From Vitrella brassicaformis CCMP3155 (lineage: Eukaryota; Protista; Chromerida), in the NCBI GenBank assembly GCA_001179505.1, contig CDMY01000309.1, positions 1 to 64,000 of the forward strand: DNA of 64,000 nt, written 5' to 3'. The position numbers and the translations under genes are program-made. This document shows positions 1 through 64,000 of the stretch, one piece after another. How positions within the stretch are numbered: the stretch's first letter is position 1; each line of letters starts with the position of its first letter. The notes below the pieces were generated by a model. That model saw only the letters and a program-made list of their open reading frames with translations. It ran no database searches and was not told where the DNA came from.

Positions 1-240
1 ACCACACAGACACAGAGGAGACAATGAGGATGTGTGTGTCTGCCAGTGTTTCGCTCGGTGCATACGATTTGGCTGAAGCGCTGCGCAAAGGCCTCTAAGT
101 CTATGCTGTGTGTGGCGTGCGATGCTGTGGCCTGCTGCTGGCCGTCGGTGTCCATCACGGCGGTTTCCGTCCTCCACGTCATCCTCCTCTCTCTCTCGCT
201 CTGCCGTCTGCCTCTGCCGCCTCTTCAACGACTCACTCAT
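1..240 (-). CDS. First exon of another copy (copy 0) of the lineage-expanded F-box/LRR-like family; continues off the left edge
   Basis: ATG at 240 gives MSESLKRRQRQT..., matching the first exons at 7520, 9495 and 47415. The same intron sequence (cattgtc...tgtgtggt) follows. Confidence 0.75.
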   Translation of the reverse strand, partial: MSESLKRRQRQTAEREREEDDVEDGNRRDGHRRPAAGHSIARHTQHRLRGLCAALQPNRMHRAKHWQTHTSSLSPLCLCG

Positions 241-567
241 CGCTCCTCGCGCCCAGCACACAATTATCTACGGAAGGGCTGCACACAGGCAGGCGGGAAG
301 CGGAGAGAAGGCACGGTTATCCTTGGTGCTGAGGCACTCAAAGCACATCGCGCACTCGCCATCAGGTATAGCGTAGCTTCGGGCAGCGGTGTGTCAGAGA
401 CGAGGGCTTCCCTTCTCGCCTTTTTCAAGCTCGCAGTGCGATCGTGAGGCGAAGGGCAGCCTGCGATTGGAGGCATCCAGGTGAGAGAGCAGACCCAAAA
501 TAGCTTGCATGCGCCTCTCAATGCTGTCTGCATGTCTTATTTCACCAGGCCGCCTCACTCATCAGCC

Positions 568-1179
568 ATGAGTCGGGGCAGAGGAATGGCTGAGCCTTCT
601 GCGATAGATCCGAGGGACATAGCGCTTGTCAGCATCCACTTCTCATTCGCCGACACCCTGTCGGAGGACGGCATCTACAGCAAAGACGCCAAGACAAAGG
701 TGCGCAGGAGTGCCGTGCCCGACGTACGCTGCCTGAGAGTGTGCATCCGTCCTGTTGCACCCGTGCATGCAGGCATTCCACATTCTCAACGTGCAGAGAT
801 GCACCAAGCAGATCTTCCTCTACGGGAAGAGTGGCCGGCCCGCCTGGGAGGCCATGACGCGGCTGCTGACGCACAACGACCATGCGCTCCTCAAGGTGCT
901 CTTTGCCGCCTTCCTCGATGCATCCATGCCGGAGCACCAAATGTAAGCGCAATCAAGGCATGATCGGGCGTATCTGTGCGCGGTGAGTGTGCTTTCTGCG
1001 TGTGTGGTGGTCCATTCAGTGCTGCCTGGGGCGCATTTTCGGTGCTATTTCTGCTAGATTGGATGCTGGCTGGGTAGCGTCGGAGCTCATGGCCATTGTG
1101 GGGGGCTTTGAGCCGTTCTGCCGGGTGGTGGCGGAGGTGGACAGAGGGCAACACAAACCATACCAGCTCCGTGTCACAA
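568..1179 (+). CDS. Three-exon 5' part of an unknown gene (~140 aa) whose 3' end is replaced by the duplication arm
   Basis: Exons 568-699, 773-942 and 1058-1179 are joined by GT-AG introns with matching phases (0 and 2), giving one continuous frame MSRGRGMAEP...HKPYQLRVT. Confidence 0.6.
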
Positions 1180-1238
1180 GTAAGCCCATAGCGGATTCAA
1201 GGCACCTCATGATGTGTGTGATGCTTGTGTGTATGCAG

Positions 1239-1649
1239 TGTGCCATTGCCTCTCTCGCGCTCACGGTATGCGCGGGCAGGCCTCAGGCTGCTGCAAGGAA
1301 AAGACCCATGATTTGCATGTCTGTGCGGCTGTGTGTATTTGCTGCAGGCAGGTGTGGCCCACGGCGACGCTCTCATATCTGAGTCGTCCCTTGTGGAGCG
1401 CCTGGCGCCCCTCTTGCCCTCCGACCTGGCCACAAAGGGCATGACCCTCCAGCAGCTGGCGCCTCTCGTGGACGCTGCCGGCCTCCGCCCGTCGACACAC
1501 TTGGCCGCTGACAGCTCAGTGGAGGCCTTCCGTGATGCGTGCTGCGCGTCGCTGCGGCGGGGGGTGCCGGTCATCGTCAACTATGACATGACCTGCCTGG
1601 GGCAAGAAGGGGTCAGTGCGACTGCACCACGGGCGCAGGAATGCGTGTA

Positions 1650-1680
<31 letters not shown>

Positions 1681-1901
1681 GTGCTTGTGTGCAGGTGGGT
1701 GGCCATTTCTCGGTGGTGGGTGCGTATGCGCCGAGCTGCGATCGTTTCCTTTTGCTGGATGTGTGGCCGGAGACGCCGCTCGTGTGGGCGACGGCAAGTC
1801 AGCTGTATGCTGCCATGGACACCATCGATGGGGATAGCGGGAGGAGCAGGGGTTTTGTCACTGTCGAGCGGAAGGATGGGCCAGGCAGGCAGTCAGATTG
1901 A
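1239..1901 (+). pseudogene. 5'-truncated copy of the phytochelatin-synthase-like (peptidase C83) gene
   Basis: Exons CAIASLALT / AGVAHGDAL...GQEG / VGGHFSVVGAY...LLLDVW...RSRGF are near-identical to 53558-54212. The first exon (with the oxyanion Gln) is absent because homology starts at 1213. Confidence 0.7.
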
Positions 1902-2377
1902 GCGCTCCGTGCGTCTTTGTGACAAAGCGACAGAGGCCGTCAGGTCTGTGTGAGTTTGTGGATAGGGCTTCTCCTGCCTGTGAGTCTACTTGATGAGCAG
2001 CATGAGCAGATGGATGGATGGATGGATGCAGCGGACATGGCTTCGATCAACGCAACGATGCAGAGCGAATGCGGCCATTGAAACTGACACTCCACACTGT
2101 TTTCAACCATCAACTCTCGAGTCTATGTACAAGTCCAGCAGGCAGGCAGGCAGGCAGGCAGGCACTAGCCACGCTCTAGTAGTCTGGTCCCTCCGTCATG
2201 GCACCCCTCCCTCCCTCCCTCCCTCCCTCTCTCTGCAGCTAAGCTATGCTACACATCAATCAACTAGTGATTGGCCGATGGGTATAGGGGGTGGGCGACC
2301 TGGCAGACACACATCGTCAGCACTGCATGAGCCCGTCCATTCAAGATAGCCACACACTGAGTACCTGTGGTCGTCTG

Positions 2378-4581
2378 TCAGGTGTCCAGGGGTTTCAGGA
2401 TGAGCATGTTCTCCTGATATCCACCCCAGCTAATGTCATGCCGCTTCTCCAGCCCCTCGATGGCGTCGCCATTGGTCCGCTCCTCCACCAGCCGCTTGAA
2501 GGCCTCGTTGGGGATCGGCTGGAACCGAAGCTCCTTGATGCCTCGGATCTTGAGCAGCGACCTGACGCACGCAATGCCGAACTCACCGGCGGCATCGCCA
2601 TCGCCCAAATCCTCAGGCACTGCACACACAGGGAAGGACACAAACCATGGGATGGAATGGATGGATGGATGGGAGTCAGACACCTTTCTTTCACTCATGC
2701 ATGGCTGACCTTCTACGAACATCTCCAGTACTGAGATGGTCGGCAGCTTGTCGGCCATGTCCCCCCACGTCACGCCCCCCTCCCCCAGACCCATCACACA
2801 GCCGCTATCGAAGCGCTCTAAGTGTCTGCCCCGACCCAGCGCCTGCAGCATGCCCACGGCTTGCTCTTCAGTCGGGTCGGTCACAGAGAGGTCAATCTCT
2901 TTGACCGCGGGCATCTTGTGCACCATCTTGCGCCCCATCACCTTGGCCTCCCTGCTGTTGACGATAAGGCGACGTGCGGCGGGGAATGCGTTGTGGGGCA
3001 GGTGGTTGAGCACAACCGGGTCCGGCTGCACTTCCTCCTCGGCATACACCACATCGTCGTCCTCGGTGATCACCACATCGAGCACCTTGGTGAAGGTCAG
3101 GGAGTGTGCGAGGGCGATGGCAGCGGGGCTGGGCGTGTCGAGGGGCCCGGGGTTGGTGAGGTGGTGGGGGCGGACGGTGAAGAAGGCACTGAGCGATGCG
3201 GCCGCCATCTGCTGTATGTGCCTCTGGATGAAGGGGGAGGGCTCCGGGCGCGTGGGCACGTCGCAGAGGAGGCCGAGGTCGAAGTACTCGGTCTCGTGCA
3301 AGTGCTCCTCGGAGAGGAGGATGCTGATGTCGACGGGGATGTCGGGCTTCACACACACGGTGCGTGTGAAGGTCTCGATCGCCGACAGGGTGGGGAAGAT
3401 GCGCCTGTCGATGGGCTCCATCTCGAACTTGGCCTTGAAGCGCTTGATGGACCGGCAGCCACGGTCGACAAGGACGGTCTGCAGAAAGACACAGCCACAA
3501 GTGAGTGAGTGATGAGCAGTGCGAAGATTCTGTCTTTCTGTGCGGCGTGGACACACCTGGAGGCGGCCTAGTCCCTCACGCCACCCATCGAAGCCAATAT
3601 CAGCACCCATCGTCACAAAGGTGAGCGTCCCGACATCCTCCAGCTGGGACAGCGGTCCCGGCTGGCGCGCCTCTGCCGCCGGGAGGCGCCTCAGCGTGTT
3701 GGCCATGCTGTCGGGATTGGAATGCACCTGCAGCTCCTTGAGGCGTCGGGACGCCCCCACCATGTCCCCCAGCTCCCCACCTAGCGCCGTCCACTCTGTC
3801 TGGACCCTCTCGAGTGCTGGGAGACGCCACTTCCGCCGGCGGCCGGGGAACGCTGGCTGTCTAGGTCCACGAATCGAATCCTCATCTCCGGGGATGCCCG
3901 TGATGGATGTGAGGGATGTGAGGGTGGGGGGNNNNNNNNNNNNNNNNNNNNNNNNNNNNNNNNNNNNNNNNNNNNNNNNNNNNNNNNNNNNNNNNNNNNN
4001 NNNNNNNNNNNNNNNNNNNNNNNNNNNNNNNNNNNNNNNNNNNNNNNNNNNNNNNNNNNNNNNNNNNNNNNNNNNNNNNNNNNNNNNNNNNNNNNNNNNN
4101 NNNNNNNNNNNNNNNNNNNNNNNNNNNNNNNNNNNNNNNNNNNNNNNNNNNNNNNNNNNNNNNNNNNNNNNNNNNNNNNNNNNNNNNNNNNNNNNNNNNN
4201 NNNNNNNNNNNNNNNNNNNNNNNNNNNNNNNGTGGCGCCACAGCCGCTGGGGCAGCGCCGCCACCAAATGAAGCGACACGAACGAAAAGACGTAGGCAAC
4301 GACGACAGGCTGAGTGGACAACACACACCACACAGACACAGAGAGAGCAGACAATGAGGATGTGTGTGTTTGCCAGTGTTTTCGTTCGGTACATCTTACG
4401 ATTTGGCTGAAGCGCTGTGCGAAGGCCTCCAGATCTATGCTATGCGGCACGTGCGATGCCGGCTGCTGTTGGTGCTGCTGGCCGTCCGTCATGGCCTCCT
4501 CACCACTGGTCTCCTCCCAATTGTCTCCTCCTCTCCACCGACCCGCCTCTGCCGCTTCGCCACCGCCTCCGAATCGCTCAT
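2378..4581 (-). CDS. Lineage-expanded F-box/LRR-like family, copy 1 (interrupted by N gap 3932-4231)
   Basis: Begins MSDSEAVAKRQRR, carries the conserved PVVVAYVFSFVSLHLVAALPQRLWRH block and repeated LxxLxxLxV segments, and ends ENMLILKPLDT* at 2378. Confidence 0.8.
3932..4231. other. Assembly gap (300 N); the others are at 7583-7882, 18287-18586, 22977-23276, 23911-24210 and 51509-51808
   Basis: All six gaps are exactly 300 N, so they are placeholder lengths. Most abut poly-G/C tracts or repeats. Confidence 0.98.
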
Positions 4582-5290
4582 CGCTCAACACCAACACAGT
4601 CAACTATCTACCGACCAGACGACAGCCCGACAGCATCCGGCCATGGCTGGGCTGCACAGAATGAATAATCCACGCGTTCAAGTGAATGATCCCTGGTGGA
4701 CGTGTTGTGTTCGGTGCGCACTGCACGGACCAAATTGGCACGGACTCCTCGTGTGCATTGTCTGTCCTTGGAGCCATCCGCAGCCCGCCTCTGCCGCTTC
4801 GCACGGGCGGCGGGTTTGAACCCTGCAGTTGGAAACCCTGACGATTTACACTGTCGGTTGAGTGGAATGAAATGTGTCCAAACCCCCACTGAGAGTTCGC
4901 ACGCGACTCGGCCGGCAGCACACGCATACTCATCCAGGCTGTGCCTCCCCGTAAATGCATGTACTTATGTGCTTAACGAATGATCCAGCTGCAACGTCAG
5001 ACAGACAGACAGACAGATCAACGTTCGGTCCTCATGTGTGTCTGTACAAGTCCAGCACACGCATTCATCCACGAGCGATGCAGCTTAATTAGTCCACCGC
5101 ACAGCGGCCACCCATGAGAGCATCCCGCCATCGTGGCACTCAGCCTCCCAACATCTATTCCTCTGCACGATCTACAGCTAGCATGGGCCGGCCGACCTGA
5201 CGGGCAAACAACAATGCGGCCCAATAGACACCACAGGCAGTGGAGAAGCGCGCGCATACAAGACAGCCAAACCGCACCTGTCGTCTTTCG

Positions 5291-7520
5291 TCAGGTGTCA
5301 AGCCGCTTGAGAATGAGTTGCTGTCGAGAGTATTTCCAGCCCCACTCGATGTCATACCGCCCCTCCACCCCCTCAATGGTGTAGCCATGTGTCCGCTCCT
5401 CCACCAGCCGCTTGAAGGTATCGGGCGGCCGCACCGCGAACTTGAGCTCCTTGATGCCTCGGATCTTGAGCAGCGACTTGACACACGCAATGCCGAACTC
5501 GCCAGCGGCATCGCCATCACCCAAATCATGAGGCACTGCACACACAAGAAGGCATACATAACATCCAATGGGCTGGCGTGCGAGAGCTGCCGATTGGTTG
5601 CAGCTCACCTTCTATGGTAATAACCAGCCGTGTGATGGTCGGAAGCTGATCGGCACGGTCGCCCCACGTCAGCCCCCCCTCACCCACACCCGTCACCCAC
5701 CCGAGGGTGAAACACTCCAACGACTTCCCCCCGCCCACCGCCTCCAGCACCCCCACCGCTTGCTCCTCTGTCGGGCCCAAGAGGTCAATGCTCTTCACGA
5801 CGGGCATCTTGCTCAGCAGCCTGCGGCCACCCGCATGCTGCTTGCTGGTTTGAATCGAGAGACGCGATGCGGCCGGGAATGCGTTGTGGGACATGCTGTC
5901 AATCACAACTGGGTCAGCCTGGTCTACATCAACGTCGAGCTCGTCGCCCCAGACCTCCACGGTCGCCGCATTGGGGAAGGTCAGGGACTGTGCAAGGACG
6001 ATGGCAGTGGGGCTGGGCGTGTCGAGTGGGGTGGTGAGGTGGTGGGGGCGATGGTGAAGGACACTTCGGAGGCTTTGGCAACCAGCTCTTGGATGTGTCT
6101 CTGCACGAAGGGGGAGGGCTCCGGGCTTGTGGGAGTGTCGCAGAGGAGCGACAGGTCGAAGACTTCGATGGCGGTCTTGACGTCGACGGGGATGTCGGGC
6201 CTGACGCACACGGCACGTGTGGAGGCCTCGATGGCCGAGAGGGTAGCGAAGATGCTGCTGTCGATGCACCAGTCCTCGAGCTTGATGCTGAGCTTCTTGA
6301 TGGAGCGGCAGCCACGGTCGACAAGGACGGCCTGCACAAAGACACACGCACATTACAAGCAAGCTCTTGCCCACTCTCTCTCTCGTGTATCTTGTGTGGC
6401 TCGCCGCACACCTGAAGGCCCTCCAGACCCCTAGCGCCAGTTCTCATCCTGAGGGTCCCGATGTCCTCGAGCTGTGACAGCGGCCCCGGCTGGCCGGCGG
6501 CTGCCACAGTGATGCGCCTCAGCGACTCAGCCATGGCGTCAGGATTGCTTTCCACGTGCAGCTCCTTGAGGCGCCGTGACGTAGCCACCAGCTCTCCCAA
6601 CACCCCACCGTCATCCACCCTCCCCTCGACCTGCACCTGCACCCTCTCGAGTGACGGCAGCTGCCAGTGGCGCCCGCGGCCGAGACAGATGCCGTCACTG
6701 GATGTCCCTTGCACTGTGATGGATCTGAGGGATGTGAAGGTGGGGGGCGGGTCGAGGGGAGGGGCGAAGGCCGCCGACGGCTCTGTCGCAGCAGCTCGGA
6801 TATCGCGATACTCGTCCTCGTCGAGGCCCATGGCAAAGTTGCCTCTTCTGTATTCGATCGACTCCAAGGTGGTTGGCGCCCTCTGCCCGGCTGCCAACAT
6901 CACTGCTCTCCGCCCCTCGCTGTGGCCCTCCACCAATGCCGTGACGATCTTGTCGCTCATCCGCGACAGCACAGTGTCGTAGTCATAAACGTGCCCACTT
7001 GGGGTTTCTCTTAGGATGCGGAGGGCCCAGGGAGACTTGACGACGATGGACTTGAGCCGTGTGAGCCGCCGGCCCCACTCGAAGGCGTCAGCGAATGAGA
7101 GGCCGCACCAGAAGCGCCGCTCGGCGGTGTCGTGGGTGTCCATTACCAGCTGGGTGATCTGGCAGCCGACGTGGCGCCACAGCCGCTGGGGCAGCGCCGC
7201 CACCAAATGAAGCGACACGAACGAGAAGACGTAGGCAACAACAACAGGCTGAGTGGACAACACACACCACACAGAGAGAGCAGACAATGAGGATGTGTGT
7301 GTCTGCCAGTGGTTCGTTTGATGCATCTTACGATTTGGCTGAATCGCTGTGCGAAGGCCTCCAGATCTATCCTGTGTGTAGTGTGCGATGCCGTGACTGG
7401 CTGCTGCTGCTGCTGCTGCTGCTGGCCGTCGGTGTCCATCTCGGCCTCGCGTCCATCATCCAAGTCATGCTCCTCTCCCTCGACTGTCTGCCTCTGCCGC
7501 TTCAATGCCGACTCACTCAT
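5291..7520 (-). CDS. Same family, copy 2
   Basis: MSESALKRQRQT at 7520 through RQQLILKRLDT* at 5291, with the same four intron positions as the other copies. Confidence 0.8.
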
Positions 7521-7882
7521 CGCTCCTCACCACCGGCCAAAGCTATGTCTTGACAGAAGCACCATGCTCTAGCCAACTGAGCNNNNNNNNNNNNNNNNNN
7601 NNNNNNNNNNNNNNNNNNNNNNNNNNNNNNNNNNNNNNNNNNNNNNNNNNNNNNNNNNNNNNNNNNNNNNNNNNNNNNNNNNNNNNNNNNNNNNNNNNNN
7701 NNNNNNNNNNNNNNNNNNNNNNNNNNNNNNNNNNNNNNNNNNNNNNNNNNNNNNNNNNNNNNNNNNNNNNNNNNNNNNNNNNNNNNNNNNNNNNNNNNNN
7801 NNNNNNNNNNNNNNNNNNNNNNNNNNNNNNNNNNNNNNNNNNNNNNNNNNNNNNNNNNNNNNNNNNNNNNNNNNNNNNNNNN

Positions 7883-9495
7883 ACAGCGACTCTGCGAGTG
7901 CGATGGCGGCGGGGCTGGGCGTGTCGAGAGGGGTGGTGAGATGGTGGGGGCGGATGGTGAAGAAGGCACCGAGCGATGCGGCCGCCATCTGCTGGATGTG
8001 CCTCTGGATGAAGGGGGAGGGCTCCGGGCGCGTAGGCACGTCGCACAGGAGGCTGAGGTCGAAGTACTCGGTCTCGTGCAAGTGCTCCTCGGAGAGGGTG
8101 ATGCCGATGTCGACGGGGATGTCGGGCTTTACACACACGGTGCGTGTGAAGGTCTCGATCGCCGACAGGGTGGGGAAGATGCGCCTGTCGATGGGCTCCA
8201 TCTCGAATTTGGCCTTGAACCGCTTGATGGACCGGCAGCCACGGTCGACAAGGGCGGTCTGCAGAAAGACACAGCCACAAGTGAGTCATGAGCAGTGCGA
8301 AGATTCTCTCTCTCTCTCTGTTTGCGTGTGGCTCGTCAGATACACACCTGGAGGCGGCCTAGTCCCTCACGCCACTCATCGAAGCTAATGAAATCATCCA
8401 TCGCCACAAAGGTGAGCGTGCCGACATCCTCCAGCTGTGACAGCGGTCCAGGCTGGCCCGCCTCTGCCACCGGGAGGCGCCTCAGCGTGTTGGCCATGCT
8501 GTCGGGATTGGAATGCACCTGCAGCTCCTTGAGGCGTCGGGACGCCCCCACCATGTCCCCCAGCTCCCCACCTAGCGCCGTCCACTCTGTCTGGACCCTC
8601 TCGAGTGCTGGGAGACGCCACTTCCGCCGGCGGCCGGGGAACGCTGGCTGTCTAGGTCCACGAATCGAATCCTCATCTCCGGGGATGCCCGTGATGGATG
8701 TGAGGGATGTGAGGGTGGGGGGCGGGTCGAGGGGCGCGGGGAGGGATCCTTTCTTCTGCCGTCGTCTGATGCGCTGGAGCTCCCGACTCTCGTCGTCATC
8801 GATGGCTATCGCCGAGTTGAATTCTCTGTACTCGATGGACTCGAGTGTGCCCCCGGCCGGCTGCCCCGCTGCCGCTGCCGCGGCCCTCTGGCCCTCGCAA
8901 TGCCCCTCTACCACCATCGGCACGACGGAACTCAGTATGTGCATCAAACATTCAGGGCTCTTGCGGCGCATAGCACGGCTGTCCCTTGGGATGGCGAAGA
9001 AGCTTGGGTATCGCGCGACGATGGACCTGAGCCGTGTGAGCCGCCGCCCCCACTCGAAGGCGTCAGCGAATGAGAGGCCGCACCAGAAGCGCCGCTCGGC
9101 GGTGTCGTGGGTGTCCATTACCAGCTGGGTGATCTGGCAGCCGACGTGGCGCCACAGCCGCTGGGGCAGCGCCGCCACCAAATGAAGCGACACGAACGAG
9201 AAGACGTAGGCAACAACAACAGGCTGAGTGGACAACACACACCACACAGAGAGAGCAGACAATGAGGATGTGTGTGTCTGCCAGTGGTTCGTTTGATGCA
9301 TCTTACGATTTGGCTGAATCGCTGTGCGAAGGCCTCCAGATCTATCCTGTGTGTAGTGTGCGATGCCGTGACTGGCTGCTGCTGCTGCTGCTGCTGCTGG
9401 CCGTCGGTGTCCATCTCGGCCTCGCGTCCATCATCCAAGTCATGCTCCTCTCCCTCGACTGTCTGCCTCTGCCGCTTCAATGCCGACTCACTCAT
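7883..9495 (-). CDS. Same family, copy 3 (3' end lost in N gap 7583-7882)
   Basis: ATG at 9495. The 5' ~450 bp is identical to copy 2; the body is near-identical to copy 5. Confidence 0.7.
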
Positions 9496-9532
9496 CGCTC
9501 CTCACCACCGGCCAAAGCTATGTCTTGACAGA

Positions 9533-9566
9533 AGCACCATGCTCTAGCCAACTGAGCCAACGGACC
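9533..9566 (-). pseudogene. 5' half of a tRNA (tRNA-Ile(AAU)-like), truncated at U33
   Basis: Minus strand reads GGTCCGT TG GCTC AGTTGGCTA GAGC A TGGTG CT: a 7-nt acceptor strand, a perfect 4-bp D stem with canonical loop, a perfect Pol III A box (TGGCTCAGTTGG), the 5' anticodon stem and C32-U33. No T arm or 3' acceptor follows. Confidence 0.7.
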
Positions 9567-9920
9567 ACTGGCTCCGCTGCCCCATCACTTTCCTGCCTAC
9601 TTGCTTTCCTGCTTTCTGTCAACGTCCCATCTGCGGCCGTTTTGCTGTGCAGCCACCAACAGGCGAGGTGGCTCCCGCCGATGTACCAGGCCTTCTTTTG
9701 TCACCTCTCCCCTCACATCCAAGCTCGCATATCTCTCCGGGTGCTCGCGCGAAACCGCTGCTGCCTTCTCCTCGGCAGAGAGATTTCGAGGCTTACTCGG
9801 CCGCCTAACGACACCCGGCCTGCAGGATATCCCAGCAGCACCTTGAAATTGCCCTCCAAGCCACCATCTCCCCCATCAGTCCGGCGTTCTTTCTCTCCGG
9901 ACGACTCTTCGCCGCTGAAG

Positions 9921-11439
9921 ATGACGAAGATGCACCGGCTCTGCATCGTCCTCTTCTGCTGTTTCGTGCTCCTGATCCATGGGCGGCTGCCGAGATCCAT
10001 CCAGCGCACTCCTGCACATGCAGCAGCAATCAACCAGCTGCGGCCGAGGCAAGCGGCTGACCATGACGATGCGGCTTTTGTTTTCCCTGCAGCTGCCGGC
10101 TGCGCACCGAGGAACGGCCCGTCATGTCGGTACATCAGCCCCTTTCCACCCCGTCATCGGCCGTCAACGGCGCTGTCCGACAGCGAGTCGTCAGTGTCCC
10201 CCACCCCAGTGGCCGTCAAGGCATCTACCCCGCCTCAATCGGTCTCCCCGCTGGCGCTGGTCTACATGGCGATGATGCTGGGCTCGTGGCTGGGAGGGGC
10301 CTATCTGTTGCAGGGGCTGCAGACAGCCACGGGAGCTGCATCGACCTTCCAGCGTCCCTTCTTCCTCACCTGGGTCACTCAGGTGGCCTTCAGTGGCATG
10401 CTCGTCCTGCAAAAGCTCCGGACGAGGGGCGAGGGAAGTGTGGCTGCCGCTGATGATCGGCCGTTGACGACTGAGGAGAGGGTGGGGAGGCTGCTGCTGG
10501 TGCCGAGGCGAGTGGTGAGGCAAGTGCGGCTGGGTCGGCTGGTGACCCTCTCCTCCATTCTGTTGCTGTACCGGTGGCTGTGGACGCTGAGCCTTCAGGA
10601 GACCGCTGTGTCCCTCAACACAGCCCTGTTCAACAGCCACGTCTTCATGGTGTTTCTGCTGTCGGCGATCTTCCTCAACGAGCGAGTGACGGCTGTCAAG
10701 CTGCTCGCCGTTGTGTGTGGGTCTCTTGGTGTGCTATACATGACTGGCCTGAAGGGGGTCTTGGGCGCCCTCCTTCCATTTGGCGCACGTGCTGCTGGCG
10801 CTGGTGCCTCGATCGGCAGCTGCAGCCTTCGTGGCTGCCTGCTGACGATTTTGTCCGCTGTGGCCTACTCCGTCTATGCGAGTGAGAGGAGGACACCGAT
10901 TGCAGTGTGCAGCGACGGTCATGTGATGGATCTTTCTCTTGCTGTGCTCTGTGTGTGTGTGTGCAGTTGCGTACAAGCAGTGGGTGCCGGCCGAATTGAC
11001 GCTAGATGTGGTCGCAGGACAAGGCACAACGGTACGCCAACACACGATGGATGCACACAAGATATCTGGCCATCCGACACACATGTGCATGTGCTGTCTG
11101 CCGTTTGGTAACCAGGCCTTGACTGCGCTCCCCCTGTTCCCCCTCCTCCACGCGACGTCAGTAGAGCGACTGGCCCTTCCACCGATTCCCTCCCTCATGC
11201 CCTTGGCAGCCCTGGCCGTCGGGGGACTGGCATATTATCTGTTTTACTCCCTGGCTCTCAGTCAGGCGTCGCCCTTGTTCGTGGCCATAGGCCAGATGCT
11301 GATACTTCCTGTTGCAGCTCTCATTGACACGTGTGTCAAGGATGTGAGGCCGTCCAGTGATGAGCTGATCGGTGCTGGCTTGATATTGCTGGCTTTTGGG
11401 GGTCTGGCCGGGGGAGGGAAGGGGAAGAAAGAAGATTAG
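9921..11439 (+). CDS. DMT/EamA-superfamily (SLC35F-like) multi-pass transporter with an N-terminal signal-like extension
   Basis: About 10 hydrophobic helices. Motifs RPFFLTW, LQETAVSLNTALFNSHVFMVFLLSAIFLNERVTAVKLLAV and SPLFVAIGQMLILP are typical of SLC35F transporters. Two introns lie near 10880-11110. Confidence 0.8.
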
Positions 11440-11779
11440 ACGGGCAGAGGGAGATGCAGAGGGGGAGGGAGAGGGAGAGGGAGGAGAGTGACAGTTTTCG
11501 GCATGTGAGGCGAGAGTAGGAGGCTTTTTCGGTAGATAGTGTGAGTGAGAGAGGCAGTCCATTTATGTGCCGTGGAGACATGCGTCCATGCAGCCATTTC
11601 TTGTCGTTCTCGAAGTGCGAAGTGGAAATGAGGCGACTGAGAAAGTGACCATGAATCGAACGAACCAAGGAACTGTCACACATGTCAACGAGACACATTG
11701 CGATACTCCGCACCCACCGACTGCAAAAAGAAGCAATGCCGTCCCCTCAGCCGTCACTCAATATTCACACCATGGCCCC

Positions 11780-25485: not shown

Positions 25486-27246
25486 ATGAAGCTCATTCCC
25501 CTCCTCTGCGCCGCCCTCCTCTCCTCGGCGGCCCTGCACTCTGTCCACTGCGCACCGAAGCCACCACCCAGGTCCGTGTCGGTGAGGCGGTCGTCCCCCG
25601 GCTCCCCCGGCTCGCCCGGCGGCGGCATCCCATTCATCAGCCGCTTCAGGAGCAATGACAAAGGGAACGATGACTCGATGGACTCACTCGGCAATGAGCT
25701 GCCGCTGGACGTTGAGTGCGAGGACGACTCGGACGACTGTGACGACCTGTGCGCGACCGACAGAGGGCAGACCGCCAAGGCCGCCCTCCAGACCTTGCGA
25801 GCGGCGACCAATCTCGGCTTGATGGGAGCCGCGTACGCTGGTCTGGTCAAGGCGGCCGACCAGCTGGACATGCGAGAGCCGCTGCTGTACCTGGTGCTGC
25901 TGAGCCACCTGAGCTGTCTAGGCGCCTTCCAGAGCTTCCTCTATGCGGTGAGCTACGGCTACGGCCTGTCCCTGCTGTCGGCGGGGGCGTACGCGGCCGC
26001 CAACCAGCTGCTGGGCGACGCCAAGGCGGAGCTCTCCAAGTCGGGGGCGCTGCACTCGGCCATCTACGCCGCGTACGGGCTGCGGATGATATCCTTCATC
26101 TGGGCGCGCAACACGAGCACGTCCTACAGGAGGAAGCTGAGAGAGATCTACCATGCCGACAAGAAGATCTCACTCTGGGGCAAATTCATGTGCTGGTAGG
26201 GACACCACAGCACACCAGAGAGGGGGGGAGGGAGGGGGGGAGGGGGAGGGGGGCAAACAGCTGTGTGATTTGCTGTGGCCTGTTGGTCTGCAGGACGTTT
26301 GTGTCGCTGCTGATGACGGCGTACGGGCTGCCCGTGTACTTCAACAACATGATGGGGCCTCGCGAGCTCGCCCCTGTCGAGAAGGCCGGCCACATCCTCG
26401 CCGCCAGTGGGCTGCTTGTGGAGGCCGTGGCGGACGTGCAGAAGGCCAAAGCAAAGGCCACCCATGCCAACGCGCCAATCACTTCAGGACTCTTCAGGTA
26501 CACACACACACTTCTCCTTGTTGATCCGCTTATCTGTGTGTGAATGGTGTGGTGTGGTGTCAACAAGGGTGGTTCGGCACCCGAACTACCTGGGCGAGAT
26601 CATGTTTCACGCGGGCGTGTTCCTTGGGGGGTGGGAGGCGTATGACACGCCTCTCAAGAGGAGCCTGGCGCTGGTGGGGCCAGCTCTCATGAGTGCCGTC
26701 ATGGTGGAGCAGACAGCTTTGCTGTCCAAGAAGCAGCTGCAGAAATACGGGAGGACGCCCAGATACAGAAGATACCTCATGGTATGGATGGCCACATTGC
26801 AGACACACAGACAAGGAGAGGGGTGTAGAGGGAGGGGGATGCACCACGTGTGTGTCATTGTGTGTGTTGTTCGTGTGTGTGTGTGTGTGTCTGTGTGGGC
26901 AGAACACCCCTGCGCTGCTGCCCCTGCCACTGGTCGCGACCATCTTCAGACTCCTACGTAGGTGGTTTCCCTCCCCACAGATGACCCCCCCCATCCCCAC
27001 CTTCTCTCTGTCTCCCTCTCTGTTCTGCTTCTTGCAGGCATCAACGAGACGGCCCTATGGTGGGCCGCATGGCTGGTGGGGGGCGGTGCCGTCCTCTACG
27101 ACGCCTACAAGGAGGGCGGGGGGCCGCCCAAGTCCCCCAGCGTCAAGGTCGTCAAGAACAGCCCATCAGCGGCCACCATGGGAGGCCGCACACGACGCAC
27201 CGGCGGCAACACATCGTCCGTCAAGAAGGTGCCGCGGACAAGATAG
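25486..27246 (+). CDS. DUF1295 (steroid-5-alpha-reductase-like) membrane protein
   Basis: Signal-like N-terminus, AVSYGYGLSL, YGLRMISFIWAR, GLLVEAVADVQK, ITSGLF|RHPNYLGEIMFH and several TM helices. Confidence 0.8.
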
Positions 27247-28377
27247 ACAGACAGACCGATAGACGACGGGCGGGGCAGGGTTGTTTTCGTTCTTTCTTTT
27301 CATATTTCCGGCATTGCTGCTGCTGCTGCTGCTGCCGCTCTTCCTGCCGGCTTGTTGGCTGGCTGACCGGATGGATGGATGGATGTCACATGAGGATGGA
27401 GGGGAGAGAGAGGAAGGGTGGGGGGTAAGAGCAACGCCTGTACAGCACGTAGAGAGAACTGTGTGTAGGGCAGGGGAGGGGACTGACTCCTCTGCACACA
27501 CAAGACTAACCAACGTATCCATAAGCTAGCTAGTGGGGCTGAAGGGGGGGGGGGATGCCATCAATGGTCCTTTCCTCACCAGGGAGGGGGGTGCGTGGTG
27601 CGTGCGTGTGTGTGTGTGTCATCCGTTCCTTCCTTCGTGAGCGGCCTGTCTGTGCAGAAACCAAGATCTATCTATCTCATGATCATTTTTCTTTCTTCTC
27701 TTGCATCGTGTACGCGAGTACGGGGAAGATGGTCCGTCAATTCATGTGCTGGTTGGCTAGTTGGTGGCGTGATTTGTGTACAGGCAGGCAGGCCCGGACC
27801 CACCTAGTGACGACATACAGATGGATGGATGGATGGATGGACGGCAGATTGGTTCCTTCATTCCTCTGACATACCGACGCCGTACATGCTGCTTGTAATG
27901 GCTGTGTTCGTTCGTTCATCATCCCGTTCATCGCTCCATCCTTCATATCATTCAGCGTGTGCGACAGACAGACCTCTTCCTTGCTATCATTCAGTGACGG
28001 TCCTAGCCCTATATACAATCGGTATATATAGCGACAACATGTCAGTCCCCTATGAAGGCCCCTACACCCGCCACGCCACGCCGCGCCACCCAGTCAATCG
28101 GTCAGTCAGTATCAAATATCAAAACCCATGCAGGCTATGTCTCTCCCTCTCTCTCTTCCCCCCCCTCCCCTCCCTCTGCCATGTGATGTGATGGAATGGA
28201 ATGGTGTCTGTCTGTCAATGGGGTGATGCGATGGGTCCACTGACTGACTGACGTCTGACAGAGCCAACCAACCAACAAGACAACACAACATGTTGAGCAC
28301 TGACCTTACCCCCACCTGCTCACTCATTTACTTACTGTATCAGCTGTTGTATTGGTCTTGTGTGAGTATGTGTGTGT

Positions 28378-29423
28378 TCACAGGAACCACAGCGACTTGG
28401 ACAGGGCCTCCGAGGGGGCCTTGTTGTCCAGAATCTCCGACACCTTGCGAGCACACCTGACACACACACACACACAATGAGCCATCCATCCCTCTCTCTC
28501 TCTCTCCGCCTACACTTCAGCATATTTGACGACGGATGGGACACGGATGGGCCCTCCCCAGTTCTGGTACAACATGGAGAGCTGCATCGTCATGGTGTAG
28601 AGGCTGTCGGTCGAGAAACCTGCCGGAAGGAAGCAAACCAAAGCAAAGCAGCCCAGCCACACATTCACGTCACGCACTTGGCTGGTTCGTGTAGCACGTG
28701 GGGTGCTGTGCGTGTCCGGGCCGGGCTGGGCTTACTCCAGTTGTCGCTGAGTGCCATGACCTCATACTTGGTCGGCGTCACAGTGCCTGCACATTGGTAA
28801 GCAACACAACACAACACAACAAAGCCACGGACGGTCTGCCGGTCGGCACGCCCCTCTCTCTCTCTCTCTCTCTGTCTGTCCGTGTGTGTTTGTGTGGTGA
28901 GGTGCCCTGCGTGACGGCCTGGTGGCAGCAGAAGAATACGAAGCGGTCGTCCTCAGTCACACCTGACAACACACACACACACATGACATGACATGCAACA
29001 AGTGTCTGTCGCTGACCTTGGTCGAACAGAGTGAGCGGCGGCGGGTTGCCGAGGCCGCCGCCCCCGTCCCGGCCGCCCCCACGCCCGCCAGGGCCGCCAC
29101 CACGGCCGCCACGACCGGGGGGCCCGCCGCCGCCACGACCTCCTCCTCCACCAGATATGGCAAAACTGACACACACACGACACGGATACACACAGACGAG
29201 TAGGTGCGTTCAAGGCCGGGGCTTGGGTTTGGTCTGTTGTGGATTGGATTGTGCCGACATACCGCTGGTTGATGTTTTTTTTGACTGTGATGTAGGCGAC
29301 TTCGGGGCTGAGGTCAGCACTGACCTGCTTGAGCCCTCGTAGATGCTCGGCACCTCGGCCTCGAGCGCCGCGGCCTTCTGGCCGTCACCCAGACCACAAC
29401 TGATCGGTGCACACACACAGATA

Positions 29424-29458
<35 letters not shown>

Positions 29459-31265
29459 GGCGTCCAATCAGCCACACGGAGCGAGAGAGAGAGAGAGATG
29501 TACCGGTAGATGATGATACGCGTCGGGGGTCGTCCGAGGTTCTGCGCGAAGGCGAATGCAGCGTCTGCACCAGGGTCAGGCAGGCAGGCCCCCCCCCGAC
29601 ACACCCACACACACACCATGCCATGCAGCCACACACGGCCTTTGTAGGTGTGGTAGGTACCTTTGATAAATGTGCCGATTCCAGTGATGATCTCGGTCTC
29701 GATGCCGTCCTTGATGTTGGTGCGCGTGTAGTGCTCGAGAAACAGCCGGTCCTGCGTCGCCGCGCACACGAACACCGTCTTGCCTGACACACACACACAC
29801 ACACACACATGACCATGGCCATGTGTGTGTGTGTGTGTGTGCGGTAGCTATACCCTTGGCCTTCTTGGCATCGACACCGACAACCATCACAGGCTACACG
29901 CACACACACAAAGGCAGGCCCCCACCCCAGCAATGGCTCGACAGGTGAATGGTGTGTGTCAGCCGCCCGCCCGACCTTGTCATGCAGACGCTTGACATTC
30001 AGAGCCCACGCAGCGCCACCCATCTGCACACACACACACATGGATGGATGGATGGATGGATGGCGCAAGGGCAAGGGCGTGTGTGTGCCTTGTGTGTGTG
30101 GCCGCCCACCTTGACGTTCATCTGTGCGATGAGTTTGACTACGGCCGAGCCCCACTTGCGCTCATCGTTGATCGTCTTGGACTGCACAAACTGCACACAC
30201 ACCACAGCCACCACAGCATTCAAAGCAACAACAAATATGTGTGTGTCATGTGTGTGCCTGTCTGTCTCTGTGTGTGCCCGAGAAGTGTGTGTATGTGTGT
30301 GTGTGTGTGTGTGTGGCGAGGTATCCCAACCTGAGAAGCTACGGGGGTGAGGTCGTTGCTGTGGACGGAGAGCCGCTCCTTCATCTTGCTGTACACCCTG
30401 GACGCCACGTCAGGCTTGCTGCGTCACACACACGCACTCCCTCACTCTCTCTCTCTCTCTCTGTGTGTGTGTCTCCCCCCCCTCTCTCTACGTCTGTCTG
30501 TGTGAGGGAGTGGTGGGTGGTTGTTTGTTTACCCTGGTAGGATGACACAGACGATGACACTGTTGCCGTTCTCTTTCGCACCACGCTGCTGCTGCTCGAT
30601 CATGCCGTTGAGGTACTTCCAGAAGCCGCCCTCCTCCAGAGCGCCACGCCAGCCGCCCTTGTCCTTGGGGATACCTGATGCCATGCACACATAAGATAGA
30701 TAGGTGGCGTCCGTCGTCGTCTCTCTGTGTCTGGTCGTTCGTTGCGTGTGCGTGTCGTGGTGCGGTGTGGGTGGGGTGGGTGTAGGTACCGAGATATGCA
30801 GGCTCAGCGATGGGCATGCCGAACTCTGGGCAAGGCAGGGAAGGGCACAGACACACGACGTACACACATCATGATGTCGATCCATCCATTTGGGCGGTGT
30901 GTTTGTGTGTGTGTGTGTGTGTGTGTACTTTGGCAGGTGCTTCGGAGGCTGTCGAGGAGTTTGTAGGAGTCCTGCCCGCTCGTCGCCTCGTCATACACCA
31001 TGATCCAGTTCGTCAGCCCAACCTACACACACACATAAACACCAAGTGGGTGTGTGTATGTGTGTTTTCCCTCCCAGGTGCACCGGACCGGTTTGACGAG
31101 CGAGTCGACGTTGAAGTTGGCGTTGTCTGGCTTGAGTGTCTTGCCGCGCAGGTTGGGGTCGCTCTTGGTCGGCCTCTCCTTCCCCAGGGGCTCGAACTCA
31201 TTGGGACGGGTGTAGAAGTTGAAGTTCGTCGCACCGTCCCCAATGGCCAACTGACGGCCTAAACA

Positions 31266-31299
<34 letters not shown>

Positions 31300-34040
31300 A
31301 ACGAGAGAGGGAGGGTGGGAGGGGGACAAACAGTGTGGCTGTGCTCTGTGTGTGGGTCGTCGGCTTACCGCTGACTACTTTGCGGTCGTTGCTGATACTG
31401 ATGCCGTACTTGGCCAACACCTCTGCACACACACACACACCGACAGAGCCACACACACCGACAGAGCCACACACACACCACACAGCATAGCACAGCACAG
31501 ATGAATGGATGGAGGCACCGCAGCATCCCCCACCCTCCCAGCCACCCACCTTTTGCGTCTCTGTTGTTCTGCAGTATGTGTGCCAGTTGCTGGCTCTTGT
31601 CGAGGCGCTCGCCGGGCAGCATGCGGCAGTGGCGGCCCACCTCGTTGTTCAGGCGGAAGTCGCTGCGGATCGACTCGTCCAAACCTGCACACAACACAAG
31701 GTGTGCAGGGGTGCATTGAAGGGGTGAGTGAGTGATGTGATGTCATGTGGTGATGCGGTATCATGCTGGTTGGTGCCGGTGGCGGGCTCCACTCTACCTG
31801 TGAGCGTGACGGCCTGTGAGGGGAGATGGAAGGTGCGGATGACCTGCCACTCGCCGTCGATTTTCTTCTTCTTGCTCGACACCACTGCACACACACATCC
31901 ACACACTCTCTCCCTCCCTCCCTCCATCCCTCCCTCCCTGTGTCTGCACGTGTGTGTGGTGCGATGTGTTGGTGGCTGGCTGGTCGCCCGCCTGCCTGCC
32001 CACCCATTGGCTGGCCCGGTGTGAGTTGGATGCCGTAGGTCTGCGAGAAGTAGTCGCCTATCGTCCAGGTCTTGCCGCTGCGGTCGGTGAAGGTGCTCTT
32101 GGGCGACATGTCGTAGTCAATCTATAGCACATAGGTACCATGCACACCCACACGCAGCCACCATACCATACACTCCTCTGGATGAATGGATGGGTGGGTG
32201 TTGGGGTAAGTAAGCAACCTTGTCGATGGCGTACAGCTTGCGCTCGCGGTTGTTAGCGGGACCGCTCGACTGCACAAACAGACAGACCAACACACACAAT
32301 CGCACGGGGTGCGGCGTGGCGTGTGTGTGGTGTGTACGTCCCCCCTACGTAGAGGGTGATGATGCGACGGCCGACAAACTCTTTGTTGATGTAGTCGCTG
32401 AGCCCCGATTTGGGGCCCTGCCAGCTGGACTGCACAGCAGGAAAAACAGGGAGGGCGAGAGGGAGAGAGGGAGGGAGGGAGGGAGGGAGCCAAATCGACA
32501 GTGGCTGTGGTTGTGGTTGCCAGTACGTGTGTGGGCATGTGGGGTGCGTGGGGTCACCGCTTTCTTCTTCAACGTTTCGAAGAGGTTCTCACTATGTAGA
32601 ATGCGATGCGTGCAGTCAATCTGCACACACACACACACACACACACGCACAGAGAGAGAGAGAGAGAGAGAGTTAGCATGACACCAGCCCAGCCCCACCC
32701 GACCCACCCCACCGCCCCAAGGGTACGTGCCTGGAAGTAGAGTTGGCCGCCGAGCTGGAGCATGCTTGTGAAGTAGCCCGGCAGCAACTGCACACACCAA
32801 CACACACACACGTTCGTTGGTCAAGTTGGCTGGTGGACTGTGGTGTGATGCCGAATTGGATGTATGTGTGTGGACCTGGAAGCGGTTGACGTTGATGACG
32901 GCGCCGCGGTGCTCAGAGTTCTGCTCCAACATCTCCGTGAGGAACGAGTGGCGCCCGATGGACTGGAGCTGCACACCACCACACACACATGAGGATGACA
33001 TTGGGTGCGTGAGGGTGGGCTGGGCTGGTTTGGGTGTGGCTACCTACGTGAAGGTGTCCCATGGCCTTTTTGATGGCGCAGCTGATGTACTGAACGTCCT
33101 CCTGGTCCAACTCGCCGCGCATCACCTTGTCCTGAGCTGCACACACCACACCACACCACACCACATCACAACACACCACAACACAGCACAGAACAGAAGA
33201 GGTAGTGGGTCCATGTCCGTGTTGCCCGCGTCATGTGTGTGGGTGTGGGGGTGTGTGGGTGTGCCGCCGCTCACTGAGGTCGAGGCGGTGTTTGCGCAGG
33301 AACACGATCTTCTGCCCCTGGGCGTCACCCTGCACCCACACACACCACAACACAATACAGCACACACAACACACAGTCCCACCAATCTGTGTGGCATGGT
33401 GCGGTGCAGTGCAGCGCAGCGCGGTACCGTGAGGCTGTCCACGGTCACACTGGCCGATGGTTTCGACGGATTCACTACGAACGTGTTCATGCCCTGCATA
33501 CAACACATCACCCCACACCACACCACACCACATCACACCACACCACACACAAGGGGCTCGTGCGGTGCGCATGCACGTGTGGTGGTGTTCACCTGGTAGA
33601 GTACCGCACTGCCCGCAGCGCCACCCAACGCCTCCAGTATCTGCCACCACGTGCGCACACCGCCAGCGACACAACCGATGCAAATCCGCCCCATCCCCCA
33701 TCCGCCAGCCATCCTGCCTTCGCATGCGCCCTCTCCCCGCCTCCCCGCACCTCCCTCACACCCTGACCTGGCTCCCACCCTCTCTCTCTCCCGCCCTGCG
33801 CGCGCCTAACTCCCGGTGTGTGGGCATCTGGCCTCACCTGCTGCTCGTTGTGATAGATGAGCTTGCGCTGGCCGCCCACATTCTCGACGTCGGGGTCGAA
33901 CTGCGTGGAATAGACCTGGACGGTGAGGCCTGGGGCAAGCCCGCACGGGAGAAGGTTCGTCTGGGCGGAAACCTCTGCGCCGAGGCTGGCGAAGGCGCCG
34001 TTCGGGCGACGCACCGCAGGCTCTGACCGCTCATCGCTGC
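28378..34040 (-). CDS. AGO: Argonaute-family protein, Piwi-like (N, PAZ, MID, PIWI), about 28-30 exons; start codon unresolved
   Basis: SLGAEVSAQTNL (N motif), TIGDYFSQTYGIQLTPGQPM (PAZ), VYSKMK...SQV...AQMNVKVGG (MID), VVGVDA, IIIYRCGLGDGQ, NPPPLTLFDQ, HQAVTQGTVTPTKY, YQNWGGPIRVPSVVKYA and LSKSLWFL*. Confidence 0.92.
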
Positions 34041-34327
34041 CTGCCGCCACAAACGACAAAAACGCCAAAGGACGATCTGCGAGCTGCGGGCTTGGAGCTG
34101 CAATGGGGCTTGTAAATAGACCTCCTACCAACCATTCAGAAGCGTCGGTGATGCATCTTGCGTCACATATATGGGACAGACGAACAGGCACTCTGAGTGC
34201 CTGCAGAGACTCACTCACTCGTGGTATTTATGTAAGCCGCAGCCAGCAAAGGTACCGGACTCCTATGTACACACCGCCACGCCCATCTATCTAATATCCC
34301 CTCTAGACAGACACCGGGCCGCATCAC

Positions 34328-37300
34328 TCACGCCACCATCTGTCTGCCCCACGGCCCCCCCTCTCCCCCGCTCTCGATAGACATCCTGTCGCTGAACCGA
34401 CCGACACTGCCTCGCATCACGGTGCCCTGGGCATCCGACGAAGGACCCTCCTCTCCCTGCCGCTCTGGCGACGGCTCCCTCTCCCCTGCGCCCTTGTCGC
34501 TGTCGATCTGGAGGGCCCATCCGTGGTGCAGGGGGGTGTCTGGTGGGAGGGTTGGCAGCGTCACCTCGAGCAGGTTGATGGGTGTCCCGTCGCGAGAGAA
34601 GGACGACAGCCGGTGGGTCACGCTGCCCGAGTGACCCAGGAGGCTCACGCTTGACACATCCATGCCAACCTGACGCGACACAGACACAGACAGACAGACA
34701 CGGACATACACGACACGTGTTCCCATATCGCTCTTTGTCGCTCACGCACTTGTGGGGGTGCCTGCAATCGCAGCACTGGCGGCACATCAGTGGGCCATGC
34801 GAAGAAGATGGCATAGATGCGCGTCGGGAGGTCGCTCTTGGGCACCTGCGGAGGGGCCATGGGGGACGGCGGGCTGCTGCTGCTGGGGGTGGGTGTGGGG
34901 GGGCTGGACTGCTGCTGCTGCTGCGGCAGCGGCGGCTGCTGATGGGGTAGTGGGCATTTCGTGCGTGATGTGTAGAAGACGTCTGTCGTGAAGTTGTCCG
35001 TCTGGATCAGCCAGGGGTAGGTGCCGTAGATGGCCTCGCCGTTGAGACTCTGCACACACGCAAGAGGGAGGCACATCGACGTGCCCGCGCCTGTCTGTCT
35101 GTCTGTGTGGGTGTGCGCGTATGTTGTGTGGCTCACTCACGAGCCAGTGTCCCATCTCGAGCAGCCGTTGCTGAAAGTAGAAGTCGATTCGGCCGTCGGC
35201 TGTTGGGCCGATGTTGAGCAGCAGGTTGCCGCCATACGCCACGGTCGACGCCAGCTTGTAGATCAACTCTGGTCGGTCGACAGATACACAACAAACAGAC
35301 ATGCAGTGGGAGGGAGGGGATTGGGTGATGATGCAGAGTGCGCCAGGTTCCATCCACCGAACCACATGCACTAATGTGTGTCGACACACCCTGTCTGTTG
35401 ACTTGCCTTTAGTAGTGAGGAGGTCTTCCATTTTCGCTTCTCGTCTGTACCCCCAGCTGTTCTTGTCGAGCGTCATCGCATTCTCCCCTGCAGCGCAGCA
35501 GAGACCAATCCACCCACCCCACACATCCCTCCAGTGATGGGATGGCTGTGTCACGTCACGTGCCAGCCAGTGTCACTCACGTACATTTGTGGTCGATGAC
35601 GTGTCCGGGGTGGAACTTGTCGCTGCCCGTGTAGAAGCCGCCATGCCGATTGGTGGTGTCCGACGACCACCTGACCATGTCAGCACACAACACACACACA
35701 GATGGATGGATGGATGGATGGATGTGGAGTGAGGCGTGAATCGCCGGTTTGTTTGGTGGATGTGGTTCTTCATTCACCTGTCATTGATGACGACCTCTTC
35801 CCGGACGGGCGACTCATTGTACAGCCACGCCACGAACTCACAGTTGCCCCAATACTCCTCAGGCGCCTCCCACTGACCGTCGCCCCACACTATGTGCGGC
35901 CTGAACAAACCAACCAACCAACCAACCACCACACTCAACTGCACAGGTACTGCCCCCGCGCGTCGGCATGTGCAGACGCACCTACCTGTATCTCTTGACC
36001 AGGTCATAGAGCTGTGGGTGACTGACGTCCCGTGGGTAGTCGCGTGTGGCCTTGAAGGCCCCTGCCTTGTCGCCCATGTAGAGGGGATTGAACCACTCGA
36101 GATGCGAGAAGTACAGACCGAAACGAAGACTCGTTCTGAGGGCACACAACACAGCGCACATCGACGCCATGGATGGATGCCCTGCTGGTATTGTGGTGGT
36201 GTGTGCGTGTGTGTGTGTGTGTACCTATTGCGCACTGCGTTCATCAGGTCTTTGACGAGATCCCGATGCGGCCCGACGTCGACCGAGTTCCAGTTCCACG
36301 ACTGAGCTGAGGGCCACAGCGTATAGCCTGGAGGAAAACCATCGCTCGTTATAGCTGCGTGTGTCTGTCTGTCTGTCTGTGTTGTGTGTCTCTATTCATT
36401 CACCTTCGTGGTGTTTGCTGGTCAGCACGACATACCTCGCCCCGCTCTTGGCCAAAAGGTCCGCCCAGCCATTGGCATCGAAGAACTCGGCACGGAACTG
36501 AGGCGCAAACTCGGCGTAGGTAAACCCTGCACACACAGAGAGAAAGGCATGATCAATGGGGGAACGGGTAAGGGAGTGATATGTGTGTGCTGCTCGGTCG
36601 GTCGGACCTGGCGGATAGTTCTTGGCCATGAAGTCTTTGACGGCCTCGTTGTTCTCGACCTTCCATCTGTGCCAGAACCACTCGGAGACGAATGCTGGCA
36701 CGCTGAAGACACCCTGCATATGTGATTGATGCAGACATCGATTGACACACGAGTCGCTGCTGCGTCCGTATCGTATGTGCAGATAGATCAGATTCTCGTT
36801 CACTCACTCCCCCACCCAGTGGATGAAGATGCCAAACTAGACCCACGCAGGCAGATAGAAACAGAAACAGGGCAGCACGGTCTGACTGAACCTTCGACAC
36901 TTCTTGCTCTGCTCTGCTTGCTCACCTTAGCTTCATCATACCTGCACAAACACACACACACACACACAAAGCACCAACAGTCAATCTGTCCCTGTGGCTG
37001 GCTGCCTGTCTGTCTGTCTGTCCGTCAGCTGTGCAGCGTTGTGGTGTGTTGTGTAGTGCTGACTGACTGACCACTGTGGGGGAGGTCGTTTGTCGAGGCT
37101 TTCCCAGCTTGGCTGGTAGCTGTAAGTCAGGTTCATGCTGGCGCTCGGGCTCATCCGCGACTCCATTTCGGCATCGTCACCGCCCGTCACGCCGCCTGGG
37201 GGATTGGCAGCCGTCGGGCCATGACCACTGGCGGCATTGCTGATAGATGGACAGCATGGGACGGACAGCAAAGTCACAGACAGAGAAAGCAATGACACAA

Positions 37301-37385
37301 GCAACAGGCTGCATGAGGGCAGCGGGTGAGGCAAGGCAAGGCAAGGAAGGCAAGGCAAGGAAGGCAAGCAATAGCGGGGCTGCAT
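34328..37385 (-). CDS. FUCA: Alpha-L-fucosidase, glycoside hydrolase family 29
   Basis: [57 protein letters not shown] (nucleophile Asp), [18 protein letters not shown] and [12 protein letters not shown], with a hydrophobic N-terminus. Confidence 0.93.
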
Positions 37386-37899
37386 GCCAAAGTGTCCGTG
37401 TGTGTGCGTGTGTGCGTGTGTGTGTATCGGTGCTCACCCGTTCATGGCCACTGCGTGTAGGTGGATGAATGTGGCCTCCGCCCGCAGCGCCTCCCAGATG
37501 AGTGAAGCAACACCCACTCAACCAATCAATGGGTTGGAGCAGCTTCTTTCGTCAAAACCATCCCTGCTCTCGGGCTTAGCTCGCAGGTCCCTGCGAGCTT
37601 AGCGCCGGGTTCAAAAAAAGAGGCGCAAAAGAAGAAGCATCTGAAGCATGGAGAAGCAGCATGAGAAGCAGGTTTGGCCGAAAGCAGTCATGCAGCATTA
37701 GATCTCTCCAGGTCAGGTCAGCGAAGCAACGTGACGACTCCCACGCAGATCTGTGTCGACTACAGTACTGCTGTGGGCAAGACACTCGCCATCCCATCAA
37801 GGTAACAAAGGACAAGACGACACACTCTGCTTAACTGTCTTCAAGTGCTTCGTTTTGTCTTGCTGTCTTCACTCAAACAACAGACAGGCGTGAAACATC
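37386..37899. promoter_or_regulatory. Bidirectional promoter fucosidase/RRM1 with an inverted motif pair
   Basis: AGCTCGCA-ggtccc-TGCGAGCTT at 37578-37600. Confidence 0.55.
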
Positions 37900-39357
37900 A
37901 TGATGTCCTCCCCATCCCACTCAGCGGCCACCGACGGCCTTCACGAGTATGACGAGCTCCTTGCCCGCATTCTCAGAGCGGAGCAGCGACCTCCCGCTGC
38001 GTCGACCACCACCTGCACCCCGACAGAATGGCCCACGCAGGTCGTCAAGCGGTCCAAGGAGCTAGAGGGCTTCGACTTGCGCAAGATCCTGCGTCGTGTG
38101 GAGCGTGTGCTGCCCGGCCTGAAGAGCGACGTGGCGCGGATCGCCATGGGGGGAACGGGCAGGCGGAACGGCCTCGGCGCGCGGCGGGAGGAGGAGAGGG
38201 ACGAGCTGCTCGTCACACTGGGCGCCAAGATCGTCAAAGGGCTCACAGAGAATGTACATCACCTGACGACGGGAAGCACATGGCGTGATGCGGGCGTGTG
38301 TGTGTGTGTGTGTGTGTGTGTGTCAGATATCGACGCAGAGCATTGACGAGTTCATAGTTGAGACGATAGCGTTCCACCAGGCTGACCACCCCGACTTCGC
38401 GAGGCTGGCCGGACGTCTGTGCGCGACGCAGCTGTGGAAAGGCACCTGCGACACCTTCAGCGCAGCCATGGAGGCCCTCTACACATACGTCGACGACCAC
38501 GGCCGGGACTGCAGCCTCATTGCCGAGGTACCTACCCTACTGGCCTGCCTCCACACACACATAGACAGACACTCACACAGGTCGCTGGGCTGGCACCACC
38601 TGTCTGTCTGTCGGCATGGCATGTATGTGATGTGGCTGTTGGTGTGGTGTACAGGACACCTATCGGTTTGTCAGGGAACACAAGGATGAGCTGGACAAGG
38701 CCATCAGGAACGAACGAGACCTTGACTTCGACTACTTCGGGTAAGTAACTAAGTGTCGAGTCGACAACAGCACACCACCGCACCACGCTCCCTCTTGTCG
38801 CACCGCACTCTCTGTTGTGTGTGTATGTGTGTGTGTGTGTGTGTCTTCAGGTTTTGCACGCTGAAGAAGTCGTATCTGCTGCGCATCAAAGGACGGCAGG
38901 CGGAGCGACCGCAATACCTGTTCATGGTGGGTGCGGTGCGGCAGTCTTGGACCGGCTGAACTCGGGAGTCTGGATTGGTGTGGTGTGGTGTGTGATATTG
39001 TGTGGTGTGTGTTGTGTGTTCAGCGCGTTGCGTGCGGCATCTTCGCCCCCGACATGGCCAAGGTCATCAAGACATACGACCTGCTCAGCAGGAAGGACTA
39101 CATACACGCCACACCCACACTCTTCTACGCAGGTACGGTACGCAGCAGCCGGCCCGCTGACACACACCAACATGCAGCTAGCATTACTGAGGTGAGGTGC
39201 GGTGTGGTGGTGTGGTGTGATTTAGGCACCAAGAAGGCCCAGATGGCGAGTTGCTACCTCATGCAGATCGCAGCCGACAGCATCCCCGGCATATTCGAAA
39301 CCGTCACACGAGCTGCCAACATCTCGGCCGGAGGCGGAGGTCAGGCAGACCAGCACA

Positions 39358-39392
<35 letters not shown>

Positions 39393-42300
39393 GACGAAGA
39401 CACATCCATCCATCCATCTCTGTTTGCGTGTGTGAATCCCCCGCCCCCCAACCGACCCCCCCAGGCATAGGTGTTGCAGTGCACGTCGTGCGTGCGGAGG
39501 GAGCGTACATCCGGAGCAGCAACGGCCGGTCCAACGGCATCGTGCCCATGCTGCGGGTCTTCAACGCCACATCGCGATACGTGGACCAGGGCGGCGGCAA
39601 GCGCAAGGGCGCATTCGCCATCTACATCGAGCCATGGCACGCTGACATTCTCGCATTCCTCGTACACACACACACACACACATACATACGGACGGCAAGC
39701 ACATCACATCGATGGAGGGAGCCCGATGTGACGCTCTCTCTCTCTCTGTGTGTCTGTGTCTGCGTGTAGGACATCCGCAAGAACCACGGCAAGGAGGAGC
39801 ACCGTGCCCGCGACCTCTTTTGCGGCCTGTGGGTGCCCGACCTGTTCATGCGGCGCGTCGAGAGGGACGAGGAGTGGACACTCATGTGCCCCGACACATG
39901 CAGAGGCCTCAACACCAAATACGGTCAGTCAGCCAGCCCACACAGGCCCGTGACATCCATCCATCCATCCATCCCCCCCTCCTTGGTGCGGTGCGTGTGT
40001 GCATCTCACTTACAGGTCGAGCATTCGACGAGCTCTACGAGCGGTATGAGCGCGAGGGCATGGGTCGGAGGACGCTGCGGGCCCGCGACCTCTGGCGGCA
40101 CATAGTGCACGTGCAGATCGAGACGGGCACGCCTTATATGCTCTACAAAGACGCATGCAACTTCAAGAGCAACCAGAAACACCTCGGTGAGTGAGCCCAG
40201 CCCTTAGCAGAGAGGGAGGGACACACACACACATATATATCATACCATCAGGCGAGGCGAGTGATGCATACCGTACCGTCTGTGTGCGTGTGCGTTTGTG
40301 TGTGTGTTTGGTGATGGGATGGTCCTGCAGGCACCATCCAGTCGAGCAACCTGTGCACAGAGATCCTCGAGTACACGGCGCCCGACGAGGTGGCCGTGTG
40401 CAACCTGGCGTCCATATCCCTCCCCCAGTTCATCAAGGAGACACACGCCACCGAGCAGCCACCGCCCCCAGCCGGCAAGCACACAAATACACTGCAGACA
40501 GACACACGACACGACACCTAACGTGTGCATCACTCTGTGTGGACGAATGGGCCGTCTTGTCTTGCGTGCCTGCCTGCCGCTGTCTTGATCTGTCCATCCA
40601 TCAGAAGTGTGTTTGGTGGATGAGGTGGTGGACGAGGACATGAACGAGTCGCCCAGCTACTACAGGCGGTGCCGATCGCCACTCATACCCACCGTCCAGG
40701 ACGACGGGAGGGCGGCCCACCCGGCCCTCTCACCCACCTCTCCCAGCAAGCGCACACACGACAGTCGCTTGGCGGGCGGCGGCCTCGGGCAGTTCGGTGA
40801 AGCTGGACTTGCTGAGAGTGGACCAAAGGTAGGTGCCGAGAGTGATATGGGCGTCTGTCTGTGCGTCAGGCGTCCTCCATGAGTGTGTCGTGTGTCGTGT
40901 CTGCAGAGGCTGAAGAGTGGCGGCGATGACGCTGCGGGGTCGTCTGTGTGCGAGGGTCCGATGCTGCATCGCTCCAGCCACGAGCCTCCGCCCATCACCA
41001 AGAGCGGCCAGGCCGTGTTGGACAAATTCGACTTCACTCGGCTGAGAGGTGACCACTCCACACACACACGCGCGCACATGGATCATCCCTCCCTGTCTCC
41101 CTGTCTGTCATCCTCACACAGATGTTGTGTGCCACATGGTTCGCGCCTTGAACCAAGTGATCGACCGCAACGCCTACCCCATTGCCGAGGCCGAGAAGTC
41201 CAACCTGCGGCACCGGCCGATCGGCATCGGCGTGCAGGGCCTGGCCGACGTCATGGCCATGCTGGGACTCGACTACGAGGGCGAGGAGGCGCGCCTCCTC
41301 AACTTTAAAATCTTCGAACACATTCACTATGCTGGTCAGTCAGTGGGCCGCGTGGGTGATGATATGATGGACGGGACGGTGAAGGGCCATGGCTGCATTT
41401 CATTTGTGTGGTGTGGTGTGGTGTGGTGTGGTGTCGTGTGTGGTGTCAGCATTGAGTGCGTCGTGTGATCTGGCTGCACGCGACGGTCCCTACGAGACCT
41501 TCAAGGGCAGCCCCGCCAGTGAGGTAGGTAACACACACACACACATACACACATACACACATACACAATACACAATACACACCAGCAACGAGCAGCAACA
41601 GACCACTCCACTACCCTTCTCCCTTGGTTTCCAACAGGGCAAGCTGCAGATGGACCTGTGGGCCGAGTATGCAGCGGACTTCGCCCAGCGCAACCCCCTG
41701 CCCCCCTCTCCCGTGCCCTCCCCACACGCCCCCCTGATGGGCCCCCCCTTCCCCTTCGACCCCCACCTCGACTGGGCAGGGCTGCGTCGTCGGATCGTGA
41801 AGAAGGGGCTGCGGAACTCCCTGCTGACGGCCCCCATGCCCACTGCGTCCACTGCGCAGATACTGGGCAACAATGAAAGTGAGAGAGACCGTCGTGCGAC
41901 AGTCACACAACACAGAGGGAGGGAGGGAGGGAGGGATGCCGATCAACGGGCCTGTCCGTGGCTGTACGACTATCTATGTGTGTGTGTGTGTGTGTGGTCA
42001 GGTTTCGAGCCGTTTACGTCGAATTTGTACCGTCGGTCGGTGCTGGCAGGAGAGTTTGTTATAATCAACCCTCACCTCGTCAGACATCTCATTCAAAAGG
42101 TGCCTGCGCACACGTGGCGTGGCAGGGACAAGAACGATATCCGACAGAAAGCTCGGACCGTCTTGTTGTGTGCATTTGTGTGTAGGGCGAGTGGCCGTTG
42201 GCTACGGAGGACCGCGACATGCTGATAGCCCGCGGCGGGTCGGTGTCGAGCCTGTCGCTGCCTGGCGACACGCACAACGTCTACAAGACCGTGTGGGAAA

Positions 42301-43029
42301 TGAGCCAACGCACACTCATCAACATGGCCGCAGGTCAGGTCAACGGGGGGAGGCAGGCATTCCATTCTTGCCCTGCCCACACATAGCATACACGCAAGCA
42401 GGCAGAGAGAGAGAGAGAGAGAGACATTGAAGCGGATTGTGTGTGTTGAGTGTGTATCAGATCGGGGTTGGTTTGTGGATCAGAGTCAGTCGATGAATCT
42501 GTTCCTCAAGACCCCCTCCTACGCCCAGGTCACATCAATGCACTTCTACGCCTGGCGGAAGCAACTCAAGACAGGTGGGCACGGTGGGCAGGGCAAGCGT
42601 GGACACCCCGTCCACCACATGCATCCCAACCGCCATGCCATCCATGTGTGTCTCCTCTCCATGGGTGCGTGGCCTGCTGCAGGTATGTACTACCTGCGGT
42701 CTCAGCCCTCCCGCACTGCCCAGAAGGTAACGGTGCCGCCGCAGATCACACGCCACGTGTCCAACGAGGAGTCGGCAAAGTTCCACGCCCAGCCCAAACA
42801 CCTCACCCTCACACACCCCTCGCCAGGCAGGCCGCCCATCCCCTCGGCTCACTCCGACAGCCACCTGCCGCTCATGAGTGGCATGATGAACGGCACCCAC
42901 GGCCATGAGCAGGGGCAAGACGGGTCCGGGTCGAGCAGCAGTGGGAGTGTCGGTGCGGCGTGCTACAGGCGGCGGCAGCGTGCGAGCGAGTCGGACAACA
43001 CCCCCAGCTGTGACATGTGTGGCGCATGA
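37900..43029 (+). CDS. RRM1: Ribonucleoside-diphosphate reductase class Ia large subunit
   Basis: ATP-cone VVKR...[84 protein letters not shown]|MYYLR and C-terminal CDMC. Confidence 0.96.
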
Positions 43030-44436
43030 GTGTGTGTGTCTGGCGTCCATAAGGCGTGTGTGTCAGTGAGAGCTCGTGTGTGTGTGTGTGTGGTTTGAGC
43101 GAGTGAGTGACTTTAGATGGAGTGGCATACCATATGGCATACGGACGTCGAGAGCATTGCGTTGCGTGTAGGACATTATGCAATGACTGTGTCTTTGTGT
43201 ATACGGGCGAGAGGAGAGCATATTTGTTCATCTCATCGTCTATATATCGGAGGGGAAGAGAGCCGGCTGTTGTCGGATGGTATGGTTGCGTGTCAGCCGA
43301 TCGGCTCCAATGGAGCAGTGGCATGGCAACGATGGATGGATGGATGCCCTTAATTGCTGGGATTGCATGTGATATTTATTGATTTGGCTGTCATGGTAGA
43401 CACACAAGTGTGCTCTCCTCTCTCCTTCAGTGTACACCTTTCTCTGCACGAGTGCATGGCCATGGCCGGTGAGACTTCTCGAGCCCTTCCCTGAGGAGCG
43501 ATCCTTTCTTACACAACAGATGTTCCTCCCTCTTGCTGCATGGCGGTTACGAGCATTCCGTTTCAAATAAGCCACGGAGGGGTAGAGAGGTGTCCGTCCC
43601 GTCCCACGCACACACAGTCTGATCATCATCCGATCAGCGGCCACGCACTCGCGTGCGCATCGCATCCACCATGAACACACACGAACATTAAAGACCGACG
43701 GCCTCACACACACAGACACCGACCCACCCACACACCCTCCCACCCACGCGCACACAACTAGAACACATATATAAATAAAGTATGAGGCCTCTCACACACA
43801 GACAGACAGACAGAGACACCCGGCCGCAGACACGACAACCAGACTAAAAGGACCACACGACACCACACCGCACGACGACACTTCACTGCATGGCTCCTTG
43901 CCACCGACTCACATGCAACCAATCATCACTCGCTAAGGCAGGCAGGCAGGCAGACCGGCACTCAGCCCGCCTGCACCTGTCGGTAGCATTTCGACAAGTA
44001 CAGGCCGGCTGGCTGGCCGCCCCGCCTGGCAAAACCTTTCTGTCCGACTCATCATCTTTTCTCGCATATCAGGCACAATCAGGGCCGGCACCAGCTTTCG
44101 CAAAAAAAGTGCCACGTGGCTTGACAGACAGACACTCAGACAGACAGACAGACAGACGGACACACCTACATGGAATTAAAGCTGCACCTACGCGGACTGA
44201 CTCGCATGAACCGCATACATCTCTCCCGATCGATCTCTTTCGCACACAAACACCAACCAACGCGGACACCCACCATCTTGAAAAAGTAAGTGTCCCGATT
44301 GGATGATATGAATGAAGAGGTAGACAGACAGTGACAGTACCCACCAGACAGACAGGCAGACAGGCAGACAGACAAAGACTGGAAGGAGGCGAAACCAGAG
44401 ACACGCGAGACAGATGAGAGGCAAAGAGAGAGAGGT

Positions 44437-46971
44437 CTAGGCCAAGACCAACCAGCCGAGAACCAGCAGCGCCAGCCCGCCCCACACTCTGCCCCCCAGC
44501 CCGACACTCCCAGACACGGTCTCCCCCTCACCGTCATCACCATCGCCACCGTCATCCACGAGCGGCGCCTCCGCCCGTGCCACAGCGAATGTGTACTGCC
44601 TCTCCTTGTGCCTGAGCGTCTCCCGCTTCTCGCCCAGCTGCACACCGGCATATCTGCCGAGCATCATGATAGTGGCCATGGGGTTGACGCGCGTCACGGC
44701 GGGGATGACCGATGCGTCCACCACGTGCACGTTGGACGTGCCGGTGAGGAGGAAGTCGTCTCCCTCGATGAGGGTGCCCATCGAGACCGTCCCGCAGTAA
44801 TGCCATATTGAGATGTACAGCGGGTCGGCCACCGACAGGAAGATTTCTTCGAGGGTCTCGGGCGAGTCGTCGGTGTCCAGCATGGAGGCGTTGATGCCGC
44901 GGGGGAACAGCTGCAGATCCGCATCGGCCGGTGCGTACTTGGACGGGGGGAAGATCAGCCCCTGGGGAGGTTTCAAAGATCGAGAGCACACCATCCATGA
45001 GGCACATGGCTGCCAAGTGGGCTGGGTGGTGTGGTGTGCGTACCATGGCGGATGAGATGAGTCCCGAGGTGAGGAGGTCTGAGGCGAAGCATGACTCCTC
45101 CCCGTTGGCAGTGATGTTGCGCATGTCATCAGACACCAAGAGCTTGACGATCTCTGCAGGAACCGAACCACGTACACACCATATGCTTAGTACTCCAGTC
45201 ATCACGTGAATTGAATGGCTGTCTATGTACCTACCTTTGATTGAGAGCGCGGCGGCCTGTCTGTCCATCGGGTGGTCGAAGTACTTGGGGTCCACCACCA
45301 CCGACCCATTCGCAGCCAGCGACACACTCCCGCGGGACAGCGGGTCCGTCACCCACGACAGCAACGAGCCCCCCTGACGCGTGCAGTCGGCCATTTCGGC
45401 CTGCTGGTCATTACATATGGGCGGCGCCTCCGCCTCAGCTGCGTCGGTGTCGGGGTCGACTTCCTCCTCCTTGAGTGCGATGTCGAAGTCGTGTGCGCAC
45501 TCCCAGAAGCCCTTGAGCAAGCTGAAGGCGGAGCGAGTGACCTTGCCCTGAGCCGCACCCTTGGCGGCCGTCAAGGCCATGCCCGTCGTTATGCCGTAAC
45601 CCTGAGACAGCTCATCCTGTGCAACACACAGACAGGGAAAAGACGAAAAGGAGGGAGATCATGGTGAAAACATTCTCTGTCTGTCTGTCTGTCTGTCTGT
45701 GTGCTTACGATGAGTATGAAGTGGCACTCTTCGTTGGGCGAGGGGTTCTCGGCGTCGCATTTCGGCCCGGCGTAGCGAGTGGCCATGATAGACTGAATCG
45801 TCACGGGACCAGGGGCCTTCAGACCCACACCGATGGGCGTCTGCACCAACCACACACACACACACACACACACACATGGACAATTCACACATGCGACGGA
45901 GAGAGCGTGTCTTGGTAGGTGGCGTACCTGAGGGTGGTCGTGCAGGTCTTTGCCGACGTTGGGCATGTCCTTGACCACATCGATGCCGGCCGCCTCGAGC
46001 ATCTCCTTGGGGCCCAGCCCTGACCGCATGAGGATCGCCGGCGTGTGGATGGCACCCGCAGACAGGATGATGCGCCCGCCATCCCTGACGCACACGCGAC
46101 GCCTCGACCGCTCAGTGCCCTCGGTGTCGCTCAGCTTGTCGTACACCACACACGTGGCTGTCAGCTTGGCGCCGTCGGCCGACTCCTCGTCGAACTCGAG
46201 ATGCTGCACCTCTGAGAGCACCTGAAGGGTGACGTTTGACCCCTCGAGCAGCTCGTCAGCGGCGTGACGTTTGTCAGTCTCGGCGTCGAAGATGGAGTAG
46301 GTGCGCCATACCATGGCGTTGTCATAGCCCACTTGGGGTGTGCCCTCGTCGCCGGCCCACTCGTAGCCTTCGGCCTCGAGGGATGCGCGGAGGGCGGTGT
46401 TCCACTGGCCGTCCTGCGAGGATGGCTTGACGACGCCCGAGCCGAGCAGCCAGGCGAAGCTCTCGTCGATGAGGGTGCGGTTGAGCGTGACGCCGTAGTT
46501 CCTCTCTAGGTCGTCGAAGTAGCCGGTGCCCTCCTCGATGTACACGCCGGCATTGACGGCCGTGCCGCCCCCCGTGACCCGCCCGATGTGACCGACAACG
46601 CCCTGGACGGTCTCGAACTGCTCAGATATGACGGGGTTGAGCATCGCCGTCTGCCCGCCCCTCTTGGTTAAGGCTTCTGGGAACTTCTGACGGTCATCAC
46701 CGCGCTCCAGCAGCAGCACCTCCTCGCCGTAATCGGCCAGAGTGCGGGCCAGGGGACAGCCGGCAGCACCCGCGCCCACAACGATCGTGTCATACACCTT
46801 CTCGTCAGTCTCGAGCGACGATGACACACCTGAAGCCCCCATGCCATGCAGCCAGAGGGTGCTCCCAACAGCAGCGCTCTGTGTGCGCAGCATACCATTG
46901 GTTGTGTTCTGTGCAGAGGAGGGTGAGAGGATCAAACTCAGCAGCAAAATAGAGACGGCTGCTCGCATCAT
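44437..46971 (-). CDS. GMC oxidoreductase (HOTHEAD/mandelonitrile-lyase-like), secreted and probably GPI-anchored
   Basis: Signal peptide, IVVGAGAAGCPLARTL FAD motif, GRVTGGGTAVNAG, ILSAGAIHTPAILMRSGLG, VGKDLHDHP, IWHYCG, VHVVDAS and RVNPMAT, plus a hydrophobic C-terminus. Confidence 0.9.
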
Positions 46972-47414
46972 CCTGTTGGCTGGGGGGAGTGGCTGGTAGG
47001 AGTCGCTGGAAAGAGGCTGTTGCGATGGGAAGGAGGGGAAGACGCGATGCTGCAGGGTGCGATTGCGATTGAGTGTGGCTGAGTCAGCGTGTGAGTGAAG
47101 GATGATCGCTGAGGGCCGGATCCGAGAGGGGCGGATCCGAGAGGAGAGGTGAGATGGGTCCACGGGCGGTGCGATGAGAGATCTATGTCTACACCTGCTT
47201 CAGGAAACCTCACCGACCACAGAAGGCCCAGATCTGCAGCCACGGTGCTCTTGGGGGGATCCGCGGGTGCGAGCTTGGATATGACGAGCAGCAACGAATT
47301 CGAGCAGTGAGGTATGGCGCATCACACCACTCACCGACGAACGAAATACAGCCGTACACATTGAATGCATTTGTTGTAATTCATGTCTGTGGTGTGCAGC
47401 CATTGGTGTTGGCG

Positions 47415-49738
47415 ATGAGTGAGTCGGCATCGAAGCGACAGAGGCGGGCGGCAGACGGAGAGGAGGATGACTCGGAGAACGGACACCAGGAGGCCGAGAT
47501 GGACACCGACAGCCAACAGCAGCACAGCAGCAGGAGGAGGAGGAGGAGGAGGAGGAGGTCACACACAGCATAGATCTGGAGGCCTTTGCACAGCGATTCA
47601 GCCAAATCGTAAGCTGAGATGCACCAAACGAACCACTGGCAGACACACACATCCTCATTTTCTGCCCTCTCTCTGTGTCTGTGTGGTGTGTGTTGTCCGC
47701 TCAGCCCGTTGTCGTTGCCTATGTCTTTTCGTTCGTGTCGCTTCATTTGGTGGCGGCGCTGCCCCAGCGGCTGTGGCGCCACGTCGGCTGCCAGATCACC
47801 CAGCTGGTCACGGACACCCACGACACGGCCGAGCGGCGCTTCTGGTGCGGCCTCTCATTCAGTGACGCCTTCGAGTGGGGCCGGCGGCTCACACGGCTCA
47901 AGTCCATTGTCGTCAAGTACCCACCAAGTCTCGTCGTTCGACATCATCACGGCTTTTCTTGTGACTACCACTCTCTGTCGCTGCTGATCAGCAACAAGAT
48001 CGTCACGGCATTGGTGGAGGGCCACAGTGAGGGCCGGAGAGCCGCAGCGGCCACAGCAACCGGGCGGCAGGCGCCAACCACCTTGGAGTCCATCGACATA
48101 AGTGAGGGCGGATCGGACATCATCGTCGAGGAGGCCGAGGGCCGCGATATCCGAGCTGCGACGGAGCCGTCGGTGGCTCTTCCCCCGCCCCTCGACCCGC
48201 CCCCCACCCTCACATCCCTCAGATCCATTATCATCCCGGGACATGAGCTATCCATGACCGGCATCATCCCGGAAGATGAGCTCTCCTGCCCCGGCCGCGG
48301 GCGGCACTGGCAGCTGCCGTCACTCGAGACAGTCCAGGTGCGAGAGAGTGCGTATGACGGTGAGGTGTTGGGGGAGCTGGTGGCCACGTCGCGGCGCCTC
48401 AAGGAGCTGCACGTGGAATGCCACCCTGACGTCATGGCGGGCTCGCTGAGGCGCATCCCTGTTGCAGCAGCTGCGGGCCAGCCGGGGCTGCTGTCGCGGC
48501 TCGAGGACATCGGGACCCTCAGCGTGAGAACTGGCGCTGCGGATCTGGAGGGCCTTCAGGTGTGCGGCGAACCACACAATAAACTCGATCAGAGAGGGAG
48601 GGCGAGAGCTTCCTTGTGAGTTGCGTGTGTCTGTGTGTAGGAGATTCTCGTCGACCGTGGCTGCCGCTCCATCAAGAAACTCAGCATCAGGCTCGAGGAC
48701 TACGACATCGACAGCAGCATCTTCGCTCCCCTCTCGGCCATCGAGACCTTCGCCAGTGCCGTATGTGTGAGCCCTGACATCGTCGACACCAGTGTCTTCG
48801 GCACGAGTGACAATGAGGACCCTGTCGACTGCTTCGACCTTGGCCTCCTCTGTGAGGTCCCCACCAACCCCGCCCCCTCATTCTTCGTGCAGAGACACAT
48901 ACAGCAGCTGGCCGCCGCATCAGAGAGAGCCCTCTTCACCATCCTTCCCGACCACCTCACCACCCCTCTCGACACACCCAGCCCCGCTGCCATCGCCCTC
49001 GCCGAGTGCCTGACCTTCCCCAAGGCGACGGCCGTGACGGTGAGGGGCCATGGCGGCTTTGCGGCCAACGCCGAGGAGGTCGACCCACTCGTGTTCGACA
49101 GCATGCCCGACAGCGCATTCCCCGCCGCATCGTCGCTGTACGTCCACAGCGGCAAGGGGCTCGCAATTGGCCGCAGGCTGGTGAGCAAGATGCCGGTGGT
49201 CAAACGCATTGACCTCCGGGTCCCGACAGAGGAGGATGCAGTGGGGGTGCTGCAGGCGGTGGGTGCAGGCAAGTCGTTGGAGTGTTTCAACCCCGGGTGG
49301 GTTGATGTAAGTGAGGGGGGGCTGACGTGGGTGGACATGGCCGACCACCTGCCGACCATCAAACGGCTGGATGTCCGTGTGGAGGGTGAGCTGCAAACAA
49401 CCGCCTCCATTCAGATGGCAGCTAATTGTGTCCTGGATGTGCCCGTCTGTCTGTCTGTCCGTCTGTCTGTCTGTGTCACTGCAGTGCCTCATGATCTGGG
49501 TGTTGGCGATGCCGCTGGCGAGTTTGGCATTGCGTGTGTCAAGTCGCTGCTCAAGATCCGAGGCATCAAGGAGCTCAAGTTCGCGCTGTGGCCGCATCAT
49601 GGAGGTCAGAGCTTCAAGCGGCTGGTGGATGAGCGGACGAATGGCGACACCGTTGAGGGGCTGGAGGGGCGGTTCGACATCGAGTGGGGCTGGCCATATT
49701 CCCGACAGCAACTCATTCTCAAACCACTCGACACCTGA
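47415..49738 (+). CDS. F-box/LRR-like family, copy 4 (counterpart of copy 2)
   Basis: MSESASKRQRR at 47415 to RQQLILKPLDT* at 49738, with the same exon structure as the other copies. Confidence 0.8.
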
Positions 49739-50425
49739 CGAAAGACGACAGGTGAGGTTCAGCTATCATGTGTCGGCGCGCTTCTCCACTGCGGGTGATG
49801 TGTGTTGGGCTGCATTGTTGTCCGTCAGGTCGGCCGGCCCATGTTAGCTGTAGAATGGTGCAGAGAAATAGATGTTGGGAGGCTGAGTGCCACGATGGCG
49901 GGATGCTCTCATGGGTGGCCGCTGTGGGGTGGACTAATTAAGCTGCATCGCTCGTGGATGGATGCCTGTGCTGGAGTTGTCCAGATGTGCATATGAGAAA
50001 CGAAAGCTGAGCAATGTCTTCCTCTTTGTGAGAACGATCATGCCACTAGCTGCGTCGGTCTGTCGGTCTGTCTGTCTGATGTTGCAGATGGATCATTCGT
50101 TAAGCACATAAGTACATGCATTTAACGAGGAGACACACCCTGAGCGAACTCTCAGACACATTTTGTCGTTCGCAGGTCAGGGTTTCGAACTGCAGGGTTC
50201 AAACCCAGATCTGCAGGGTTCAAACCACCGGTGGGTCGGGCACAGAGGCGGGCTGCGGATGGCTCCAAGGACAATGCACACGGGGAGTCCGTGCCAATTT
50301 GGTCCGTGCAGTGCGCACCGAACACAACACGTCCACCAGGGATCATTCACTTGAACGCATGGATCATTCTGTGCAGCCATGGATTCGTCTGGTCGGTAGC
50401 TAGTTGACCGTGTTGGTGTTGAGCG

Positions 50426-53088
50426 ATGAGCGATTCGGAGGCGGTGGCGAAGCGGCAGAGGCGGGTCGGTGGAGAGGAGGAGACCAGTAGTGAGGAGGCC
50501 ATGCCGGACGGCCCGCACCAGCAGCAGCCGGCCACGGCATCGCACGTGCCGCATAGCATAGATTTGGAGGCCTTCGCACAGCGCTTCAGCCACATCGTAA
50601 GCTGAGATGCACCAAACGAACCACTGACAAACACACACATCCTCATTGTCTGCTCTCTGTGTGGTGTGTGTTGTCCACTCAGCCTGTTGTCGTCGCCTAC
50701 GTCTTTTCGTTCGTGTCGCTTCATTTGGTGGCGGCGCTGCCCCAGCGGCTGTGGCGCCACGTCGGCTGCCAGATCACCTTGCTGGTCATGGACACCCACG
50801 ACACGGCCGAGCGGCGCTTCTGGTGCGGCCTCTCATTCAGTGACGCCTTCGAGTGGGGCCGACGGCTCACACGGCTCATGTCAATCGTCGCGCGATACCC
50901 AAGCTTCTTCGCCATCCCAAGAGACGGCCCTGCTATGCGCCGCAAGAGCCCTGAATGTTTGATGCACATACTGAGTTCCGTCGTGCCGATGGTGGTAGAG
51001 GGGCATTGCGAGGGCCAGAGGGCCGCGGCAGCGGCAGCGGGGCAGCCGGCCGGCGGCACACTCGAGTCCATCGAGTACAGCGAATTCAACACGGCGATAG
51101 CCATCGATGACGACGAGAGTCGGGAGCTCCAGCGCATCCGACGACGGCAGAAGAAAGGATCCCTCCCCCCTCCCCTCGACCCGCCCCCCACCCTCACATC
51201 CCTCACATCCATCACGGGCATCCCCGGGGATGAGGAATCGATTCATGGACCTAGGCAGCCAGCATTCCCCGGCCGCCGGCGGAAGTGGCGTCTCCCATCA
51301 CTGGAGAGGGTCCAGGCAGAGTGGACGGCGACGGCGCTAGGGGGGGAGCTGGGGGACATGGTGGGGGCGTCCCGACGCCTCAAGGAGCTGCAGGTGCATT
51401 CCAATCCCGACAGCATGGCCAACACGCTGAGGCGCCTCCCGGTGGCAGAGGCGGGCCAGCCTGGACCGCTGTCACAGCTGGAGGATGTCGGCACGCTCAC
51501 CTTTGTGGNNNNNNNNNNNNNNNNNNNNNNNNNNNNNNNNNNNNNNNNNNNNNNNNNNNNNNNNNNNNNNNNNNNNNNNNNNNNNNNNNNNNNNNNNNNN
51601 NNNNNNNNNNNNNNNNNNNNNNNNNNNNNNNNNNNNNNNNNNNNNNNNNNNNNNNNNNNNNNNNNNNNNNNNNNNNNNNNNNNNNNNNNNNNNNNNNNNN
51701 NNNNNNNNNNNNNNNNNNNNNNNNNNNNNNNNNNNNNNNNNNNNNNNNNNNNNNNNNNNNNNNNNNNNNNNNNNNNNNNNNNNNNNNNNNNNNNNNNNNN
51801 NNNNNNNNCCTGTCACAGCTGGAGGATGTCGGCACGCTCACCTTTGTGGCGATGGATGATTTCATTAGCTTCGATGAGTGGCGTGAGGGACTAGGCCGCC
51901 TCCAGGTGTGTATCTGACGAGCCACACGCAAACAGAGAGAGAGAGAGAATCTTCGCACTGCTCATGACTCACTTGTGGCTGTGTCTTTCTGCAGACCGCC
52001 CTTGTCGACCGTGGCTGCCGGTCCATCAAGCGGTTCAAGGCCAAATTCGAGATGGAGCCCATCGACAGGCGCATCTTCCCCACCCTGTCGGCGATCGAGA
52101 CCTTCACACGCACCGTGTGTGTAAAGCCCGACATCCCCGTCGACATCGGCATCACCCTCTCCGAGGAGCACTTGCACGAGACCGAGTACTTCGACCTCAG
52201 CCTCCTGTGCGACGTGCCTACGCGCCCGGAGCCCTCCCCCTTCATCCAGAGGCACATCCAGCAGATGGCGGCCGCATCGCTCGGTGCCTTCTTCACCATC
52301 CGCCCCCACCATCTCACCACCCCTCTCGACACGCCCAGCCCCGCCGCCATCGCACTCGCAGAGTCGCTGACCTTCACCAAGGTGCTCGATGTGGTGATCA
52401 CCGAGGACGACCATGTGGTGTATCCCGAGGAGGAAGTGCAGCCCGACCCGGTTGTGCTCGACCATCTGCCCCACAACGCATTCCCCGCCGCACGTCGCCT
52501 TATCGTCAACAGCAGGGAGGGCAAGGTGATGGGGCGCAAGATAGTGCACAAGATGCCCGCGGTCACAGAGATTGAGCTCAGGGCCGACCCGACTTCGGAG
52601 CAGGCCGTGGGCATGCGCAGGCGCTGGGTCGGGGCAGACACTTGGAGCGCTTCGAAGTTGTCTTTCTGTCGGGTGCGGGTGAGGGGGGGCTGACGTGGGG
52701 CGACATGGCGGACCAGCTGCCGGCCATCTCAAAAATGGATGTTAGTGTAGACGGTGAGCTGCAAACAATCGCCTCCTCACAGACAACCAATCGGCAGCTC
52801 TCGCACGCTAGCCCATTGGATGTTCTGTCTGTCTGTCTGTGTGCAGTGCCTGAGGATTTGGGCGATGGCGATGCCGCCGGCGAGTTCGGCATTGCCTGCG
52901 TCAAGTCGCTGCTCAAGATCCGAGGCATCAAGGAGCTTTGGTTCCAGCCGACCCCCAATGAGGCCTTCAAGCGGCTGGTGAATGAGCGGACCAATGGCGA
53001 CGCCATCGAGGGGCTGGAGGGGCGGTATGCCATTAGCTGGGGTGGATATCAGAAGAACATGCTCATCCTGAAACCCCTGGACACCTGA
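50426..53088 (+). pseudogene. F-box/LRR-like family, copy 5, with a 1-nt frameshift (or sequencing error) and a spurious gap
   Basis: ATGC-GCAG at about 52615 versus ATGCTGCAG in copy 1. The same 40-nt sequence flanks both sides of gap 51509-51808. Confidence 0.6.
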
Positions 53089-53557
53089 CAGACGACCACA
53101 GGTACTCAGTGTGTGGCTATCTTGAATGGACGGGCTCATGCAGTGCTGACGATGTGTGTCTGCCAGGTCGCCCACCCCCTATACCCATCGGCCAATCACT
53201 AGTTGATTGATGTGTAGCATAGCTTAGCTGCAGAGAGAGGGAGGGAGGGAGGGAGGGAGGGGTGCCATGACGGAGGGACCAGACTACTAGAGCGTGGCTA
53301 GTGCCTGCCTGCCTGCCTGCCTGCTGGACTTGTACATAGACTCGAGAGTTGATGGTTGAAAACAGTGTGGAGTGTCAGTTTCAATGGCCGCATTCGCTCT
53401 GCATCATTGCGTTGATCGGAGCCATGTCCCCTGCATCCATCCATCCATCCATCTGCTCATGCTGCTCATCAAGTAGACGCACAGCAGAAGCCCTATCCAC
53501 AACCTCACACAGATCTGACGGCCTCTGTCGCCTTGTCGTCACAAAACGCAGGAGCGC

Positions 53558-54509
53558 TCAATCTGACTGCCTGCCTGGCCCATCCTTCCGCTCGACAATG
53601 ATGAATCCCCTGCTCCTGGCGCTATCGCCATCGATGGTGTCCATGGCAGCATACAGCTGACTTGCCGTCGCCCACACGAGAGGCGTCTCCGGCCACACAT
53701 CGAGCAAAAGGAAACGATCGCAGCTCGGCGCATACGCACCCACCACCGAGAAATGGCCACCCACCTGCACGCAAGCACACAGACAGACAGACAGACATAC
53801 ACGCATTCCTGCGCCCGTGGTGCAGTCGCACTGACCCCTTCTTGCCCCAGGCAGGTCATATCATAGTTGACGATGACCGGCACCCCCCGCCGCAGCGACG
53901 CGCAGCACGCATCCCGGAAGGCCTCCACTGAGCTGTCAGAGGCCAAGTGTGTCGACGGGCGGAGGCCGGCAGCGTCTACGAGAGGCACCAGCTGCTGGAG
54001 GGTCATGCCCTTTGTGGCCAGGTCGGAGGGCAGGAGGGGCGCCAGGCGCTCGACAAGGGACGACTCGGATATGAGAGCGTCGCCATGGGCCACACCTGCC
54101 TGCAGCAGGCACACACACCCGCACACACAGACACGCAAATCATGGCTTTCTTCCTTGCAGCAGCCCGAGGCCTGCCCGCGGATACCGTGAGCGCGAGAGA
54201 GGCAATGGCACACTGCATACACACAAGCATCACACACAGCCGGAGACCATTCTGTCTGTCTGTCTGACTGTCTGACTGTCCCTTTGCCCTCACCGTCGTG
54301 TTTGTCTCTTGCTTCTTGAACCATCGCCCAATCCCAGGCACCGCCAGCACACCACCATCGCCGTGGAGCGTCATGTTGGCGTCATCCTTGCCCAGCAGCA
54401 GCAGATCTGTGCCATGTGGCTGTCTGCAGAACACCTTGCCGTCGTATGCTGGCCTCGGCTGGATCTCATCTAGGTCAAACAGGAGCTCTGTTGCCAGACA
54501 CCGAGGCAT
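53558..54509 (-). CDS. Phytochelatin-synthase-like / peptidase C83 single-domain protein, complete
   Basis: Exons 54509-54294, 54212-54186, 54099-53837 and 53765-53558 give WFKKQETNTT|CAIASL (Gln at -6 from Cys, as in PCS QSEPAYC), GGHFS (His) and LLDVW (Asp). Confidence 0.8.
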
Positions 54510-55461
54510 CTCTTGACGAGGCCGTCAGCAGATCAGATCAGATCACCCAGCGAAAGACGGCGGTGCAGCGAGCTTGATCGAATTCATTGCACGTGTCGGG
54601 TGAGGAATCCCGTCCGCATCAGCGCTCAGATCCTACGGCTTTGAGCAATAGCACCACCCACGCACACGAGTCAAGCACGAGCGGACAAATCCCACCGACA
54701 TGACATGCACACACTCCCATGAAGTCAGTCATCGAGAGAGACCAACGAAGGAAGGAACAGACAAAAAGAGCACACAGGCAGGCGGGCAGGGCATCAAAAA
54801 GCCCTGACTGACCCCATAGCAGGCAGTGCCCGCCTCACGAACAGAACACAGAAAGGAACCAAGGAAGCAAGGGAGGATGAATTCTCACACACACGCACAC
54901 ACACACACACACTCATCCATCCACTCACTCATTCACTCATAGAGATGCATATTCTACACCGGCCCTCTTCTCACTGAGAATGAATGCCGAGAAAGCAAGG
55001 CAACGCAACAACGACGGGAGGGACAGACAGGATATACACACACACACACACACACATGCACATACACCCCCCGACAACAGCGACCAGCAGCCAACAGACC
55101 AAAAAGGTGGCTCCGATGGCTCCTGTCCACAGACAGACAGACAGACAGACAGGCAGGCAGACCATTCATGTCATTGTCAATTACACTACCACCACAGTCA
55201 ACGGGAAGCAGGCAGGCACAGACACGCGCCGACAGACAGACAGAGTAAGAGACAGCATGATCAAGCAACAATCTGGTCGCTTGCTGTCGTCTCCACTGTT
55301 ACACACACCCCGCCCTGCTGAGCTGTACACACACGCTGTTGGGCAGCCCACACGCAGCCAAGCTATACACGGGGGGCATGGCATGGCAGCCCACTGCTCT
55401 GCTCCCCTCCCTCCCCCCTCCACCAATCGTCACTCGTCACGAAAAAGAGAGACAGACAGAT

Positions 55462-56919
55462 TCACGCACCGCCCTCCCCTTGCTGTAATTCGGTTTTCCG
55501 CCTGGCCCAGAACCGCAAGAAGGTCCGGCCCATGTCGATGTGGGCCGCTGCGTGCTCACGCACATAGGTCTCAGCCCACCCGTACAGCCGCACCACACAC
55601 GGGGGCAGTTGGGGGCCGCTCAGGTGCGGCATGGCACGCTGCAGCCGATCTGCCACATTCGGCGACTCGATGCACGGCACCTGGGATGGTAGGTGGGCAC
55701 AAACAACGTGTGTGTGTGTGCGTCTGTCCATGTGTGTGTTTCCCTGGGTGAGTGCAGTGCCTACTGCGGGGTCGCCGAATGAGAGAGGTGAGGAGGGCCA
55801 TCGTTCGGGTGAGAGCACGTTGATGAGCTCCACGTACGTCCGTGTGGGTGTGGCGTACAGGCGGATCAGCCAAAAGTCGCCCCGCGTGCCGAATGCCCAC
55901 GCATAGTTGCGGCCCTGCATCAGCCAACCAATATCACGAGCCCACACGTACACCAATGGCTCTTCTGTTGTGTGTGTGGTGTGTGTGTGTGTACCTCTAG
56001 CTCGACGAGTGGCCGTCCGAAGTGCGACAGCAGGTGGCACCTCATGGCCATGCCTAAATCGGCATGGCCCGCATCGCGACGGTATATCTGTAAACAGACA
56101 GACAGACAGACACAGCACAGGTACACGTCAGTCGTGGCCCTGTTTGTTGCCTACATCGATGGCGCCGCATCGCGAGTGCTGACAATGCCGCCTATCCCGA
56201 CCGATGCAGAAGAAACCGATGTAAAACCTGCAGACAGACAGACAGACAGACGACAGACAGACAGAGACAGACATGCATACCACACCAAGCGCTATCAAGT
56301 CCTTCCCTCCCCCTCACTGACCAGAGGTTGCGATCTCTGTTGCTGTTTGTGTTGAGTGCATTGATCTTGCGCCTGAGCAGCTCCTGCTGCGCCCTCTCCA
56401 GGCCGGCGTGGTCCCCCCTCGCCTCAGCAAAGAGACCCCTGATCTCAGGCCGCGACACATCCTCATCACCAAACACCAACGGCAGCTCCACCTCCCCTGC
56501 ACCACACACACACACACCATCCATGACGAGAGAGAGATGCGATGCGCGTCTTGTCTGTCTGACTCTGCCTTGTCTGGGTGTTGGCTTCACACCTGCGATT
56601 GCACACCTGTTCCGTGCAGCACCCTGAGCAGTTCGCCCCAGCCTGACCACTCGCCGCCATCCCTCAGCAGCCGATACAGCACAAACAGCTTGTTGTCGCG
56701 GCCATTCACATCGAAGCTCAGCTGCCTATCGGGGTCGGAATCGGTCGCCGACAGCCTGCGGTCTATCTCGGCGTCGGTGACCACCTCCTTCAGCAGCGCA
56801 CGGCACACGCTCCGTGCGTGTGCGAGGGCCCTCACGTTGAGGTTTGGCAGCACGAGGACCTGGAACTCCGGCGGATGAATGCACGACAAGGTGCCCACGG
56901 GCTCCGACAACGGCATCAA
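55462..56919 (-). CDS. F-box-like protein, multi-exon, 3' end uncertain
   Basis: N-terminal HPPEFQVLVLPNLNVRALAHARSVCRAL resembles the F-box consensus. Downstream exons are linked by GT-AG introns. Confidence 0.55.
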
Positions 56920-57069
56920 GCCGAAATGAACACGCCTCAGAAGCCAGAGCAGAAAAGCGCTCGGCGCAAGCTGAGAAGGTTTTCAGGGTTTCGAACCCTT
57001 CAATTCGGAAGCTCCAGGGATTCGCTTGTTGAGGGCCTGCGGGCCGGTCCACGTAGGTAGTACGGCAGG

Positions 57070-58942
57070 ATGTCGATGTCGATTGATCAGAAGCTGTCGA
57101 TGTCCCTCGATGACGTCATCAACGCCGCGTCAACCGCCAATGAGCCCACACCAGAACGCTCCGGCCGCGCCAAGGCCAAGGCCAAGGGCAAGGGAGGCGG
57201 CGGGCGGCAGGAGAGACGTCAGAGTGCCCCTGCGAGCGGCCAGATGGAGATACAGGGAAACGTCCAGCAGCAGCAGCCAAAGAAGAAGATCACCACCAAG
57301 AAAAACCAGCAGCAGCATCAGCAGACGGGAGGACCGAACACCCAACAGGGAGGTAGGCAACGTAGCACCAACACACACGAAGGAGGAGGGGAGGGGAGGG
57401 GAGGCAGAGCAACGACAGGCGCACACCCCCTGTTGGTCTCTTCAGGCGGTGTGGAGCTCCAGCCGGCTGGCCGCTCTCCTCGTGCTCGTAGCGGCGGCAA
57501 TGGGCGCGGCAACCGTCGTGGCGGCGGAGGGTCCAAGAGCCCTCATGGCCCAGGCGGCCGACCTGGTGTAGCACTCAAGCCGTCCAAGCAACAGCAACAG
57601 TCACAGCAGCAGGGCGGCGGGCGAGGGGGAGGGGGTGGTGGGCAGCCTGGCGGTGGCGGTGGTGGCGGTCCTGTCATGGCCGTCATTCCGTCGCCGCCTA
57701 TTCGACCTGCTCGGCCGGCCAATGAGGGCTTCGGTGGGAGGCGGGTGAATCGCATGGGCACCATCCAGAAGGTAAGTAAGCAAGAAGCAACAAGCAGCAA
57801 GGGAGTCGATGCATTCATGTCAGCGATGGTGTTGTGGTGTGTCTGATCTGATGTGTACATCAATCAGGGTGATGCTCACCACGTTCAGCTCGTTCCCAAC
57901 CCCGCCAGTCGCGCGGTCGTGTTCATTCCTAACATGGCACGACCTCCTCCTCCTCACATGGCCCCTCCAGGGCCGGTCCTCCGGCCCAACCCGGCTGCCG
58001 TCTTCCGGCCGCAACAGCCACCCGTCATCGCCCCACCACACCGACACCCACACCCACACCCAGAGCCTGCATTCTTCCCTCCCGACATTCAGCCCGCACC
58101 CATCGGCCCTCCCGTCCTCAACCCCAGGGACGACAGCGGCAGGGGACCACCCGGTCGGCAGGTGGTCCGCCTGCGACCCAAGGGTGGGCGTGGCAGTGGT
58201 GGTGGTGGTGGCCGCGGCAGAGGGGGAGGGGTAGGGGGAGAGATGGGTCCGAACGGGCCGGTGTACCACGAGGATCGCAGCATGATGCCGCCGCAGGGGC
58301 CGGCTGGTAGTGGGTTTGAGTCGTCGCAGCCGTCACGTGCTCGGTACGACGAGGACCTGGTGGGCGGCATCGACTCACGTGCGGGGGGGACGCCTCGTGG
58401 GCCCGGGGGAGGGGCAGGGGGTGGGGAAGGGGGCGAGCGTGCGCGTGTGAGCCCGTCACGTGCGTCGGGCGACCTCGACCGTCGGCCGATCGAGAAGCCC
58501 TCCAATGCACCCCGACACTATACCGAGGACGAATGGGAGATGATGTGAGCAGCCGCCACAGCACCATAACACACACCACACTCCTGACACTCACCCCCTA
58601 TCTCCCATCTCTCTCTCTGTGTGTGTGTGTGTATGTATGTGTGTCAGGACCAAGATCAAGATAATGGCGCAGCTGGATCACATTCCCAACCCGATGAAGG
58701 AGCAGCAGCTGCAGGTGATCGACCTGCCGGCGGTCTACTTGCGGCAGCAGGAGAAGGAGGACGAGCTGCTGGCGCAGCGGATGCGCCACCACTCCCAGCA
58801 CCAGCACCAGCAGCACCAGGGCCAGGAGGGGGACATGGACATGGACATGCAGGTGGACGGCGAAGGCGTTGGGGGTCAGCGGATGGACCGGTGGCAGCCC
58901 GACCAGGGCAACTACTATGACGAATACGACAGACGCCGATAG
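57070..58942 (+). CDS. Gly/Arg/Pro-rich protein with an N-terminal UAP56-binding motif (ALY/REF/UIF-like)
   Basis: Starts MSMSIDQKLSMSLDDVI (compare ALY/Yra1 MDMSLDDII) and has several RGG/GGR tracts. No RRM was seen. Confidence 0.65.
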
Positions 58943-59413
58943 ATAGATAGTTCGACACACTCAGACACACACACACACATACACATATGCGTGAGTAGGT
59001 AGCCGGGTGGAGAGGGAGAAGGGGAGAGGGCAGGTTGGAAGGTTGCGCGGGCCTTTCGCATTACGGTGGCTGCTTCGATGGTGCCTGCCTGCCTGCTTGT
59101 CTGGTTGTTTGTCTCACTGGCTGAGTAGCAGTGCGTCTGTATCTACTTACTTTACCTGACCCAGTCCGCCGATCGCCGATCCCAGCAGGCTCCGCCGCCT
59201 TGGCTGGCCTCTGATTTTCTGTGGGCCCTCACCGCTGCCTGTGGCTCACGAGAGGCCCACATGGTTAAACGTGGTAGGCTCAGTGGTGCGTGTGTGGCTG
59301 ACCGGACCCTGGCTGCATCCATGTGTGTGGAAGGTTGTGTGGCTGTGTGTGCCTCTGAGAGGTCTTCATTTGTTGCCTGTGGTTGCGTGAGACGGGTGAG
59401 ATGGATGCTGGTG

Positions 59414-59474
59414 AACTTATGTGTGTGACGCGTGTGATGCGTAAGTAGGTGGCTAAGTTAAAACGGACACGTCA
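59414..59474. repeat. 61-bp dispersed direct repeat, copy A
   Basis: AACTTATGTGTGTGACGCGTGTGATGCGTAAGTAGGTGGCTAAGTTAAAACGGACACGTCA is identical to 63652-63712. Confidence 0.9.
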
Positions 59475-59688
59475 TCTCTCCCATCCGATTCAACCAATGT
59501 GTTGAGCAGTCTTGAAAGTGTCAACTCACAAATCATGGGCACTTGCACGGCACACACGATACCACCGACAGCCGAATCACAGCTAACGACCGACACAGTC
59601 ACCTACCCACCCACCCACCCACCCACCACACAGACAGACCCACTGCACTTGCCGATTCAATCCACCCATCCATTCAGCTCCACACACC

Positions 59689-61086
59689 TCACCACATCCC
59701 ACGCCACCACGAGCGGTCGACCTGCAAGCGGCTCCACGGCAGCTGCACCGGCACTGTCTCGCCCCACCGTGCCGCCTCCTCTCTGACCGCCATCTCCACC
59801 ACCTCCTTCAGCCTCATCCGCGCACCAAAGCCGCTCTTCACCCGCGGCGCCTCCTCCCTCATAGCGCCCCACATCCCCAGCGATGTGAGCGTGAAACGAG
59901 TCGACAAGACATTGACGCGCGCGCCGGGCTCCGCTCTCAGCGTCATGGCGATGGCTTCCTCGACGAACAGCTTCATGACGCGTTCGATACGCTGTCGGAG
60001 AGTGGCGGGCAGGCGGAGTGGGATGGGGCTGCACGCGTAGCGGGCGATCTCGGCGATGAGGCCGGGCACTTGAAGCATTTGGAAAAATCCGCCCCTGCTC
60101 ACCGCCCGCAGGGACCGAAGCGGCCGCATGGAGCGGTTGATGCAGCGCATGATGAGGTCGGGGAGGTCCTGGCGGATGTAGTCCAGGTGGGCTTCCACGG
60201 CACGCTGCATCCAGCCATCCCGCCCCATCCAGCTGCCGTAGGGCACCCGCGCCATTCGCAGGTCCACCCCGTTCTTGAGCAGCCCGCGGAGCAGCCCATC
60301 GGCGTTGGCTAGGCTGGCGAGCTGCAGGGGCGTGGCTCCCGTCGTGTCGGTTGTGTTGAGGGTAGAGGTGGAGCCCCTCCTCACCAGCAGGTCGATGAGC
60401 ACCTCCTGGGTCGCGTTGGTCCTCAGCGGGTAAAGGCAGAATTCGTGGATGGGCAGCCGACGATTGGCGTCACGCTGGCGGAGCTGGTCGGGCCCCAGCT
60501 CGACCAGGCGGCTCACCATTGACAGCTTGACGATGGAATGCATGCCGGGGTTGTGCCGCTCTACATCGAAGAGCAGCTTCAGCTGTGCCAGCTCCGACGA
60601 AGGGTCGTCGACGCTGCTGTCCATGATGTAGTTGAGCATGATGTGGGCAATGTCGTATTTGCCGCAGATGATGGCATCCCTCAAGGGGCAGGGGTCGCCC
60701 CTGAGCGCCTCTTCAGACCCCATTCTCGCTAGGAGTGCGTGGACGATAGCCGGGGCGTCCGCCAGCGAGGACCGCGTGACCACGTTGATCAGCCTCATGC
60801 GGCGACCGAGAAAGAACAAGGGCTCCGAAGGGTCGGCATCGTTGAGTATGACATAACGCGCCGCCTTTGGGCCCGTGAGCGTCCCGTCCAGCACCTCTGC
60901 CCAGAGCTTCAGCGTGTTCAGGTTTGCATCCCGCGAAAAGCGGACTCGGCCGCGCTACGGTGGCTGCCCGCTGAGCCGCACCCTCCAGACCTGCCGCTGA
61001 AGGCGCCGGCGCAAAGCATCCTCGTCCTCCTCTCCACAACTGCACGCTGCGCATGCGTCCCGACACTGCGGGAAGGTATCACCCAT
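59689..61086 (-). CDS. Ankyrin-repeat protein
   Basis: PLRDAIICGKYDIAHIML, DANRRLPIH and DTTGATPLQLASLANADGLLRGLLKNGVD. The ATG at 61086 is in frame if a 36-nt intron (60990-60955) is removed. Confidence 0.75.
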
Positions 61087-61825
61087 CTTGACACAGATTC
61101 AGACCAGCCAGCCACCGAGGGAAACGAAGCAATCGCGCGGGCCTGCAGGTGAGCTATTCTTGCGGCACCTGACTCGATCGCTCAGTCGTGTTTGTTTTAC
61201 GCATCATGCTCTAGTCTATTTCTCAATCCCCCCCAGTTCATATTCAAGCTGAGCCGACTCTCGAGAGGCCCATTCCTCCCCCACCGCTGGTTGCCTACCT
61301 TTCAGAACCCGGCATAAACGACAGGCCGGTTGGTTGGTTTGTGCCGCTGTGGGAGCCGTCGCGTTTGTGCCCCGCCCCTTGGGCCCCTCCTGCCCACTCG
61401 TCCATCTCCCCCTTTGGAACGCCCATCTCCACTCCGCCCGCCACCCCTCCTTGCACCCCTCCCTCTCTGTCGCGCAACAGCTCCCGTCGCCGCGTGAAGC
61501 CGGAGCGTACCTTCTGGCAGCGCATCTGCTGCGGCTGACTGAGGTCAGCCGGAGGGCTTCTGTCGGTGCGGGGGAGCTGCAGCCACCTGAACCGCACCCT
61601 GTTCCATCTCTGGCAGTCGGGGAGCTGAGTTCGGTGTCTCTGTGTGGTCCCCCACAGCTTTCCGCATCTTCCCCTCCCACAGCACGTCCCCTGTCGCCTC
61701 TTTCCCCACCCCGAGGGCCATCATCAAGGCACCCGCAGCCCATCTCTGAGATTATCTCACCGCTGGATGCAGTCCCGCCGTCCCGCCCATCCCTACTCTG
61801 CCATTAGACGCCAGCCCCTGCCAGT

Positions 61826-63077
61826 GTGATAAAAAGGAGGAGGACGGGCACGTGGATGACGACAAGGGCGACATCGCCATCAGCATCAGGACCAACACCA
61901 ACGATAGACGCGTCTATGCTGACCATGCAGAACATCCTGCAGCTCTGCCACCTGGTCCGATACTTCGCCATCAAAGCCGTCAAGACCGTCAGACTCCTGT
62001 CGCCCGTCGGTCTGGGGCCGCCGTCAGCCGTGCGTAAGACCAGGGAAGGGGCGAGATGCGCAAACGACCGCAGTGGGGGAGCTGAAAGCGCTGCCGATGG
62101 GTCAGAGAGGGAGGAGCCCCATAAGGCCGGGGGCGATGAATGAATGGACACGGACAAGGAGGCGGCCGACAAGACAGGAAAGGCCCCCATGGCCGCGATG
62201 CAAACGAGTAAGAAACACAGATGCAGAGGAAAGGCACATGAGTGCTCCTCGTTATTGCTGTGATGCAGGCCGTTGTCGTCCGTCGAGCGCATCGCGACAG
62301 CGACACCACCCCCCGCCAGGCTGTGCAGACCGCTCCATTCAGCCAGATCCAGTCTCTCCGTCGACACCCGCCCGCCCCTTCTCGCCCAGTGGCCCATTCA
62401 ATCCATCAGAGTCGCCACCCAGCTCCCTTGCCGGCCGCAGCTTAAGGCCCTGTCCACTCGCGACCTACCGCATCAGTCATGAGCTGCGGCGGAAGGAAAG
62501 GGATAGGGACGAGGAGAGTGAGGACGACGACTGGCATGGCGACCTTGATGTGGAGGCAATGCGGTCTACGATGTTCCCGGTGCCGCCCTTTGGTGTGTTG
62601 AGGACCGCCAATGTCGGTGTGGGCGGACTGGGTGGTCTGCCAAGCGGTTCGTTGAGCCTTCTGTTGTGGAACGAGAAGGAGGAGAGAGAACAGCGAGACG
62701 CCATCGGCCGCAGGAGTGCAGCAGCAGCAGCAGCAGCATCGTTCCCGACGCCCTGCTCATCTCCGCTGCCGACGGGCCGTTTCCCATCGCCATCGCCACC
62801 CTGTGGTGACTCATCTGACACGGTCAGAGTCGGCCAGTGGGATGTGGTGTTCGGACCGGACGGCGTTGCGCTGATACGGGACAGCGAGACCTACGGTATC
62901 ACTCTGCACAAGGGCATCCTTCTCCGTCTGTGGCTCGGCAACAAACACAGCAGCAGCGACGACAGAAGAGGGCGAGGGAGAAGAGGCGAGGTGGGCGTCG
63001 AAGGTGAGACATGCCACAGCAGGTTCCGCCGCCCCCCGGCCTGTGGGTATTCATTGGCTTGCCGGTCAGAGCGGTGA
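61826..63077 (+). CDS. Possible hypothetical or degenerate gene (two overlapping ORFs)
   Basis: ORFs 61826-62143 and 62073-63077 contain protein-like stretches (DLDVEAMRSTMFPVPPFG, GITLHKGILLRLWLG), but no splice model or family was recognised. Confidence 0.3.
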
Positions 63078-63651
63078 TCGAGCTCAATCACCTTCTTGGG
63101 GGATGGGTGGGATGGGCCGCCCGGTCACTTCCTGTACACTAAGGCAGTTGGGGGGAGGGGGGCGGGGGAGGAGGTCTCTTGCTGGGCGTGGGAATGTCTG
63201 GGCGACTACGGCTCACTGGGACGTGAGGGCTTTTTTGGGCTGTCGGTGTATGCAGTGTGTGGTTTGTCTTTGCTGCATCCGTCCATCCATCGTCTTAATG
63301 TATTCCTTTTGGTTGCCACACACGAATCACTCCCTGTGCAGTACATATGCAGTTCGATTGGTCTTAGGGAATGAGGGCATCTGTGAAGTGTCTGAGAACA
63401 TCTGCGGCCATGGCTCTTTTTCGGTGTCTTTAGCTTTGCTGGATGCGTCCTGCTGGAGGGAAATCCCTTTCGGTCCCTTCTGCTCTTTTTCGGGTCTTTC
63501 CCTCAGGGATTTCCTGCATACGCGCCATTGGTGTGTTCTTCTCAGTTGCCCACACAAAATGGTCACGCCGTGACGATTGGCGAACGACCGATTTGTCGGT
63601 GTCTGTGTGGGCGTCGGTATCGTGTGTGACCGGGTGAAATGGACGGTGGTT

Positions 63652-63712
63652 AACTTATGTGTGTGACGCGTGTGATGCGTAAGTAGGTGGCTAAGTTAAA
63701 ACGGACACGTCA
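63652..63712. repeat. 61-bp dispersed direct repeat, copy B
   Basis: Identical to 59414-59474, with looser similarity extending about 20 bp to the left. Confidence 0.9.
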
Positions 63713-63858
63713 GATGGACGAAATTGAGTATTACTCACCAAGTAATGCTGCTTACACACACAAAGAACCAGCCAATACATCATCAATCAAGAGTTACCCA
63801 CCCACACAAACCAAACACACAGACGTCCGACCACCGACACACTCCTAAACACATCTAT

Positions 63859-64000
63859 CTAGCCGCGGAACAGGGTGCCGATAATCTTCTCCCCGACGCG
63901 TTTGGCCTTCTCCCACGTGGGCCGCCTCTCCAGATTGCGTGGATACTGCTGTCGTCTGTCGTGCCGCTCCCTGCGGGCCACAATGTCGTCCGACCTGATC
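63859..64000 (-). CDS. Probable 3' end of a gene entering from the right edge
   Basis: Open frame IRSDDIVARRERHDRRQQYPRNLERRPTWEKAKRVGEKIIGTLFRG* ending at TAG 63861-63859. Confidence 0.4.
   Translation of the reverse strand, partial: IRSDDIVARRERHDRRQQYPRNLERRPTWEKAKRVGEKIIGTLFRG

Follow-up and report, generated by a model that had tools for sequence, protein, structure and literature searches.

The stretch of DNA analyzed here, positions 1–64,000 of contig CDMY01000309.1 of Vitrella brassicaformis CCMP3155 (assembly GCA_001179505.1; hereafter the window), carries a Piwi-type Argonaute gene that is very probably one paralogue of an expanded, Vitrella-specific subfamily of the PIWI clade that has lost two of the four residues used to cut RNA. 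The copy in the window is itself probably frame-broken, being either recently dead or mis-assembled, and since the break falls inside the PIWI domain this particular copy may yield no full protein.

The sequence-only reading had placed the gene at 28378–34040. It is indeed a real Piwi-type gene, but its 32 coding exons (Table 1) reach 34135 (position 34040 is merely the opening base of exon 2), a further 16-codon exon is needed, and one of the gaps that had been read across, of 17 nt, is most likely no intron. The most likely start codon is the ATG at 34135–34133, with which the N-terminal length matches that of the annotated paralogues. The added 16-codon exon divides a former 344-nt intron into introns of 197 and 99 nt. 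Provided that the 17-nt gap is skipped, the product comes to about 883 residues with PAZ-MID-PIWI architecture. Of the 31 gaps between exons, 30 are normal introns: 28 are GT-AG (54–344 nt) and two are GC-AG, a type that also accounts for 4 of the 102 solved introns of the annotated Vitrella paralogues. All of the splice sites are usable, and the other exons are open and carry conserved motifs to the last residue.

Table 1. Positions of the Piwi-type gene and its features in the window.
Feature	Position	Strand	Details
Piwi-type Argonaute gene, whole coding span	28378..34135	-	32 coding exons
Proposed first coding exon, ATG GTT G (7 nt)	34129..34135	-	Followed by an 88-nt GT-AG intron
16-codon exon with AG and GT flanks	33593..33640	-	Aligns with paralogues P0003, P0171 and P0151
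GC donor of a GC-AG intron	32729..32730	-	Intron analysis of the window gene
PAZ core exon	32004..32121	-	PF02170, E = 4e-07, 30.4 bits (cut-off 28.8)
MID exons 20 and 21, with a 140-nt intron between them	30110..30418	-	Carry the 5'-phosphate pocket residues
First catalytic Asp, D630 (GAT), kept	29870..29872	-	VVGVDA motif; sequence and alignment
Glu-finger candidate, E666 (GAG)	29692..29694	-	In IETEII, with E664 two residues earlier; multiple alignments
Cys698 (TGT) at the second-Asp site	29396..29398	-	YRCG vs. YRDG; alignment and junction enumeration
Frame break, exon 26 (ends 29325) vs. exon 27 (starts 29307), one base apart	29304..29325	-	Gene model and alignments
Gly/Arg-rich (RGG) insert, about 28 residues	29054..29155	-	PIWI-domain surface loop; alignment
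GC donor of the second GC-AG intron	28904..28905	-	Intron analysis of the window gene
Glu857 (GAA) at the His/Asp site	28516..28518	-	YAE vs. YAH; alignment and junction enumeration
Leu883 codon and TGA stop	28378..28383	-	PIWI-type tail LWFL

The catalytic tetrad of the window gene reads D-E-C-E: the first Asp and the Glu finger are present, while the second Asp and the His/Asp are absent. The sequence-only reading had described it in just this way, with an intact first Asp, a Glu-finger candidate and the altered YR/CG and YAE motifs, and all of these codons lie where it had put them. In the multiple alignment (and only there) E666 falls in the catalytic-Glu column of PIWI proteins; the Glu-finger exon alone matched no solved structure in a structure search by exon. 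Both of the altered residues lie at splice junctions, each with a GT-AG intron (29504/29399, 104 nt, at the second-Asp site and 28514/28456, 57 nt, at the His site), and other splice sites that restored YRDG or YAH would have overturned the earlier description. Full enumeration of all GT, GC, GA and AT donors and AG and AC acceptors around the two junctions gave no in-frame alternative in which YR was followed by Asp, or YA by His or Asp. Further, both junction sequences are echoed in the paralogues, as YR[C/S/T/G]GLG and K[Y/M]AE[V/T]CARKV. The MID residues that hold the guide 5'-phosphate, previously read as retained, do align with the pocket of animal PIWIL1 orthologues, where Y559, K563, Q579, Q602, N604 and K606 all fall in identical columns; the window protein would combine this pocket with a free C-terminal carboxylate only if the apparent frame break is spurious. 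From these residues it is fair to infer that the window protein does not slice.

Placement in the Piwi clade rather than the AGO clade, as first proposed from the C-terminus, is borne out by structure scores, a word search and a maximum-likelihood tree, all in agreement. The Pfam, database and structure searches for the window gene took single exons as queries, and the PF02171 (Piwi) scores of 25.5 (C-terminal exon), 16.4 and 26.8 bits fall below the whole-protein cut-off because the exons are short. With the exception of one Asgard Ago (E = 1.1), all solved structures matched by the C-terminal exon belong to the PIWI clade. P0003, which at 43% BLASTP identity is the nearest of the annotated paralogues, scored 138–185 bits against PIWI chains vs. 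55–73 bits against AGO chains, and when its MID-PIWI part was used for a word search, only Vitrella paralogues and Piwi-like proteins came back. In the tree, the AGO/PIWI split has an SH-aLRT of 100, the window protein and its Vitrella relatives fall on the PIWI side, and all five Vitrella sequences group together (SH-aLRT 100) at the end of a long stem of 1.4 substitutions per site. Vitrella is the sole source of this subfamily among the search matches.

The window copy and eight further loci bring the subfamily to at least nine members in the Vitrella genome. Glu stands at the His site in all eight of the other loci, and the second-Asp site, readable in seven of them, is Cys, Ser, Thr or Gly. 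In the order first Asp/second Asp/His, the loci read D/C/E (C227:577k), A/S/E (C537), E/G/E (C786, which encodes CEM33522.1, and C964) and D/T/E (C227:629k, C413 and C425); the eighth, C319, keeps the first Asp and carries Glu for His, and its second-Asp exon is not clearly readable. The absence of Asp in seven of seven relatives and the presence of Glu in eight of eight indicate that the loss of these tetrad residues is older than the spread of the family, and the scatter among the copies (C/C/S/G/G/T/T/T at the second-Asp site, D/A/E at the first) is what would be expected of a site that is out of use. C227:577k is transcribed, an MMETSP peptide matching 100% over its first 85 residues with the remainder gapped. 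Three members of the subfamily have been deposited as complete proteins and two are partial models; the deposited paralogues include the “Piwi domain-containing proteins” CEM33522.1 (A0A0G4GSD9), CEM11784.1 and CEL95475.1; BLASTP gave 43% identity between the window protein and CEM33522.1 over residues 19–867 of our first gene model. A literature search found no paper describing the Vitrella Piwi family.

The window copy also carries an RGG tract at residues 741–774. The tract is internal, and the N-terminus is short and without RGG. In animal PIWI proteins and most of the paralogues the same loop is a short Gly-rich stretch of about 7 residues. Only two of the nine copies (the window copy and C537) have such tracts and the window insert contains a 21-nt tandem duplication; by its sequence it looks like the product of recent repeat slippage.

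Whether the window locus makes a protein at all turns on the junction of exons 26 and 27, which can be joined only by taking 29324–29308 as a 17-nt “intron” or by adding one base, for instance in the CCCC run at 29307–29304. A copy that is intact and functional by either route, giving an 883–889-residue guide-binding, non-slicing Piwi effector, has a little less than an even chance of being what the locus encodes. All of its other exons are open with motifs conserved to the final residue, its sister locus C227:577k is likewise D/C/E and transcribed, GC-AG introns are nothing unusual among its relatives, and the 17-nt stretch does hold a good donor (GTCAGT), a branch-like CTGAC and a CAG acceptor. 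Against this, 17 nt is far outside the 54–452 nt range of some 130 introns (minimum 54 nt in the window gene, 61–452 nt for the 102 solved introns of the annotated paralogues), the skipped bases, when read in the upstream frame, still encode a homologous stretch, and splicing them out would remove 6 residues from a segment of constant length in aligned PIWI and AGO proteins and paralogues. Read-through with one added base sets the conserved Pro at +31 from YRxG, as in human PIWIL1, AGO3, C537 and C227:577k (P0003 has +32), vs. +25 with the 17-nt splice, and there was no alternative intron of normal size that kept the conserved segment. No product of the locus of at least 478 residues was present in the protein collection, even though its paralogues were found there. 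The same evidence favors a young pseudogene, in which the degenerate tetrad came down from ancestors that worked and the frame was broken afterwards by a genuine mutation; the fresh duplication in the RGG insert is consistent with relaxed constraint, and we hold this reading to be about evenly balanced between true and false. Against it, this is a single lesion in 2.65 kb of coding sequence, with no in-frame stops and with splice sites and C-terminal motifs intact past the break. One disruption along with usable splice sites would be expected of an assembly error no less than of a young pseudogene; the Vitrella assembly is Illumina-based and was error-corrected with iCORN, which argues against an indel error, although less securely in a multi-copy family. 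On balance, recent inactivation of the window copy seems to us close to a coin-toss, a local assembly error in an intact gene a lesser though substantial prospect, and true splicing of the 17 nt improbable.

Two further readings concern what the family as a whole might do. Loss of the second Asp abolishes slicing in the RNase H-fold Argonautes that have been studied, which, together with a second-Asp site that is C/S/T/G and a first site that is D/A/E, unlike any conserved active site, makes it very unlikely that RNA is still cleaved through Cys698 and Glu857 by way of a softer metal or a relaxed site. What can be said for such residual cleavage is that three of the four tetrad sites are carboxylates, that the fourth is Glu in every paralogue read, and that Toxoplasma gondii TgAGO, which is E/S/E, is reported to keep weak Mg-dependent cleavage (PMC9935688, citing Musiyenko 2012). 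TgAGO, with its replaced catalytic residues (Glu at the His position among them), kept MID pocket and RGG repeats, binds PRMT1 and Tudor-SN (PMC2877743, PMC9935688), and the Vitrella family could be its chromerid counterpart, with methylated RGG repeats recruiting Tudor-SN as a surrogate nuclease. The two share Glu in place of the His and a small polar residue where the second Asp would stand, and RGG tracts occur in the window copy and C537. We consider this quite unlikely: published trees put TgAGO, with weak support, among AGO-like proteins (PMC2877743) while the Vitrella family belongs to the PIWI clade; there was no apicomplexan protein among the word-search matches or the 30 matches with named sources (most of the 150 profile matches lie outside these); and the RGG of TgAGO is N-terminal, whereas the Vitrella family has no N-terminal extension and its RGG is internal, confined to those two copies and recent in appearance.

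A Vitrella-specific subfamily of non-cutting PIWI proteins is thus the reading we prefer. Before it diversified, this subfamily would have had its second catalytic Asp and its catalytic His replaced. Its members retain their PAZ domain, a MID pocket for the guide 5'-phosphate and a C-terminus of PIWI type, and by their residues they most likely take up a small guide RNA and bind their targets with no cleavage; any silencing would then come from the partners that they recruit. The window copy reads D-E-C-E, has also gained an RGG-rich PIWI-loop expansion and probably carries a one-base break between codons 722 and 724, so that as assembled its product would stop short of the last third of the PIWI domain. 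The sequence-only reading of a non-slicing, guide-directed effector is reasonable as regards slicing, and the chromatin-silencing or scaffold role that it proposed is conjectural; a full protein from this locus is doubtful and the locus is far from singular.

In apicomplexan parasites RNA silencing is mostly gone, and the one survivor that has been well studied, TgAGO, is an oddity lacking catalytic residues. Vitrella, a free-living photosynthetic relative (as had been surmised of the host from its DNA), has a whole Piwi-type family whose cutting site is broken in a similar way, and this family offers a comparative handle on the origin of non-cutting small-RNA effectors in this lineage. The Glu and small-polar pattern that is also seen in TgAGO (E/S/E) could, on an unlikely extension, mean that the puzzling apicomplexan “AGO” descends from a slicer-dead PIWI-type lineage. 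In that case a chromerid PIWI subfamily would have given up the second Asp and the His early, fixed Glu at the His position and afterwards grown to at least nine genes, with RGG tracts (N-terminal in TgAGO, within a loop in Vitrella) as the handle for an outside nuclease such as Tudor-SN. Non-cutting Argonautes are already a known kind, and the window copy alone adds little: its frame is probably broken, and public databases already contain better members that are intact.

Closest to the window protein are CEM33522.1, CEM11784.1 and CEL95475.1, at 36–43% identity by BLASTP (up to 49% over the columns kept for the tree); they too come from exon-rich genes, carry Glu in place of the His and lack the second Asp, the residue there being Gly or Thr vs. 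Cys in the window copy, and they have neither the RGG insert nor the frame break. Beyond Vitrella, PIWI-clade Argonautes such as PIWIL1/MIWI, Siwi, Drosophila Piwi and Ephydatia Piwi-A have the same PAZ-MID-PIWI architecture and pocket residues, share the NW.G.IRVP motif and the [F/Y/W][F/Y]L C-terminus, provide the best-scoring solved structures and database neighbors, and fall on the same side of the AGO/PIWI split; the window protein differs from animal and protist PIWI proteins in its Cys and Glu for the second Asp and His, its internal RGG loop expansion and its lack of an N-terminal RG/RA extension. Broken tetrads are common among Argonautes: human AGO1 and AGO4 and the C. elegans WAGOs bind guides with an incomplete DEDH tetrad and act through recruited partners, but these belong to other clades and have other replacements, and to our knowledge the Cys/Glu pair is found in none of the other naturally slicer-inactive Argonautes. 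TgAGO (proposed as “PIWI-Api”), as published descriptions present it, comes from the same apicomplexan/chromerid lineage and likewise joins a broken tetrad to a kept MID pocket and RGG repeats, so that a tetrad of this kind has been described before, although not with this exact set of residues (PMC2877743, PMC9935688). TgAGO is a single-copy protein with N-terminal RGG repeats, whereas Vitrella has a multi-copy PIWI-clade family in which some copies carry RGG internally.

The gene on contig C309 is probably a slicer-inactive PIWI/Argonaute, a kind already known, and the copy in the window is probably damaged. It belongs to a family specific to Vitrella, intact members of which have been deposited before, and no paper describing this slicer-inactive Piwi family was found.

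Joining exons by their coordinates within 28300-34700 gave a minus-strand coding model of 32 exons, from an ATG at 34135-34133 to a TGA at 28380-28378 (see table). The 16-codon exon 33593-33640 was found through a segment gap in the paralogue alignment and then added to the model, dividing what had been a 344-nt intron into introns of 197 and 99 nt. Among the 31 introns, 28 are GT-AG (54-197 nt), two are GC-AG (donors at 32730 and 28905) and one would measure only 17 nt (29324-29308). Family, database and PDB searches were run with single exons, while the joined spliced protein was used for local alignment and for the tree; on single exons, Pfam recognized PAZ (30.4 bits) and Piwi (25.5 and 16.4 bits), and the C-terminal exon was also picked up by a PF02171 scan of the whole genome. 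Upstream of the Piwi gene, a minus-strand open frame at 34328-34726 stops some 190 nt short of the start codon and resembles the terminal exon of a same-strand neighbor gene.

Features of the C309 Piwi gene and residues at the slicer sites of the subfamily loci (order for loci: first Asp/second Asp/His site)
Feature	Position	Strand	Residue(s)	Remark
First Asp	29872-29870	minus	D630 (GAT)	
Glu finger	29694-29692	minus	E666 (GAG)	E664 two residues before
Second-Asp site	29398-29396	minus	C698 (TGT)	
Fourth (His) site	28518-28516	minus	E857 (GAA)	
Exons 1-4	34129-34135; 33838-34040; 33593-33640; 33428-33493	minus		
Exons 5-8	33275-33329; 33048-33136; 32876-32968; 32731-32787	minus		
Exons 9-12	32558-32620; 32349-32429; 32219-32269; 32004-32121	minus		
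Exons 13-16	31798-31884; 31550-31684; 31369-31422; 31089-31258	minus		
Exons 17-20	30929-31022; 30790-30825; 30533-30674; 30331-30418	minus		
Exons 21-24	30110-30190; 29976-30023; 29854-29893; 29661-29783	minus		
Exons 25-28	29504-29564; 29325-29399; 29263-29307; 29017-29165	minus		
Exons 29-32	28906-28962; 28736-28786; 28514-28619; 28378-28456	minus		
Locus C309 (window)			D/C/E	RGG insert, frame break
Locus C227:577k			D/C/E	Nearest to window in YRCG exon and tail
Locus C537			A/S/E	RGG insert, same loop as window copy
Locus C786 (CEM33522.1)			E/G/E	
Locus C964 (P0171)			E/G/E	
Locus C319			D/unclear/E	Glu inferred from exon match
Locus C227:629k			D/T/E	
Locus C413			D/T/E	
Locus C425			D/T/E	

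At the residue level, the sequence-only reading was correct. It had given the slicer tetrad as D-E-C-E, and all four residues were confirmed at their own codons; it had also described the MID 5'-phosphate pocket as retained, and six residues (Y559, K563, Q579, Q602, N604, and K606) do match the PIWIL1 columns in a multiple alignment. Since Cys698 and Glu857 both adjoin splice junctions, alternatives were enumerated near both junctions, combining all GT, GC, GA, and AT donors with all AG and AC acceptors. Only 29504|29399 and 28514|28456 kept the conserved flanks together with normal introns, and none of the enumerated options gave an Asp after YR or a His or Asp after YA, so that no other splice site restored YRDG or YAH; it was such a restoration that the sequence-only reading had named as counting against it. 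In an ungapped alignment of a paralogue exon with human PIWIL1 and AGO3, the variable residue falls exactly on the Asp of YRDG. PDB searches with exon 21 (MID) and exon 24 (Glu finger) returned no useful match, and the MID and Glu-finger assignments therefore rest on multiple alignments.

The proposed membership in the Piwi clade is borne out by PDB scores, word search and maximum-likelihood tree, which agree. The solved structures matched by the C-terminal exon were all PIWI-clade except one Asgard Ago (E = 1.1). The closest annotated paralogue, CEM33522.1 (P0003; 43% identity over the full length), scored 138-185 bits against PIWI chains versus 55-73 bits against AGO chains; a word search with its MID-PIWI region matched only Vitrella paralogues and Piwi-like proteins of animals and amoebae, and one with its first 500 residues matched two paralogues only. 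In the tree (32 rows, 764 columns, LG+C20+F+G4), the AGO/PIWI split is fully supported; the window protein groups with four Vitrella proteins in a single clade (SH-aLRT 100), which falls on the PIWI side.

Genome scans with Pfam Piwi, a YRxG-exon profile and P0003 assigned at least nine loci to this subfamily. Judged from their sequences, Glu is fixed at the His site and both Asp sites are drifting, the pattern expected when slicing was lost long ago and the proteins stayed in use. A more distant locus (C531:279800-289700) keeps YRDG, carries Ala in the His position (MYAAKL), and lies outside the subfamily. When a profile was searched against 1.84 billion representatives, scores above 75 bits came, among the matches listed, only from Vitrella sequences, and the next-best matches were ordinary Piwi proteins and environmental fragments; likewise, Glu at the His site was confined to the Vitrella proteins among the 247 fetched.

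Several individual copies deserve mention. The first 85 residues of a 155-aa MMETSP peptide (P0152) are a 100% match to C227:577k (about 3320-3930 of C227:574000-582000) but the peptide runs on into intron-like sequence. C227:577k is thus a transcribed locus, whose captured transcript was unspliced or poorly spliced. The C537 copy has its first catalytic Asp changed to Ala (VGVAC), and a run of N, marking a gap in the assembly, interrupts its C-terminal exons (about 850-1150 of C537:19800-29700). On a 3182-nt ENA contig belonging to an independent public assembly, a 151-aa ORF (P0002) has a YRTG exon near, and not identical to, those of C227, C413, and C425; public data may thus contain one more copy or a different Vitrella-like strain.

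With PAZ, the 5'-phosphate pocket and the PIWI tail retained, members of the subfamily would load a guide RNA and bind targets; with the Asp sites unconstrained, endonucleolytic cleavage would be absent, and silencing would then hinge on recruited partners. We infer guide loading without slicing for the subfamily; a literature search found no small-RNA, localization or activity data for Vitrella.

We part from the earlier reading at 29324-29308, which it implicitly took as an intron: intron size, spacing and alignment all argue against this. A true micro-intron of 17 nt is improbable, given that the smallest other intron in the gene is 54 nt and that the paralogue introns mapped from five annotated proteins (n = 102 solved; 98 GT-AG, 4 GC-AG) have a minimum of 61 nt. 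Splicing out the 17 nt would place the conserved Pro of the P-E-x motif at +25 from the YRxG site, whereas reading through with one added base (e.g., in the CCCC run at 29307-29304) places it at +31, as it likewise is in PIWIL1, AGO3, C537, and C227:577k (+32 in P0003). Further, the codons within the gap still resemble paralogue sequence in the alignment, and no normal-size intron bridging the break without loss of conserved residues was found among the alternative splice sites.

Translation of the assembled sequence would be out of frame across the RGG exon and meet a stop in the exon after it. Such a truncation would cost the protein the final third of its PIWI domain, and with it both Glu857 and the C-terminal carboxylate needed to complete the guide pocket. 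That this copy is a young pseudogene stands at about an even chance. An error in the assembly is a possible explanation, if a less favored one: the Vitrella assembly is Illumina-based, velvet-built and iCORN-corrected (PMC4501334), and a one-base error is therefore unlikely, though possible in a multi-copy family. The C309 product was not found among 150 profile matches or by two word searches, and its paralogues were; the word searches could show products of at least 478 aa, and shorter ones could escape. GC-AG donors were rejected as a sign of decay, since 4 of the 102 solved introns of the annotated paralogues are also GC-AG. This intron type, with a donor resembling G|GCAC, is seen repeatedly in the window gene (2/31, at 32729-32730 and 28904-28905) and in the annotated paralogues (4/102; stretches L008, L009, L010, and L023), and the two corresponding donors in C537 are GT.

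A Gly/Arg-rich expansion of a PIWI-domain loop is present in the window copy (29054-29155, minus strand) and, as a longer tract, in C537 (about 1700-1880 of C537:19800-29700); the corresponding loop is short in the aligned animal PIWI sequences and in the other paralogues. The tract is missing from C227:577k, the nearest relative of the window copy, and contains a 21-nt tandem duplication in the window. The window expansion has the look of a recent product of repeat slippage, not of a long-standing functional module.

Non-slicing Argonautes are common. Within the broad lineage to which Vitrella belongs, the Argonaute of Toxoplasma gondii (TgAGO) was described in 2010 as having no catalytic residues and a preserved MID pocket; PRMT1 and Tudor-SN are bound by its N-terminal RGG domain (PMC2877743). 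According to a 2023 review, which suggests calling it "PIWI-Api", the triad reads E/S/E in several coccidia (PMC9935688). The sequence-only reading had listed, as counting against it, orthologues in which its tetrad was already described, and the broken triad of TgAGO answers to that in spirit, not to the letter. No paper was found on Chromera and Piwi, literature naming both Vitrella and Argonaute was unrelated to this family, and the Vitrella genome paper (PMC4501334) makes no mention of Argonaute, Piwi, RNAi or Dicer. The family as a whole, with a possible TgAGO link, is a more interesting lead than the C309 copy alone. Compared by published description, the likeness is suggestive: TgAGO and the Vitrella subfamily share Glu in the His position and a small polar residue where the second Asp would be, and RGG sequence occurs in TgAGO and in two of the Vitrella copies. 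Published trees, however, place TgAGO, with weak support, among AGO-like proteins, whereas the Vitrella subfamily is PIWI-clade.
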